This document shows, piece after piece, positions 1 through 64,000 of a DNA stretch of 64,000 nt (the stretch's first letter is position 1; each line of letters opens with the position of its first letter). The translations under genes were made by a program, and so were the position numbers. Origin of the DNA: an uncultured virus (IMG/VR IMGVR_UViG_3300020183_000017) (taxonomy: Duplodnaviria; Heunggongvirae; Uroviricota; Caudoviricetes). The notes beneath the pieces were generated by a model. That model ran no database searches. It had not been told where the DNA came from and saw only the letters and a list, made by a program, of their open reading frames with translations. Location: the IMG/VR virus record IMGVR_UViG_3300020183_000017. One strand, written 5' to 3'.

Positions 1-215
1 TGCCATATAAACAACTTGAAAAATACTATTGGGACTGTGACACTTTGTTCATGAAAGGTGAAATGGGTGGTCAAGACTTGTGGAGTTGTTTATCTGTGAC
101 AGAGGAGTTTCAGAAAAAGTTTAAAACAAAAGAAGCCTTTAAGACTTATTGGCACGAACAAAAGCTGTATCAATGGAACATGCGTGGGTATAATCCGAAT
201 GCTGAAACATATTGA
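1..215 (+). CDS. hypothetical protein, 5'-truncated
   Basis: Open frame from the window edge (..PYKQLEKYYWDCD...NAETY*) ending at TGA 213-215. Confidence 0.6.
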   Translation, partial: PYKQLEKYYWDCDTLFMKGEMGGQDLWSCLSVTEEFQKKFKTKEAFKTYWHEQKLYQWNMRGYNPNAETY

Positions 216-243
216 GATTAACAGAGAGATTTGAGGCTGAACG

Positions 244-492
244 ATGTTTATACCAGTGTTGTTTATTTGTATCAATTTAAATTGTGAATTCATGCAGGCA
301 ACAAATAGTTTCAAATCCGAAAAAGAATGTAGGGAAGGCATAAAAATACAAAAGAAATATATGACTGATATGGTTAAAAAAGCTGAGTTGGGCAAGATAG
401 GTTTGATGGAAGGAACTTGTATCGACGCTAACATTCCTAGAGGATTAACTACCTCAGAAAGAATCAAACAACATTTCGGAGTTGAGGAATGA
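244..492 (+). CDS. hypothetical protein
   Basis: 82-aa ORF in a tightly packed + strand gene run. Confidence 0.6.
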   Translation: MFIPVLFICINLNCEFMQATNSFKSEKECREGIKIQKKYMTDMVKKAELGKIGLMEGTCIDANIPRGLTTSERIKQHFGVEE

Positions 493-659
493 AAATAGTG
501 TGGATAATGATGGTGCTGGTTTTCGCTGATGGCCAATGGAGACAGTGGAATACCTATTCTAGACAAGAAGAATGTGAAGAAGCACGTCAACTGCTAATAC
601 ATTATAGAGAAAACAAAATGACTATCATTTGTGAGCCAGTACAAATATCAGAGAAATAA
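489..659 (+). CDS. small hypothetical protein with hydrophobic N-terminus
   Basis: MKIVWIMMVLVFADG...; ATGA overlap with the previous gene; too short for the ORF track. Confidence 0.55.
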   Translation: MKIVWIMMVLVFADGQWRQWNTYSRQEECEEARQLLIHYRENKMTIICEPVQISEK

Positions 660-661
660 TC

Positions 662-826
662 ATGAGCAATGTCTATCAATTCCCCTCTAAGCCAGATAAG
701 CCAGATATGGAACTAAATCGATATCGTTGTAAATTAATAGAATTGCAAGAGGTGAAGGAAGCCATATTGCGTGAAATACGTGTAACCAAAGATATTATAA
801 AGCTGCTAGAGGGTGGAAGTAGGTAG
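662..826 (+). CDS. small hypothetical protein
   Basis: 54-aa ORF MSNVYQFPSK...EGGSR* directly after the previous stop. Confidence 0.5.
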   Translation: MSNVYQFPSKPDKPDMELNRYRCKLIELQEVKEAILREIRVTKDIIKLLEGGSR

Positions 827-889
827 TGAACGGAAGGGTTAAATTAGAATGTCTGCGTTGGTCTAGCACCGTGGGGAGAAATACCATTT

Positions 890-1192
890 ATGCCCTCTGT
901 CTATAAGAAAAAGATATGCCCCCAGTGTTATTCTGAGCACCGTAAGCGAGGTCCATTCTGCTCAAAGATATGTTCTAATAAAGCACGTATCGTCACTCAG
1001 GAAACGAAGCAGAAACAGTCGGAGTCTATGAGTAAGTTTATGAACTCAGGGAATGAGACTGCAGAACGACTAATATGGGCTATCAATTCAACCAGGGATG
1101 AGCGAGAGGAAGGTTTTCCTTTACCTCAGGTGCCTGATCCCATCGGTAATAATCAATTTGTGGCTGGTCGGGATCTCTGGACCGAGGACTGA
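890..1192 (+). CDS. hypothetical Zn-finger protein with a NUMOD3-like motif
   Basis: CPQC...FCSKIC followed by RIVTQETKQKQSESM; SD-like GGAG upstream. Confidence 0.55.
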   Translation: MPSVYKKKICPQCYSEHRKRGPFCSKICSNKARIVTQETKQKQSESMSKFMNSGNETAERLIWAINSTRDEREEGFPLPQVPDPIGNNQFVAGRDLWTED

Positions 1193-1211
1193 GTATATTT
1201 GATTGCATTCC

Positions 1212-1240
1212 TTGCTTTTCCCTTTACGAGAGAGTAAAAT
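1212..1240 (+). promoter_or_regulatory. sigma70-type early promoter
   Basis: TTGCTT-17 nt-TAAAAT in intergenic DNA. Confidence 0.5.
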
Positions 1241-1263
1241 GAGGGTGTAGGGGATGATAAGAA

Positions 1264-1371
1264 TAACCCTATGATTCTGTAGGGATTACCGTAAGTTATT
1301 GATTTAGAAGGGTATTTTAGAGAGAGAAAACATCAAATTTTCCTTGCCTTTATTGCCAATACCCGTATAAT
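1264..1371 (+). promoter_or_regulatory. early promoter module: CCCTAY/GTAGGG palindrome, IHF-consensus site, sigma70 promoter
   Basis: 1292-1304 reverse-complements to AATCAA-TAAC-TTA (WATCAANNNNTTR); TTGCCT 1344-1349 and TATAAT 1366-1371. Confidence 0.65.
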
Positions 1372-1409
1372 AGTGGGTATATTAAATGATGATGCAAAGG
1401 AAAAGTCTA

Positions 1410-2306
1410 ATGAAAGCCACGATCTCTCTCGAAAAGTCCACTGGTAAATACGTCGGTTATATCGACGGAAAAGCAGTGGTTCGCTCGAAATATGAGTCCG
1501 CTGTCTCTAAGCGTCTCTCTGAGATCACTGGTACTATCGCTACTGCTAAAGTGGCTCTGGCTACGAAGAACGACAAATTCGGTATTAATGCTCGATTCGG
1601 TTTCGTGGAGCAGCTCGTGAGTATGGTCGCTGATGGTGTTCAGCCCTCCGCGATCGTGACTGGTGAGGGTGGCTTGGGTAAGACCTATACTGTGACCAAG
1701 ACTCTAGAAACCAAAGGTTACAAAGATATTTCTGACCTAGCTGACTTCCAGGTCGGTGCTCTGATCAATACTCGTAAGTGCTTTACCTTCGTGAAGGGTT
1801 ACTCTACACCGAAGGGTCTGTATCGCACTCTCTTCGAGAACAACAAGAGCATCATTGTGTTTGATGACTGTGACTCAGTACTGAAAGATCCTGTTGCACT
1901 GAACATTCTGAAGTCTGCTCTTGACTCTTATGGTAAGCGCATCATCTCCTGGAATGCTGATATGAAGGACGATGATCTTCCTCGCTCGTTCAACTTCGAA
2001 GGTCGTGTGATCTTCATCTCTAACCTGGACGAAGGTCGCATTGATCAAGCCATCCGTAGTCGTTCTATGATGATCGATCTCTCCATGACTACCGATCAGA
2101 AGATTGAGCGTATGGAGACTATCGCTTCTGCTGAGGAATTTCTCCCTGAGTACAGCAAAGACATTATTGCTGATGCTCTGACTCTGATCAAAGAAATCAA
2201 GGAAGAAGTCAAAGAGATATCTCTCCGTACACTGATCAGCGTCTCCAAGGTGCGTGCCTCTAATAAAGACTGGAAGGATCTGGCTACGTATATGCTGACT
2301 GCTTAA
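1410..2306 (+). CDS. AAA+/P-loop ATPase
   Basis: Walker A GEGGLGKT, Walker B IIVFDD, FISN and IRSRS sensor/arginine-finger-like motifs; SD AAGGA supports a start at 1410. Confidence 0.85.
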   Translation: MKATISLEKSTGKYVGYIDGKAVVRSKYESAVSKRLSEITGTIATAKVALATKNDKFGINARFGFVEQLVSMVADGVQPSAIVTGEGGLGKTYTVTKTLETKGYKDISDLADFQVGALINTRKCFTFVKGYSTPKGLYRTLFENNKSIIVFDDCDSVLKDPVALNILKSALDSYGKRIISWNADMKDDDLPRSFNFEGRVIFISNLDEGRIDQAIRSRSMMIDLSMTTDQKIERMETIASAEEFLPEYSKDIIADALTLIKEIKEEVKEISLRTLISVSKVRASNKDWKDLATYMLTA

Positions 2307-2307
2307 T

Positions 2308-2430
2308 ATGAGTCTCTTAGAAGTCAGTCTCTTGTTAGGCACTCCCCTCCCCCTCTCTCCCTTAGATGAGGAATACGTAGAGAGTAATGATTATGATGAA
2401 CTATTTGATGTGATTGGAGAAGACGAATGA
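2308..2430 (+). CDS. small acidic hypothetical protein
   Basis: 40-aa ORF that fills the gap and has an ATGA overlap with the next gene. Confidence 0.4.
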   Translation: MSLLEVSLLLGTPLPLSPLDEEYVESNDYDELFDVIGEDE

Positions 2431-2633
2431 TGCGTGTGATTGTAAATGGTGTGTCCTTCTATACTACAGAGAGTCGAGTAAAGAATGGTGTGGGCTCTTC
2501 TGTCTCTGTAAATGCAGCTGTTCGAGTAGCATACGAACTACTAGGTAAGAGCACAGGGATCGGTACTCGAGTACCAGTATACGATCACCAGATGGTAAAG
2601 CAATATTTTGATGTACAAATTGATAGACTGTGA
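2427..2633 (+). CDS. hypothetical protein
   Basis: 68-aa ORF with GGAG upstream. Confidence 0.6.
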   Translation: MMRVIVNGVSFYTTESRVKNGVGSSVSVNAAVRVAYELLGKSTGIGTRVPVYDHQMVKQYFDVQIDRL

Positions 2634-2752
2634 GGATATTGAGTCGGGGTCTTAAACCTGTAAAAAATAGGTCTAGGGACTCCTACTGTTTTGATACAAG
2701 GCGCTAGTCACACCGATCTCTTATTTTTATTCTACACACTTAAAGGATTCCT

Positions 2753-2989
2753 ATGAAACTTAATCTTTCTCCCAGAACGTGGCAGGTCATCATCACGCAT
2801 TACACCTCCCCTACGAATGAGGTATCATATTACAAGAATATTCCTATTGAACACTTGGCAGAAGTGCAACAATTCTTTCGGAATCGTGTTAAGGGACTCC
2901 GCTATGTATTTCGTGGACCACGGTATGACGCACTGAGAGTTTCGACTCGTAAGAAAGATGCTTTCGCATTTTCTGTATATAAACGATAA
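2753..2989 (+). CDS. hypothetical protein
   Basis: 78-aa ORF with AAGGA SD. Confidence 0.65.
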   Translation: MKLNLSPRTWQVIITHYTSPTNEVSYYKNIPIEHLAEVQQFFRNRVKGLRYVFRGPRYDALRVSTRKKDAFAFSVYKR

Positions 2990-2999
2990 GGGGACTCCT

Positions 3000-3143
3000 A
3001 TGGGCACTATCATGAATTTGCTTATAGGAATCCTTATCTTTTTTGTAATAAATATCGGGTTTACCATTGCTTTCCGTTTTTGGGATTTTCATTGGTATAT
3101 CGATGATCTTACAGAATCTATAAAGGACTGGTGGAATAAATGA
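3000..3143 (+). CDS. small membrane protein
   Basis: Hydrophobic stretch LLIGILIFFVINIGFTIAF; AAGGGG upstream. Confidence 0.55.
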   Translation: MGTIMNLLIGILIFFVINIGFTIAFRFWDFHWYIDDLTESIKDWWNK

Positions 3144-3334
3144 CTGGAATACTTATGGCAATACTTGCGGGACTCCTAGTGCTTTTGGCGGGATGCTCTA
3201 CGACAAATGTAATTATCGGGACTCCTGCCTCTGTAACTGTGGAGCGAGGGGTAGTAGAAATAAAAACACTCGAACCGAAAACGAAAATTACCGTTCGCGA
3301 TAAAAACAACCCTTATGGCTCAAATGAAAAATGA
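3140..3334 (+). CDS. putative lipoprotein
   Basis: Hydrophobic signal peptide ending in the lipobox LAGC. Confidence 0.65.
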   Translation: MTGILMAILAGLLVLLAGCSTTNVIIGTPASVTVERGVVEIKTLEPKTKITVRDKNNPYGSNEK

Positions 3335-3627
3335 TGAATGAATTACTACTAAAACCTACTTTTGATTGGATAAGAGATGACTGGAACAGCAATAGTTTTC
3401 GCTTTATTATTGAGTTGCTTGCTTGGGCTGCTAGTATTGGGTGCGCTATCACTATGGCGCTCACTGTCCCCAATCCTCCCCTTCTGGCTCTTTACCCTGT
3501 TTGGATTACTGGCTGTGCCATGTATAGTTGGGCTGCTTATTCTAGGAAATCTTTTGGGATGCTTGCTAACTACATACTGTTAACCACCATAGATATGTTC
3601 GGGCTAATACGAATGCTTACATCATGA
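3331..3627 (+). CDS. small multi-pass membrane protein
   Basis: About three hydrophobic segments; ATGA overlaps at both ends. Confidence 0.7.
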   Translation: MMNELLLKPTFDWIRDDWNSNSFRFIIELLAWAASIGCAITMALTVPNPPLLALYPVWITGCAMYSWAAYSRKSFGMLANYILLTTIDMFGLIRMLTS

Positions 3628-3809
3628 TACCATTTATAACTGTAACTACATGGGAACAACTTATGTTACTTATTCTACTAGATATACTTTTCTTATGGAT
3701 TCTGATGGGTGTAGCTGTTGCTATCTTATTCTGGTCTGGACTAAACTTCGCTAAGATTTGTGACTGGATACTAAATAAAATTACTCGCCGCAAACTACAT
3801 AAAGGATAA
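3624..3809 (+). CDS. small membrane protein
   Basis: Long hydrophobic segment and basic C-terminus. Confidence 0.6.
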   Translation: MIPFITVTTWEQLMLLILLDILFLWILMGVAVAILFWSGLNFAKICDWILNKITRRKLHKG

Positions 3810-3814
3810 TTCTT

Positions 3815-4036
3815 ATGCTAACTTATACAGTTGGTCCAGATGGTCAAGAAGATCTACAGGGACAGTGGACAATTAAAGAAACTTTCGCAGGGGACTCCTT
3901 GCGTCTTTTTGTTCTTGCAGAAAAAAACGGAATGGAAAAGAAAATGTGGGTAAATCGTTCCGACTTACAAGAGGCAGAGGGACCCGATCCTGCAGGTTTA
4001 AAAGAAATTACAGAGCCAACCCCAGACTCAGAATAA
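3815..4036 (+). CDS. hypothetical protein
   Basis: 73-aa ORF with AAGGA SD. Confidence 0.6.
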   Translation: MLTYTVGPDGQEDLQGQWTIKETFAGDSLRLFVLAEKNGMEKKMWVNRSDLQEAEGPDPAGLKEITEPTPDSE

Positions 4037-4044
4037 TTGCATAT

Positions 4045-4073
4045 TTGCCTTTAATGACATAAGGGCATATACT
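4045..4073 (+). promoter_or_regulatory. sigma70-type promoter upstream of tRNA-Gly
   Basis: TTGCCT-17 nt-TATACT, ending 9 nt before the tRNA. Confidence 0.7.
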
Positions 4074-4082
4074 ATATCTTAT

Positions 4083-4158
4083 GCGGGAGTAGCTCAGCTG
4101 GTAGAGCACTTGCCTTCCAAGCAAGATGTCGCGAGTTCGAACCTCGTCTCCCGCTCCA
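4083..4158 (+). tRNA. tRNA-Gly(TCC)
   Basis: GCGGGAG/CTCCCGC acceptor stem, anticodon arm CTTGC-CT TCC AA-GCAAG, TTCGA T-loop, discriminator T and encoded CCA. Confidence 0.95.
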
Positions 4159-4178
4159 GTTAACATAAGAGAAATATT

Positions 4179-5117
4179 ATGAAAGTCGCGATCACTAGCG
4201 ATATCCATCTCGAGTTTGGAGATTGGTATCCGTCAAATCCTAAGAACGCAGATGTTCTCATTCTAGGTGGTGACATTCTTGTCGCTACTGAGCTAGAAAA
4301 TTTACAAGGTGACCCGAATGGTTTGCTAATGCACACCAAGGGAGAGCGTTTTCGTAATTTTCTAATCAACTGCAAAAAGAACTATAAGCATGTTCTTTAC
4401 ATTATGGGTAATCATGAACATTACCATGGCGACTTTGCAGTTTCACATATGGTTCTTCGCAAAGAATGTGAAGATAATGACATTCATTTTCTGGACACTG
4501 ATTCTGTTCGCATCGATGACTATACATTTATCGGTGGTACACTGTGGACTGACATGAATAAGGAAGATCCATATACGCTACATGCTATGACTGGAATGAT
4601 GAATGACTTTAGAATTGTTAATAATTCTAATCGTATGGTCGCACGTAAGGTTCCTGTCTATCAGAAAGATGAGAATGGTCATCACGTAGTTGAGGAAATC
4701 GACGGTATAAGAAAAAATGTTCAGATCGGTATAAAGATTAAGGAAGAACCAGCAAAGTTTTCGCCTCACGATGCTGTTGAGCAGCATAAGAAAATGATTG
4801 ATTATGTTAGAATCATAATCGAGAACAACCCAGATCACAAGTATGTTGTGGTTGGGCATCATGCGCCAAGCAGACAGTCAACTCATCCGAAGTATAGAGA
4901 TGATTCGATCATGAATGGTGGTTACTCTTCGAGTCTTGATGAGTTTATTATGGATCATCCACAAATTAAATTGTGGACTCATGGTCATACTCATGAGCAA
5001 TTCGATTATCTTATTGGTGATACTCGTATAGTTTGCAATCCTCGTGGGTATGTAAACTATGAACGTGGTTCTGATGTTGAAGATCCATACAATGCAAAAG
5101 TGGTTGAACTACCTTAA
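4179..5117 (+). CDS. calcineurin-like metallophosphoesterase
   Basis: SDIH, GGD, GNHE, GHH and HGHTH motifs. Confidence 0.9.
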   Translation: MKVAITSDIHLEFGDWYPSNPKNADVLILGGDILVATELENLQGDPNGLLMHTKGERFRNFLINCKKNYKHVLYIMGNHEHYHGDFAVSHMVLRKECEDNDIHFLDTDSVRIDDYTFIGGTLWTDMNKEDPYTLHAMTGMMNDFRIVNNSNRMVARKVPVYQKDENGHHVVEEIDGIRKNVQIGIKIKEEPAKFSPHDAVEQHKKMIDYVRIIIENNPDHKYVVVGHHAPSRQSTHPKYRDDSIMNGGYSSSLDEFIMDHPQIKLWTHGHTHEQFDYLIGDTRIVCNPRGYVNYERGSDVEDPYNAKVVELP

Positions 5118-5277
5118 ATACTCAGGGATATGGATTGGGTTTGTTCTTAATCCGTATCACTGGGAATTTAAATTACAAACTGAAGGTCCAACAGATTTGG
5201 ATCCTAACATGCACTTTGCGTTTTTGACTTTAGGTCCATTCTGGATTAGAATAGTGGTTGATGATGGAGGGTGGTAA
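5092..5277 (+). CDS. hypothetical protein
   Basis: MQKWLNYLKYSGIW...; overlaps both neighbours. Confidence 0.55.
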   Translation: MQKWLNYLKYSGIWIGFVLNPYHWEFKLQTEGPTDLDPNMHFAFLTLGPFWIRIVVDDGGW

Positions 5278-5465
5278 TGAGAAAAGGTTACAAGACTGTT
5301 TGGTTTTTTGACAACAAAGAAAAGAACAAGGATGCTTTGGTTATCCTAGATCTTGATGCCGATCGTTATCGTGTTAGTGTAAAGGATGATGCGGGAGTTC
5401 ATTTCTTTTCTGAATTTGAATCTCTTGAGTCTGCTAAATTATTTGCTGAAGGGTGGGTAAAATGA
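5271..5465 (+). CDS. hypothetical protein
   Basis: 64-aa ORF within the operon; GGAGG near the start. Confidence 0.6.
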   Translation: MVMRKGYKTVWFFDNKEKNKDALVILDLDADRYRVSVKDDAGVHFFSEFESLESAKLFAEGWVK

Positions 5466-5899
5466 AATCATATGTGCTTGATGTTAAGACTCGTGAAGAC
5501 GGTGAGGCATTCATTGAATTGCCTGATGAGGTTATTGAAGAAACAGGGTGGAAAGTCGGTGACGATTTAGAGTGGGCTGATAATGGTAATGGTAGTTTTA
5601 CACTAACCAAGTCTAACAAAGAATGGGTTCTTGTTGAATGCATCAGCACCTTCCGTCAGCGTTATATGGTACAGGTTCCAAGGGGTAAAGCCGAATGGGC
5701 TATGGACACTGTGGTTTGTAATGAAGCGAAAGAGTTCTCGCAATACCATATTGGTGAACAGATTGTTTCTCATCGTGTTATGAGTTATGAAGATGCTATT
5801 AAACTTTGTAATGTAGATAATGATTATTGCGCATCATGGGATGAGGAGCATAAAGTTAAAACATTCTTTACGAAAGAAGGAGAGAAGCGTGACCACTAA
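5462..5899 (+). CDS. protein with an N-terminal AbrB/MazE-like domain
   Basis: IELPDEVIEETGWKVGDDLEW pattern typical of the SpoVT/AbrB fold. Confidence 0.65.
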   Translation: MKSYVLDVKTREDGEAFIELPDEVIEETGWKVGDDLEWADNGNGSFTLTKSNKEWVLVECISTFRQRYMVQVPRGKAEWAMDTVVCNEAKEFSQYHIGEQIVSHRVMSYEDAIKLCNVDNDYCASWDEEHKVKTFFTKEGEKRDH

Positions 5900-6263
5900 G
5901 TACACATTCAAACAGGAATATTCAGGATTTACTGGCTTCTCTGAAGCAGTACCTCCAACTACGATTACCATGGAAGTTAATGGAGAGTTATCGCTACCAC
6001 AAATTGTTGAGCGATTCGAAGAGTTCCTACGTGGTGCAGGATTTCATTTTAATGGTCATCTCGACTTTGTTAATGACGATGATGTTGATGATTCGAAAGA
6101 TCAAGATGATGATAATTCGCAAGATCAAGGTGATGATATCAATCTTGACTTTGGCGATATAAACATCGGCTCAACTTACACAACAATGGGCGATCAAACT
6201 CTTACTCTTAAGATGCCAGAAAAACACTCAACTTACTACTACGATTATTCGAGGAACAAATGA
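5890..6263 (+). CDS. hypothetical protein with an acidic tract
   Basis: Probable GTG start after GGAG; 24-nt imperfect duplication at about 6088-6135. Confidence 0.6.
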
Positions 6264-6643
6264 GTAAGATATTTACTGACGTAGCTGTTTTTCTAAAAGC
6301 ATGTGGTCAGAATTATCCAGCAAATCCAGATCCAAATGTTTCTGATCTAGCTGATCTTTATAAGAAGTTAATCAAAGAAGAAACAGAAGAATTCTGGGAA
6401 GCTGTATCAGCTAGTGATGACGCTGAACAACTTGATGCATGCTTTGACATGATTTGGGTAATCGTTGGTTACATGCATTTGCGAGGTTGGAACTGTAACG
6501 CTGCTTGGGATGAGGGTGCCAAATCTAACCTATCAAAAATAGATAAGAAAACGTGCAGAGTTCTTCGTAGAGAAGATGGTAAGATTCTTAAACCAGAAGG
6601 ATGGCAACCACCAGACTTCACTAAATTTGTGGCTAAGAAATGA
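6260..6643 (+). CDS. MazG/PRA-PH-like nucleoside triphosphate pyrophosphohydrolase
   Basis: EETEE...LDACFD acidic motif, SNLSK and REDGKILKPEGWQPPD. Confidence 0.8.
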   Translation: MSKIFTDVAVFLKACGQNYPANPDPNVSDLADLYKKLIKEETEEFWEAVSASDDAEQLDACFDMIWVIVGYMHLRGWNCNAAWDEGAKSNLSKIDKKTCRVLRREDGKILKPEGWQPPDFTKFVAKK

Positions 6644-7059
6644 TTGAATGTTTAATACTTGGGGATTCGATAGCAGTTGGTGTTTCGCAAGTTAGAAAAG
6701 AATGCATAGCGATTGCTAAGTCGGGAATTAATAGTAAAGATTATTGGAATAAGAATAGATCTTATTTCGAGAAGGCAGACACAGTAAAGACTAAAGTTAC
6801 AATTATTAGTCTAGGTCCAAACGACACAAAAAATATTGACACAATAAAATATGTAAACTTGATTCGTGAGCGAGTTAAGGGTAGAATATACTGGATACTT
6901 CCTTCTGAGAAATTTAAACCAGAGAAATTTCAGAACATTAAAGACGTAGCTAAGATATGGGGCGACATTGTTATTGAAAGACCTGCTGATAAGATTTCTG
7001 CCGATGGTGTTCATCCAACTTATGCTGGTTATAAAGAGATAGCCGAGAAAGCAAAATGA
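6640..7059 (+). CDS. SGNH/GDSL-family hydrolase
   Basis: LGDS, SG, LGPND and DGVHP blocks. Confidence 0.85.
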   Translation: MIECLILGDSIAVGVSQVRKECIAIAKSGINSKDYWNKNRSYFEKADTVKTKVTIISLGPNDTKNIDTIKYVNLIRERVKGRIYWILPSEKFKPEKFQNIKDVAKIWGDIVIERPADKISADGVHPTYAGYKEIAEKAK

Positions 7060-7556
7060 TTAAAGTTTATCTAGACATGGATGGTGTGCTTTGCGACTTT
7101 GAGAAAAACTTTTCAAAGTTTCGTAATCCTAAAGTCAAGTATGATAAGAAAATTTTTAGAGATGCTGTTATGACTCATAAGATTTTTGAAGATCTTGACT
7201 ATATGCCTAATGCAATAAGATTGCTTAGTGTTGTTCGTTCGCTTAATGTTGCTGTTGAAATACTAACATCAGTTGGAACACATGATCCAATGCAGGGAGC
7301 AGAAGCTGCACGTCAGAAAACTCATTGGTTGCAAAAACATGGCATTACATATAAGCCAAACTTCGTACGCATGTTTTCCGAAAAGCCAAACTATGCAACA
7401 CCAAATTCTATCCTGATTGACGATAGACCTGATTGCGCTGGACCTTTCACTAAGGCAGGTGGACATGGCATTCTACATGAAGATAAACATGTAGATAGTA
7501 CAATAAATCTTTTGAATTCGTTAGTTCTACAAATAAATGCGCTACAAGTATTATGA
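7056..7556 (+). CDS. HAD-family 5'(3')-deoxyribonucleotidase-like protein
   Basis: YLDMDGVLCDF, ILTS and ILIDD motifs. Confidence 0.85.
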   Translation: MIKVYLDMDGVLCDFEKNFSKFRNPKVKYDKKIFRDAVMTHKIFEDLDYMPNAIRLLSVVRSLNVAVEILTSVGTHDPMQGAEAARQKTHWLQKHGITYKPNFVRMFSEKPNYATPNSILIDDRPDCAGPFTKAGGHGILHEDKHVDSTINLLNSLVLQINALQVL

Positions 7557-8191
7557 ATATATTTTATCTTGATATTAATCCAAAAACTTGTGCTGAGATG
7601 CATCTTGACAAGCATGTCGTTAAGATGATCTTAGAGTATGCTCAACTTCTTTCTACAGCACATAGAATTTTAGATGGTAAAGTTTATGAGGGTAAAACAA
7701 TCAGCGGAAGAAACATAAAGCGCTGGAAACTTGACGATCACAATCTTGAAACCTTATTGTTTAAAGCATCACACATAAGCCACCCATCAGCAATCTGGTG
7801 TCGTAAAAATGTTCAGAACTATATGTGGCTTGCGGAGTTACTTGAATGCACTTGCTCTGAGTATACTCATCGCTATGGTAAGGTTCACAGCGTTGAACAA
7901 TCTGGTCTAATGCAAACTCTAAAGAATAACTTTCCTAAGAACTTACCCATTGGTCCATTCACTGAACCAACTCCAGCTATGCCAGATGACTGTAAAATTT
8001 CAGGCGACTCACTCGCTTCTTACCATAAATACTATATTGAAAAGAAGAGACCTTTTGCCAAATGGACTAATCGTCCTATGCCTAACTGGTTCTCTGAAGC
8101 TCTAAATAGATTTAATGAAGCCTGTTATATTTTATCTGATGTAAAACGTAATAGAACTGTATCAATGTCAACACTGTTGATGAATCCTTAA
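7553..8191 (+). CDS. pyrimidine-dimer DNA glycosylase/DenV-like protein
   Basis: MNIFYLD...DKHVVKMILEYAQLLSTAHR, HPSAIW, EYTHRYGKVH and PAMPD motifs. Confidence 0.7.
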   Translation: MNIFYLDINPKTCAEMHLDKHVVKMILEYAQLLSTAHRILDGKVYEGKTISGRNIKRWKLDDHNLETLLFKASHISHPSAIWCRKNVQNYMWLAELLECTCSEYTHRYGKVHSVEQSGLMQTLKNNFPKNLPIGPFTEPTPAMPDDCKISGDSLASYHKYYIEKKRPFAKWTNRPMPNWFSEALNRFNEACYILSDVKRNRTVSMSTLLMNP

Positions 8192-8424
8192 TGCCAACAT
8201 ATACTTTTAGAAACAAAGAAACTGGTGAAACCTTCGACCAGTTCATGACTATTGCATCTCGTGAACAATTCCTGGAGGAAAATCCAAATTTAGAAACTGT
8301 TATCTCTGGCGCACCCATGATGATGGATCCAGTACGAGCAGGTGTGCGTAAAGTTGATAATGGATTTAAGGAGGTTTTGCAGAAAATTCATACTAGAACA
8401 CCAGGGAGTAAATTAGATCTATAA
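8191..8424 (+). CDS. FmdB-like small protein (Cys-less)
   Basis: MPTYTFRNKETGE N-terminus; often found upstream of phoH in T4-like phages. Confidence 0.6.
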   Translation: MPTYTFRNKETGETFDQFMTIASREQFLEENPNLETVISGAPMMMDPVRAGVRKVDNGFKEVLQKIHTRTPGSKLDL

Positions 8425-8442
8425 CAACAAGGAGAGCAATCA

Positions 8443-9222
8443 ATGGCGAAGAGAGCACCTGCTCAGCAACATTCAGACGATATTATCCCCATTGAAAACG
8501 GAAAACGAAACGGACTTCATGCAACAAATTCAAATGCGTTAAAGATCCGCATGGATCATCTAAAAACTTTTGAGCCTCTAACAGATAATCAAAAATTATT
8601 CTTCGACGCATACAAACGTAGTGATTATTTCATAGCATTACACGGAGTAGCGGGTACAGGTAAAACATTCTGTGCGCTGTATAAAGCGATAGAAGAAGTT
8701 CTCGATAAAGCAAATCCCTTTAATAAAATTATTGTGGTTCGATCTGCAGTTCAGGGTCGAGAAATTGGACACCTTCCTGGTGATGTTGACGAAAAGATGG
8801 AAATCTATCAGCAGCCATATCGTCAGATATGTGAGACTTTGTTTGGTCGCAAAGATGCATGGGATAGGCTCGAAGAACAAGGATATATAACTTTCATTTC
8901 CACTTCGTTTATTCGTGGTATGAGTTTTGATGATGCTATTATTATTGTTGATGAGATGCAAAACTTAACCTATGAAGAGATTGACACAGTTATGACACGT
9001 GTTGGTTATCGTTCTAAGATTATCTGGTGTGGCGACTACCGTCAGACAGACCTAAATAAGAAGAAGAACGATATGTCTGGTATTCTAAAGTTTTTTGACA
9101 TAGCAATGCATATGACTTCGTTTACTAGAATTGAATTTACGCCAAATGACATCGTAAGGAGTTCTTTAGTTAAAGAATATATTTTGGCTAAATTAAAATA
9201 TGAAGATTTAATAAACAACTAG
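8443..9222 (+). CDS. phoH: PhoH-family ATPase
   Basis: GVAGTGKT, IGHLPG, FIRGMSF, VDEMQN, CGDYRQTD and DIVRS motifs. Confidence 0.95.
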   Translation: MAKRAPAQQHSDDIIPIENGKRNGLHATNSNALKIRMDHLKTFEPLTDNQKLFFDAYKRSDYFIALHGVAGTGKTFCALYKAIEEVLDKANPFNKIIVVRSAVQGREIGHLPGDVDEKMEIYQQPYRQICETLFGRKDAWDRLEEQGYITFISTSFIRGMSFDDAIIIVDEMQNLTYEEIDTVMTRVGYRSKIIWCGDYRQTDLNKKKNDMSGILKFFDIAMHMTSFTRIEFTPNDIVRSSLVKEYILAKLKYEDLINN

Positions 9223-9231
9223 GAGATAAAA

Positions 9232-9351
9232 ATGTTAGAAACTCTTTTCCTATTATTAGTTGGAGCATTCATTGGTTGGCACTTTCCAGAACCAGCGTGG
9301 GCTAGAGCTATTAGAGATAAAATTTTATCAGTAGTAAAACCAAAGTCTTAA
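9232..9351 (+). CDS. small membrane protein
   Basis: [31 protein letters not shown]... Confidence 0.6.
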
Positions 9352-9365
9352 AGATAAAAAAAACA

Positions 9366-9689
9366 ATGATTACTATATCCGATTCTGCCGTAAAGAAAAT
9401 CAGAACGATTATTGCTGAAGAAAACCCGTCGCTGAAACTACGTGTGTTCGTGCAAGGTGGTGGTTGTTCTGGTTTTCAATATGGATTTACATTAGAAGAA
9501 CTGCCAGCAGCCGATGATGATTTTACATTTGAAAGAGATGGTGTTGAAGTTGTCGTAGATAGTATGAGTATGCAATACATGAATGAGGCAGTGATTGATT
9601 ATACAGAAGATCTGATGAGCGCATCATTTACAATCAAAAATCCTAACGTATCTGCAACTTGTGGGTGTGGTTCATCATTCACGATATGA
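9366..9689 (+). CDS. erpA: A-type iron-sulfur cluster carrier (ErpA/IscA/HesB family)
   Basis: [18 protein letters not shown] and NPN...TCGCGSSF. Confidence 0.9.
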
Positions 9690-10339
9690 AAACATTCATA
9701 CATCATGATATTCCCAAACTTGAACGTAAGACTGGACCCGATGGTTCGAGAGTTTATTCCACACCATCGGGTAAATCCTATCCAAGCGTCACATCCGTCA
9801 CAGGATTGTTTAACATCCAAGCAATCATGGAGTGGAGGAAAAGAGTCGGGGATGAGGCAGCAAACAAAATCTCAAAGCGAGCTTCAAACAGGGGAACAAG
9901 GATACATACTCTATGCGAAAAGTTTTTGCTCAATGAGGAAGTCTTACCAGATATGTTTGATCACGCCATGTGGAAGTCGATCGAACCATTGCTGGGTAGC
10001 ATAAATAATGTTCATGCACTGGAGACACCACTATATTCCGATTATCTTCAAGTTGCTGGAACCGTAGATTGTATAGCGGAGTATGAGGGTAAGATAGCAG
10101 TAATAGATTTTAAAACATCATCTCGTATTAAACAAAGAGATGATATTCATAGTTACTTTATGCAGTGCTCTGCTTACGCAGTTGCCTTTGAGGAATTGAC
10201 AGGAATTAATGTTCCTAGAATAGTAGTTATCATGGCAGTTGATGATAACGATCCTCTCGTCTTCACCGAAAAAAGAGATGCCTGGATCGATGGCTTTAAA
10301 TCTCTTAGAGAGGATTTCAGAAAATGCAAAAATTATTAA
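9686..10339 (+). CDS. PD-(D/E)XK exonuclease
   Basis: YPSVT, RGTRIH, AGTVDC, IDFKT and QCSAY motifs; ATGA overlap with erpA. Confidence 0.85.
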
Positions 10340-10629
10340 AGATGCTGGCTTTCTTGCCAGCAACAGTAGCTGCTCAAGATATTGCAACTACTGTTACATT
10401 AGATCATTTGTGTGCTGATACAAAATACACATTCGAGCAGTTAGAAAAGAAGTATGGAGAAAGACCGATTTTAAATTCTGTTATGCCAGATAATACAAAT
10501 ATGGTTATCTCTGTTTGGCATAATAATAAAACAAATACATTGACTGTTATTCAAAGTTCTTTGTATCAAAACCTTTCTTGTGTTCTTGGTATAGGTGAGA
10601 ATACAAAATTGATGTTTAAGTATGACTAA
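10324..10629 (+). CDS. putative secreted protein
   Basis: Signal-peptide-like N-terminus (..ATVAA|QD) and two Cys. Confidence 0.6.
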   Translation: MQKLLKMLAFLPATVAAQDIATTVTLDHLCADTKYTFEQLEKKYGERPILNSVMPDNTNMVISVWHNNKTNTLTVIQSSLYQNLSCVLGIGENTKLMFKYD

Positions 10630-10632
10630 GAA

Positions 10633-10970
10633 TTGCTGTAATCCCTTCAAAACGAAGGACTTCTGGACGGGAGTTCGATTCTCCCCACCTCCACCAGAAG
10701 TATATTGGAAGTTGTTCTAGCACAGCGTTGGTTATAACCAAACTTGCTTCCCAACGTAACGAGACTGCCGTGTCTGCAGCGGTCCAATATATTTCTGATG
10801 GGGGTGACTAGGTTTCGACAGGGGTAGATAGTGAAGAAGGCAGCACGGTAGGCGATGACCGTAAATCAAGCAAATCAAGTAAACGCAAACGATGAAGTTT
10901 ACGCTCTAGCAGCTTAATCTGTTAGATGAGGTTTCTCCGACTGTCCTTATCACCCAATCAGTCGGAACTT
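10633..10970 (+). ncRNA. ssrA: circularly permuted (two-piece) tmRNA, tag ANDEVYALAA
   Basis: The acceptor piece (T-arm GGGAG-TTCGATT-CTCCC, CACCTCC-A-CCA ending 10696) precedes the 5' piece GGGGGTG...TTCGAC starting 10800; G3:U70 pair; tag reading frame 10885-10917; outer boundaries approximate. Confidence 0.92.
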
Positions 10971-10985
10971 TCATTTGAGGATTAA

Positions 10986-11495
10986 ATGAGAACATCATTA
11001 CTTTGTAATGGACCGAGCAGAGTTGTCTTTCAAGATAGAGCAGAGTATAATTACATTATGGGATGTAATATACCATGGGCTAATGTTAATGGCACAACAA
11101 TCGTTGATGTTGGTGTAGTGCGTAATTTTGCAACTCTTAATTATAAAGAATGTGATCTTTTCTTAACACTAAAATGTTACCATGTTCTTTGTGGGTTTAA
11201 ACATAATAATGTAAAAATAGTTGATAAATTAAAATGCAAAATTATTGACAAACAAAAACCCTTCTTTAGTTCTGGTCATATGGCTGCTTTAGAACTAATT
11301 AAAATGGGTTCCACTACTATAGATATCTATGGTTGTGATTCTTACTTTGATGATGTAATAGATAGTTTTACTTGGCGATATGTTCCATCTTATGCGAATG
11401 ATAAACATAAAGCAAAACAGCTTATTGAGTGGCGCAAAAATTGGGCTTCTATAAAAGATGAATTTAATGTAGAAATGAATTTTATAAAAGCCTAA
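10986..11495 (+). CDS. DUF115/MAF_flag10- or sialyltransferase-like protein
   Basis: LLCNGPS and SSGHMAALELIKMG..IDIYGCD motifs. Confidence 0.55.
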   Translation: MRTSLLCNGPSRVVFQDRAEYNYIMGCNIPWANVNGTTIVDVGVVRNFATLNYKECDLFLTLKCYHVLCGFKHNNVKIVDKLKCKIIDKQKPFFSSGHMAALELIKMGSTTIDIYGCDSYFDDVIDSFTWRYVPSYANDKHKAKQLIEWRKNWASIKDEFNVEMNFIKA

Positions 11496-11498
11496 ATA
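11491..11498 (+). promoter_or_regulatory. T4-type late promoter variant
   Basis: CCTAAATA upstream of a structured leader. Confidence 0.5.
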
Positions 11499-11566
11499 AA
11501 TGATACAGCGGGTTGCTAGATCCCAATAAAACTAGCATTACACAAACACAACACAAAGGAGTAATT

Positions 11567-11845
11567 ATGTCAAACATGAGTCCGTTCGAGATTCGCCTAG
11601 AACTTTTAAAAATGGCGAAAGATATGCTAACCGAAGATTATTATGGTAAGCGTGAAGTTGTTAGTAACGACTGGCAGATAAAGATTGAATCTGCTCGTCT
11701 CAATGGTGGAGCGGTTCCTGAACATCCAGGATTTCCTCCATATCCAACTGAAACCGAAATTATTGCAAAAGCGCAACAATTAAATGGTTTCGTAAGTCAA
11801 ATCCCTCAAGATACAACTAAGACTACTACTAAGAAGTCCACCTGA
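11567..11845 (+). CDS. conserved hypothetical T4-like phage protein
   Basis: AAGGAG SD; MSPFEIRLELLKMAKDML. Confidence 0.75.
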   Translation: MSNMSPFEIRLELLKMAKDMLTEDYYGKREVVSNDWQIKIESARLNGGAVPEHPGFPPYPTETEIIAKAQQLNGFVSQIPQDTTKTTTKKST

Positions 11846-11854
11846 TATGGGATC

Positions 11855-11880
11855 GGAGAGTGTGTTCACGCACACTCTCT
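11855..11880 (+). terminator. stem-loop (terminator or processing site)
   Basis: GAGAGTGTG/CACACTCTC inverted repeat with no clear U-tract. Confidence 0.45.
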
Positions 11881-11902
11881 CTAACTAATTAAGGAGATTA
11901 AA

Positions 11903-12577
11903 TTGGTGTTAAAAAACAATTTAACGATACTGTCCATTACTGCACTAGTAATATGTGTAATGGTTCTGTCAACATTCATTGCGGTTAGCAAATTAAAAGT
12001 TCCGCAGATTAGAGTTTCATACTCTCAATTAAGTCAGTATGCAAAACAAGAAGTAAAGTGCCTAGCTGATAACATATACTTTGAATCTGGTCATGAGCCA
12101 GAAGATGGAAGAATTGCTGTTGCAATGGTAACTATGAATAGAGTCACAAGTAATAATTATTCAGATACAGTTTGTGGAGTTGTCAAAGAAAAGATCAACT
12201 CTACTTGTCAATTTTCTTGGTGGTGTCAAGAAAGAGAAAGAACAAAAGCAATAAGCGGATACTTGACTTTAGTGAACGATCCAGTGTATAATAGGGCAAT
12301 GGATATCGCTATTATGGTGTACTTGAATTACGGTAATTTGCATGATCCTTCTAAGGGTGCTTTGTTTTATCATGCTGATTATGTAAGTCCTGCTTGGAGA
12401 AACCTAAAAGTTTCAACAAAAATCGGAAGACATATTTTTTATGTCCCAACTGAAAAGTTTAAGAAAGGTGATGTATCAAATGGCTCATATGATGAAGAAA
12501 TTAAATTTAGAACTCTCTACGGGGAACGATCAGGAGAGAGCACAGCATTCTTTCTTCTTGCTGATGGACGAAATTAG
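11903..12577 (+). CDS. SleB-like cell wall hydrolase (Hydrolase_2) with an N-terminal membrane anchor
   Basis: CLADNIYFES, VAMVTMNRV, CQFSW, GALFYHA and IGRHIFY motifs; TTG start with AAGGAG. Confidence 0.9.
   Translation: MVLKNNLTILSITALVICVMVLSTFIAVSKLKVPQIRVSYSQLSQYAKQEVKCLADNIYFESGHEPEDGRIAVAMVTMNRVTSNNYSDTVCGVVKEKINSTCQFSWWCQERERTKAISGYLTLVNDPVYNRAMDIAIMVYLNYGNLHDPSKGALFYHADYVSPAWRNLKVSTKIGRHIFYVPTEKFKKGDVSNGSYDEEIKFRTLYGERSGESTAFFLLADGRN
12263..12292 (+). promoter_or_regulatory. internal sigma70-type promoter upstream of clpP
   Basis: TTGACT-18 nt-TATAAT with the same TTGMCTTTA context as the other early promoters. Confidence 0.55.
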
Positions 12578-13058
12578 TATTCCGACAATTAAACCAGCAG
12601 TTGAGTGGATACTTGAAACAAACTTTTCGGAGCAAACACCTGACTTAATGAATCTTATTATTACGTCTCCAGGTGGAGATCTTAACGCAGCGTTCTCTTT
12701 AATTGATGTTATGCGTGGCTCATCGATTCCAATTAGAACAATTGGTCTTGGTCAGATTGCTTCTGCTGGTTTATTAATTTTTATTGCAGGTAAAAAGGGT
12801 CAACGTATACTAACACCGAATACTTCTATACTTTCCCATCAATATACATGGGGTTCATTCGGTAAAGAGCATGAACTTATGGCTCAAGTAAAAGAATTTG
12901 ACCTTATAACACATAGACTTATGTCTCACTATAAGAAATGCACTGGGTTGAAAGAGGATGTTATCAGAAAATATCTGTTACCACCTCAAGATGTATGGCT
13001 GAGTTCTGACGAAGCACTTGAACTCAAAATTTGTGATGTTGTTAAAGATCTAAAATAG
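12480..13058 (+). CDS. clpP: ClpP-family protease
   Basis: ITSPGG, catalytic Ser in IASAG, His in SHQ, Asp in QDVWLSSDEAL; AAGGTG SD before ATG 12480. Confidence 0.9.
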   Translation: MAHMMKKLNLELSTGNDQERAQHSFFLLMDEISIPTIKPAVEWILETNFSEQTPDLMNLIITSPGGDLNAAFSLIDVMRGSSIPIRTIGLGQIASAGLLIFIAGKKGQRILTPNTSILSHQYTWGSFGKEHELMAQVKEFDLITHRLMSHYKKCTGLKEDVIRKYLLPPQDVWLSSDEALELKICDVVKDLK

Positions 13059-13066
13059 GAGATTTT

Positions 13067-13330
13067 ATGGATAAAATTAATATTGAAGGTATGACTTGGA
13101 TCGTTTCAATCACTCTAATGGTGATGTGTTTTATTCTAAGTCTTTCTTACTATAACTTAAAGCAAGATGAACTCATGTCAAAGAACATTGAGACTGCTGT
13201 TGATAGAGGAATTGATCCTTTGGCAGTTCGTTGTTCGTATTCTTCACGTGATGATATGATCTGCATAGTTTATGCAGCTTCTGGCAGGTCTGCCCCGACT
13301 CAGCCAGCTGCCCTTGCCCAGAAAAAATAA
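13067..13330 (+). CDS. membrane-anchored hypothetical protein
   Basis: AGGAG SD and an N-terminal transmembrane segment. Confidence 0.7.
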   Translation: MDKINIEGMTWIVSITLMVMCFILSLSYYNLKQDELMSKNIETAVDRGIDPLAVRCSYSSRDDMICIVYAASGRSAPTQPAALAQKK

Positions 13331-13357
13331 TAAAAAGTTAACAAAAACGCCAAAAAA

Positions 13358-13476
13358 TGACCCTACAGACCGTAGGGTTATCCCCTGAAACCCCTAAAAG
13401 TCGCGCAAGTCATTGATTTTTAAGAGTTTTTTACTTAAAAAAAGTGCTTGCCTTTAATTCAGACTCCATGTATAAT
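13358..13476 (+). promoter_or_regulatory. early promoter module: palindrome, IHF-consensus site, sigma70 promoter
   Basis: TGACCCTAC/GTAGGGTTA; 13406-13418 reverse-complements to AATCAA-TGAC-TTG; TTGCCT-17 nt-TATAAT. Confidence 0.7.
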
Positions 13477-13502
13477 TACTCTATAGTTGAAAAGGAGATG
13501 AA

Positions 13503-13739
13503 ATGACTGAATTTGAGAAAAACTGCTACGGTATGTCCGCTGAAGATATCCGTGAGCAATACATGAATTCCTTGACCGCAAGGTTGTCTGGTCTTGAGAT
13601 GGTTGCGATGGGGGTTTTGTCCGATGCGCAAGAACTTATGACCTTTGGTCATGATCAAGCGACTGACCAAGCTCGCAAGAACATCAATATTGCGAAGTTT
13701 ATTTTGTCTGAAATGATGGATTCTAGAGAGGTTGTATAA
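13503..13739 (+). CDS. hypothetical early protein
   Basis: AAGGAG SD; first gene after the promoter. Confidence 0.75.
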   Translation: MTEFEKNCYGMSAEDIREQYMNSLTARLSGLEMVAMGVLSDAQELMTFGHDQATDQARKNINIAKFILSEMMDSREVV

Positions 13740-13741
13740 TT

Positions 13742-14113
13742 ATGTTGAAATCATGGGAAGAAATGTCTCTGAAAGAGCAACTCGAGTGTATGGTTTGGGA
13801 TGCGTACAAGGATGCCTATGGTGTTCGTCCTCGCTTCATGAATCTGGAAGCGATGACAGTTGAAGAACTCAAGTTTGAACTTGAGTCGTGCTCTAAGGTT
13901 GCTGAGCAGAACTACATTCGCGAACAAGAAGAGCAAAAAATCGCTATCGCGAAGTTTGAGGATCGTATTGACAACCTTATGCACGATGGCACCTCTCGTT
14001 CTCGTGTGGTTGCGTGGTTTATGCAGGCTGAAGAGGTTAACAGCGATTTCGAGTACTTTGAATACCTCAACGGTCTTCCCTATGGTTATCTTAAACAGAT
14101 GGAGTATGTATAA
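13742..14113 (+). CDS. hypothetical protein
   Basis: 123 aa containing a WDAYKDAYGVRPR motif. Confidence 0.75.
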   Translation: MLKSWEEMSLKEQLECMVWDAYKDAYGVRPRFMNLEAMTVEELKFELESCSKVAEQNYIREQEEQKIAIAKFEDRIDNLMHDGTSRSRVVAWFMQAEEVNSDFEYFEYLNGLPYGYLKQMEYV

Positions 14114-14265
14114 TGTGGAATGATTACACCGATGTTGAACTAATTGGTCTTGCAATTTGCTATGCTATTGCATTTCCTATCAACTCAGAAACTGGTAGAT
14201 TGCAAAATCGTGCTGAGTTGGAGGCTGCGCTTACCAACTATGAATATGAAACATATTTCGCTTGA
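14113..14265 (+). CDS. small hypothetical protein
   Basis: TAATG overlap, GGAG SD, 50 aa. Confidence 0.55.
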   Translation: MWNDYTDVELIGLAICYAIAFPINSETGRLQNRAELEAALTNYEYETYFA

Positions 14266-14290
14266 CTTTAATTCATGAAAGTGGTATAAT
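14262..14290 (+). promoter_or_regulatory. sigma70-type promoter with extended -10
   Basis: TTGACT-17 nt-TATAAT preceded by TGG. Confidence 0.75.
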
Positions 14291-14296
14291 TATACT

Positions 14297-14635
14297 ATGA
14301 CTATAATTTATACATCCTTTAAAAAGCGCAAACCTAAGAAGCCGACTGCTAAACAACGTGAGTTGCAAGCTGAGTGGGAAAAACTTCTTAGTCGTCATCA
14401 GTCTAAACCTGTCCCAAAAGGTACGACAATGTATGAAACACCAAAGCCATTAATTCGCGAGACACCGCATTACCCAAGTCTCAACTCTGGTCTCGGTAAT
14501 GCCACTAAACCTATTCATCATGAAAAAGTTTACACTGGTACTGCTATGAGGGGTATCGGTACTATGCATAAGTCTAATGCTGTTCCTATCTTTTCTGATG
14601 ATGCAGCTATTGACATTGCTAAAATGCGCAGGTAA
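14297..14635 (+). CDS. basic conserved hypothetical protein
   Basis: C-terminal YTG...MHKSNAVPIF motif. Confidence 0.75.
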   Translation: MTIIYTSFKKRKPKKPTAKQRELQAEWEKLLSRHQSKPVPKGTTMYETPKPLIRETPHYPSLNSGLGNATKPIHHEKVYTGTAMRGIGTMHKSNAVPIFSDDAAIDIAKMRR

Positions 14636-14659
14636 AATATAGTTAACAGGAGAAATGAA

Positions 14660-14935
14660 ATGACTCGTTTTGAAATTGAAAATAAAATGCTTGAACTTGC
14701 TATGGCATCAGATGTTTCTGGTCTGACTAAACTTCTGACCGACCTGAAGACTCAGCGTCGTAAAATGGATGCTTGGTTTGATAAATACCTTGATCAATTT
14801 GATTCGAAGATGACTAAGTCAGCATCTGATAGTCCTCTTTGGAAAATGTATAACAAGAAGTTTACAGAGTATCAAGATCTAGAAGCAAGCATCAGACGTG
14901 TTAACTACTACAAAGAAAAATATGCAAATGTTTGA
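14660..14935 (+). CDS. hypothetical protein
   Basis: AGGAG SD, 91 aa. Confidence 0.7.
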   Translation: MTRFEIENKMLELAMASDVSGLTKLLTDLKTQRRKMDAWFDKYLDQFDSKMTKSASDSPLWKMYNKKFTEYQDLEASIRRVNYYKEKYANV

Positions 14936-15146
14936 AGACTCAAACTCTTTCTCTACCTACATTGAAAAGATGGTCAGGGAAAGAAAGGATTTAACTCATA
15001 TGGAAGCAGTTCTAGAGTACTGTAAAATTAACTTCATCGATCCAGCTGATATTAAAAAGCTGATCAACAAATCGTTGAAGGAAAAAATTCAGATTGATTT
15101 TGAAAACGACGGATATTTACCCAAGTCAGCAACCTTAGACGTATAA
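14928..15146 (+). CDS. 33: late transcription coactivator gp33
   Basis: FSTYIE...MEAVLEYC...LINKSLKEKI pattern; 33-59-32 synteny. Confidence 0.8.
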   Translation: MFEDSNSFSTYIEKMVRERKDLTHMEAVLEYCKINFIDPADIKKLINKSLKEKIQIDFENDGYLPKSATLDV

Positions 15147-15148
15147 TT

Positions 15149-15775
15149 ATGGATGGTTTTAAAGCATATCGCTACTACATAGCGACTAAGCTACATTTTA
15201 CATCTGATAAGTTTGATGTTTTCTTGAATCCCAATGTAAAAGGAAGCAGAGATGCATTTATTTCTAGAAATGATCGTTATATTTTTGAAAAACTTGCTAA
15301 AAGGTTCTCAAAAGACGCTGATCTCATACAGTTTTATGTTGCCAACTTTGCTTACGGCAATGATGCCGTCGTTTATAGTAGTTCTGAGTCTGATACCAAC
15401 TACCTAGTCTGGCAAAAACGCAAACAATCCCTTTCCCACGTTGTTGAGAACGACCTGTTCTCTATAATCCTTCATCTAGAGAAGGAAAAGAAGGAAGCAA
15501 CTACCATTTTTAAGTTTAACGATGAAACTTTTCCTGAACTTTTCAAACTTTATCTCGGTCAGCATGTTACAATCGAAACAATGGTCGTGCTTAATCAATT
15601 CTTGCCTTATATTTCTTCTTGGAAAGACCATGCAAACTTGCTATGGGAGGAAGAATGCCGTAGAATAGAAAAGTGTAAGGGATTCGTTAAATTCGATTAC
15701 CAAAAAATGTTACCTATAATACAAAACTTCACTGGAGAACTAAAAGAGTTACAAAATGGGACGCACATTTCGTAG
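15149..15775 (+). CDS. 59: helicase loader gp59
   Basis: GFKAYRYYIATKLHFT, FEKLA and ITIETMV-like motifs; synteny. Confidence 0.85.
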   Translation: MDGFKAYRYYIATKLHFTSDKFDVFLNPNVKGSRDAFISRNDRYIFEKLAKRFSKDADLIQFYVANFAYGNDAVVYSSSESDTNYLVWQKRKQSLSHVVENDLFSIILHLEKEKKEATTIFKFNDETFPELFKLYLGQHVTIETMVVLNQFLPYISSWKDHANLLWEEECRRIEKCKGFVKFDYQKMLPIIQNFTGELKELQNGTHIS

Positions 15776-15965
15776 AGAGAAGAGTTGGGATGAGGCGACT
15801 AGTCGTGCCAACAAAAATGCTTCTAAAAAAGTTAATACTCGTGGTATGAGAGTACTAAATAGTATCGTAGAAGATGATGAAGACTTTGATTATGAAGACT
15901 TTGAGTTTGATTCCTCATCTGATACGAATACAACAAAACAACATACTGTAAAACATACGACATAA
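15756..15965 (+). CDS. small hypothetical protein
   Basis: 69 aa, basic then acidic; overlaps the late promoter and leader of gp32. Confidence 0.5.
   Translation: MGRTFRREKSWDEATSRANKNASKKVNTRGMRVLNSIVEDDEDFDYEDFEFDSSSDTNTTKQHTVKHTT
15854..15861 (+). promoter_or_regulatory. late promoter variant upstream of gene 32
   Basis: ACTAAATA. Confidence 0.5.
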
Positions 15966-15976
15966 AGGAAATACAT

Positions 15977-16903
15977 ATGGATATTAACACATTGCGCAAA
16001 ATGCGCACTAATGACTTCTCAAAAATCGCAGGTGAGTTTGAGAAGATGTCAAATCCCTCTAGCGAGGGGAAGTCTTACCAAGACGACCGCTTCTGGAAAC
16101 TAGAACCAGACAAAGCAGGAAATGCTACTGCGGTAATTCGATTCCTACCAAGAACTGAAGGTGATGAACTCCCATGGGTTCGTATTTTTAATCATGGATT
16201 TCAAGGTCCAACAGGAAAGTGGTATATTGAGAACTCTTTGACCACTGTTGGTGAGAAAGATCCAGTCGGCGAGTTAAATTCTCGTCTATGGAACTCTGGT
16301 TCTGAAGCGAATAAGGAAATTGCTCGTAAACAAAAGCGTAAGTTGACTTATATCGCGAATGTTCTCATCGTTTCTGATCCTAAGCATCCTGAGAACGAAG
16401 GTAAAGTCAAACTTTTCAAATTTGGTAAGAAAATCTTCGACAAAGTTATGGACAAAGCTCGTCCTACGTTCGAAGATGAGAAACCAGTCAACGTATTTGA
16501 CCTTTGGGAAGGCGCAGACTTCAAACTTCGTATGCGTAAGGTTGATGGTTATTCAAATTATGATCAATCTCAGTTTATGGAGCCATCTGCGTTGTTTGAT
16601 GGTGATGAAGAGCGTCTTTTAGACTTAGTTTCTAGGCAGCATAAACTTTCTGAGTTCCTAGACCCTAAAAACTTCAAATCTTTTGAAGAATTGTCTAGAA
16701 AACTCGCAGATGTGTTAGATGATACAGGTGATCGACCAAAATCAGCTGCTCAGATGGCTGATGACGAAGATTATGTCGCACCAAAGCGTCAACCTACTGC
16801 TGAAGTAAGAAAAATGCCTGAAAAGGCAGCACCTTCTCCTTCTTCAGCTGATGATGATGATGAAGACATGATGAGTTACTTTCAAAAGATCGCAAATGAG
16901 TAA
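15977..16903 (+). CDS. 32: single-stranded DNA-binding protein gp32
   Basis: DDRFWK, AVIRFLP, HGFQGPTGKWYIENSLTT, FKFGKKIFDK and an acidic tail. Confidence 0.97.
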   Translation: MDINTLRKMRTNDFSKIAGEFEKMSNPSSEGKSYQDDRFWKLEPDKAGNATAVIRFLPRTEGDELPWVRIFNHGFQGPTGKWYIENSLTTVGEKDPVGELNSRLWNSGSEANKEIARKQKRKLTYIANVLIVSDPKHPENEGKVKLFKFGKKIFDKVMDKARPTFEDEKPVNVFDLWEGADFKLRMRKVDGYSNYDQSQFMEPSALFDGDEERLLDLVSRQHKLSEFLDPKNFKSFEELSRKLADVLDDTGDRPKSAAQMADDEDYVAPKRQPTAEVRKMPEKAAPSPSSADDDDEDMMSYFQKIANE

Positions 16904-16905
16904 AT

Positions 16906-16940
16906 AAAAAAAGGGAGCTTCGGCTCCCTTTCTTTTTTGT
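16906..16940. terminator. bidirectional intrinsic terminator
   Basis: A-tract, GGGAGC-TTCG-GCTCCC, T-tract, between convergent genes. Confidence 0.9.
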
Positions 16941-16952
16941 TAGATTTTTTTA

Positions 16953-19127
16953 TTAAACTGCTCGTCTTCTCACATAATCATTGACTGTAGCTTCATCATT
17001 TCTTGGTCTATAGTATGAAGGCATAGTAGTTGGATTACTTACAGTTGTTGGCGCATTGACAACGCTAGTATTATTGCTTTGCGCTGGTTTTTCTTTGGCT
17101 GCTTGAACTTGACTAGAATCTTTATACACTTTACTTGCTGGAACTTGCTTAGAAGCTGGTGCTGCTTCAATTTTACGAGTTCTTTCAGCTCTTACTTCCA
17201 TCTCAGCTCTTTCTCTGAGATTATTTTGATAATCAATATCATCTTTAAGGTTCTTTGGAGCTTTTGCTAGTTTCTCTTGATATCTTTTTTCAGTAGCATC
17301 TTGTATTTGGTTTGCGTTGTCAACTCTCTTCTGATCGTATGAGACTGGTGCAGTTTGTCCTTGAAGTCTTTCTCTACGAAGCCTCGTCTTTGCGGCTTCA
17401 AAATCGTTTTGGTCGGGGCGCTGGTTGCCGAATTTTGCTGCTTCTTCTTTAGCGTATTTGTTTATTGTTTCTTTGTCTTTGTCCGCATCAACTCTAAGCT
17501 GGTTTTCTGGCACTCCTTTGGGCGCAGCTGATGGTGCTTTTGATTGATCTGCGCCTTCAACTCTGGCTCCCTGACTACTTCCTGTTGGAGCTTCTGGTGC
17601 TGCTGGCTTGTCGTCTTTCTTGAACGGATACCATGGACCAAAAGCAATCTTCTTACCGAAAACTTCAAAACCAATTTCTGGAATTCCAATATTCTCAAAG
17701 AATCCAGCAATAGCGTCTTTAATATTCTTAAAGAAATTACCTATTGGTTGAGTAATATACTGATCCACAAAACCAGTAAATGATTCCCACATTTCTTTTA
17801 AATCTTTAGCATCTATCAAGCCAAAGGATAAGAACTCTAGGATTCCACCAAGACCAGCTATAATAGCATCGCTTAATGAACCACCGTCAAGCCATGTTTT
17901 AATTCCATCCCAAAGACCATTTACTAAAGCACCAACCATCAAAGCGATTGGGAAAATTCTAGTTACCAGTTTACCAAGGAATGCTGGGTTCAACAAGAAG
18001 CGACCAGCAGCCAGAATTCCTTGACCAAGCATTGAAGCTAAACTACCAAGACCACGAATTAAAGATAAACCAATTCTCTTAATAAACCTCATTATGGTTT
18101 TAGGTGACAAGAAATCAAACAAACCACCTTCTTCTTTATCTTCTTTCTTAGCGTCGTCTTTCTTTCCACCCATTCTTGTGTTTTCTTCAATTTTTCGTAG
18201 AAGGTTAGTTTGTTCATCCATCATTCTAAGGTTTTCAACTTCTTCTTCGCTAACAAATCCTTCTACTTGATCATTACTTTTTTTCTGAGAAAAAGATGGT
18301 ATAATATTAGTGCCTTTTTCTTTTTTATCTTTAGTTGGTTTCTCAACTAATTTTTTCTCATTATTACCTTGTTTCTGAGGATAGAATGGTATTACATTAG
18401 TCTCTTTTTCTTTGTTACCCTTAGTTGGCTTCTCAACTAATTTTTTCTTATCAGCGAATATATCTTCACCTCTGAAGCGTGGGTCAACCTTTGCTAGAGT
18501 TGCTTCTAACTCTGCTTTCTTTTTGTATTCTGGGGAGCGTTTAATTTGATCTTTAGTTAGACCAACTGATTTTAGTCTGCCTAGTTCTTTCTCATTTTCT
18601 TGCAGTTTAAGACCAGCTTCTTGAGACTTATCGAATCGTTCCTTAAATACTTCCTTTGCTTTGTCTGCGCCCATCAGTCTAACTGTTGGGTCAGTCTTCA
18701 TCATGTCTTTTACATATTGTTGTTTTGCTTCTCTACGTTCTAGAGCTTTATCAGCAATACCGCCAATAAAACCTTTGCTACCCTTCTCGACTATTCCTGT
18801 TTTGTCTAGGAATCCTCTAAGAGTAAAGAACTCTTTGATGTTTTCAACTCTTTCTTTAACAGCACCTTTACCACCACCAAAGAACTGAGTTTTATCAGCC
18901 TTCTCTGTTACCTTACCTAGTTTATTTTGTTCTTTGATTATTTTGGCTAGATCTAAGATGCTTTTGTTTAAGATCTCAGTTGAGGTAAGACTCTTTTTCT
19001 CAACCTCAAGAGAATCCTTCGCTAATTTTTCAGCGTCTAATGGACCTGCGCCCGTGCCACTACCCCCAGCAGCAGGTTGGACTCTTTTTCTGTAGTCTGA
19101 TAGTTTTATTATAGCAGCTTTAGCCAT
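16953..19127 (-). CDS. tape measure/baseplate hub protein (gp29-like)
   Basis: Long helical K/E-rich protein with a central amphipathic G/L/F-rich region; located downstream of the gp26/gp51-like genes. Confidence 0.6.
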   Translation of the reverse strand: MAKAAIIKLSDYRKRVQPAAGGSGTGAGPLDAEKLAKDSLEVEKKSLTSTEILNKSILDLAKIIKEQNKLGKVTEKADKTQFFGGGKGAVKERVENIKEFFTLRGFLDKTGIVEKGSKGFIGGIADKALERREAKQQYVKDMMKTDPTVRLMGADKAKEVFKERFDKSQEAGLKLQENEKELGRLKSVGLTKDQIKRSPEYKKKAELEATLAKVDPRFRGEDIFADKKKLVEKPTKGNKEKETNVIPFYPQKQGNNEKKLVEKPTKDKKEKGTNIIPSFSQKKSNDQVEGFVSEEEVENLRMMDEQTNLLRKIEENTRMGGKKDDAKKEDKEEGGLFDFLSPKTIMRFIKRIGLSLIRGLGSLASMLGQGILAAGRFLLNPAFLGKLVTRIFPIALMVGALVNGLWDGIKTWLDGGSLSDAIIAGLGGILEFLSFGLIDAKDLKEMWESFTGFVDQYITQPIGNFFKNIKDAIAGFFENIGIPEIGFEVFGKKIAFGPWYPFKKDDKPAAPEAPTGSSQGARVEGADQSKAPSAAPKGVPENQLRVDADKDKETINKYAKEEAAKFGNQRPDQNDFEAAKTRLRRERLQGQTAPVSYDQKRVDNANQIQDATEKRYQEKLAKAPKNLKDDIDYQNNLRERAEMEVRAERTRKIEAAPASKQVPASKVYKDSSQVQAAKEKPAQSNNTSVVNAPTTVSNPTTMPSYYRPRNDEATVNDYVRRRAV
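18281..18450 (-). repeat. 90-nt imperfect tandem duplication
   Basis: KKLVEKPTK..KEK.TN.IP encoded twice; 18301-18360 resembles 18391-18450. Confidence 0.85.
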
Positions 19128-19266
19128 TCTTAGCCTGTTGTTGTCTTAATTTTTCTTCTTCTAGGTATTGAACCAACATTGCAACATAAATTTCTCGTTC
19201 AAAAGGGATCATTTCCTCCAGTTCACTTAGACTATATTTATGATACTGCAATAATGCAAAGTTCAT
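19120..19266 (-). CDS. baseplate hub assembly protein (gp51-like)
   Basis: MNFALLQYHKYSLSELEEMIPFEREIYV; the frame stays open upstream to the T8 run at 19307-19314. Confidence 0.8.
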   Translation of the reverse strand: MNFALLQYHKYSLSELEEMIPFEREIYVAMLVQYLEEEKLRQQQAKNG

Positions 19267-19304
19267 CTTATAATAATTGTGCAAATTCTCGTGGCAAAGG
19301 TTAA

Positions 19305-20018
19305 TTAAAAAAAACTGTCAATTCCTGAGACCACTACGGACTGGTATTTATTACAAACTGGGCAGGTATAGTCTAGTTTCTTTTCCAGTTTCGGCATAGT
19401 CTCGAAGAAGTTCTGGATCTTTCTAAACTGATCTTCTGTTAGATTCTCTAGAAACTCATTCAGTTCTTTCTTAGAATATTCATGAGCATGGTGAACTTCT
19501 TCTCCAGCGTAGATAGTGTCGATACATTCACACATTATCTTAAAGATAGAGTCAATATCCCCACCCTCTAGTTCTTGGATAGTTTCTAATATATCCAGCT
19601 TGGGATATTTCATAACAACCCCAACATCATCAAACAACCTAATGTTAGTGCTGTGATCTTTTGGTTTTTCAACCGTCAACTCTGATAGATTCACTGATAC
19701 CTTAACCTTTGCCTTCTCATCCTCACAGGTATCGCATCTGAGAATGAGTTCTACGACTTCTCCAACAGACTTTGCACGAATCTGAGAGAACATGTATTCA
19801 AGATCAAACATAGCCAGCTTGTCAACATCGATATCATCTAAAACACAACTCTGAAGTACAGATATTAAAGTTGATGACATTGTCTTTTGATCTTCGCTTT
19901 GTTGAGCGAGCAATAATGATTTTTGTTCTTTAACTAAGAACGGTCTATACGAAATTTCTTTATTGTTAGAAGGAATCACCATCTTGTATACTGGTGTCTT
20001 CTGCATAGGTAAAGCCAT
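19305..20018 (-). CDS. baseplate hub subunit/chaperone (gp26-like)
   Basis: MALP...P.Y, YRPFLVKEQK, IRAKSVGE, two CxxC motifs, FFETMP, ends SFF. Confidence 0.85.
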   Translation of the reverse strand: MALPMQKTPVYKMVIPSNNKEISYRPFLVKEQKSLLLAQQSEDQKTMSSTLISVLQSCVLDDIDVDKLAMFDLEYMFSQIRAKSVGEVVELILRCDTCEDEKAKVKVSVNLSELTVEKPKDHSTNIRLFDDVGVVMKYPKLDILETIQELEGGDIDSIFKIMCECIDTIYAGEEVHHAHEYSKKELNEFLENLTEDQFRKIQNFFETMPKLEKKLDYTCPVCNKYQSVVVSGIDSFF

Positions 20019-20020
20019 AA

Positions 20021-20431
20021 TTATCCTCCTTTGGTCATATCTTTTAATAATTTATTCAAGTCAGCTGTGGTACCAACAAAAAGATTATTGTTAACTGTCT
20101 TTGGTTTGTCCTTAGATTCTTTGCTTGGATCTTCCAGTTTTTTCTTCTGCTGGTGAATATCCATTAGTTGTTGATTAACATCCGCTAGTTGCTTCATTAA
20201 ATTTCCAACAACTTCGAACGCACGTGGATGTTCAGATTGACGAGCTACGTCTAGAGCATGCATTAAAGCAGTCTGTCCTTGCTCTAGAAGTTCTCTTAGA
20301 TTTTTTCTGCTTGTATTGAAGTCGTCATCAATAGCAGTGCTCATGGGGAGGATCTCTCCATCCTTTGTTATAATTTCGTTTTTTGTTTCAACTGGTTCAA
20401 CATCAAAAACTTTAGATAATGTATCACTCAC
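20021..20431 (-). CDS. 16: terminase small subunit gp16
   Basis: DF..SR.NL, SEHPRAFEV and NNNLFVGTTADL motifs. Confidence 0.85.
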   Translation of the reverse strand: MSDTLSKVFDVEPVETKNEIITKDGEILPMSTAIDDDFNTSRKNLRELLEQGQTALMHALDVARQSEHPRAFEVVGNLMKQLADVNQQLMDIHQQKKKLEDPSKESKDKPKTVNNNLFVGTTADLNKLLKDMTKGG

Positions 20432-20441
20432 AATATGTTCC

Positions 20442-21332
20442 TTATACTAAAAACTTACCAAGGCTACCAACAGCACCTTTAGGATTGCTTTTAAAAGAAT
20501 TAAATGTATCTTGGAATCCACCGAATGATGTTAAGAAAGAACTTGCGCTCATAGATTGAAATGGGTCGTTTTGGAAGTAACCACCAAGAATACTTCCAAA
20601 GTCAACAGAGTTATTGCCGAAACCACCAGGAAGTCCACCAGATAAACCTGTTCCTTCCATGCCAGCAAACTTCATGGCGCCACCAAAAGAAGAAGCCCAA
20701 GCAGACTGACCAGCAGCGCCACCAGAATATGCTGGTGCGTGTCCACTCTCTCCGAATATTCCTTTCGGTTCATTAACAGAATTTTCACCAGTATCACTAA
20801 CGGTGTTTGGTTGTCCAGGAACTTCTAATGGTTCCCAATAAGCATATTGTAAAGTTACAGCAAGTCTAGGTATTTCTTTGTTACCGTAGTCTAGATTAAC
20901 TGATCCGATAGTTTTTGGGAATGCCTCTCGTAGTCTTACGGTATATGTTTCTTGACTGTCTTTGTTGTAGCAATATATCGTAACATCTTTAGCATACCCA
21001 CGAGATCCTTCAATCCCATAATATCCAGAGACTCTTGATTTAAAATCAAATACTTCTGTTCTCCACTCGTCGAAGTATTTTTTAACTGCCCAGTTATTGT
21101 CGATGTATAGAGAAAGGGTTACAGGATCATATTGAAGTTCATACGGGACTTCTCTAACCTCACCAAATGTTCTAGCTGGTGTTGATAAAATTTGTGTTCC
21201 TGGAAGCTGTGCGTTTTCGCAGAACAATCCTATCATTTTATTTGCTCCAGATATCATAACAAAATATCTGTTGGCATTCGCCATACCAGCTAATTTAACT
21301 TCAGATATAAATTCATCTAAGCCTGTGTTCAT
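20442..21332 (-). CDS. baseplate tail-tube initiator (gp54-like) with a Gly-rich C-terminal extension
   Basis: NRYFV, CENAQLPG, EAFPKTIG and LAVTLQYAYW tube-fold motifs. Confidence 0.7.
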   Translation of the reverse strand: MNTGLDEFISEVKLAGMANANRYFVMISGANKMIGLFCENAQLPGTQILSTPARTFGEVREVPYELQYDPVTLSLYIDNNWAVKKYFDEWRTEVFDFKSRVSGYYGIEGSRGYAKDVTIYCYNKDSQETYTVRLREAFPKTIGSVNLDYGNKEIPRLAVTLQYAYWEPLEVPGQPNTVSDTGENSVNEPKGIFGESGHAPAYSGGAAGQSAWASSFGGAMKFAGMEGTGLSGGLPGGFGNNSVDFGSILGGYFQNDPFQSMSASSFLTSFGGFQDTFNSFKSNPKGAVGSLGKFLV

Positions 21333-21925
21333 CTGATTGCTTTCCTACTGTCTGTCCACACTTTAGTTGTGGTTGCTTTAACAAACCCCTCGACTGGAAG
21401 CATTAAAGCTGTAAACCAATCGCTTGCTGGGACTCTTCTAAATTGCGACTGAACATGATCTGTAAGATATTCCTTAACACATGGTTTAGCAAGATTAAAC
21501 CTTGATGTTCTAGCGATAATCGCCCAAGAGTATCTAATCTTAGTCATCTCATCCATATTCTTATCTGATGCGTAAACTAACAATCTGTCCATTAGAGCAA
21601 TTCTTAATGGATATGGTAGATAATGCATGTTTAATCCAAGGAATCCAGTCCTAGTCTTTTCGAATGGGAATACTAGTGGAAACACATCGTAATATGGTAG
21701 AGTTTTTTTATGTTTTGGATTGTATACAAACATATACATAAACCCAGGAGAAACCTTGTTAGAAACAAGAGAAGCTTCTTGTGGTTTCATTAGTCGGTTT
21801 CTTCTAATGTCCTCTGCCCTTAACAAATTAATCTGCTGATTAAACCATGATCTTGATTTCGTTACGGCACTTTTGTCGTAACGATACTTTTCAAACACGT
21901 CTCTAAATTTGTTTTGTTTTGCCAT
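21329..21925 (-). CDS. 2: DNA end protector gp2
   Basis: PGFMYMFVYNPKHKKTLPYYDVFPLV and GLNMHYLP motifs. Confidence 0.9.
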   Translation of the reverse strand: MAKQNKFRDVFEKYRYDKSAVTKSRSWFNQQINLLRAEDIRRNRLMKPQEASLVSNKVSPGFMYMFVYNPKHKKTLPYYDVFPLVFPFEKTRTGFLGLNMHYLPYPLRIALMDRLLVYASDKNMDEMTKIRYSWAIIARTSRFNLAKPCVKEYLTDHVQSQFRRVPASDWFTALMLPVEGFVKATTTKVWTDSRKAIR

Positions 21926-21931
21926 AGTCTA

Positions 21932-22378
21932 TTATTTATGGTTTTCTATACCGAGTTCTTTTTCGGTTAGAACTATGAAGTCCCATCCCCTGTCTTCTGC
22001 CCAGTTAGTGGCTGCTTTCCACTTAGCTTGATTTACGATAAATGTGGTTGATTCCTGTATGTACCTTTTGGTCTGTTTCCCAGGATACTCTGGCGCTTGG
22101 GTTTGTTTAATTGGCTTAATCTCAACTAAATATACTTTGTTCTCACCTGTTTTAGTCTTAACATTAATTTTAAAATCTACAAAATACCTATGAATTGTAT
22201 TCCTCATCGGGCATCTGTAGGGGATTATTGTTTCTTCCGAGGACCATTTAATCACACTTGGGTTGTGATCACACCAGATTGCAAATTTGGTTTCCCAACT
22301 TGATCTCATTATAATGTTCGTTGGGTCGCCCTTATACTTTTCAGGATGAACTGGAATGTATCTTCTTTTGTGGAACAT
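21932..22378 (-). CDS. 4: head completion protein gp4
   Basis: KYKGD, RSSWE, WSSEE, RYFVDF, VEIKP and NQAKW motifs. Confidence 0.92.
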   Translation of the reverse strand: MFHKRRYIPVHPEKYKGDPTNIIMRSSWETKFAIWCDHNPSVIKWSSEETIIPYRCPMRNTIHRYFVDFKINVKTKTGENKVYLVEIKPIKQTQAPEYPGKQTKRYIQESTTFIVNQAKWKAATNWAEDRGWDFIVLTEKELGIENHK

Positions 22379-22416
22379 AAATAATTAACATAATAAATAA
22401 ACACCTTCTATTTAGG
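22376..22416. promoter_or_regulatory. divergent late promoters
   Basis: + strand CATAAATA 22376 and AATAAATA 22392; - strand CCTAAATA 22416-22409. Confidence 0.6.
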
Positions 22417-22424
22417 GAAGAACA

Positions 22425-23498
22425 ATGGCAATTACCGCATCGTCAGCTGAATCTGTGGCTCTCGCAGGATCAAACACAGAGAGTGGAGGTAGAGATCCTC
22501 GATATGATATTGCATCTCATCAATATCCGATCGATGTAGCAAATAACCCAAGATATGGTGGCAACTTTGTCATGTTCTTTATAAATGTCATGTCCGATTC
22601 AAAACTTGGCGAAAGTAAATCGACTAAAATTGTTCAAGGTGTACCAGCCAGCGATCGTGGGGATTTTGTTGGTCAGAGGTTTAGTAACAAAGAAGCAGTC
22701 GGAGCTTCTGCGATTGAAACTGGAGTCTTAGCTCAAGTCCTTGGTGGTGGTGGATTTAGTCTTGGCACTGCAGTAACGGGTGGCGTATTAGGTGCCGCAG
22801 GAGCTGCAGTTATTCCAGACAAAGGAACATTAACCAGACCAGTGAAAAGACTAGAAACTGCTATCTGTTTATACATGCCAAATCAATTGAACATTCGTTA
22901 CAGTATGCAATACGAAGAAGAAAGTATGGCTACCGCTCAAATGATTATGAAAGGTAGCGATGCTATCGTACAAGCTCTACAAGGTAACCTCGGTAAAGCA
23001 GGTGATCAAGCCCAAGCAGTAGTTTCTAACTTTGCTCTTACCAATGGTGGTAATGCTATAAAATCTATTGGACTAGGATCAGGTCTTGCAGCCAATCCTA
23101 AGAAAGAGCAGGTGTTTAAAGGTGTTGATTTTAGATCATTTCAAATTAATTATCAGTTTTTCCCAAGAGACTTTAAGGAAGAACAAAATGTAAGAAACAT
23201 TATTCATGCATTTAAGTATCACATGCACCCAGAGTTTAAAGATGGAGATGGTTTCCTTTATATCTATCCTTCTGAGTTTGACATAATCTATTATACTGGC
23301 GGTAGAGAAAATAAGAATGTTCACAAGCATACATCTTGTGTGTTAAAAGAAATGAATGTTAACTACACACCGCAGGGTCAGTTTAATGCGCTAGAAACTG
23401 GTATGCCAGTACAGATAAATGTTGATATGACTTTCCTAGAACTTGCTCTTGCTACGAAAGATAAGATTGGAAAAACTCCAGATAAGGGAGGTCTATAA
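22425..23498 (+). CDS. 48: baseplate tail-tube cap gp48
   Basis: YP, LYMP, NP..EQVFKGVDFRSF, FKYHMHP and CVLKEMNVNY motifs. Confidence 0.85.
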   Translation: MAITASSAESVALAGSNTESGGRDPRYDIASHQYPIDVANNPRYGGNFVMFFINVMSDSKLGESKSTKIVQGVPASDRGDFVGQRFSNKEAVGASAIETGVLAQVLGGGGFSLGTAVTGGVLGAAGAAVIPDKGTLTRPVKRLETAICLYMPNQLNIRYSMQYEEESMATAQMIMKGSDAIVQALQGNLGKAGDQAQAVVSNFALTNGGNAIKSIGLGSGLAANPKKEQVFKGVDFRSFQINYQFFPRDFKEEQNVRNIIHAFKYHMHPEFKDGDGFLYIYPSEFDIIYYTGGRENKNVHKHTSCVLKEMNVNYTPQGQFNALETGMPVQINVDMTFLELALATKDKIGKTPDKGGL

Positions 23499-24001
23499 TG
23501 TACTTCAATAAGTTTCCTGAGATATATTATGACTTTAAGATTGGTAACGAACAGCAATTAAAACTTGTAAAAGATATAACTGCTAATGTTAGAATTAGAA
23601 CTAGAGTGTTGTCTGATCTTACTCTGTACGATTTCTATGATATGAAAGAAGGCGAAACGCCAGAGATTGTTGCTCAGAGATTTTATGGAAATGCTGAACT
23701 GCACTGGGTAATTATGTTAGTCAATAATCGTTATGATTATGTAGAAGATTTTTCAATGTCTGCGCATCAACTAGAGAAAAATATTGATAAGAAATATGGA
23801 AATCAAAGAAATGCTATCCACCATTACGAGAAGGATGGATTTATAGTTGATAATACAGTTATACTTGATGCTGTAGCTGTTTCTAATGCAGATTATGAGT
23901 ATGCACTAAATGATTCAAAAAGAAGAATTAAAGTTGTAAGACCGCAAGTTGTTGGTAAACTCGTACAAGATTTAGAGAACTTGCTTGAGGATCAGATTTA
24001 A
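23498..24001 (+). CDS. 53: baseplate wedge gp53
   Basis: MYFNKFP, ETPEIVA..YG...LHWVI and HHYE motifs. Confidence 0.9.
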   Translation: MYFNKFPEIYYDFKIGNEQQLKLVKDITANVRIRTRVLSDLTLYDFYDMKEGETPEIVAQRFYGNAELHWVIMLVNNRYDYVEDFSMSAHQLEKNIDKKYGNQRNAIHHYEKDGFIVDNTVILDAVAVSNADYEYALNDSKRRIKVVRPQVVGKLVQDLENLLEDQI

Positions 24002-25275
24002 TGGAACAAAATTCGTTAAGATTTGCTGGTGATGTAAATCTTGTTAATTTAGAAATAATTGGATCAAAAGGACAGCTACTAGATATTAAAGGTTTAGTAG
24101 TTGAAGTGCATGTTTTTGAAGATATATTTTCCCCATTTATTACGGGAAGAATTATTCTACAAGATTCTCTCGACCTTATCAATTTTTTCCCTTTTATCGG
24201 ACAAGAGTTTGTTAGGGTTAATATAAGAACTCCTACCTTTACAGAACAAAAGAAAATTATCAATGAAACTTTCTATATTTACAAAATGTCAAATAGAGAG
24301 CAAGTTGGTGACAAAGCAGTAGCATATGAGTTACACTTTGTAAGTACAGAGGCTCTTTATGATCTTAATCTCAGATATAGTAAGGCATTTGAGGGGACTG
24401 GTTCAGAGATAGTTACCAAGATTATGAATACAGCTTTCGTTACACAAAAGAAAATGGCAATGATGGAGGTAACAACAAACAAAACAAAATTTGTTGCTTG
24501 TAACTGGAGTCCAATTAAGACTATTAACTATCTAACAAAAATATCAGCTAACGACTCAAGATCAAATTATCTTTTCTTTGAAAATAGATATGGGTTTAAT
24601 TTTACTACATTAAATCATATCTATCAAACAATGCCAGTCTATCAGAATTTTCAGCTAGTGGCCATTACAAGAATTATTGATCCAAATACTGGAAGATCTA
24701 TTCGTGAGTCAAATTTAGACTTTAGCAAAATTATTGACTTTGAAATGCCAAGAGGTTTTGATTATATTGACAGAACACAGAATGGTATGTTTGCTTCTAA
24801 GATAATTACTCACGATTATACTACAAAAAAATACTCAGTTAAGAATTATAACGCTGTTGACGAATTTCCCAAGCACCCACATTTAAATAAGTATCCAGTA
24901 TTCACTCAGGGTGTTGCTAGAAATACAAGTGCTTTAATTTTATCTGAGCCAAAACACTATGGCATTCATAACGGTCACGGAGATATCTCTAATACTAAAC
25001 ATGCTCTGAGCAGAATAGGATTAATGAAGATGGCTGAAGCGTTTAAATTTAATATTACTGTTGCTGGAAGAACCGATTATACTGCGGGTCAAGTTGTTGA
25101 AATAAAAATGCCTACGTTTGAACCACACACAAGTGGCTTAGATCCAAATTCTATTGACAAAATGTTTAGTGGTAAATACCTAATAACAGCATTGAACCAT
25201 GTTATAAAAACTGATAGACACGAGACTCATATGGAACTGATGAAAGATTCACTGATTATTAATTTGGATGGTTAA
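24001..25275 (+). CDS. baseplate hub protein (gp27-like)
   Basis: Lies between gp53 and gp5; FEDIFSPFITG, FFEN and SGKYLIT motifs. Confidence 0.65.
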   Translation: MEQNSLRFAGDVNLVNLEIIGSKGQLLDIKGLVVEVHVFEDIFSPFITGRIILQDSLDLINFFPFIGQEFVRVNIRTPTFTEQKKIINETFYIYKMSNREQVGDKAVAYELHFVSTEALYDLNLRYSKAFEGTGSEIVTKIMNTAFVTQKKMAMMEVTTNKTKFVACNWSPIKTINYLTKISANDSRSNYLFFENRYGFNFTTLNHIYQTMPVYQNFQLVAITRIIDPNTGRSIRESNLDFSKIIDFEMPRGFDYIDRTQNGMFASKIITHDYTTKKYSVKNYNAVDEFPKHPHLNKYPVFTQGVARNTSALILSEPKHYGIHNGHGDISNTKHALSRIGLMKMAEAFKFNITVAGRTDYTAGQVVEIKMPTFEPHTSGLDPNSIDKMFSGKYLITALNHVIKTDRHETHMELMKDSLIINLDG

Positions 25276-25277
25276 TT

Positions 25278-27854
25278 ATGAAATTATTTACAGGTGTAGT
25301 TGAAAATAGAATGGATCCTTTGAAACTCGGACGTTGTAAAGTTCGAGTTGTTGGTATTCATACTGAACAAAAAGCAATCCTTCCTACTGAAGATCTTCCA
25401 TGGGCAATGCCTATGCAGCATTTAAACTCTGCTGCTATTTCTGGAATTGGTCACTCTCCAGTTGGACCAGTCGAGGGAACATGGGTTGTTATTGCGTTTC
25501 AAGATGAAGATACTCAATTTCCTATTATCCTTGGAACTCTTGGTGGCATCCCACAAAAAGAAGGTGCGATTGAGGAGGATGAGGGAACATTAAGTCTTTC
25601 TGATCCAGCAGCTGATGACGAAGATACTGGAACAAATACAATTAAGCATGATAAGAATGGCGATGCATCTAGAGAAGGTGTTGTTCAAACACCTGCACCA
25701 AAACCAAAACCAGAAGTAAAAGATCAAGTTGTCAGCGGCAATACACATGGTAACGCAAAACCAGCAGGTCAATACACAACTATTTCTTCTACTGGCTTAG
25801 AGTTAATTAAAGCAGGTGAAGGACTCGCTAAGAAAATTGGTGGTGATAAAGTTCAGGCATATCCAGATCCCGCAACAGGAGCAGCACCATGGACTATCGG
25901 TTATGGGACAACTAGAATTAATGGTAGACCCGTAGAACCTGGACAAATTATTACATTTAAGCAAGCTGAGGAAATCTTTTTACAGCAAACAAAGAAAGAT
26001 TATTTACCTGGAGTTACATCAGCAATAAGAGGTATGGTAACACAAAGTATGATTGATGCTTGTGTATCATTTGCTTATAACGTCGGAGTTGGTAGATTTA
26101 GAAAGTCTTCAGTTTGTTCTAATATAAACAGAGGTGACTATCAAGCAGCTGCTAACTCATTTATGCTTTATAATAAAGCAGCAGGAAAAGTTTTACCTGG
26201 ACTTACAAAAAGAAGAGAAGAAGAATCTCGTTTATTTTTAAAAGATGGTATCCCAGGTAAGGGTAAAGAAGTTACCCCAAACGATGAAACTGTTGCAGAA
26301 GAAGCAAAGAAAAACGGACAACCTGGACCAACAGCTCCAGTTGGTGAGGGTAATTCTACTGGCACTTCTGATAATGGTGCGTCGACTGAATTTGGTTTTA
26401 GAGATCCAAATAAAAAGTATCCTTTATACATAAACGAACCAGACACTAATCGTTTGGCTCGTCACGAGTTTATTGAAAAGACAGTTGTATTTACAAAAGA
26501 ATCACAAAGATTAAAGGATATTGAAACTGCTAGAGGTAAGAAATGGGATCAATCTAAAGTTCCATATAACTCTGACTACCCATTTAATAAAGTAGTAGAA
26601 ACAGAATCTGGACATGTTCTTGAGTTTGATGATACTCCAAAAGCGGAGCGTATTCATTTATATCATAAAACAGGAACATTTACTGAGATTGACCACAACG
26701 GAACTAGAGTCAATAGAATTATTGGTGATGGATATGAGATCTATGAGCGTAACGGATATGTCTATCTTGGCGGCTCCCTTAACATAACTGTTAATGGTGA
26801 ATCTAATATTCTTGTAGACAATGCGATGAACCTTGATGTCAAAGGTGCGACAAATATCCGAGTTTTTAATGATGCCAATATTTCAGTTGGTGGAAATGCA
26901 AAATTAAATGTGGCAGAAAACTTTGATGTTAAAGCCAGCAACATTAATCTAGAAGCAAGTTCAGCTTTTAACATTAAAGCTGGTAGTGGTATGAATATTT
27001 CTTCTGGCTCAAGTATGAACATCAAATCTGGTTCAACTATGAACGTAGATTACTCACGTGGTAACTTTGGTCAGGGTGCTTCGAGCGCCAGCGGTGCTTC
27101 TGCTGGTGAATCTATTGGAAGAGATCCACAAGAGATGCCAGAGTTTGGAGAACTAACAGTAAACTCAAGACAAGATAGAGCAGCTGTTATGTATGAAACT
27201 GAAGATAATACACCAGAGGAAAGAGAAGCATTTATCGCTTCGCAAATAGCCAAAGGCGCAATCGATCCAAGTGAGCAAAATCCTAATGCGAAACCAGAAG
27301 CTGAAGAAAAGGTTCCAGAAAATAAAGTTCAACCAAAAGGCGCAAACTGCAATGCGATTTATGGAATGAAGTCATATCCATCTACTATGAAACTTTCTCC
27401 TAATTTTACAGTAGCAGATCTAACTAAAAATGGAACTAGACCTATTGCTGATACAAATGGTGTTCCAGCCCAAGAGATTGCTTGTAACCTTAAAGGATTG
27501 TGCGAGAACGTCCTTGAGGTTGTTAGGAAAACATACCCAGGAATTATTATTACCAGCGGATTCCGCAGACCTGGAGATATTAGTGTTGGGGCTTTAGAAA
27601 AGTCTCAACACACTAGAGGTCAAGCTGTTGACTTTGTTATTTCTGGATATAGCAGAAAACAACATTATGAGGCAGCTCTTAAACTTGCAACTTTAGTTCC
27701 GTATGATCAGATGATACTTGAATATGATGGGAAGAAAACAGTTTGGATTCACATCTCAACTATGTATACTGGTAATAGAAAACAATCATTTACGATGAAT
27801 CACCACAGGCGTGTTAGTGATTTTGGTAAGTTTGTTTATATTCCTGAAGGTTAA
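25278..27854 (+). CDS. 5: baseplate central spike gp5 with GH24 lysozyme and a C-terminal M15 peptidase
   Basis: GVVENRMDPLKLGRCKVR OB-fold; EG...YPD...WTIGYG lysozyme; ETESGH.EFDDTP; beta-helix repeats; TSGFR/SQH..GQAVD/WIH. Confidence 0.92.
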   Translation: MKLFTGVVENRMDPLKLGRCKVRVVGIHTEQKAILPTEDLPWAMPMQHLNSAAISGIGHSPVGPVEGTWVVIAFQDEDTQFPIILGTLGGIPQKEGAIEEDEGTLSLSDPAADDEDTGTNTIKHDKNGDASREGVVQTPAPKPKPEVKDQVVSGNTHGNAKPAGQYTTISSTGLELIKAGEGLAKKIGGDKVQAYPDPATGAAPWTIGYGTTRINGRPVEPGQIITFKQAEEIFLQQTKKDYLPGVTSAIRGMVTQSMIDACVSFAYNVGVGRFRKSSVCSNINRGDYQAAANSFMLYNKAAGKVLPGLTKRREEESRLFLKDGIPGKGKEVTPNDETVAEEAKKNGQPGPTAPVGEGNSTGTSDNGASTEFGFRDPNKKYPLYINEPDTNRLARHEFIEKTVVFTKESQRLKDIETARGKKWDQSKVPYNSDYPFNKVVETESGHVLEFDDTPKAERIHLYHKTGTFTEIDHNGTRVNRIIGDGYEIYERNGYVYLGGSLNITVNGESNILVDNAMNLDVKGATNIRVFNDANISVGGNAKLNVAENFDVKASNINLEASSAFNIKAGSGMNISSGSSMNIKSGSTMNVDYSRGNFGQGASSASGASAGESIGRDPQEMPEFGELTVNSRQDRAAVMYETEDNTPEEREAFIASQIAKGAIDPSEQNPNAKPEAEEKVPENKVQPKGANCNAIYGMKSYPSTMKLSPNFTVADLTKNGTRPIADTNGVPAQEIACNLKGLCENVLEVVRKTYPGIIITSGFRRPGDISVGALEKSQHTRGQAVDFVISGYSRKQHYEAALKLATLVPYDQMILEYDGKKTVWIHISTMYTGNRKQSFTMNHHRRVSDFGKFVYIPEG

Positions 27855-27856
27855 TC

Positions 27857-28642
27857 ATGGGAATTAGAGCAATAGTAACTTATACAAATTATCCTCAGGG
27901 CAACCCAGAGTATGCTGGTGCTGGATTGTTTTTTGGTGGAACTGCTACAACCTCTACTCGGTTTCCACCAGTATATGAAATCTTAGATGAAAATTGGCAA
28001 ATTCAGATTGAATTTATGGCAACTTCATTTGGATTAGACGAAGAAGTTGATCAGCCATCTGTTAAAACTACAGTGTTAAGTGTAGCATCAGACTTAGTTG
28101 ATGTTGGTAATGTTCAGTTTACAATTGACAATATTCCAACTCAAGCCAAAGTGACAATTAAAGGAACTTACACTAAAGTTTTTGACCAGAGAAGATATGA
28201 TATTAGGATGCTAGATGAATCGTTATTAGAAGATGCTGATATTGATAAAATAGGAGATAAGTACTACGCTCCATATAACTATATTCCTGATCTTAGAGTT
28301 TGGTTAGAAAATGGGTTTACTATCAAGGTTGAGGTTCCACCTGGACAGGCTCAAGGTTCTGGGTTTCTTGCATTAGATGGTAACTTTACCTTTTATAGAC
28401 AGCATACAGTTTTGAACAACTGGGAAGCAAACAGAAGAAGATTATTACAGATTAGAGATAATCTTAACAGGGGCGAGCAGATAGAACGTAATGCTTATAA
28501 TGTCTTAGCGAATAGCCCAAATGAAATTTATGATGATCCAACAGTTCCGTCACCAAATGCAACTGTTGGGAATAGAACATATGCAGTTCCTGCTGCTCCA
28601 ATAACAACAGTAACAGAATCTAACCCAAACGTAGCGAATTAA
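27857..28642 (+). CDS. hypothetical structural protein
   Basis: 261 aa between gp5 and the PAAR gene. Confidence 0.7.
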   Translation: MGIRAIVTYTNYPQGNPEYAGAGLFFGGTATTSTRFPPVYEILDENWQIQIEFMATSFGLDEEVDQPSVKTTVLSVASDLVDVGNVQFTIDNIPTQAKVTIKGTYTKVFDQRRYDIRMLDESLLEDADIDKIGDKYYAPYNYIPDLRVWLENGFTIKVEVPPGQAQGSGFLALDGNFTFYRQHTVLNNWEANRRRLLQIRDNLNRGEQIERNAYNVLANSPNEIYDDPTVPSPNATVGNRTYAVPAAPITTVTESNPNVAN

Positions 28643-28651
28643 GGAGAAACC

Positions 28652-28948
28652 ATGGCAGCAGTTGCAATCGCAGGAGGACGTTCTACTGGGCATGGGTGTT
28701 TCCCACCTAGACCAGATATTGGACCTTATGCTACTAAAACATTTGTGAATGGAAGACCAGTTCAACTTACTGGTAGAACTGGTTATGGACCGATCCACAA
28801 CTGCGGTAAAAAGGTTCATGCCATGGGTAAAGTTGTTAGTGGATCCAGTAAAACTAGAATTGAAGGCGCTCCAGCAGCCAGAATAGGCGATAGAATTGCT
28901 TGTGGAGACACTGTAGCCAAAGGTTCTTCTAATACTTTTATTGCATAA
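28652..28948 (+). CDS. PAAR spike-tip protein (gp5.4-like)
   Basis: GHGCFPP, H.C...H and GAPAARIGD motifs. Confidence 0.92.
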   Translation: MAAVAIAGGRSTGHGCFPPRPDIGPYATKTFVNGRPVQLTGRTGYGPIHNCGKKVHAMGKVVSGSSKTRIEGAPAARIGDRIACGDTVAKGSSNTFIA

Positions 28949-28949
28949 T

Positions 28950-28957
28950 ACTAAATA
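28950..28957 (+). promoter_or_regulatory. late promoter variant
   Basis: ACTAAATA just before gp25. Confidence 0.5.
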
Positions 28958-28962
28958 AAGAT

Positions 28963-29352
28963 ATGGCAGCCACAAGAATTTTTGCAGACTTAGACTTAAA
29001 CTTTACCGCTCATCCTGTCTCCAAAGATATTGCTAGGAGATACAATGAGAATGCAGTAAAGGCAGCTTTAAAGAATCTGCTCCTAACATCCTACTATGAA
29101 AGACCATTTCATAGTGAAATTGGCGCACCTATAAGACAGTTATTATTTGAACTCCCTGGACCTATGAACAGGGAAATGATTAAACGTGCTGTTCAAGACA
29201 CCGTAGCGAACTACGAACCACGTGTTCAGCTTCTTAATATAGAAGTAAAATACGATTTAGACAACAATAATGTTGATATTCTACTTGAGTTTAGGGTGCT
29301 AAACTCTCCTAATATTACAACTTTAGAGTTAACATTAGAAAGAACGAGATAA
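28963..29352 (+). CDS. 25: baseplate wedge gp25
   Basis: DLDLNF, ERPF...G, YEPRV and LERTR motifs. Confidence 0.92.
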   Translation: MAATRIFADLDLNFTAHPVSKDIARRYNENAVKAALKNLLLTSYYERPFHSEIGAPIRQLLFELPGPMNREMIKRAVQDTVANYEPRVQLLNIEVKYDLDNNNVDILLEFRVLNSPNITTLELTLERTR

Positions 29353-29355
29353 CAA

Positions 29356-31212
29356 ATGGCTGTTGAAAACAGAAGAATTAAGGTCAGCGAACTAGACTTT
29401 GATGCTATTAAGAACAACCTAAAGAACTTTTTAAGAGCGCAAAACGAGTTTACGGATTATGATTTTGAGGGTTCTGGTATGAATATCCTTTTGGATGTTC
29501 TTGCTTATAACACTCACTATAATGCTCTGTATACTAACTTAGCAATTAATGAGATGTTCTTAGATTCTGCAGCTAAAAGATCAAGTCTTGCCTCCATTTC
29601 AAATTTATTAGGATATGTGCCTACAGGTAGAACTTCAGCTAGAGCTATCGTTAATGTGACAGTTTCAAATGTAATTGGCAATCCACCTTCTATTTCTCTA
29701 CCAGCATTTCAACCCTTTTCAGCTTCTAATTCTGAAACAGCTGGCGCTGCAACATCTGATGATTTAATTTTCTACAACAGAGCAGCGCATGTTGCTTTAA
29801 GAAACACAACAGGAAATTATGTTTTTACTGGTGTTGAAATAACACAAGGTCGCCCTCAAACATTTAAGTATATTGTTCAAGAGAATCAAAGATATATTGT
29901 AAACAATGCTAATGCTGATCTAAGTACGTTATCTGTTAAAGTTCAAGCCAGCGCTTCTGACACTAATTCTGTTGTTTTTACGAAAAACGAATCGATTGTT
30001 AATAACACAAGATTCTCAAAAATATATTATCTTAGAGAAATTGAAAATGGTTTATATGAAGTTACGTTTGGAGATGGTATTGTTTCTGCTGAACTTGTTC
30101 CAGGAAATATTGTTGTTCTTGAGTATTTTGTTAGCGAAGGCGAGACAGCCAATGGCGCTAGAATATTCTCTTATGGTGGACAAAATTTATCTGGTGGTTT
30201 AGTTACTACTCAAACAACTTCTATTTCAGGTGGTGGCTCTGAAGCTGAGAGCAACGATAGTATTAGATATAATGCTCCTAAATTTTTCGCAGCTCAAAAT
30301 AGAACAGTAACATCAGAAGATTATAAGATTATTCTTCCTAGATTATATCCTAACATTGACACTCTATCTGTTTGGGGTGGTGAGGAAAACGATCCACCTG
30401 TTTTCGGTAAAGTTTTTATTTGTGTTAAACCTAAAACTGGTACTGTTCTCTCAACAGCAGCGAAGCAGTTTATTATTGAAGAAGTCTTAAGTGATAGAAA
30501 CGTAGTATCTATTATTCCAACACTTGTTGACCCAACATATTTAAAACTTGTTCTGGATATAGCTTTCTACTACAACCCAGTAAAAGCTCCTGTCGCTGAA
30601 GAAACACTAAAGGGTTTTGTTAAACAAACCATCACAAAATACAACAAAACCCTTGTTAAATTTGATACAGTATTTAGAATGTCGCAACTACAAAACCTCA
30701 TCGACAATACTGATGAATCTATTCTTAGTAGTGTTGTTAAACTTAAAATAACAAGAGATATTACTCCTAATTTTGGTTTTGAATCTTCTTACAACATTAA
30801 CCTATATAATCCGATTTATAACGAACCAGGAAACACAGTTGGAAGTAATGTGACTTCTTCTACGTTTACTATCTCAGGAAATACAAATCCATTCTTCTTA
30901 GATGATGACACTCAAGGTAATATCAGATTATTTTATCTCTCTCAAGAAGGAAGCAAAGTTTACACCAATAATACTGCTGGAACAGTTGATTATCAGACTG
31001 GTAAAATTATAATTAACAGTATTAATATTGCTTCAGCACCAAATAATATTGTTACGTTTACAGTAGAACCATCATCATATGATGTCGTTTCAGTTAGAGA
31101 TCAGCTAATAACAATATCAGAAGATACAGTTTTAATTAGAGCAATTCCAGATAAAGTTGCTTCTGGCGAATTCGTCAGCGGAAGCAATTACGTCTTCACA
31201 CCTAACAGATAA
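29356..31212 (+). CDS. 6: baseplate wedge gp6
   Basis: ELDFDAIK, DYDFEGS, LAYNTHY, QNRTVT..DY and WGGE motifs. Confidence 0.95.
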   Translation: MAVENRRIKVSELDFDAIKNNLKNFLRAQNEFTDYDFEGSGMNILLDVLAYNTHYNALYTNLAINEMFLDSAAKRSSLASISNLLGYVPTGRTSARAIVNVTVSNVIGNPPSISLPAFQPFSASNSETAGAATSDDLIFYNRAAHVALRNTTGNYVFTGVEITQGRPQTFKYIVQENQRYIVNNANADLSTLSVKVQASASDTNSVVFTKNESIVNNTRFSKIYYLREIENGLYEVTFGDGIVSAELVPGNIVVLEYFVSEGETANGARIFSYGGQNLSGGLVTTQTTSISGGGSEAESNDSIRYNAPKFFAAQNRTVTSEDYKIILPRLYPNIDTLSVWGGEENDPPVFGKVFICVKPKTGTVLSTAAKQFIIEEVLSDRNVVSIIPTLVDPTYLKLVLDIAFYYNPVKAPVAEETLKGFVKQTITKYNKTLVKFDTVFRMSQLQNLIDNTDESILSSVVKLKITRDITPNFGFESSYNINLYNPIYNEPGNTVGSNVTSSTFTISGNTNPFFLDDDTQGNIRLFYLSQEGSKVYTNNTAGTVDYQTGKIIINSINIASAPNNIVTFTVEPSSYDVVSVRDQLITISEDTVLIRAIPDKVASGEFVSGSNYVFTPNR

Positions 31213-31214
31213 AA

Positions 31215-34200
31215 ATGGCAAAAGTTAAGTTAAAGACATCTGCTGTTGTAGACAGACAGGTTCCTGAATTTGTTAGGGACGATCACCAAAAATTTATTAA
31301 GTTTTTGGAAGCATACTATGAGTGGCTTGAGCAGAACTATAAAACAAGAGAATTAGAAAATCTTGCAGACATTGATTCTACATTGGATGAATATGTAGAG
31401 TATTTTGCTGATCAATTTATTACAAGTCTTCCAAGATCAATGATTGTTGACAGAAGATTAATCGTCAAACACGCCAAAGAAATCTATCTAGCCAAAGGAA
31501 CTCCAAAATCATACGATTTGTTGTTCCGTTTAATGTTTAATGAAGAACCGCAAGAAATTTACTATCCTAAGCGTGATATGCTTAGAGTTTCTGATGGTAA
31601 ATGGAGCCAGAAATATATCCTACGTGGGATAGATTTAGTAGGAGATTCTTTTGAACTTATAGGTGAGACAATAGTACAAGATCCTATTAGTGTATTTGAT
31701 GAACCAGCATCAGCTAGAGTAGAAGCTGTTGTAAAGTACAATATAGATCAACAGCTAATAACTGAAATTACACTGAACGCTAATAGTATAATTGGAGTAT
31801 TTGAGCCAAATCAACCAATCAAAGGTGTAAGCAATAGAATTGGAACAGACATTAGAGTTAATCTAATATCTTACATTAATGATGTAAGCATTTTTTCTGA
31901 AGGAAAATACAATATTACTGGCGATAGTATCACTATTGCTGAGGGCGATGGTACTGATGCCCGAGTAGAGATTAATACAGTAAAAACAGGTGGAATAGAC
32001 AAAGTTATAGTTGTAGATGGTGGTGAGAATCACTATGTTGGTCAGCCAGTTTTATTTGATAATACAGATGCTGGGTTTGCATCAACAAATAGAGTTGAAG
32101 GTGCTGTCGCTAAGATCTCAGAAGTTTATCTTGGATCTTTTCTATTAGAGTCTGCTGAAAGATTTAGACCAAATTATTCGTATAATGCTGGTGAAAGAAT
32201 AATATACAAACAACATGAATATGAGGTTACTGTTTCTGGAACTACAAGCAATGTAGCACCAACTCACGTTTTTGGTTCCGCAGTAAATGGAGGGACTACT
32301 TTAAAGCACGTTGGTCGTGCTGGTGGAAAACTTCTAGATGAAAACAGCGATGAGATCTCACTAGAGAGAACAAGATATTATAAGATTGATGCTTATGGTA
32401 ATTATGATTCTTCTATTTCTACTCCAGTTTTAAATGATGGCTTTGGACCTGTTAAGGCTGTAAGAATACTAAGTCCAGGATCTTCATATAATAAGTTACC
32501 GAAAGTTGGCATTTCTACTGATTTAATTTCTGAAATTAAAACAACAGCTAATTCCAATGTCATAACTGTAAAAACCAGTCTAATTCATGAGTTGATTGTC
32601 GGGCAGCAAGTAACTATAAGCGGATCGTTTAATAGAGAAGTTGATGGCACTTGGACAGTAAATACAATTCCTGATTCGTTTACTTTTACATTTAGAGCAA
32701 ATCAAATATACCAAGCTACTGCAAGCATAGCAGATAAGGTGTTAGTGCAGGTTATGTATGCTGATCGTTCAGCTAATCCTAACAGTATTAGAACTTATAG
32801 TAACGCTAAACTCTTACCTGTTTCCAATCAAGTTGGTGCCATTTCTGGATTAGTTCTTCCAAATTTTGGTTATAATTATAACACAGCTAGATTAACTGCT
32901 CCAGCATATCTACAAGTTGATAAGAGAAATGGATCTTTCATAACGAATGAAGAGATTGAACTTCTACCTCAATCTATATGTTTAGAAAAAGGTGAAAACG
33001 AATTTCTTCTAGAGTCTGGAGATAAATTTTTAGTAGAGTCGCAACAAAATCCTAAGGGATTTGTAGTTTCATTCGATAGTAATAATTCATTATTAAAATT
33101 AGATCCAGCATCAAATAGAACTGGTTTTTTACTTGAAGATGGATTATCTTCTTTATTTACAGAAAACTCAACTATTTTTGTTCATGAAAATTCTGCTCTA
33201 TTTACTACTAGAGGACTAATTCGTGGTAAAACTAGTGGAACAGTAGCCAGAATTTTAGACGTAGCTGTTGCTGGCGTTAAAGCGAATCTTGGAGCTATTG
33301 GATTAACAACTGGCGAATTTACTAACTCTGATGGTAAAATTTCTGATGGCGCAAAACGAATTCAGGATAGTTTCTACTATCAAGATTATTCTTACGTTGT
33401 AAGAATTGGCCAATCAGTAAACAAGTATCGAGATGCTGTTAAGAAACTATTACATCCAGTTGGTCTTGCTTTATTCGGTGAAGTCAATCTAATCAATTTA
33501 ATATCTGCTACTCTTAGAGTTATGCGTAATGCATCAATTCTAACAGCTAAACTTGAATTAGATCTGCTAAGAGTTAAGATACTCGCTGCTGGTAATTGGC
33601 AGCAAGAAACAAGCAGAATATTGGTGGACAACAGTGGTAGATATCCAACTCTCGGATTAGAAGGTGGGTTTAGAGATACATTTATTACTGAAAATGGATT
33701 CCCATTAGTTTTCGAAAATGGTAATACAATTATTTCTGAAAGAACAGCACCTGATGGCGATTCGATACTGTTGGAAACTGGAGTAAAAATACTGAGCGAA
33801 GAATACGAATCAACATTCTTCCCAGAACATTTATTACAAGAATATGATCAATTCTTTAGACTTGAGACAGATAACACCCACACCAAGTCTAGAAATCCAG
33901 ATGTTAGAAAAGAAATGTGGACTCTTTTCTATGAGGATTTCGTACCATCATATAGTGATTTTGACACATTAAAACTTGAAATTGCCAGAATTGACGGCGA
34001 CGGAGTCGTCGAGGATGAGGGTAATGATCTTCTACTTGAAGACGGTGGAAGAATTTTAAAACAGATTCAGTTATCTAAACCAGCACCAAGCATGCGCATC
34101 TTACAATCTGAGATGCTGCCTCCAGTTATTATAGAACAAACTCCTTTAAATGTTGTTCACTTATTGGAGATGTCTCCTCAGGTTCTAAAAGAACTTTTGT

Positions 34201-35423
34201 TTGGAATTAAAACTAAGATTTCCGTAAACTTAATCACTGGGTTCTTCCGTCTTGAGAACGGTGATATTATGTTAATGGAAGATGGAAGTAAACTTGCGAC
34301 AACAAGTAAATATCCAGTAATTCCTGGTAATCAATCGGAAAACAATCTATATGTTGAGTGTGTTCCACCTAACACAGAGTTAGATAATATGCTTCTTGAA
34401 GACGGATACTTTATGTTGACTGAAGATCCTTTTCCACCAGCAACAACTTTTGTTGCTACGATTAATGCCGCTGCTCAAGGTTCATTAATAATAACAGGAA
34501 ACGCACCTAAAATTTCTCTAAACAACGAACCAATAACTGGTATGAAGGTTTTTGAAGGTTTTGCGCTTCCGTTTACAATAAGAGCTAATTTTGGCGAAGG
34601 CACAATTGAAGAGGTTGATTACAGGCAAGATATTGTTCCATTTACAATTAGATTGACTCAACCATTACAACAGGATATTACTCAGAACACACCTTTGGTT
34701 AGTTTAGTGTTTAAGATACAGTCTAATAAGTTTAAGAAAGATGATAACGAACAGTATATTTACAGAGCAAACTTTAATGTAGTTGATGTTCCTTATAGAA
34801 ACATTAGTTCTTTGGGTAAATCAACTATTCAATCAAGAGCTTCGTTTAGACAAGTCGGCTCTGCGATTTCATTCCTAGAGCAGAGAAAATTTAATTTCCC
34901 ACCATACACTTATGGATCCAAGGGTTCTTTACAGGTTGTCCCTGGAGACATATATGTTGGCGTAGCTTGGCAAGCAACAACAGCGGTTCTAACAAAACAA
35001 GTTGTTAATGTTGGTGGAAGAGCATATGAGGTTACAAGCGCAGGAACAACAAGCAGTTCTGCACCAACTCACACATCAGGAACAGAATTTAATGGATCGG
35101 CACTGTTGTATTACATTGGACCAACTAAACCAGATAGGACATATCTACCAGCAACTGCCGATGGTGGATTAACTGGTGGTTGGTATCAAAATTATCCAAA
35201 TCCAAACAGGGATTACTGGAATAGTGAGTATGTTGAAATGGAGGATGGAGATCGTCTACTCCAAGAGAGTGGCGACGAGTATATACTAGAGGCTTTACAG
35301 AATACTGGTGATACACAAATTAAAGATTTCGCCAAAGTTACTGTATACGACCTTATAAATAGAAAACATAAGAGATCTAACTTTGCAGTCGGGGCATATG
35401 TTGAAATATACAAGACTGCATAA
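31215..35423 (+). CDS. 7: baseplate wedge gp7-like protein with repeat insertions
   Basis: QVPEFV, KGTPKS, SDGKW, IQDSFYYQDYSY and LLHPVG motifs; lies between gp6 and gp8. Confidence 0.8.
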   Translation: MAKVKLKTSAVVDRQVPEFVRDDHQKFIKFLEAYYEWLEQNYKTRELENLADIDSTLDEYVEYFADQFITSLPRSMIVDRRLIVKHAKEIYLAKGTPKSYDLLFRLMFNEEPQEIYYPKRDMLRVSDGKWSQKYILRGIDLVGDSFELIGETIVQDPISVFDEPASARVEAVVKYNIDQQLITEITLNANSIIGVFEPNQPIKGVSNRIGTDIRVNLISYINDVSIFSEGKYNITGDSITIAEGDGTDARVEINTVKTGGIDKVIVVDGGENHYVGQPVLFDNTDAGFASTNRVEGAVAKISEVYLGSFLLESAERFRPNYSYNAGERIIYKQHEYEVTVSGTTSNVAPTHVFGSAVNGGTTLKHVGRAGGKLLDENSDEISLERTRYYKIDAYGNYDSSISTPVLNDGFGPVKAVRILSPGSSYNKLPKVGISTDLISEIKTTANSNVITVKTSLIHELIVGQQVTISGSFNREVDGTWTVNTIPDSFTFTFRANQIYQATASIADKVLVQVMYADRSANPNSIRTYSNAKLLPVSNQVGAISGLVLPNFGYNYNTARLTAPAYLQVDKRNGSFITNEEIELLPQSICLEKGENEFLLESGDKFLVESQQNPKGFVVSFDSNNSLLKLDPASNRTGFLLEDGLSSLFTENSTIFVHENSALFTTRGLIRGKTSGTVARILDVAVAGVKANLGAIGLTTGEFTNSDGKISDGAKRIQDSFYYQDYSYVVRIGQSVNKYRDAVKKLLHPVGLALFGEVNLINLISATLRVMRNASILTAKLELDLLRVKILAAGNWQQETSRILVDNSGRYPTLGLEGGFRDTFITENGFPLVFENGNTIISERTAPDGDSILLETGVKILSEEYESTFFPEHLLQEYDQFFRLETDNTHTKSRNPDVRKEMWTLFYEDFVPSYSDFDTLKLEIARIDGDGVVEDEGNDLLLEDGGRILKQIQLSKPAPSMRILQSEMLPPVIIEQTPLNVVHLLEMSPQVLKELLFGIKTKISVNLITGFFRLENGDIMLMEDGSKLATTSKYPVIPGNQSENNLYVECVPPNTELDNMLLEDGYFMLTEDPFPPATTFVATINAAAQGSLIITGNAPKISLNNEPITGMKVFEGFALPFTIRANFGEGTIEEVDYRQDIVPFTIRLTQPLQQDITQNTPLVSLVFKIQSNKFKKDDNEQYIYRANFNVVDVPYRNISSLGKSTIQSRASFRQVGSAISFLEQRKFNFPPYTYGSKGSLQVVPGDIYVGVAWQATTAVLTKQVVNVGGRAYEVTSAGTTSSSAPTHTSGTEFNGSALLYYIGPTKPDRTYLPATADGGLTGGWYQNYPNPNRDYWNSEYVEMEDGDRLLQESGDEYILEALQNTGDTQIKDFAKVTVYDLINRKHKRSNFAVGAYVEIYKTA
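35354..35361 (+). promoter_or_regulatory. canonical T4 late promoter
   Basis: TATAAATA about 90 nt upstream of gp8. Confidence 0.7.
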
Positions 35424-35451
35424 ATCTAACGCACACAATAGGAGAATCTAA

Positions 35452-36882
35452 GTGGCTGCAATTATTACAAATAAATTTCGCATTCACAATGCGCAATCTT
35501 TCAAAGAGGGCTTCAACGAGTCTGCGCCTACAAATATTTATCTAGGTATTGGTAGACCACAAGCATGGGTTAATGATAACATTCCAGACACACCATACGA
35601 CACAGTTGGTGATGAGTTTTATGCCTGGGACGATATGCTTGCTTTAAAGAGAATTCAATCAACAGATGTTTCATTATCAATCGTCCGTAGAAACTGGACT
35701 TCTGGTAAATTTTATGACATTTATCGTCATGATTATAGTGGAAGTGTTCCTGGTGTTAACATTGACTCTGGAGCACCTTCGTTACCAGCATCTTTATATG
35801 ATGCAAACTTTTATGTAGTTACTGATGAATATAACGTATATAAATGTATCAAGAATACAAGTAATGGTTCAGTTGTTGCTTCTACATTTAAACCAACAGG
35901 CACAGAAACAACTAAGATCACAACTCCAGACGGATACGTTTGGAAATATATGTACACTATTGCTCCAGCTGATGTTCTTAAATTCGTTTCTACAGATTTC
36001 GTTCCAGTTAAAACTTTAGGAATAAACCCAGGATCTACTGATTCATACTATAAACAGTATCTAGTTGAACAAGCAGCTGTAGATGGTGCGATTGAGCATA
36101 TTAAGGTTGATACATTTGGCTCAAACTATGTTGGTATCCCAGTAGTTTCAATTGTTGGGGATGGTATAGGCGCAACAGCAACAGCAGTTGTTGACGGTTC
36201 TACTAATAGTATCAGACAAATTACTATTAACACTCCAGGTTCTGGATATACATGGGCTCGTGTAACTATTGGCGCTCCAACAACAGGCACTGATAATGCT
36301 ACTGCTAGTGCTATTATTTCACCAAAGGGTGGTCATGGTTTTGACGCAGTTGAAGAACTTGGTGGTTTCTATGTAATGATGAACGTCCGTCTAGAATATG
36401 ATGATGGTGCTGGAGATTTCCCTGTTGACAATGACTATCGTCGTATTAGCTTAGTTCGTGATCCAACCAACTTTGGTACAGGTAACGTAGCAACACAAGC
36501 TACTTTAATTTCGAACAGAATTATTTCGTATTCTGCTGTTAGTGGAACATTTGCGATTGATGAAGAAGTTAAGGGTCAAACAAGTGGCGCAAGAGGAAGA
36601 ATCGTTTCTCTAAACACTGGTTCAACACCTAAAACTCTGCGCTATATTCAAACTAAAACAGATGGAACAACTCTTGGTGTTCCTGATCCAACAACTGGTA
36701 GATTATTCCAAGCTGGAGAAACTATTGTAGGCGCAACAACTACTGCACAGGGAACTATTCTTTCTATTGCAGATCCAGATGTTAACTCAGACAGCGGTGA
36801 TATTATCTATGTCGAAAATCGTCGCCCAATTAATCGCGCAGGTGATCAAATTGAAGATATTAAAATCATCGTTGAAATGTAA
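35452..36882 (+). CDS. 8: baseplate wedge gp8
   Basis: AIITNKFRI, VYKC, DGYVWKYMYT, GGHG and SGDIIYVENR motifs; GTG start with GGAG. Confidence 0.9.
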   Translation: MAAIITNKFRIHNAQSFKEGFNESAPTNIYLGIGRPQAWVNDNIPDTPYDTVGDEFYAWDDMLALKRIQSTDVSLSIVRRNWTSGKFYDIYRHDYSGSVPGVNIDSGAPSLPASLYDANFYVVTDEYNVYKCIKNTSNGSVVASTFKPTGTETTKITTPDGYVWKYMYTIAPADVLKFVSTDFVPVKTLGINPGSTDSYYKQYLVEQAAVDGAIEHIKVDTFGSNYVGIPVVSIVGDGIGATATAVVDGSTNSIRQITINTPGSGYTWARVTIGAPTTGTDNATASAIISPKGGHGFDAVEELGGFYVMMNVRLEYDDGAGDFPVDNDYRRISLVRDPTNFGTGNVATQATLISNRIISYSAVSGTFAIDEEVKGQTSGARGRIVSLNTGSTPKTLRYIQTKTDGTTLGVPDPTTGRLFQAGETIVGATTTAQGTILSIADPDVNSDSGDIIYVENRRPINRAGDQIEDIKIIVEM

Positions 36883-36928
36883 AATAAATAAAAGAATAGA
36901 GTATAATTTCTTTTAGAAGAGAGACAGA

Positions 36929-39900
36929 ATGGCTATTAACTTTAATGTTGCACCATATTATGATGATTACAGCGATGATGATAATTATCTAAGAGTTCTT
37001 TTTAGACCTGGATATGCAGTTCAGGCTAGAGAACTTACACAACTTCAGACTATTCTACAAAGACAAATCACCAGATTTGGTGATCATATGTTTAAGAATG
37101 GATCTCAAGTTATCCCAGGTAGTGTTAACCACGACTCGCTGATTCATTTTGCAAAACTAGAGAACCTTTATATTAACCAGACTGTATCATCATACATTCT
37201 GCAGTTTAGAAATAAAATTATTACTGGTTTGACTTCTGGTGTTAAAGCTCTTGTTATTGATACATCTAATTGTGATTGTATTGATCCAACTGAGCGTGAC
37301 ATTCCTACTTTCTATTACAAAATTGAACAGACTGGAACAGACGAAGTAACTAAGCGTTTTGTTCCAGGCGAAACTATAGTTGCATATGCTGCTGACAATA
37401 CTATTGAAAAAAACTATCGCCTAACAGAAAATCAACAAGCGGATATCTATGTTAATATCCGCTCTTTTGGTGATGGCGGATCTAATGCAACAACCTATAC
37501 TAATAATTCACAAACCGACGTTCTTGGTTATGGATTTGCTGTTGAAGTTAAAGAAGGTATCTATTACATTGATGGTTTCTTTGTTAGAAACCCAGAGATG
37601 CACCTTTATGTTGGTCGTTTTACACAGAACCCATCATTCAGAGTTGGGTTTAAAATTGTTGAATCTGTCGTAACTCCAGAAGAAGAACCACTACTTGCAG
37701 ATAATGCTCAAGGAACAACGAACTTTGCTGCTCCAGGCGCTCATCGTTACAGAGTTGAACTAAACCTAGTAAAACTTCCTTTAGATTCTACAGACGAAAT
37801 TAAATTTATTGAACTTCTACGTGTTAAGAATGGTAGGGTTCAAAACATTATTACTAAGTCTTCATATGCTGAATTAGAAAAAACATTAGCAAGAAGAACA
37901 TATGACGAATCTGGTAACTATGAAGTTAAAAAGTTTAAGTTAGCATCCAGAGAACACTTAAACAAAAATGGAACTGGTGTATATCCTCCTCTTCCACAGT
38001 TCGGAGACGCTATTCAAGGTCAAACTTACGGCGATGATGATAAGTTTGTAATTAGCGTTGATCCAGGAAAAGCGTATATTCAAGGATTTGAGATTGAGGC
38101 AACTTCTACACAATATGTAGATTTTAGAAAAGCAAGAGAGAACACTCTTACTGGCGATGAGGGTGGTCATATTGTAAGAGAAGATGATTATCCAATTCAA
38201 ACCCCAGTTGGAAACTACATTTTAATAAACAATGTTCATTCGTTCCCAGAGTTAACTACATTCCCAATTATTAATCTATATTCAGTTAGTAGAACACCAC
38301 CAAATGGATCTACTCTTACTGATGGTGTTCCACCTTCAACTTCTTTTAAAGTTGGTACTGCTAGAGTTAATGCTTTTCAGTTACATTCTGGTGATTACAC
38401 TGGCGCTGATGCGACTCAATATAAACTTGGTTTATTCGAAATTAAGATGGATGTTAATCCATCAACATTCGCAAATTATAATTTTGAGAAAGACGTTAAA
38501 TCTTTATCTCTAGCAACTGGAAGTTCTGGAATATTTACTGCTGATATTGTAGAGACTCAGTTAGTAATAGTTGGATCAGCAAGCGTTGCAAATAATGCAA
38601 CATCTGTTACTGGTGTTGGTTCAGTATTTACTGAACAAGTCGCTGTTGGTGATGTTCTATACATTGACGGAACACAAGTTGGTGTAGTTTCGACAGTTGA
38701 AAGCAACACATCAATAACATTAGCAAGCTCTGTTGGGGCTTCTGGCGCTAAGAGTGGTGTAGTTGGTGTGGCGAGATCAATAATAAGAGAGCCAAATTAT
38801 AATTATCTAGTTTATAGATCTGCATTCGACACAATTAAAACACTAAGAGGTCAAGATTCTTCTGGTAACGACACAATTAAATCTAGTCAACACACAGTAA
38901 GAAGAATAATCTCAGCAACCGCAGCGCAAGAAGGCGCAAATATTGTTTGGGCATTTACTCTTGCATCTCCTACTGAATTTTTCCAGTCTACACAAGATCT
39001 AGAGAACTACACATTAATTGATACAAACACAAAAGCGATTGTTCCAATAACGTCTTCGAACTTAACACTTGATGGTTCGCAGAAATTATTAACAATCAGT
39101 AATGTATCACCTGCTCTTACAGCAGGTAGAGAATATAAACTTGTTACTAGCATTCTACAAACTGGTGCGACTGCTGGCGAAAAAACAAAAACATTAATAA
39201 CAAATCACAGTCAAATTATTACTGGAAGAAAGAACGTAAGCGAACTTTCTTTCACATTAACTCATGCTGATGTTTTACGCATTAAAGATATTAAAGTTAA
39301 TCCAGGAAATTATGACACTTATGTTGAGACTAACTCTGTAAGTGTTCTTGACAAATATGTATTTGATGATGGTCAAAGACCAACACATTATCAGCAAGCT
39401 GTTCTTACCTTAAAGCCAAGCACAGCACCGCCAGCTGGCGCAGTAAAAATTATATACGATTACTTTAACCATACTGGTACGGGCAATTATTTCTCAGTTG
39501 ATTCTTACTCAGCCTCAATCGCTAATACAGATAATAATTTTGGATATGAAGATATTCCTTCTTTCCCAGTTAAGAAGTCAAACGGTGTAACTGAGACTGT
39601 TTTCTTACATGATGTAATTGATTATCGTCCAGTAATTTCTGGAGCTAATGGATTTACACCAGAGCTTCCTAAGATTGGTGAGGGATTCAACACAAGTATT
39701 GCGTATTATTTACCAAGATGGGATAAACTTGTTTTAGATTCAATTGGTCGTTTTAATGTTATTGTTGGTACACCAGCTAGAGATCCAGTAGAACCAAGAG
39801 ACCCTGTTGAGGGTATGGTTCTTGCTTCTGTTTACGTGCCAGCATATACAAAAACAGCTAATGATGTTCGCGTATTCCAGAGAGACAATCGTCGTTATAC

Positions 39901-42900
39901 GATGAAAGATATTGCTGCTCTAGAAAGAAGAATTCAAAATCTAGAATATTATGTTTCGCTAACTCTATTAGAAACAGAAACAGAAGCATTCCCAATTAAA
40001 GACAATGTTACTGGTCTTGATAGGTTTAAGAATGGTTTTATTGTTGATCAGTTTACTGGTCATGGTATTGGTGATGTAGTTAATGTTGACTACAGAATTG
40101 CTGTAGATTCAAAAAAACAAGAACTTCGCCCTATGCACTTTACTGATGCTGTGGATATTGTTGAAGACATTATTTCATCAGACCAAAGATTTGCATCTTC
40201 ATATAGAAAAGAAGGCGATATTATAACTCTTCCATATGATGAAGTATTATCAATCTTTAACCCATATGGAACAAGAACTATTGACGTAAACCCATATAAG
40301 ATTGGTGCGTTTAAAGGTGAAGTATTATTAACTCCAGAAGGCGACAACTGGAAAGATACAGATCGCAGACCAGACCTTTTAGTTCAAGATGATAATAACT
40401 TTGATGCTATTCGCTTTATGGCTGAACAGCTTGGTGTAACAGGAACACAGTGGAATGCATGGGTGACTCAATGGACAGGTAGCACAACCGATGCTGGTCC
40501 AGCTTTCTGGCAAGGAAATACGCAACTTCAAAACTTAACAACTGTTGATACTGGAGTTCAGTCAAGAGACGGTATCCAAACTTCTCTAACAAGCACAATT
40601 AACCAGCAAGATTATGGCGACAGAGTTGTCGATATTTCTTTTGCTGAGTATATGCGTGCAAGACCTATTGTTTTTGTCGCTAAGAACTTAAAACCAAGTT
40701 CAAAATTCTACACATTCTTTGATAACGAAGCAGTTTCTTCTTTCTGTCAACCAGCAGATATCTTTAGAGTAACAAGACTGTCTGGTGCAACATTTATGAT
40801 CTTTGACACTGAAGAAACAAGAAATAGAGTTGTTGCTACTGACGTAATAAGAACATATGAAGGTCAGGCTGAACCTGCTTTCCAAGTTGGTGATGTTCTT
40901 ACTAATGATGAACACACTCCAGTAGTCATTCAAACCATTAGTCATATTACTGATCAAGAAGGAGCAACTCAGTTTACATTGACTGTTAATAATATAACTG
41001 GACTAAGAGTTGGCCACCATGTTTCTTTATATAACTTGGCTCCTGGTAGAGTTTTAAATTTAACAAGAACTGTTACTGAGAAAATAAATGATCAGACTAC
41101 TATTAGAACATATAACGTAGGAACTTCTAGTGAAATTAACAACAGAATTTTTAAAATTGCTGCGATAAGTGGCACTACTATTACCTTAACAAATTTAGAC
41201 GGATCTAGAATTAGAGCATTTAGTTCTTACGATAGATCGAGCGCATATGCTGGTGCTGATGGTGGTTATCTAAGAAGATTACAAGCTACTGGTGTAGTAA
41301 TTTATGCTGGTATAATTACAGCTAGCGATGCAAACGGTCCAGTTACACAAGATATTCATATTTCTAACATTAGAAACGGATTTTCTATTGGAGAAAATCT
41401 AACTGGAACTTTAGTTTTTGATAACTCTGCTAGAAACCAAGTAACACTTACTTCTATTAATGGGTTGTCAACAGTTGGTTCTCTACCTGTTATGAAAGTT
41501 AGAGGCGATGCAGTAAGAACTGACGGGACTGGTGCGACAGCTGGTGTATTTAATCTTCCAAACACAGATACCATTAGATTCAGAACTGGCGAACGTGCAT
41601 TTAGATTAACTGACAATATTTCTAACAGCGATGCTGATTTTGACTCTAAGGGTGAAGCAACCTACTATTCAACAGGTGTTACTCTCTCAAGAGAAAGAAC
41701 CATTGTTAATAGTCGTCAAGCTAACTTTGTACAAGATCGTGTTTTTGAATCTATCCCTGTTCGTCGTGTTACAACTTCGCAGCGTGTGCTACAAGTTATT
41801 CAACCAAGACGTGGTCATGACCCACTAGCGCAGACATTTGTTGTTCAGTCTGTTGGTGGTATGTTTATCACATCAGTGGATCTGTACTTCTCAGAAGCTG
41901 GTAATCGTCCAGTTACAGTTGAACTAAGAACAACTGACAATGGTGTTCCTTCTACTAAGATATTACCATTCTCTGAAACCACAAAGAATCCTTCAGAGAT
42001 TAATGTTTCTGATAACGGAAGCGTCGCTACAAACTTTAAGTTTAGATCTCCAATTTATTTGGTTGACAACGAAAACTATGCTCTAATCGTTAAGACTGAC
42101 GAGCCAGGATGTCAAGTCTTTATATCTGAACTTGGAAAATCAGATATATTGACAGGAAATATTGTTACCAATCAACCACTAACTGGTTCTCTATATCTGT
42201 CACAAAACAGTAAAGAATTTGAAATTAATCCACTGTTCGATATGAAATTCAGAATGTATCAAGCTGAGTTTGATAATAGCACAATCGCTCAAGTTGATCT
42301 AAAAGCATTACCACCTAAGATAATGAATCTTAGAGATAATCCATTTGAGATTACTCCAGGTTCTGACATCATCAGAGTAAGAGCGCCAAGACACGGATTT
42401 GGTGCTGGTGATGTTGTTATGATTGATGGTATACAAGAATATATTACAGATACATTAGAATTAACAAGATATTACGGAACTAAGTCACAGTCGTTTGGTA
42501 TTCCAGCCAATTTATTAAATGGTGGACAAGTTGTTTTAGCTGAAGGTATTGACCAAGATTCTTTCTGCTTTAAATTACAAACTACTGATGATTATATTAA
42601 TCCTCAGACTGGTGAATCTCAACCAAACATATTAATTACTGGAGAAGCTGGAACAGAAACAACTGTTCAGCAGATTTTAGATCAGTTTGTTAAGGGCGAT
42701 TATGGTGGAAGTGGCATTACCTGCTCGAGACAATTAATCGTTGATTATCTGTTCTTAAAGAGCGATAACGTAGTTCCTGTAGATACAGAGTTAAAGTTTG
42801 AGGTTCAGGCAATTGATACTGATGGAACACCAAGTGGATTCCAATCAATAACTGAAAATAGTAATTTTACATTTAACTCAAGAAAGATTATTAGATCTTA

Positions 42901-44623
42901 TGAGAACGAAGCAGTCTTATCTTCTGCTACTGGACTAGTTCGTCCTTCAGTTTCTGTAAGAGCGAAGATAACTTCAAACAATGTTAATGTCTCTCCTGTT
43001 ATTGATTTGCAAAGACTTTCAGTTTTTGCGATTAGAAACTTAATTAACGATCCTGTTGAATCAGAAACTAATGTTATCGGTGTTGATAATAGATCTCTAT
43101 TAAGAGCAAACGATGTAACAGATTCCGACATCGACGCTGAACCAGCAACAGGAACAATCGGAGCATTCCATTACACTAACTTATTTGGCGGCAACCTAAC
43201 ATTGGGACCTGCGACATCAACCACCAGCTCAAGAACCTATACTGCACCAGGAACAACATATCGTTGGGACGGAACAGGAACAGCGCAAACTTCAGCGCCA
43301 TGGAAACGTCTAAGAGTTAGTGATGAGATTTATACAACTGCTCCAACTCCAGTTCTAATTGGTACTGTTACTGCAGTCACTGCTAGCGATTTAACAATTA
43401 ATACAATAACTCCAGCAACTATATCTGGGGATCAATTCCTAGTTAGAAGTAAGTATGTTTTTGGTATCGGAACATCGTTTACTACGGAAACTCCTGTTGG
43501 AACATTATTATATAATACTCAGAATCAGTTGATTGGTAAAGTTGCTCAAGTAACAGGAACAGATAACGGATATACGCTCGGTAATACATTGGTTGAGTTA
43601 GAATCTCTAGCGGGAGCATCAACAGTTGCAGTTTCTACTGATCCAGCAACCAGCTTTACTATCGGAACACCTGAAGCGAAACTATCCTTTTCTAACTCTG
43701 GTGGTTATGGTATTATAACAACTAATATTGATACTGCAGATAATCTGTTGGCTCTTGCGAAGCAGGGTAAGTATATTTACCTTTCTAATATGATTTCAGG
43801 AATTAATGGAAAATATCTTGTTTATACTGTAGTAACTTCTACTGATACAACAGTAAACATTGGTAATGCTGAAGATGATATTGTTACTCTAACGGTTTCG
43901 CCAGCATTTACTTTCCCACAAGGAGTTACTTCTTGCACTATTGATATGGTAAATGATTATCTGTACTTTAAGGGTGCTGGATATATTACTAACACAAGTA
44001 GCGCAAGCACTACTGTTACTGGTTCGGGAACAGCTTTCTTGAATCAAGTATCAGCTGGTGATGTGATTACTACACAAAGTTTTGGTGGTAATGCTTTTAC
44101 TGGTGGAGTGACTGGAACAATTATTGGAACTGTAGCAAATTTAAACAGCGAAACTTCTTTAGTGTTGGCTACTAATCCTTCTTTCTCTATTAGTGGTGTT
44201 TCAACTGAGTATTATATCAGAAAAAATGCACCTAACTGGAGAATTGATCAATTAGAAAAATTTGTTGAAGACTGGGCTCCTACAGGAACTTCTAACTATG
44301 CAAATTATATTACACGTCCTCTGGTTCTTTCAAATCCAGCTGACTCGTTAAAGATTCTGTTTGATAGTAATATTCCACAATTTACTAATCTCAAAGTTTA
44401 TTATAAGGCATGGACATCAGGAACTGATCCAAATACCCTAAATTACATTGATACAGGATTTACTACAGCTTCTAACGATGCGCTAGATGTTTTCTCTGAA
44501 CAAACAATTGACGTTCAAGATATAACACCGTTCACAAGCGCAATTATTAAAATCATTATGAAGTCTTCAGATCCAAGTAAAGTGCCTCGAGTTAAAAAAT
44601 TAAGATTAATCGCACACTCATAA
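36929..44623 (+). CDS. large virion structural protein (VrlC-like)
   Basis: FNVAPYYDDY, LFRPGYAVQARELTQLQ, APGAHR, ARRTYDESG, RFKNGFIVD and DPLAQTF motifs. Confidence 0.85.
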   Translation: MAINFNVAPYYDDYSDDDNYLRVLFRPGYAVQARELTQLQTILQRQITRFGDHMFKNGSQVIPGSVNHDSLIHFAKLENLYINQTVSSYILQFRNKIITGLTSGVKALVIDTSNCDCIDPTERDIPTFYYKIEQTGTDEVTKRFVPGETIVAYAADNTIEKNYRLTENQQADIYVNIRSFGDGGSNATTYTNNSQTDVLGYGFAVEVKEGIYYIDGFFVRNPEMHLYVGRFTQNPSFRVGFKIVESVVTPEEEPLLADNAQGTTNFAAPGAHRYRVELNLVKLPLDSTDEIKFIELLRVKNGRVQNIITKSSYAELEKTLARRTYDESGNYEVKKFKLASREHLNKNGTGVYPPLPQFGDAIQGQTYGDDDKFVISVDPGKAYIQGFEIEATSTQYVDFRKARENTLTGDEGGHIVREDDYPIQTPVGNYILINNVHSFPELTTFPIINLYSVSRTPPNGSTLTDGVPPSTSFKVGTARVNAFQLHSGDYTGADATQYKLGLFEIKMDVNPSTFANYNFEKDVKSLSLATGSSGIFTADIVETQLVIVGSASVANNATSVTGVGSVFTEQVAVGDVLYIDGTQVGVVSTVESNTSITLASSVGASGAKSGVVGVARSIIREPNYNYLVYRSAFDTIKTLRGQDSSGNDTIKSSQHTVRRIISATAAQEGANIVWAFTLASPTEFFQSTQDLENYTLIDTNTKAIVPITSSNLTLDGSQKLLTISNVSPALTAGREYKLVTSILQTGATAGEKTKTLITNHSQIITGRKNVSELSFTLTHADVLRIKDIKVNPGNYDTYVETNSVSVLDKYVFDDGQRPTHYQQAVLTLKPSTAPPAGAVKIIYDYFNHTGTGNYFSVDSYSASIANTDNNFGYEDIPSFPVKKSNGVTETVFLHDVIDYRPVISGANGFTPELPKIGEGFNTSIAYYLPRWDKLVLDSIGRFNVIVGTPARDPVEPRDPVEGMVLASVYVPAYTKTANDVRVFQRDNRRYTMKDIAALERRIQNLEYYVSLTLLETETEAFPIKDNVTGLDRFKNGFIVDQFTGHGIGDVVNVDYRIAVDSKKQELRPMHFTDAVDIVEDIISSDQRFASSYRKEGDIITLPYDEVLSIFNPYGTRTIDVNPYKIGAFKGEVLLTPEGDNWKDTDRRPDLLVQDDNNFDAIRFMAEQLGVTGTQWNAWVTQWTGSTTDAGPAFWQGNTQLQNLTTVDTGVQSRDGIQTSLTSTINQQDYGDRVVDISFAEYMRARPIVFVAKNLKPSSKFYTFFDNEAVSSFCQPADIFRVTRLSGATFMIFDTEETRNRVVATDVIRTYEGQAEPAFQVGDVLTNDEHTPVVIQTISHITDQEGATQFTLTVNNITGLRVGHHVSLYNLAPGRVLNLTRTVTEKINDQTTIRTYNVGTSSEINNRIFKIAAISGTTITLTNLDGSRIRAFSSYDRSSAYAGADGGYLRRLQATGVVIYAGIITASDANGPVTQDIHISNIRNGFSIGENLTGTLVFDNSARNQVTLTSINGLSTVGSLPVMKVRGDAVRTDGTGATAGVFNLPNTDTIRFRTGERAFRLTDNISNSDADFDSKGEATYYSTGVTLSRERTIVNSRQANFVQDRVFESIPVRRVTTSQRVLQVIQPRRGHDPLAQTFVVQSVGGMFITSVDLYFSEAGNRPVTVELRTTDNGVPSTKILPFSETTKNPSEINVSDNGSVATNFKFRSPIYLVDNENYALIVKTDEPGCQVFISELGKSDILTGNIVTNQPLTGSLYLSQNSKEFEINPLFDMKFRMYQAEFDNSTIAQVDLKALPPKIMNLRDNPFEITPGSDIIRVRAPRHGFGAGDVVMIDGIQEYITDTLELTRYYGTKSQSFGIPANLLNGGQVVLAEGIDQDSFCFKLQTTDDYINPQTGESQPNILITGEAGTETTVQQILDQFVKGDYGGSGITCSRQLIVDYLFLKSDNVVPVDTELKFEVQAIDTDGTPSGFQSITENSNFTFNSRKIIRSYENEAVLSSATGLVRPSVSVRAKITSNNVNVSPVIDLQRLSVFAIRNLINDPVESETNVIGVDNRSLLRANDVTDSDIDAEPATGTIGAFHYTNLFGGNLTLGPATSTTSSRTYTAPGTTYRWDGTGTAQTSAPWKRLRVSDEIYTTAPTPVLIGTVTAVTASDLTINTITPATISGDQFLVRSKYVFGIGTSFTTETPVGTLLYNTQNQLIGKVAQVTGTDNGYTLGNTLVELESLAGASTVAVSTDPATSFTIGTPEAKLSFSNSGGYGIITTNIDTADNLLALAKQGKYIYLSNMISGINGKYLVYTVVTSTDTTVNIGNAEDDIVTLTVSPAFTFPQGVTSCTIDMVNDYLYFKGAGYITNTSSASTTVTGSGTAFLNQVSAGDVITTQSFGGNAFTGGVTGTIIGTVANLNSETSLVLATNPSFSISGVSTEYYIRKNAPNWRIDQLEKFVEDWAPTGTSNYANYITRPLVLSNPADSLKILFDSNIPQFTNLKVYYKAWTSGTDPNTLNYIDTGFTTASNDALDVFSEQTIDVQDITPFTSAIIKIIMKSSDPSKVPRVKKLRLIAHS

Positions 44624-44874
44624 TGGAAAAAATTGCTAAAATTGATAAGAGACCTGACCTAGTAAAAGATCTAAGAACTGGGTCAGTGATCAATGTTGAC
44701 ACAAAGAGATATCTAGAACATAAGAGAATTATGACTATATCCAGAAAGAATGTGGTTGAGAAAGCTGCAATGTCTGAATCAATTGGCACTTTAAATTGTG
44801 AAATAAATAATATGAAGAACGACATTGACAACATTAAACAAATGTTACAAATTCTAATAGACAGGAAAGAATAA
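44623..44874 (+). CDS. small coiled-coil protein
   Basis: LVKD..TG.VIN followed by a heptad C-terminus; TAATG overlap. Confidence 0.75.
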   Translation: MEKIAKIDKRPDLVKDLRTGSVINVDTKRYLEHKRIMTISRKNVVEKAAMSESIGTLNCEINNMKNDIDNIKQMLQILIDRKE

Positions 44875-45092
44875 TGGCTCTACCATATCAGTCAACTCCA
44901 ATCCCCACCGTACCGCAAACTGATAACTTCGATCAGTGGCGTATTAAAACAAACGAAACGATTGATAGGACTAATAATCAAGAAGTCAAAATTGGCGATC
45001 TAAATGCGCTACTTGACCCACAAACAAACTTGGTAGCTGCTGTTAATTCTGGTCGTCAGTTTTCAATCGCAATCACCATTGCTCTAGGATAA
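44874..45092 (+). CDS. small structural protein
   Basis: TDNFDQWRIKTN motif and C-terminal IAITIALG. Confidence 0.7.
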   Translation: MALPYQSTPIPTVPQTDNFDQWRIKTNETIDRTNNQEVKIGDLNALLDPQTNLVAAVNSGRQFSIAITIALG

Positions 45093-45098
45093 TAAAAC

Positions 45099-45422
45099 AT
45101 GGCAAACGTATTTAAAAATCAATTAAGAAGAAATGTAGGGTCAAGCGCTGAAACTCTTTATACAGTTCCTACTGGTTTAAAGTCAATTATCATTGAGCTA
45201 GATGTTTGCAACACAACTAACGGATCAGTGACTACTGATGTTTACATCACAAAATCTGCTTTAGATTATTATGTGGTAAAGGGTGCTCCAGTTCCAGTTG
45301 GTTCAGCTCTTCAAGTTATTTCAGGTCAGAAGATCGTACTTGAAGCTGGAGATACTCTTAAAATTAAATCTAGTATAGCAGCATCACTTGATGCAATCGT
45401 TTCAATCCTAGAGGATGTATAA
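45099..45422 (+). CDS. small beta-rich structural protein
   Basis: MANVFKN...LYTVP...KIVLEAGD. Confidence 0.75.
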   Translation: MANVFKNQLRRNVGSSAETLYTVPTGLKSIIIELDVCNTTNGSVTTDVYITKSALDYYVVKGAPVPVGSALQVISGQKIVLEAGDTLKIKSSIAASLDAIVSILEDV

Positions 45423-48400
45423 TGGCATATATCGGAAATTCAGTTGCTGATGTTTCTTCGGGCGCAAGACCTAGAGACGAATTTAGGGGCGACGGAGTCC
45501 AGCAAACATTTTTACTGTCTGACCCTGTTCCTGGTGGTTACACAAGTAATGTTACAGTTTTTGTTGAGAATGTTCCTCAACAGCCAGACGATGCATATAA
45601 AATAGTAACTCTTAAACGACTAATGCTAACTGGTCAGATTAATGATTTTGAAATAAACAAAATTATTACACAGTCAACAACAGCAGCCTCTGGTATAATT
45701 GTCAACTACGTGCAGAACAGTGGCTATGTTGATATTCTACAAACATCATCAGCGGATTTTATAGCCAGTGGCACTAGAATCGATTCTCAAAATACTGCAC
45801 TTATTGCTACTGGTTTTGTTGATTCAATACAAATTTTGTATTATTATGGATTACAATTTACTAGTGTTCCCGATATTGGTGCAGTAATTTATTCAATCAA
45901 TCTTGGTGGCTCTACGTATAACTTAGTTCCTTCTGCAGGATCAGTAACTCCAGATAGCCTCTCAGAAAATCTAAGAAATTTTGTAATTGATAAACATACT
46001 GCAACAAATAATCAAATTTCTTTCTCATTATCGCAACCAGAAAGTTATATTAACACCTTATTAGTAACAGTTAATGGTGAGTTTAAAACACCTGTTGAAG
46101 ACTATACATTAGCGACGACTGGTTCTGTAAAATCTGTAAGCATAATAAATCCTGGTATTGGATACGAATTAACACCTGCTATTTCTTTTACTGGTAATGG
46201 ATCTGGAGCAACAGCTAATGCTACTCTAGGAACTACTGGTATCGTAAAGGGAATAACAGTAACTGCTGGTGGTGATAATTATACTGTAGCTCCTGATGTA
46301 ACAATTAATGGTGGCGCTGGTGAAGGTGCAGAAGCAGTAGCAACTCTAGCAAACACAGGTAAAATTGCTTTAGTAACTGTAACAAATCCTGGCGCAAATT
46401 ATACGCAAGCTCCTTCTATTACATTCACTGGTGGTGGCGGATCAAGCGCAACTGCAACTGCATCTTTAACTTCAACTGGTTCTATTAAATCAGTATCTTT
46501 AAGTAATGCTGGTTCTGGATATTCAACACCACCAACTGTAAATTTATCAGGGGGTGGGGGAGAAGGAGCATCAATCGTTTCTGTTTTAGGATTTACTGTA
46601 GATACAGCAACAGTTGATAATGGTGGTTCTGGTTATACATCTGCTCCATCTATCTCATTTACTGGTGGTAATGGATCTAATGTTGCAGCTACAGCAGTAT
46701 TAGCATCTGCTGGTTCTCTAAAAACACTATCGTTAAGTAGTGGTGGTTCTGGATATACTGTTGCTCCAACTATTTCTTTCTCAGGTGGTAGCGGTTCTGA
46801 AGCAGCAGCGACAGCAACACTAGCAACTTCTGGTGGTGTTGTCTCAGCGACTGTTACTAGTGGTGGAACACTATATGAAGCTGCTCCATCTGTTTCTTTT
46901 TCTGGTGGTAATGGCTCTGGAACTACTGCTGATGCTATTTTAGCAACTGCAGGCGCAGTAAAATCTTTATCTTTATCTAATGTTGGCGCTGGTTATGAAT
47001 CAACCCCAACAATTTCATTCACAGGTGGTAGTGGTTTAGGAGCTACTGCTACTGCATCATTATCAGCAACTGCTAATGTAAAAAGAATTAATGTAACTAA
47101 TGGTGGCTCAAACTATGAAAATGCGCCTACTGTTACATTCTCAGGAGCAAGTGGTTCTGGGGCTACTGCTACTGCATTATTGTCAGCAACAGGTGGTATT
47201 AAACAAGTAAATATTACTAACGGTGGTGCTGGTTATACTAATGCACCAACTATCACATTTGGTGGAACTGGAACTGGTGCAACAGCAACAGCAACAGTTT
47301 CTGGTGGAACCATTACAGCGATTACTGTAACAAATGCTGGTTCTGGTTATTCAACAGCAAACGTAGTTATAACACCATTCCCTGGAGACACTATTACTAA
47401 TACTGCTACCAGCACTGCGGTGATTGGTTACTCAGTTGCTTCTATTAATGTAACATCAGCAGGTTCTGGTTATACGTCAGCTCCAAATATAGATATTACT
47501 GGTGATGGTACTGCAGCTGCGGCTACAGCAGTATTAGGATACACATTAGCAAGTCTAGATGTAACAGCAGGTGGTTCTGGTTATACGTCAGCTCCAAATG
47601 TAGTTATAACAGATACTGGTGCGCAAGCTGCTACTACTGGAGCAGTCGCATCAGCAACTCTTGGGTTTGCTGTAGGTTCTATTAGTATAACTGCAGCAGG
47701 ATCTGGATATACATCAGCGCCAACTGTAACGATTTCTGGTGGTTCTGGTTCTGGAGCAACAGCATCAGCAACTCTTGGGTTTGCTGTTGCTTCTTTAACA
47801 ATAACTAATGCTGGTTCTGGATATACTTCTGCTCCAACTATTTCTTTCTCAGGTGGTAGTGGTTCTGGAGCAGCAGCGACAGCAGTTCTTGGTTTTGCTG
47901 TAGATTCTATAACTATTACAAATAATGGCTCTGGTTATACTTCTGCTCCAACTATTTCTTTCTCAGGTGGTAGCGGTTCTGGAGCAGCAGCGACAGCTAA
48001 TTTAGCAGCGACAGGTTCAGTAAAATCTTTAGCAGTATTAATAGCTGGTTCTGGATATACTTCTGCTCCAACTATTTCTTTCTCAGATGGTGGCGGTTCT
48101 GGAGCAGCAGCGACAGCAGTTCTTGGATTCGGTATAGCAAGTATCGCAGTTAATACTGCTGGCTCTGGATATAATTTAAGTACAGCTGTAACAATAACAC
48201 CCCAAGCTGGAGATTCAAATACTACTACTGCTACAGCTGTTCCAACTTTAGGTAGAGCTGTTGCTGCAGTCTCTGTTATAAACTTAGGTTCTTCCTATAC
48301 AAGTGTTCCTTCAGTTTCTTTCTCTGGTGGTAATGGAGCAGGAGCAGCAGCAACAGCTAGACTTGGTTATAGCATTGCAAGCATTGCTGTTGTTAATCAA

Positions 48401-48985
48401 GGTTCTGGTTATGGTACTTCCCCAATAGTTGTTATTACACCACAGGTTGGAGATGTCCCTCTTCAAGCAGCAACAGCAGTTTCTACACTAGGTAGTTCTG
48501 ATTCTATTGAGTTCGTTACTCCAAGAAGTGCTGGTCAGAAAGTTGTTATTCAACATCTAGGGTTTAGCACAGTAAGTAGAAATGTCAATGAAGAAGTTGG
48601 AGCATTTACTCCTCAGCTTAAAATTGGTGGCGCAGCTTCTGGATTAATATATCTAAATAATATTGGTCAATATATAAAAACAGGTAGAATAGTAACAGCA
48701 AATATTCAAATTCGTTTGATTCAATTTGGTGTCTCTCTTGGAGAATTAACGATTATTGGATTACCGTATCAATCTTATGGTGTTACTCAACAATCTTTTT
48801 CCTTTAATTTTGATGAAACCACTGAACAATTTGGACCAGCAATTGCTGTTATCCCTCAATCTTCAAACACAATAAAACTGGGTTATACTAACTTGCTAAC
48901 AGGAAGGTGGGTTCCATTAACTCATACTGCTCTTACTAATTCTTCATTTATGAACCTAAGTTTTACATATATATCGGCTAAATAA
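45422..48985 (+). CDS. repeat-rich tail appendage/structural protein
   Basis: MAYIGN N-terminus and 20 copies of an approximately 39-aa GSGYTSAP repeat. Confidence 0.85.
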   Translation: MAYIGNSVADVSSGARPRDEFRGDGVQQTFLLSDPVPGGYTSNVTVFVENVPQQPDDAYKIVTLKRLMLTGQINDFEINKIITQSTTAASGIIVNYVQNSGYVDILQTSSADFIASGTRIDSQNTALIATGFVDSIQILYYYGLQFTSVPDIGAVIYSINLGGSTYNLVPSAGSVTPDSLSENLRNFVIDKHTATNNQISFSLSQPESYINTLLVTVNGEFKTPVEDYTLATTGSVKSVSIINPGIGYELTPAISFTGNGSGATANATLGTTGIVKGITVTAGGDNYTVAPDVTINGGAGEGAEAVATLANTGKIALVTVTNPGANYTQAPSITFTGGGGSSATATASLTSTGSIKSVSLSNAGSGYSTPPTVNLSGGGGEGASIVSVLGFTVDTATVDNGGSGYTSAPSISFTGGNGSNVAATAVLASAGSLKTLSLSSGGSGYTVAPTISFSGGSGSEAAATATLATSGGVVSATVTSGGTLYEAAPSVSFSGGNGSGTTADAILATAGAVKSLSLSNVGAGYESTPTISFTGGSGLGATATASLSATANVKRINVTNGGSNYENAPTVTFSGASGSGATATALLSATGGIKQVNITNGGAGYTNAPTITFGGTGTGATATATVSGGTITAITVTNAGSGYSTANVVITPFPGDTITNTATSTAVIGYSVASINVTSAGSGYTSAPNIDITGDGTAAAATAVLGYTLASLDVTAGGSGYTSAPNVVITDTGAQAATTGAVASATLGFAVGSISITAAGSGYTSAPTVTISGGSGSGATASATLGFAVASLTITNAGSGYTSAPTISFSGGSGSGAAATAVLGFAVDSITITNNGSGYTSAPTISFSGGSGSGAAATANLAATGSVKSLAVLIAGSGYTSAPTISFSDGGGSGAAATAVLGFGIASIAVNTAGSGYNLSTAVTITPQAGDSNTTTATAVPTLGRAVAAVSVINLGSSYTSVPSVSFSGGNGAGAAATARLGYSIASIAVVNQGSGYGTSPIVVITPQVGDVPLQAATAVSTLGSSDSIEFVTPRSAGQKVVIQHLGFSTVSRNVNEEVGAFTPQLKIGGAASGLIYLNNIGQYIKTGRIVTANIQIRLIQFGVSLGELTIIGLPYQSYGVTQQSFSFNFDETTEQFGPAIAVIPQSSNTIKLGYTNLLTGRWVPLTHTALTNSSFMNLSFTYISAK
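46109..48500 (+). repeat. intragenic array of 20 GxGY-xxxP-xxx-GG-ATA repeats
   Basis: Counted in the translation; near-identical DNA copies at about 46745, 47813, 47927 and 48047. Confidence 0.9.
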
Positions 48986-49005
48986 TACTATCTTCAGGGG
49001 AAAAC

Positions 49006-49233
49006 ATGGCAGTCAGTAAAATCAAATCATCTTCTCTACAGTCTAATATTAAACTGCAAGGTGACGTTGTAGATTTCCCAGGTGGAACTACTGCTCAAAG
49101 AACTGGTAGCCCAGAGGCTGGGCAGGTTCGCTTTAATGAAACCGTAAGAAAACTAGAAGTATACAATGGGGCTGGCTGGGATTCAGTCAACCCACAATCA
49201 TTACAAATTGCGCTTGCAGTTGCATTAGCATAA
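49006..49233 (+). CDS. small tail-associated protein
   Basis: P.GTTAQR...G..RFN...LEVYNG..W motif and C-terminal IALAVALA. Confidence 0.75.
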   Translation: MAVSKIKSSSLQSNIKLQGDVVDFPGGTTAQRTGSPEAGQVRFNETVRKLEVYNGAGWDSVNPQSLQIALAVALA

Positions 49234-49255
49234 CTTTTTGGAACAGAGGAAATAA

Positions 49256-52200
49256 ATGGCTAAGAAACTATTAGCAACAGGCTTTAGAATTGATAGAGAT
49301 AATAATGCTATTTACATTAATGGCAATATTCTTCTACAAAGATTATTACTCATCACAGATGTAACTACAAACAGAATTATCTATAACTTTGCTGACGAAG
49401 GTTCTGGTGTTCTTACTAGAGAGTATAATGTAGATACGAATGAAACTAAATTCGTATTCAGACTTTCTCTAGCTGCACTTAATGTTGTAAACACAGACAT
49501 TCTCCAAATTCTTGTCGAGAATGAATCTACAGAAATTCGTCCAGAAGATCCATTTATTGATCCTGTTTCTAAGCTGCGTATTTCACAACCAGAAAACCTT
49601 ATCGATACTGACTTCGAATATGGTCTTCAGACTACTAAGTGGGAAACATTAAAACTTGTTAATAATGTCCCATCATTCTATTCTAAGAATGGCGCCAATG
49701 CAATTTCTGTATCCTCAGTACAAGCTACTCAAGGTTCAACTACTGTTTTAGTTAGTGCACCAGCGCACGGTTTGACCGCAGGTTCTCCTTTTGAAATTAC
49801 TGGTTTATCAAACTCTCAATTTGAGGGTGGTTATATTGTAACTTCTGTTATTAGCGTAAATCAATTTACATATCAGTTAACCTTTGCTCCGCTTAATACG
49901 CTAGAACTGTCAACAGTTTATACTGCAGTTATCCCTGGAGCTTTCTACTTCGGTTCTCAAATTACTGTTTCTGATATTGAAACAAATGGTCTTAATCCAT
50001 CACACTTAATCGTTAAGACTAAGTTCCCACATGGATTCTCATTAAACACACCATTCTATTTCTTAAACACTGTTGCTATCTATCGTCAAGATATTCCGAT
50101 CAATAATTTTAATGTTGACGATACTACAACAAACGAGAAAGCAACAAATTCAACATCTATTGCGGAATCTGTTTTAGATTACAGAATTACATCAGTTACA
50201 CCATATAGATTTGTTGGTAAAGGCGCACTGTATTGGGACAACACAAATTTAAACACAGATATTAATGCTCCGATTTCATCAGCAAGAATTGTTAATGGTG
50301 GTGCTGGTTATGTGTCAAATCCAGTAGCTACTCCTGTTTTCGTGTCAACAGCAGTATTTCCTACCGTAAACTCTGTAACATTTAACGCAACAGCAACAGG
50401 TGTTGTTGTTGGAACTGGAGCAAATGCTGGTAGAATAACTACTGCTGCGCACACATTTGTTACTGGCGATCGTGTTGAGTATCATATGGAAGGAGCTGCT
50501 GTAGCTTCTCTTGTTGGTAGCACATCTTTAATTAGAGATCCGCATAGATACGTTTCTAGTAATTTGTTTATGGGAGAACAATCAGTAACTGAAGGAACAG
50601 TTGGTTATTCACCATCAGCATTCGGTACTGGTGCTAGTTTCCAAGGTGCCTCTACAGGACAAACTACTGCGTTGTTATCTATGGACACATCTTCATATTA
50701 TGGTAGAATTGAACCTGGTATGGAAATTAGAGTATTTTCAATTAGTTCAACTACAACAACTGCTCCAACATTATTACTCCCAGAGGGAACAACAATTAGT
50801 TCTTTCAGCATCACAGGAACTTTATTACAAGTTGTGTTGGAGTTTCCATTTCCTCTATCTACTGGTATTAATTTTGCAGCGACAACTGCTTGGCATGCCG
50901 CATCTATCTCTTCAGCAAGAAGTACTATTAGAACAGACAATCATGGATTTGTTACAGGCGACAGAGTTTACTACAGAAGAGTTGTTACTGCAACTGGAAC
51001 AGTAAATGCTAACTCTCCAGCTCTAGCGACTATTGGTGGCTTAACTGATAGCACTTCTTATTTCGTCATTAGAATTGACTCAAGCACATTCAGATTAGCG
51101 ACAACTTATGTAAATGCTATGCGTGGTATTTACATTAAAATTACAAATATTGGATCTGGTGCGTTTAACTCTGTTAATGGTAGATTCTTGCCAGGACATG
51201 TATTTATTGCTAGTAGTGATTCCTTATATGCTAGAGTCTTATCATCAACAACATTACAGCTACATTCAACAAGAAATGATGCGTTAAACAATACTAATGT
51301 AATCACAATTACAACAGCGGGAACTGGAACTGCTCAAAGAATTTCAGCTGCTCCAGCTGTGTTCTCAACAACTGTTACTGGTTCTACTGTTTCTTCTATC
51401 TCAACAATAGATTCTGGTTCGAGTTATGATAAGAATGCTTCAATTACTGTTTCTCCATACATAGAAACTAGATCATTAAACTTATCTGGTTTTTCTGGAG
51501 GAACTAGAGCTTCTGGTACAACAAACTCACTGACATTTAAGACAAATTTATACGATCGTCCAATTTATGCAGGTATGCTTGTTAGTGGAACAGGTATTGC
51601 TGCAGGAGCTGTTGTTAACACAGTAAGCGTTCCTGATGTAAACAATAATATTGTTGTTCAGATTAGTGCTAACATTAATGCTAATATTACTCACGGTCAA
51701 CTAATTTCTTTCGCAGATAACCCAGGAACTACTGCCAACATCGTTCCTAACATTAGAGTATCTTGCTTTAATGTTCCAGGACATGGTTATAATTTAGGAG
51801 ATTCCTTGTGGTTCTATAATCCACCAGGAAACACATTCCCATCTTCTTTAACTGCTTGTAGAGTTTATTTTGTTTATCCAATCGATAACAATAACTTTGC
51901 TCTCCTTACAGCGTTAACATTCCCAGCGGGTTTTACTCAAGCTAATTCTAATGCAAGAGTAGTTCTAAACACAGGAACAGTTTTAAATGATAGAAAATTT
52001 GTAGCTACCAGATCATTTAGAATTACTGGAAACAATGCAACTTTTGTTCAAGTTGATGCTGATTTAAATGTTTCTTATGGTTTAAATGTTAATGATGCAT
52101 TTATTATTACAAATACAACAGGTAATGGAACTCTAGGTAGTACTACCATCACAAATGCTGTTGACGCAACAACAAACAATGCTGCTCATACGATCTACTT

Positions 52201-55200
52201 TGCTAGATCTATAACACAATCTGGAGCGAATTCTCTAAGAGAGTTGACATTCGCAACCACAACTACTGGTGCTGTTGTAAGCACAGGGGCTAGGTCTGGA
52301 GAAGTTTTCATTACTCCAATCGTTCTTTTAGCTGAATCCGATTCGATTTATATTCCGAATCATGGATTCTTAAATGATGATTATGTAATTTATACCGCAA
52401 CCAATACTTCAATTGAAGGGGTTAATCCTTATACTACTACTGCTGGCGTTACTTTAGCAGCTGCAGGATTTAATGGATATCTAATCGACAAAGTGTCTGA
52501 TGATCGTTTTAAAATAAAAAGAAGAGATACTGGGACTGTAGTTGACCTAAGAGGATTTGGAACTGGTACTCACACATTTACCAATATTAAATATTCAGCT
52601 TTAGCAAATACAGTAAATAAAACAAATCATGGTTTCCTAGCAAATCAAACAGTTATTTACGATTCTGCTGGCGCTCCTATTGTTGATGGTTTAAGAAATA
52701 CATTTGAGTATTTTATCAGACCTGTGAATATTGACAACTTTAGAGTTTCTACAACAACTCAAGAGTTAGCAATAGCAGCAGTTTCTAAAGCTGTAAATGC
52801 TTCATCGATGACCATTACATTTAATACTAATCACAGTTTAACTGTAGGAGATTCTTTAATTATTCGCGATAATCCAAATTCATACATGAACGGGTACTGG
52901 ACAGTTGCAACTGTTCCAGCAACACCTACAATTAATGCAGCGCCATCTACAATTACAGTTAGCATACCAGTATTTACCAACCCTGCTCCTGCAGTAACGC
53001 AAAATGCTGCTACTGGAGTTACGTATGGTATCGCGTATTCGTATGTAGATTTCGCTTTTGTTACTGCTAGACGTTCTGTTATCACTCCAGTGCCAGCAGG
53101 AAAAACCTTTACTACACTAAAAGCGATCGATCGTCTATTGGATAAGAAAACTCCATCAGCTAATGGTGGTGGTATTGTTACGAATCATCTAGTTAGATCT
53201 AGTGATGTACTACCTTTTGAGTCAAAAGTTTCTGCCGTAACTGGTGTAAATATTAGAACTGCACGAATTTTATTTAAACCTAGAGATATTCTGTCAGCAG
53301 TAAGAAACGATAATGTAGTTACAGTTACTACTACTCTACAACATGGTTACAATAATAACCAAACAGTAATGATCCAAGGGTTGCCAACAACTTCTTTCAA
53401 TACTGCATCTCCAGTAACAATTACTACAACTGGAACTAATACATTTACCTTCGCTCAGAACGGATCTAATGAAACTGCGACTATTGATGCTGATTCGATT
53501 GTTGTAATGGCGCTAACATCTGCTCAAGCTGCACTACTTTCTTCAGTCGGGCATGATGCTAATACTGGAGCAAATAATGTAACTCTAGCAGCTGGAGCTG
53601 TTAACGCTACATCAATTACTGCAACTGTTGCAACAGCAACTCAAATCTCTAATGTTACAAAAACATTAGTAGCGAATGCTGGTTTAGTTAATCAGTATAC
53701 ATTAATTGTTCCAGATACCATTGATCTAAAACCAGGTATGCCTGTTGTTGGTTCTGGAATTAACACCGATGCTAGAATCTTAAGAATTCTATCCCCAACA
53801 CAAATTGAGTTGACTGCTCCTAATACTGCTAATACTACAGCATCAACATATACATTCTTCAAGATTCAAGCAGGTCAAGAAGTTACTCAAGCTAGTACTA
53901 ATCTTTCTACTGTTGCTGGAGCAAATGCTACGGCAAATACCAGCACCTTTGTAGCTAAAGCTGGAACAGCTGCATTAATTAACAATACTTACATTAGTGG
54001 AGATAGATGTACTACAACTTTTGCATCAACTGCGCCAGAGGGTAATACATTTACAGTAGCGTCAACTTCAAATATCTTTACAGAATCTAGAGTTCAAACT
54101 CCAGCTACAGTTTCTTCACCTGCGCCATTTAATAGTAATGCAGTATTTTCTATTGCGAACCCATCAGTGTTTGTAACTACTGGCTTTACAACTAATACTA
54201 CTGGTACTGGTGTTTCAAACATTAGAGCATTTAAAGCAGACTCTAATAATGACGTATATACATTTAATGATGGTAGAGGAACAGGTATTCTAAATGGTAT
54301 TCGTGTACCTCAACACCCTTATCTAACTGGAGATCCAGTTCGTTATTTTACTAACGGTGGTAATGATATTGGCGGATTAACCAATGGTCAACTTTACTAC
54401 TTGATTAAAGCAAATGACAACTTTATTCAGTTTGCTACAAGTCTTGCAAATGCTCAAGCTGGAACTGCTATTGTTCTTACAGGTTATGGTTCTGGATCAC
54501 AGCAATATGTTAGAGGTAATGTTTTCTGGGGTAACACATCAACTGGATTAAACGTCGGTCATCATGTTAATGCTACTCAGACAACACCAACAAACTTTAC
54601 TACAGCACTACCACAAGGTTCTGTTGTTCTTTCTAAGAGAACGGTTTCTAGTGCACCAACAAACAGTTATAGAGGAGTTGCATTTGTAGTTGGTTTTAGA
54701 GATGCAAATAATAATCTAGATGAAACTGTTTATGCTTCTGATACTTACCGTGTTGGTACTATCGGAGCAACTACTGGGGATGAAGCTGTTATTCAAACCA
54801 GTGGTATTAGAGGTGGCTTCGGTTCTGTTGGAAACAGAATTTTCTGTGATGATACCACAGGATTAGCAGTTGGTATGGTACCACTTCTTGCAACAAACGC
54901 AGCAGGAACTGCTGGCGTGTTAGTAAATTCACCAGCAGCAACAGTTGTTACATCTATTGCAGTTGACGGTAAATCGTTTACTGTTAGCCAAACACCAAGC
55001 ACTGCACTATTCGGTACTAGATTAATTGCTGGCGCTGGTAGTGTTTCTAATACACTAGCATGTACTGCAACAACATCTGGAACGAATGTAATTACTACCT
55101 CTGGCAATACTTCAAATATTGAAGTTAACAATCCTGTAATCTTTACAGGAGCACCATTCGGAACTATCTTAGCTAATACTGTATACTACATTAAAACAAT

Positions 55201-58200
55201 AGTAAGCGCAACTCAGTTTACTGTTTCAGAAACTATTTCTGGTGGTGTTGCTGGTCCAGTTAAATCACTAACAACTGGAACAGGAACTATGACGCTAAGA
55301 AGCGATATGGTTTATACAACTAGCACAACTGGGATAATCCCAGGCATGTCTATCGAGATGCTTACTGGTGTTTCTACTGGAGGAACAATAAGCGGTGGAG
55401 CTATAACTGATAACACTCGTGTTGTCGCTATTATTGACAGCAATAGATTTACCATAACAGAAGCTCCATCTGCACAATTAATCGGCGCAAGATTTGTAGT
55501 TGGTGTATCAAGCAGCAATGCTGGTGCACCAGCTAACGCTAACGTATATGTTCCAAGCGTAGCAGGATTTAAGGTTGGGCAACTGATAACATACATCTCT
55601 GGAATTGCAGGAGCATTCCCAGCTGCTACGACTTTTGCGACACAAGCGTGTATTCAAGCTGTAAACAATACTAACCCATTAAAGCCAATGATTACTGTTG
55701 GTACTATGGTAGAAACAACTGGTGTTATTACTGTTGGAAATGCGCCATCAACTAGACTACAAGGAGCAGTAATTGCTGCTGGTATCGGTTCTTCTACACC
55801 TACAACTTCATTAATCAGAGTTCCTTCTACTGTTGGTTTAAATACTGGTATGACAGTTGCTGTTACTGCAGGAACTGGAACCCTTGCAACTAATGGTGCA
55901 TTAATTACAGATATTAATCCAGTCAATAATACATTTACAGTTGGCACATCGCCAACAACTGCATTAAGTAATGCTTCCATTACTGGAACCATCACTGGTG
56001 CAGTTGTTACTGGTTTATATGTAAGTTCAAAAGAGCCAAACTTCCCAGAAAACGTAACAGTAACTGCAGTCAATGGTACCACAATTACTATTAGTGATGT
56101 TCATGGTGGTGTTACATCAGGAACTACAGTTACATTTAGTCCTTTCCCAGTTGGCGCACATGTTACTGGTGTTACTGGAACAGCTCCTAACGTGACTGTT
56201 ACACTTAACACACCTCATGCTGGTATATTTGGTGGAACAGCTGTTAATTTTAGCAGATTACCACCTAGAACATTCTTAGGGAATATTCCCCCATATGTAG
56301 CTTCTAACTGGCCACTAAGATTAGAGTTTACAACTCCTTTACCTGTTGCCTATACAACAGAAAATAGACCAATCGTATTTACTGGTTCTAATAAGAATCT
56401 TGGGGATAACGTAGCGTTTAAATCTTTTGGAACTCATGTCTTCACCAGAGCTTCTGATGCTGACGGTGTTTATGTTGTTGAGGATATTCCTAATCCAACA
56501 ACTTTTGTGGTTGCGACTTCTTCTAATATTCCATTTAATACTAAGTCTTTTGGTAACACTGAAGTCAATCTTACAGAAAATTACATTAAAATTCAAAACC
56601 ACAAGTTTAGAGATGGAACATCCCTAATCTACAGACCAGGAGCAAATACTTTGATTGGTACTGCTTCTTACACAGACAAAGATGGTGTATTGCAGAATAC
56701 CTTAGTGTCAGGACAAACATACTTTGCTGTTGTCGTTGATCCTAACTTCGTTAAACTCGCCCCAACTTTTGACGAGTCGATTTCTCCAAATCCAAACACT
56801 ATCGATTTAACAAGTGGAACAAACGGAACGCAGAGTTTTGACACTTTCTCAATTCTTGGATTAACGAAGGGAGTGGGAACCGTTGTTGTTACTGAAAACT
56901 CAGATATTGTTACTGGTATTGGAACTAAGTTCTTAACAAACTTTAAAGGTGGAGACGTTCTACGTTTCTATACAGCAGCTAATCCAGGTAAGATCTTTAA
57001 CTATCCAATTTCTTCAGTAAAATCAGATACTTCTATTAAACTTAGAAATTTTATTATTCCTGATCCTGCAGTTAAGGTTAATCTAATTACTGATAGGACT
57101 GTTAGTGCAGGCGCTGCAGTAACTACAGGACAACAAACAATTACATTAAGTAATGTAGCTAACTTAGCTATTGGTTACTACTTATTTGACAGCGTTGGTG
57201 TCTTTAGACCAAACACAAGAATTACTGCAATTAATGAAACAACAAGAGTTGTTACACTTGATCAATATCTGATTAGTTCTTTCGCCAATAATGCATCAAT
57301 AACAATTCAACCTGTGTTTGAATATTTTATTAGCACTAATATCTACGTAAAGTCTAATGCGACTACTGCTCATCGCCCATTTGATGGTGGTGTAACAATG
57401 ACAACTGGTTTAGTTCCAGATTCAAGTGTTATTCGTCAAACACGTAAATATTTCCGTTATCAGTCTGGTAAAGGTATTCAAGTTTCTATTGCTATTAACT
57501 TTAATCCACCAACAGATTGTGAAGAATTAACATCTAATGAGAACTTAGCTAAAGTAAAAGTTGATGCTCCACATGGCTTTAAATCTGGATCAACAAACAA
57601 GATTAGAATTACTGAAGCAACAGTGCCATCAGGGCACAATGGATACAATGGTAACTTTGATATTGCTGAAGTGCTAGACGAATATTCGTTTACTTATGTT
57701 TATGAAGATACTTCATTATATGGAACAGTAACTAATGGAACAAATACCATTACTTCAGTTTGGAATCTAGCAGGTATTGCTGTTGGTAAAACTATTAAGG
57801 CTGACACTTATAGCGGAATAACTATTCCTGAAAACACTATTATTACAGAAGTTAATACAAACACTAAAGTAATAACATTATCAAACAGTTTAACAGGAAG
57901 TTCTCCAACAGTAGGAATTTCTTCTATCGCTAGATTAAACGATACAGTTACTGTAGTAACTTCATCAGCTCATGGATTAGTAAATGGTAACTTTATTTCT
58001 ATTTCTGGAACTGGTGTTGGCGCTAATTTTAATGGATTCTCTGCTCCAGTAACTGTTGTTGATTCAACAACCTTTACTTACACAAACGCTGGTATAAACA
58101 TTACAGAGAATGCTGGCACTGTAATTAAACAAGTTAGACTGCCTGTTTATAGACAGAATGGTTCTTCTGTTGCATATGGCTTCCCTAAATTCAATCTGGT

Positions 58201-59740
58201 AAGTTGGCAAGATGCTTCGATTCGTTGCGGTATGTTCGATAGCCAAAACGGAATGTTTTTCGAGTACGATGGCTCTCAGCTATATTGTGTAAGAAGAAGT
58301 TCTATTCAGCAGATATCTGGTAGAGTTAATGCAACATATCGTTCTTCTTTAATAACTGGTGAAAAGACTAAATTTACAACTCAATTGAATGTTGGTGAAT
58401 ATTTTGTTCTCCGTGGTATGTCTTACAAAATAATCGCTATTGATAGCGATACCCAAATGTATATTCAACCAGAATATCGCGGATCAACACTAACTAATAT
58501 CATTGGAACCAAGACAGTTGATACAAGAGTAGTACAATCGCAGTGGAATATTGATAAAGCTGATGGTAACGGAAAGAGTGGTTACGTAATAGATCTTAAT
58601 AAGATTCAGATGGTTTACATCGACTATTCATGGTATGGTGCTGGTAAAGTTCGTTTCGGAATTAAAGACCAACGTGGTGAGGTTCGCTATTTCCATGAGT
58701 TTGTCCACAATAACCAATTCGTAGAAGCATATATGCGTTCTGGTAATATCCCAGCTAGATACGAAGTTGTAACATTTGGTGAACCAACATTCTCTCCACA
58801 ACTATTCCACTGGGGCACATCTGTTATTATGGATGGTCGTTTTGACGATGATAAAGCATATCTATTTACTGCTGACTCTAATATTATTACGTTGACTAAC
58901 GGTGGCACACAAGTTGTTGCTCCACTGGTGCCTCAAATAATTAGAAGAAATAGTAGTACCTTTAGAGTTCAAACAATAAACTCAGGTAAGTTTATTGTAG
59001 GTTCTTCTATTTCGATTCAAAATGATCTTGGTAATAGATATTTACCAACAGGAACTTTTGTTCAATCAGTTTCAATTATTCCTTCTACAAATGAAAGTTT
59101 GGTAACACTAACAAAAAATTTTAGAGAAGATATTACTGTTGGAGGAACCCAAGCTGCGCCAACAGCCAATGGCCAAGCATTTAACTTCTTAGTTGGTGGT
59201 GGTATTACTAACCAATCTATTGCAGCGTTAACACCTGTTCCTCTTGTTTCTATAAGGTTAGCACCATCTGTAGATAATGGATTAACAGGTGGTCTAGGAT
59301 TCCGTGACGTAATTAACAGAATGCAGTTAACTCTAAATTCCTGTGGTGTTCTTTTAACGCATGAGTGTGAGATTAAACTGTTCTTAAACTCTGATCTGTC
59401 AGATAGTAATTTTATTAATAATACTGCTCCATCGTTGTCTCAGATTTATAAACATACTGCTGGCGAAACTATTAAAAATGGTATTCAGTTATTCTCATTC
59501 CGTGCTGGTGGCGGTGGTGTTATTAACACAACAACTGGTCAGCGTAGCCTAGTTCAGACAGAGGCGCAGCTTGGTGAAGTCGCGCAGTTAGGTAACTCTA
59601 TCCTTGGTGGTGATGAAACATTCCCTAATGGTCCAGATATCTTAACTATTACAGCAACACCAATTGATACGTCTACTATTAATGGATCTGCTCCATTCCA
59701 GGCTTCTGCTCGTATTACTTGGTCTGAATCGCAGGCATAA
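49256..59740 (+). CDS. giant (3494-aa) virion structural/tail protein
   Basis: Intact ORF; DPVSKLRISQPENLIDTDFEYG, IRQTRKYFRYQSGKG and HWGTSVIMDG motifs; many HGF/HGL..G modules. Confidence 0.85.
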   Translation: MAKKLLATGFRIDRDNNAIYINGNILLQRLLLITDVTTNRIIYNFADEGSGVLTREYNVDTNETKFVFRLSLAALNVVNTDILQILVENESTEIRPEDPFIDPVSKLRISQPENLIDTDFEYGLQTTKWETLKLVNNVPSFYSKNGANAISVSSVQATQGSTTVLVSAPAHGLTAGSPFEITGLSNSQFEGGYIVTSVISVNQFTYQLTFAPLNTLELSTVYTAVIPGAFYFGSQITVSDIETNGLNPSHLIVKTKFPHGFSLNTPFYFLNTVAIYRQDIPINNFNVDDTTTNEKATNSTSIAESVLDYRITSVTPYRFVGKGALYWDNTNLNTDINAPISSARIVNGGAGYVSNPVATPVFVSTAVFPTVNSVTFNATATGVVVGTGANAGRITTAAHTFVTGDRVEYHMEGAAVASLVGSTSLIRDPHRYVSSNLFMGEQSVTEGTVGYSPSAFGTGASFQGASTGQTTALLSMDTSSYYGRIEPGMEIRVFSISSTTTTAPTLLLPEGTTISSFSITGTLLQVVLEFPFPLSTGINFAATTAWHAASISSARSTIRTDNHGFVTGDRVYYRRVVTATGTVNANSPALATIGGLTDSTSYFVIRIDSSTFRLATTYVNAMRGIYIKITNIGSGAFNSVNGRFLPGHVFIASSDSLYARVLSSTTLQLHSTRNDALNNTNVITITTAGTGTAQRISAAPAVFSTTVTGSTVSSISTIDSGSSYDKNASITVSPYIETRSLNLSGFSGGTRASGTTNSLTFKTNLYDRPIYAGMLVSGTGIAAGAVVNTVSVPDVNNNIVVQISANINANITHGQLISFADNPGTTANIVPNIRVSCFNVPGHGYNLGDSLWFYNPPGNTFPSSLTACRVYFVYPIDNNNFALLTALTFPAGFTQANSNARVVLNTGTVLNDRKFVATRSFRITGNNATFVQVDADLNVSYGLNVNDAFIITNTTGNGTLGSTTITNAVDATTNNAAHTIYFARSITQSGANSLRELTFATTTTGAVVSTGARSGEVFITPIVLLAESDSIYIPNHGFLNDDYVIYTATNTSIEGVNPYTTTAGVTLAAAGFNGYLIDKVSDDRFKIKRRDTGTVVDLRGFGTGTHTFTNIKYSALANTVNKTNHGFLANQTVIYDSAGAPIVDGLRNTFEYFIRPVNIDNFRVSTTTQELAIAAVSKAVNASSMTITFNTNHSLTVGDSLIIRDNPNSYMNGYWTVATVPATPTINAAPSTITVSIPVFTNPAPAVTQNAATGVTYGIAYSYVDFAFVTARRSVITPVPAGKTFTTLKAIDRLLDKKTPSANGGGIVTNHLVRSSDVLPFESKVSAVTGVNIRTARILFKPRDILSAVRNDNVVTVTTTLQHGYNNNQTVMIQGLPTTSFNTASPVTITTTGTNTFTFAQNGSNETATIDADSIVVMALTSAQAALLSSVGHDANTGANNVTLAAGAVNATSITATVATATQISNVTKTLVANAGLVNQYTLIVPDTIDLKPGMPVVGSGINTDARILRILSPTQIELTAPNTANTTASTYTFFKIQAGQEVTQASTNLSTVAGANATANTSTFVAKAGTAALINNTYISGDRCTTTFASTAPEGNTFTVASTSNIFTESRVQTPATVSSPAPFNSNAVFSIANPSVFVTTGFTTNTTGTGVSNIRAFKADSNNDVYTFNDGRGTGILNGIRVPQHPYLTGDPVRYFTNGGNDIGGLTNGQLYYLIKANDNFIQFATSLANAQAGTAIVLTGYGSGSQQYVRGNVFWGNTSTGLNVGHHVNATQTTPTNFTTALPQGSVVLSKRTVSSAPTNSYRGVAFVVGFRDANNNLDETVYASDTYRVGTIGATTGDEAVIQTSGIRGGFGSVGNRIFCDDTTGLAVGMVPLLATNAAGTAGVLVNSPAATVVTSIAVDGKSFTVSQTPSTALFGTRLIAGAGSVSNTLACTATTSGTNVITTSGNTSNIEVNNPVIFTGAPFGTILANTVYYIKTIVSATQFTVSETISGGVAGPVKSLTTGTGTMTLRSDMVYTTSTTGIIPGMSIEMLTGVSTGGTISGGAITDNTRVVAIIDSNRFTITEAPSAQLIGARFVVGVSSSNAGAPANANVYVPSVAGFKVGQLITYISGIAGAFPAATTFATQACIQAVNNTNPLKPMITVGTMVETTGVITVGNAPSTRLQGAVIAAGIGSSTPTTSLIRVPSTVGLNTGMTVAVTAGTGTLATNGALITDINPVNNTFTVGTSPTTALSNASITGTITGAVVTGLYVSSKEPNFPENVTVTAVNGTTITISDVHGGVTSGTTVTFSPFPVGAHVTGVTGTAPNVTVTLNTPHAGIFGGTAVNFSRLPPRTFLGNIPPYVASNWPLRLEFTTPLPVAYTTENRPIVFTGSNKNLGDNVAFKSFGTHVFTRASDADGVYVVEDIPNPTTFVVATSSNIPFNTKSFGNTEVNLTENYIKIQNHKFRDGTSLIYRPGANTLIGTASYTDKDGVLQNTLVSGQTYFAVVVDPNFVKLAPTFDESISPNPNTIDLTSGTNGTQSFDTFSILGLTKGVGTVVVTENSDIVTGIGTKFLTNFKGGDVLRFYTAANPGKIFNYPISSVKSDTSIKLRNFIIPDPAVKVNLITDRTVSAGAAVTTGQQTITLSNVANLAIGYYLFDSVGVFRPNTRITAINETTRVVTLDQYLISSFANNASITIQPVFEYFISTNIYVKSNATTAHRPFDGGVTMTTGLVPDSSVIRQTRKYFRYQSGKGIQVSIAINFNPPTDCEELTSNENLAKVKVDAPHGFKSGSTNKIRITEATVPSGHNGYNGNFDIAEVLDEYSFTYVYEDTSLYGTVTNGTNTITSVWNLAGIAVGKTIKADTYSGITIPENTIITEVNTNTKVITLSNSLTGSSPTVGISSIARLNDTVTVVTSSAHGLVNGNFISISGTGVGANFNGFSAPVTVVDSTTFTYTNAGINITENAGTVIKQVRLPVYRQNGSSVAYGFPKFNLVSWQDASIRCGMFDSQNGMFFEYDGSQLYCVRRSSIQQISGRVNATYRSSLITGEKTKFTTQLNVGEYFVLRGMSYKIIAIDSDTQMYIQPEYRGSTLTNIIGTKTVDTRVVQSQWNIDKADGNGKSGYVIDLNKIQMVYIDYSWYGAGKVRFGIKDQRGEVRYFHEFVHNNQFVEAYMRSGNIPARYEVVTFGEPTFSPQLFHWGTSVIMDGRFDDDKAYLFTADSNIITLTNGGTQVVAPLVPQIIRRNSSTFRVQTINSGKFIVGSSISIQNDLGNRYLPTGTFVQSVSIIPSTNESLVTLTKNFREDITVGGTQAAPTANGQAFNFLVGGGITNQSIAALTPVPLVSIRLAPSVDNGLTGGLGFRDVINRMQLTLNSCGVLLTHECEIKLFLNSDLSDSNFINNTAPSLSQIYKHTAGETIKNGIQLFSFRAGGGGVINTTTGQRSLVQTEAQLGEVAQLGNSILGGDETFPNGPDILTITATPIDTSTINGSAPFQASARITWSESQA

Positions 59741-59749
59741 GAGGTAAAA

Positions 59750-60376
59750 ATGGCATATCTAGGAAGAGAACCAACTTACGGCATTTTTGAAGTTCAGACC
59801 CCTCCAGTGGACGGGTCTGAAACAACCTTCAATTTAGATTATAAAGTTTCTACTGCAGCATCATTGCTTGTTGTAAGAAATGGTCAAGTTCAAAAACCAG
59901 GAAGAGATTACAACATTTTAGCTGGCGGTAGTCAAATAATATTTACTACTCCACCAGTAGCAAACGGTAATGTTTTTATTATTTTCTTAGGTAAACAATT
60001 CTTAGTTTCTAGCGTTGCCGACGGTACAATAACACGAGAAAAGTTATCACAAGCGATCACTAGATCTTCAGTTGGTCAGTGGGAAGAAAAGACTTCCAAC
60101 TTTACTGCTGTTGCTGGTGGCTACTATTTCGTAAATACAGCATCAGCTTCTATTACTGTGACATTCCCATCTACAGCCTCTATGGGCGATACTATTAAAA
60201 TTGTGGATGCAGCTGGAACATTTACAACTAATATTTGCACGATTATTCTAAATGGTAAAAAACTAGCTGGATCAACAGATAATGTGGTCTTAAACGATAA
60301 CAGAGAAGCTATTACTTTTGTTTATTATAATGAGGCAAGAGGTTGGTTGTACGAAGAAAACCACAACTTTGCATAA
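59750..60376 (+). CDS. tail/baseplate-associated structural protein
   Basis: MAYLGREP; NG..QKP..DY domain; YFVNT...TVTFP...GD domain. Confidence 0.75.
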   Translation: MAYLGREPTYGIFEVQTPPVDGSETTFNLDYKVSTAASLLVVRNGQVQKPGRDYNILAGGSQIIFTTPPVANGNVFIIFLGKQFLVSSVADGTITREKLSQAITRSSVGQWEEKTSNFTAVAGGYYFVNTASASITVTFPSTASMGDTIKIVDAAGTFTTNICTIILNGKKLAGSTDNVVLNDNREAITFVYYNEARGWLYEENHNFA

Positions 60377-60403
60377 TAATAAATAAGAGAGTGGAGAAAA
60401 GAA

Positions 60404-60742
60404 GTGGCTACAATATCTAATTTATACATTGATCAGGGAACCACATTCAGCACAATTATTGACTTGACAAATCAGGATGGAAGCCCGATGAACTTAACTG
60501 CGTATACTGTCCAGTCGCAGATAAGAAAATCCTATCAATCTTCAACATTTTTTAGTTTTACAGCTTCTGTTTATGGAGACCCACTAAAAGGAAAAGTTAG
60601 GTTGCAGTTGTCTCCAACAACATCTTCCAACATGAGAGCTGGAAGATATTTGTATGATATAGAGATAACAAATACATCGACTCAGGATAAATTCAGAGTC
60701 TTAGAAGGTATAGTAATAGTTTCACCAGAGATAACAAGATGA
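60404..60742 (+). CDS. conserved structural protein
   Basis: NLYIDQGTTF, GRYLYDIE and RVLEG.V.VSP motifs; GTG start. Confidence 0.75.
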   Translation: MATISNLYIDQGTTFSTIIDLTNQDGSPMNLTAYTVQSQIRKSYQSSTFFSFTASVYGDPLKGKVRLQLSPTTSSNMRAGRYLYDIEITNTSTQDKFRVLEGIVIVSPEITR

Positions 60743-60999
60743 GTAATATAAAGGCAAAAGTCTCTCAGCAGCAAAATATTCCTGCAGTAATTAGCACTAT
60801 TGGTTCGCAGGTTCAGGTTCCTGCTGTTGGTATTCAAGGTGTTTCTGGAGCTTTACAACAATTTACAATAGAACAGGCTGCTAACGTCGACTCATCGAAT
60901 TTAGAGACAGGTTCTTTACTAATATATAACGTCCCAGCAACTAAATGGATTGCATCGAGAAATCTTGTGGCTCAAGATATGGATGGCGGAAATTTTTAA
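60739..60999 (+). CDS. small structural protein
   Basis: GSLLIYN...KW and C-terminal DGGNF. Confidence 0.7.
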   Translation: MSNIKAKVSQQQNIPAVISTIGSQVQVPAVGIQGVSGALQQFTIEQAANVDSSNLETGSLLIYNVPATKWIASRNLVAQDMDGGNF

Positions 61000-61013
61000 T
61001 CGGAGATAAGTAG

Positions 61014-63317
61014 ATGGCATCAATTATTCGAATCAAGCGTTCTGGCACTGCAGCGTCAGCGCCAACCCCATTAGCCAATGGTGAATTAGCATACTCAGCT
61101 GCAGGTGGAACGCAAGCAAATGGTGGTGACAGATTATACATAGGTTTCGGTCCAGAAACCGCAGGAAACGCTGCCAATACTTATGTTATTGGTGGTAAAT
61201 ATTTTACAGATTTGTTAGACCATGTTCATGGAACATTAACTGCTAATTCTGCAATTATTGTTGATAGCAATAAAAAGATCGATGAATTAAACATCGATAA
61301 TATTACTATCGATGGTAACAAGATATCATCTACAAATACCAATGGTAATATTGAATTAGATCCAACAGGAACTGGATATGTTCATGTTATTGGAACAAAT
61401 GGATTAGTAATTCCAGTTGGAACTACAGCACAGCAAGGTCCATTAGTTCAAGGTGCTATCCGCTACAACTCTGATATTTCTCAATTCGAAGGATACTCAG
61501 GATCGAACTGGTCATCGCTTGGTGGAGTTCGTTCAGTAGATGGGTTAACATATATTACTGCAGAAAGCACTCCTGCTCAATCTGATGACACATTAGCATT
61601 TTACACTAATGGCACTTTGGCGATGTCAATCGATACCAATAGTTTGGATATCGAAAGTAAAATTGCAACAGTTAACATTAATGCAACAACTGAATCGACT
61701 GCATACACAAATGGTGCGTTGGTTGTTGATGGTGGTGTTGGTATCGCTGGAAATTTAAATGTTCAGGGCGCATTAAATGTTACTGGTGGTCAAGCAATTT
61801 CTGGCGACTTTGCTATTAATGGTGGTGATCTATATTCTAACGTAGCTACCTTTAACCTATTAAATAAAGATTCAGAAGCATCATTAACTAATGATGGTCC
61901 AGCAACTGTTAATGCTTTCTTAGGTGCAACTGCTGTTAATATTGGTGCTAGCACTGGAACAACAACAATTAATCATAGTGGTCATGTCCTAGGCAATTTT
62001 GAAGTAGACGGAACGGCTCAGATTGATGGCGCAACAACTATCGGCGCATCTGGAACAAGAGTTGCAACTACTGTTTTTGGTACCACAGTCGCTATCACTG
62101 GTAGTAACACAACTAAGGTTGGTGTTGAAGCAGCGACTGGCACTGCAATTACGTTTGAATTAAAAGCTGATAATACTGTGGGCGATGCTCACATGGATCT
62201 TAATGTTAAGAATGACTTTACGTTAGATGCTACTGGAATCTCTATTGATTCTACAGATTCTTCTAACTTTACAATGACTTCAAACAGTGCTGCTACTAAG
62301 TCATTAGTAATTAATGCTATTAACAGTGGTTCTGGCGAGGCTGAGATTAATATCGGTTCTTCTTTAGCTGATAAATTAAATCTAACCTCTTTAACAAAAT
62401 CTACTTTAGATAGTAGCGAAGTTGAAATAAATGTAGCTACCTTAGATATTAACTCCACAGGAGTTGTAACCCTTGATGCTACAACAAGCGTTAGTGTAAA
62501 CACAACAAATATCACAATAGGAACTACTGGTGCTGGAAATAGCATTGTAGCTACTACAGCAGCAACAACTTTAAATTCTACAGCGGTAACAATTAGAGGA
62601 ACATCTGGTGCTGGAACTGATTCTACTGTAGATATCACTGGTCAAGTAAACATTGATAATATTCGTATTGATGGTAACACAATTTCTACAACAGATGGTA
62701 GCAATACTCTCTATCTTGACCCTGCTCCAGTAGCAAATAATGGTGGTACTGTTATTATTAAGGGCGATCTACAGGTTGACGGTACAACTACTACAATTAA
62801 TTCTACTCAAGTAACTATTGATGATCCAGTGTTTACTTTAGGTGGTGACACTGTACCAACATCAGATGATAACCTAGATCGTGGTATTAAGTATAACTGG
62901 CATGACGGAACTTCTGCTAAAGTAGGTTTCTTTGGTTTTGACGATTCTGCTACAGAATTTGTGTTTATCGCAGATGCAACTGACACTAACTCTGTCTTTA
63001 CTCCAGCCGAAGCTGGTGTATTCGGTAATGTTAGATTTGCTAAATTAGCATTAGTAGACTCTACTGCATCAACAACAACTTCATCAGGTGCGCTAACTGT
63101 TATTGGTGGTGTTGGTATTGGTGGACAATTAAATGTTGGTGGTTCTGTAAATAAATTTACAGGAACAACAGATTCTAGTTCAACTTCTACAGGAGTTGTT
63201 GTAATTTCTGGTGGTGTTGGTATCGCTAAAAATGTATACATAGGCGACGATCTTGTTGGCGCTGGAGCAGGAATTTCTAATTTAGATGGATTTAATATTG
63301 AAGGTGGAACATACTAA
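61014..63317 (+). CDS. tail fibre-like protein
   Basis: IRIKRS...L..GELAY N-terminus, GALVVDGGVGI repeats, C-terminal IEGGTY. Confidence 0.8.
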   Translation: MASIIRIKRSGTAASAPTPLANGELAYSAAGGTQANGGDRLYIGFGPETAGNAANTYVIGGKYFTDLLDHVHGTLTANSAIIVDSNKKIDELNIDNITIDGNKISSTNTNGNIELDPTGTGYVHVIGTNGLVIPVGTTAQQGPLVQGAIRYNSDISQFEGYSGSNWSSLGGVRSVDGLTYITAESTPAQSDDTLAFYTNGTLAMSIDTNSLDIESKIATVNINATTESTAYTNGALVVDGGVGIAGNLNVQGALNVTGGQAISGDFAINGGDLYSNVATFNLLNKDSEASLTNDGPATVNAFLGATAVNIGASTGTTTINHSGHVLGNFEVDGTAQIDGATTIGASGTRVATTVFGTTVAITGSNTTKVGVEAATGTAITFELKADNTVGDAHMDLNVKNDFTLDATGISIDSTDSSNFTMTSNSAATKSLVINAINSGSGEAEINIGSSLADKLNLTSLTKSTLDSSEVEINVATLDINSTGVVTLDATTSVSVNTTNITIGTTGAGNSIVATTAATTLNSTAVTIRGTSGAGTDSTVDITGQVNIDNIRIDGNTISTTDGSNTLYLDPAPVANNGGTVIIKGDLQVDGTTTTINSTQVTIDDPVFTLGGDTVPTSDDNLDRGIKYNWHDGTSAKVGFFGFDDSATEFVFIADATDTNSVFTPAEAGVFGNVRFAKLALVDSTASTTTSSGALTVIGGVGIGGQLNVGGSVNKFTGTTDSSSTSTGVVVISGGVGIAKNVYIGDDLVGAGAGISNLDGFNIEGGTY

Positions 63318-63377
63318 ATAGAAAAATATAATAGAGTTTTTACTCTATCTCAGTGACTGCCTTTTTTAAGGATCGTA

Positions 63378-63677
63378 ATGGCAAATAAAATTATCATTAA
63401 GAAGTCCAGCATTGCTGGAAAAATTCCACTCACTACAGACTTAGAGTATGGTGAGTTGGCGATCAACTACACCGATGGAAAACTGTACTATAAAAATGCA
63501 AATAATGTAGTCGGATTGATTGGAGGCTCTGGTGGCGGTGGTAATATTTTAAGAATTTATCAAAGAGGGGATGTACTGCAAGAAGATGCAGTAATTGTCA
63601 CAGCAACATCAGGTACACTAACTGTTGGTGTTAGACCTTCTACTAGCCCACTAGGATCCGTAGGAGTTTCAATATAA
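63378..63677 (+). CDS. small tail-fibre-associated protein
   Basis: IIIKKSS..GKIP....LEYGELAINYTDGKLYYK. Confidence 0.75.
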   Translation: MANKIIIKKSSIAGKIPLTTDLEYGELAINYTDGKLYYKNANNVVGLIGGSGGGGNILRIYQRGDVLQEDAVIVTATSGTLTVGVRPSTSPLGSVGVSI

Positions 63678-64000
63678 TGGCAAATCGTTTTCCCCTAATA
63701 GTTAAAGTAGGTCAAGTTAATACCATAGAAGAACTTGCATCTGGAGATAATCTAGATTTAACAGGTAATGGTCTTATTGTTGATACCGATAAAGTTCTAT
63801 CATTACCACAAGTTTCTACTACTCTTGTAGGAACTGATACTTCTCAAACTCTTTCAAATAAAGTATTGTCTCTACCTAAAATCGGAGACACTACTGGCGA
63901 TCATTTTTATCAGTTTGCTGTCAATGAATTAGTAGCAACAAGAAATATCACATTACCACTGTTAACTAATAACGACGAGTTTGTGTTTAAAGATCATACA
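63677..64000 (+). CDS. tail fibre-like protein, 3'-truncated
   Basis: TAATG overlap; MANRFPLIV...ELASGDNLDL; open to the window end. Confidence 0.75.
   Translation, partial: MANRFPLIVKVGQVNTIEELASGDNLDLTGNGLIVDTDKVLSLPQVSTTLVGTDTSQTLSNKVLSLPKIGDTTGDHFYQFAVNELVATRNITLPLLTNNDEFVFKDHT

Follow-up and report, generated by a model that had tools for sequence, protein, structure and literature searches.

PMC3004832 describes domain I (residues 98-188) of gp18, the T4 sheath protein, as a six-stranded barrel with one alpha-helix, inserted into domain II, protruding outward and making no inter-subunit contacts. The T7 tail fibre gp17 is a second point of reference, with its N-terminal, tail-binding domain belonging to PF03906. 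Ig-like decorations are a third: these small beta domains sit exposed, frequently several in a row, on tail, fibre and head proteins, and presumably mediate weak adhesion; such domains on phage structural proteins were reportedly treated by Fraser et al. in 2006.

The protein compared here with these systems, P0001 (1187 residues, no internal stop codons on translation), is encoded at 45422..48985 on the plus strand of the window, a stretch of 64,000 nucleotides from an uncultured virus (IMG/VR IMGVR_UViG_3300020183_000017). Judged by its sequence, P0001 belongs to a T4-like cyanophage and is a short virion protein resembling tail fibres: its PHROG matches are to virion, baseplate and tail-fibre families, and the genes around it are gp5/6/7/8-like baseplate genes. 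Its attachment module, at the N-terminus, would comprise two small beta domains; a conserved neck follows, and a knob forms the C-terminus. Domain 1 (45422..45910, plus strand, residues 1-163) carries an insertion of its own of about 75 residues at the hairpin equivalent to that interrupted in domain 2, and in the homologues L005-L019 the insert at this position is far larger. Domain 2 comes in two parts, an N-terminal one (45911..46108, plus strand, residues 164-229) with ..DYTL as its last strand, and a C-terminal one (48488..48583, plus strand, residues 1023-1054) from SIEFV.. to the conserved HLGFSTVSR neck. The knob (48584..48985, plus strand, residues 1055-1187) is common to other fibre proteins; the C-terminus of the homologue P0126 resembles it, and in tblastn it is 28% identical to the 'tail fiber protein' of the Synechococcus phages Sf-CH5 and Sf-CH8.

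Between ..DYTL and SIEFV.. lies an array of 20 repeats (46109..48487, plus strand, residues 230-1022), which makes up 793 of the 1187 residues, i.e. two thirds of the protein, within one hairpin of a domain of only about 100 residues; both its ends are in the same host loop. A profile of domain 2 (105 positions, built from 35 homologues in which the domain is contiguous) matched P0001 in two pieces, profile positions 2-78 to residues 164-235 with 76 bits and positions 68-105 to residues 1018-1054 with 24 bits; it also matched domain 1 weakly (residues 19-62). Domain 2 is contiguous in the homologues P0123-P0149 and L005-L019, among them proteins of about 40% identity, and in a second fibre-like protein of the window (P0002, 208 residues, 59750..60376, plus strand, with PHROG tail-fibre matches), in which the profile found a single contiguous match (residues 16-81, 25.7 bits). 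The syntenic orthologue L004 (392 residues) lacks the whole array, is 57% identical to P0001 in its N-terminal part and 51% in its C-terminal part, the knob included, can be aligned with the C-terminal part of domain 2 and has the same giant gene downstream. The array is thus a true insertion in the domain 2 beta-hairpin. A preliminary description of this DNA had read it as interrupting a domain with an uninterrupted counterpart in the 59750 protein, and the split match, the contiguous homologues and L004 bear out the one statement, the profile match to P0002 the other. Chance is certainly no explanation for the repeats and the split domain.

Alignments of both termini in IMG/VR and searches of metagenome contigs brought up no orthologue with another number of repeats. 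The forms found have either 20 (L001 and L025, which are identical, L002, L003 and the truncated L026) or none (L004 alone), and the domain 2 profile had no match among 229 other proteins that contain such arrays. A Pfam search of P0001 gave no match, because 793 residues separate the two parts of its domain. In the close homologue P0127, domain 2 scores 26.0 bits against PF03906 (cut-off 25.2). Domain 2 shares with the tail-binding domain of T7 gp17 its N-terminal position and fibre context, but P0001 has two copies of the module, both with an insertion at the equivalent hairpin.

The count of 20 was obtained from the positions of the GxGY motif and again with an HMM built from the units, which are 37-42 residues long. 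This HMM matched 20 of 20 units (i-E 1e-12 to 1e-18), as did a broader one built from 1259 units of other proteins. When the linker is measured from the conserved Ala of strand 3 to the conserved Ile of the next strand 1, three types are found: long (L, 13 residues), short (S, 11 residues, or 15 following the repeats 11, 13, 18 and 20, in which a longer loop joins strands 2 and 3) and a single linker of 12 (T). Before repeats 1 to 20 they read L L L L S L L L L L T S S S S S L S S S. Number of repeats, linker types and the starts of the three odd linkers (46586, 47297 and 48002) are as previously described, and the pattern is conserved in orthologues of 80% identity, whose repeats correspond one-to-one. 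At both array junctions the host strands resemble strands 3 and 1 of the repeat.

We read the array as ten barrels of two repeats each, D1 to D10, in which an odd repeat 2k-1 and the following even repeat 2k would together fold into a barrel of some 80 residues, of the same kind as T4 sheath domain I. In the AlphaFold2 model, the pLDDT of which is 80-95 across most of residues 300-980, each repeat has three strands, a pair of repeats six, and no helix was predicted within residues 230-1022. When the model was compared with 48,161 PDB representatives (VIA), three sheath entries came out on top, all below the trust level of Z about 8: T4 gp18 as 3foa_A (Z 6.6) and 3fo8_D (Z 6.5), and the sheath of phage KP1 (9ev2_S1, Z 6.0). 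The first alignment superposes residues 554-627, i.e. repeats 9+10, on chain residues 99-188, the whole of domain I, with 72 aligned residues, an rmsd of 2.6 Å and 24% identity (22-24% for the two structures 3FOA and 3FO8). Domains of Ig/FN3 size rank next (Z 4-5) and match residues 297-388, repeats 3+4. The pLDDT falls below 50 in four internal stretches, all of them at or directly after even-to-odd junctions (4/5, 10/11, 14/15 and 16/17), whereas the odd-to-even junctions keep 79-95.

From these aligned ranges, the pLDDT pattern and the family statistics given below we infer the barrel fold and the pairing register, and that repeats 2k-1 and 2k form one small barrel is what they make most likely. 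Gp18 domain I is inserted in a loop and its entry and exit are therefore adjacent, so that a loop could hold a chain of ten barrels of this kind and the host domain would still stay together. We give the explanation as a whole, ten adjacent-pair barrels inserted as an array in the domain 2 hairpin, a probability of about 60%.

Other comparisons were less telling. Coupling analysis of 2520 adjacent repeat pairs yielded the core triad within a repeat and the hairpin contacts between strand 3 of repeat i and strand 1 of repeat i+1; a coupling between strand 1 of repeat i and strand 3 of repeat i+1, which would close the barrel, was not seen (maximal z 1.7). Pairs in and out of register, analysed separately, gave weak and differing couplings (z at most about 4), and odd and even repeats were alike in composition (total variation at most 0.11). 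A model of repeats 6-9, out of the proposed register, reached a mean pLDDT of 48.9, a value that is confounded with its shallow, self-derived alignment of 23 rows. In the first full model the flanking domains had a pLDDT below 50, MAFFT having misplaced the array-less homologues in its alignment. Foldseek found no PDB match of the full model at E ≤ 1e-3. Among PDB sequences phmmer found none, and a two-repeat profile reached a best E of 0.052, with gp18 not listed. Sequence kinship to gp18 domain I was not found with the repeat HMM, which scored 1.5 bits at best against T4 gp18, nor when the halves of the domain were compared with each other and with the repeat consensus (z 0.8, 1.6 and 0.0).

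The repeat family at large points to the same unit of two. The sample comprised 812 runs in 229 related proteins. Among the runs of at least two repeats, 448 are even and 161 odd, and two is the commonest length (188 of 609); the autocorrelation of spacing is higher at lags 2, 4 and 6 (r 0.20-0.22) than at lags 1, 3 and 5 (0.07-0.12). An array that changes only by whole barrels would keep an even count. P0001, with its 20 matching units and its even run, behaves as a member of this family, and its run is among the longest: seven of the 812 runs, P0001 included, have 20 repeats and 12 have more. In the same window a gp8-like baseplate wedge protein (ORF 35452..36882, plus strand; Pfam PF09215 Phage-Gp8, 64 bits) contains exactly two copies (36085..36312, plus strand, residues 212-287), matched by the repeat HMM at residues 212-246 and 250-287, in a segment that is extra relative to T4 gp8.

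The 39-residue GxGY..P repeat has 10,273 representatives at E ≤ 1e-3, and at least 4173 of 8000 scored proteins contain it at E ≤ 1e-10; no model in Pfam or NCBIfam covers it, and we found in the literature no description of the motif, nor of this array in work on cyanophage fibres or sheath domains. PHROGs that contain the repeat are annotated as baseplate wedge, head closure, tail fibre and virion structural protein, and the 76 BFVD structural matches at E ≤ 1e-3 are mostly cyanophage structural proteins.

From the linker pattern the preliminary description had drawn a quite different architecture, in which single repeats i and 21-i pair in an antiparallel rod of ten rungs that runs out, turns at a unique linker before repeat 11 and comes back, with a compensatory swap of long and short linkers at 5 and 17. 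The antisymmetric linker pattern, the even count and the insertion in a loop are as such a rod would have them, but adjacent repeats together (9+10 and 3+4) superpose on single domains, which as far as the model shows is the serial folding that had been named as evidence against the rod; pLDDT and family spacing have a period of two, and units of two repeats, the commonest among runs of at least two, stand alone in the gp8-like protein. The supposed turn, linker 11 (VSGGTIT.., 47297..47338, plus strand, between D5 and D6), has the commonest length in the family (12 residues, in 991 of 2479 linkers) and belongs to a motif class that other proteins have in 104 of their 1319 repeats, frequently several times in one array; unique it is not.

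The homologues had been expected to have even counts and mirrored linker types, and only the former was found. In the 155 even runs of at least eight repeats the correlation between mirrored linkers was 0.20 about the true centre, against 0.10-0.21 about centres shifted by 1-3, and the fraction of equal linker types 0.60 against 0.45-0.58, nothing beyond the controls. We consider the rod of paired single repeats highly improbable.

In the reading as adjacent-pair barrels all intra-domain linkers follow the rule, five of five being long in repeats 1-10 (D1-D5, 46109..47296, plus strand) and five of five short in repeats 11-20 (D6-D10, 47297..48487, plus strand). Both exceptions are inter-domain: linker 5, short amid long ones (46586..46624, plus strand), lies between D2 and D3, with a pLDDT below 50 at residues 380-389 just upstream, and linker 17, long amid short ones (48002..48046, plus strand), between D8 and D9, with a pLDDT below 50 at residues 870-902. 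The chance that the second exception mirrors the first is about 1/9, given one per half, and 1/4 if inter-domain linkers only are considered. Since the turn and the two odd linkers sit between barrels, where the linker type is less constrained, the mirrored position of the two exceptions is most likely a coincidence.

A fold-back could also take place at the level of domains, with D1-D5 leading out and D6-D10 back in a two-row stalk in which D_k faces D_(11-k), linker 5 lies opposite linker 17 (the swapped inter-domain pair) and linker 11 marks the tip. The ends of the array must meet because the host hairpin is almost without spacer, but barrels with adjacent termini let them meet without any fold-back. 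The linker pattern is perfectly antisymmetric, with a long entry and an exit that resembles a short linker, and within the second half the long-loop repeats 11, 13 and 18, 20 are mirrored as well (as in 10 of 210 possible sets, noticed post hoc); against this stand the chance of 1/4 to 1/9 for the linkers and the lack of a mirror signal in homologous even arrays. Repeats in mirrored positions (i, 21-i) resemble each other no more than other pairs across the halves do (protein identity 0.451 versus 0.441, DNA 0.601 versus 0.592). That the pattern and the one-to-one repeats are kept at 80% identity favours the stalk, but the three orthologues have inherited it from a common ancestor and hence give no independent support. 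A complex prediction of repeats 1-8 with 13-20 scored 0.00 and weighs neither way. The two-row stalk is in our opinion unlikely, and slightly less likely again is that its linkers 5 and 17 and its long-loop repeats are truly compensatory. If it were true, the stalk would be a protein rod inside a loop, whose rows must co-evolve. For the mirrored exceptions together with the mirrored long-loop repeats we have no explanation besides chance.

A third arrangement leaves domain 2 unclosed within one chain: the array would run single file as the shaft of the fibre, and the last two strands of domain 2 would go with the distal knob or complement a neighbouring subunit of a trimer. Between its neck and knob P0001 lacks any other shaft, which homologues of 665-830 residues do have, and the imitation of repeat strands 3 and 1 by the host strands also speaks for this arrangement. 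However, the strands after the array and the neck are conserved as in the array-less relatives, which argues that the same domain is completed, and L004 is likewise shaft-less, the short form therefore representing the ancestral architecture. We regard an open rod as quite improbable.

An array of adjacent-pair barrels would most likely be an exposed decoration or arm that makes weak surface contacts, and P0001 is most likely an unusually large case of ordinary phage surface decoration. Its unit shares with gp18 domain I the form of a small all-beta barrel (here predicted) and the position within a loop of a second domain; the differences are that there are ten tandem copies instead of one, the host is a fibre and not a sheath, and the alpha-helix is absent from the P0001 model. 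The similarity in fold to Ig/FN3-sized domains connects it with the Ig-like decorations, from which it differs in that the unit comprises two sequence repeats and the array is within a loop, not terminal or between domains. Within the GxGY..P repeat family, P0001 is distinguished by an array that lies inside the hairpin of a fibre attachment domain and by one of the longest runs seen.

For the repeat, which occurs in more than 10,000 cluster representatives without a Pfam or NCBIfam model, a working rule can be proposed: it would be used in pairs that resemble the exposed T4 sheath domain, and therefore in even counts and inside loops of baseplate, neck and fibre proteins. P0001 also illustrates how large an insertion a loop can accommodate in nature, with an array-less orthologue for comparison, and the pair of genes with and without the array offers a simple test of its effect on adsorption or host range.

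As to the history of the array, an array of 39-residue beta-repeats, 793 residues long, has been inserted into one hairpin of the second attachment domain, and the first half with its long linkers and the second with its short ones would reflect two lineages of duplicated barrels. The repeat bodies evolve in concert. The body of repeat 6 (46745..46816, plus strand) is 91-94% identical in DNA to those of repeats 15, 16 and 17 (47813-47884, 47927-47998 and 48047-48118, plus strand); that of repeat 17 shares 93-95% identity with those of 6, 15 and 16, and all four agree to 91-95%, whereas their linkers are 44-76% identical. TRF reported a period of 114 with 4.3 copies at 47637-48129. Repeats 5-6 and 16-17 give an ungapped DNA match of 234 nucleotides at 75%, largely because of equal lengths and shared bodies. 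A block copy of repeats 5-6 to 16-17 was considered as the source of both linker exceptions and rejected, the linkers themselves being 60-61% alike; the best DNA matches of linker 17 are linkers 1 and 8 (71%).

P0001, the tail fibre-like protein that carries the repeat array, lies downstream of ORFs whose matches are baseplate proteins of the T4 type: a tube cap, the gp5 hub-lysozyme and wedge proteins like gp6, gp7 and gp8. A tblastn search of phage genomes with P0001 returned nine records, all nine from Synechococcus phages, none of which covers more than 11% of the query. Two giant ORFs flank P0001, 36929-44623 (2564 aa) and 49256-59740 (3494 aa); they encode virion proteins with PHROG matches either of unknown function or annotated as virion structural protein. 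Judged by these neighbours and matches, the window is the part of a T4-like cyanophage genome that encodes baseplate and fibres. Downstream of the gene for P0002, a fibre-like protein (59750..60376), lies a 112-aa ORF (60404-60742) that matches L-shaped tail fibre assembly proteins (phrog_3304, 2e-23) and may encode a fibre chaperone.

P0001 is encoded by an uninterrupted ORF (45422..48985, plus strand, 1187 aa) and has no match of its own in Pfam or NCBIfam. Anchoring on the GxGY motif and an HMM made from the units agree on exactly 20 tandem repeats of 37-42 aa each (nt 46109-48487, plus strand, aa 230-1022). The linkers preceding repeats 1-20 are of the long (L), short (S) or 'turn' (T) type in the order L L L L S L L L L L T S S S S S L S S S, with linkers 5, 11 and 17 starting at 46586, 47297 and 48002; the preliminary description was thus reproduced in repeat number, linker pattern and these coordinates. 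Tandem Repeats Finder reported only 47637-48129 (period 114, 4.3 copies), which is the youngest part of the array.

Residues 1-229 of P0001 have 27 relatives of 665-1336 aa, tail fibres whose C-termini are of the collar, endosialidase-chaperone or glycine-rich kind. In these the second N-terminal domain is unbroken: ..YTL is followed by 2-5 residues, by ..VTF.. and then by the conserved HLGFSTxSR neck. A 105-position profile of this domain, for which 35 homologues were used, matches P0001 as two separate segments, positions 2-78 at aa 164-235 (76 bits) and positions 68-105 at aa 1018-1054 (24 bits), versus a single contiguous match in P0002 (aa 16-81), in agreement with the earlier claim that the array interrupts a domain contiguous in the 59750 protein. 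Domain 2 of one P0001 homologue scores 26.0 bits with the Pfam model for the N-terminus of the T7 tail fibre, above its cut-off of 25.2 bits. By these sequence comparisons, the array has genuinely been inserted into a beta-hairpin of domain 2.

Among the IMG/VR loci, L001 holds an identical copy of P0001, and L002 and L003 hold orthologues of 1183 aa (N-terminal identity 79-80%) with the same 20 repeats, one-to-one, and an unchanged linker pattern. Identity between P0001 and its L002 orthologue is 77% in the array, 80% in the N-terminus and 87% in the C-terminus, with four single-residue indels; repeats were neither gained nor lost. The syntenic orthologue in L004 (392 aa; identity to P0001 57% N-terminal, 51% C-terminal; same downstream giant gene) is entirely without the array and joins ..DDYTL to SIVF.. 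by a Gly-rich turn of five residues. P0001 orthologues with any other repeat number were not found in IMG/VR or metagenome contigs. The 3494-aa downstream ORF is kept beside 20-repeat and 0-repeat orthologues alike.

Domain 1 of P0001 (45422-45910) carries an insertion of about 75 aa at the hairpin equivalent to the array site. In 15 more distant relatives (L005-L019, 640 aa) domain 2 is contiguous and a large insert, of about 250 aa, occupies the equivalent domain-1 hairpin. The array-site hairpin is therefore a recurrent insertion site.

From the linker pattern it had been proposed that repeat i pairs with repeat 21-i about a unique 'turn' at linker 11. When the array is read as ten two-repeat units, D1-D10 for (1,2) to (19,20), the linkers inside units are LLLLL SSSSS with zero exceptions; those between units are L L S L L T S S L S and so include the 'turn' and the two exceptions. 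Given one exception per half, their mirrored placement has by simple arithmetic a chance of 1/9, or of 1/4 if inter-unit linkers alone vary. Linker 11 is not special: with a length of 12 it belongs to the family's most frequent class (991 of 2479 linkers, counted over runs of at least six), and its motif class is found in 104 of 1319 repeats (120 proteins), often several per array. Repeats paired across the mirror resemble each other no more than other pairs drawn from the two halves, and in 155 even arrays of at least eight repeats linker lengths show a mirror correlation about the true centre (r 0.20) that lies within the range obtained when the centre is shifted by 1-3 (0.10-0.21), so that homologues did not bear out mirrored linker types. 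The pairing of i with 21-i is thus not supported, and adjacent repeats are favoured instead.

Growth by pairs within a loop, also part of the preliminary description, was judged right. Family runs of at least two repeats are even in 448 cases versus odd in 161; runs of 6 (n=63) exceed those of 5 (47) and 7 (20), runs of 8 (55) their neighbours (20 and 19), and runs of 16 (18) those of 17 (1). Repeat spacing correlates more strongly at lags 2, 4 and 6 (r 0.20-0.22) than at lags 1, 3 and 5 (0.07-0.12). Against an intrinsic register count the lack of a composition difference between odd and even repeats and the weakness of register-specific couplings; a model of repeats 6-9 alone came out at low confidence.

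AlphaFold2 modelled full P0001 with a mean pLDDT of 62 and a pTM of 0.31, the flanks being poor because the alignment misplaced array-less relatives; aa 300-980 mostly reach 80-95. In the model each repeat has three strands, and the 'linker' is a hairpin turn from strand 3 of one repeat to strand 1 of the next. All four internal stretches with pLDDT below 50 (380-389, 628-630, 787-794, 870-902) lie at or just after even-to-odd junctions, where ten-residue block means from 4/5 to 16/17 are 38, 84, 81, 73, 72, 55-62 and 57; odd-to-even junctions have 79-95. Direct-coupling analysis covered 2520 pairs of neighbouring repeats in 229 proteins. It recovered a core triad inside each repeat (z 5-12), the hairpin from strand 3(i) to strand 1(i+1) (z 4.3-4.6) and contacts that the GY..P loop makes to the following repeat. 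Repeats i and i+2 couple at identical positions only, which is typical of shared subtype, not of contact.

In a search of 48,161 PDB representatives with the model, the best three rows were sheath entries: T4 gp18 (3foa_A, Z 6.6, rmsd 2.6 A over 72 aligned residues, 24% identity, model 554-627, i.e., repeats 9+10, on chain residues 99-188; 3fo8_D, Z 6.5) and the phage KP1 sheath (9ev2_S1, Z 6.0), followed by Ig/FN3-sized domains (Z 4-5, model 297-388, repeats 3+4). The passages of PMC3004832 on gp18 domain I (98-188) describe a six-stranded barrel plus helix, inserted in domain II and protruding from the tail without inter-subunit contacts. The likeness is at fold level only, with Z under the level regarded as safe, and sequence comparisons gave nothing significant. 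Most likely, the pairs are adjacent repeats, predicted to form sheath-domain-I-like barrels with their termini together; with the termini side by side, a long out-and-back rod is not needed.

That the array folds back at the level of whole barrels is improbable, though there is a small unexplained hint of it. Repeats 11, 13, 18 and 20 (within 47297-48487) have, between strands 2 and 3, a longer loop of the ITP..GD.. type instead of the Gly-rich one and are mirror-placed within the second half, 11 with 20 and 13 with 18, as first members of D6 and D7 and second members of D9 and D10; 10 of 210 possible sets would be so placed, a figure calculated post hoc.

The 72-nt bodies of repeats 6, 15, 16 and 17 (46745-46816, 47813-47884, 47927-47998, 48047-48118) share 91-95% DNA identity, their linkers 44-76%. 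The shared tract is sharp-edged and lies inside the coding repeat. Repeat 17 joins this body to a long linker that most resembles linkers 1 and 8 (71%). Near-identical bodies with dissimilar linkers show that gene conversion or duplication has recently acted between the two halves of the array in direct register, and that linkers and bodies have had separate histories.

The short fibre probably carries the array as an exposed arm or decoration, and we infer weak contacts with the surface of the cell, or with other parts of the virion, as its probable role. T4 gp18 domain I is stated in PMC3004832, in its account of this domain, to bind the baseplate and the retracted long fibres.

The repeat occurs in 4173 proteins at E <= 1e-10 (among 8000 candidates scored) and in 10,273 cluster representatives at E <= 1e-3; despite these more than 10,000 representatives, neither Pfam nor NCBIfam has a model for it. 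PHROG annotations of its carriers are baseplate wedge, head closure, tail fibre and virion structural protein, and a fold comparison with BFVD gave 76 matching models at E <= 1e-3. It is also found in bacterial and archaeal proteins, where the sole annotation is of neighbouring domains, e.g., cupredoxin, F5/8 type C and Kelch. Exactly two copies (aa 212-287) lie in the window's gp8-like wedge protein (35452-36882; PF09215, 64 bits). They sit in a segment of about 170 residues that is extra to T4 gp8, with which BLASTP aligns aa 3-221 (to 10-246) and aa 441-473 (to 298-331).
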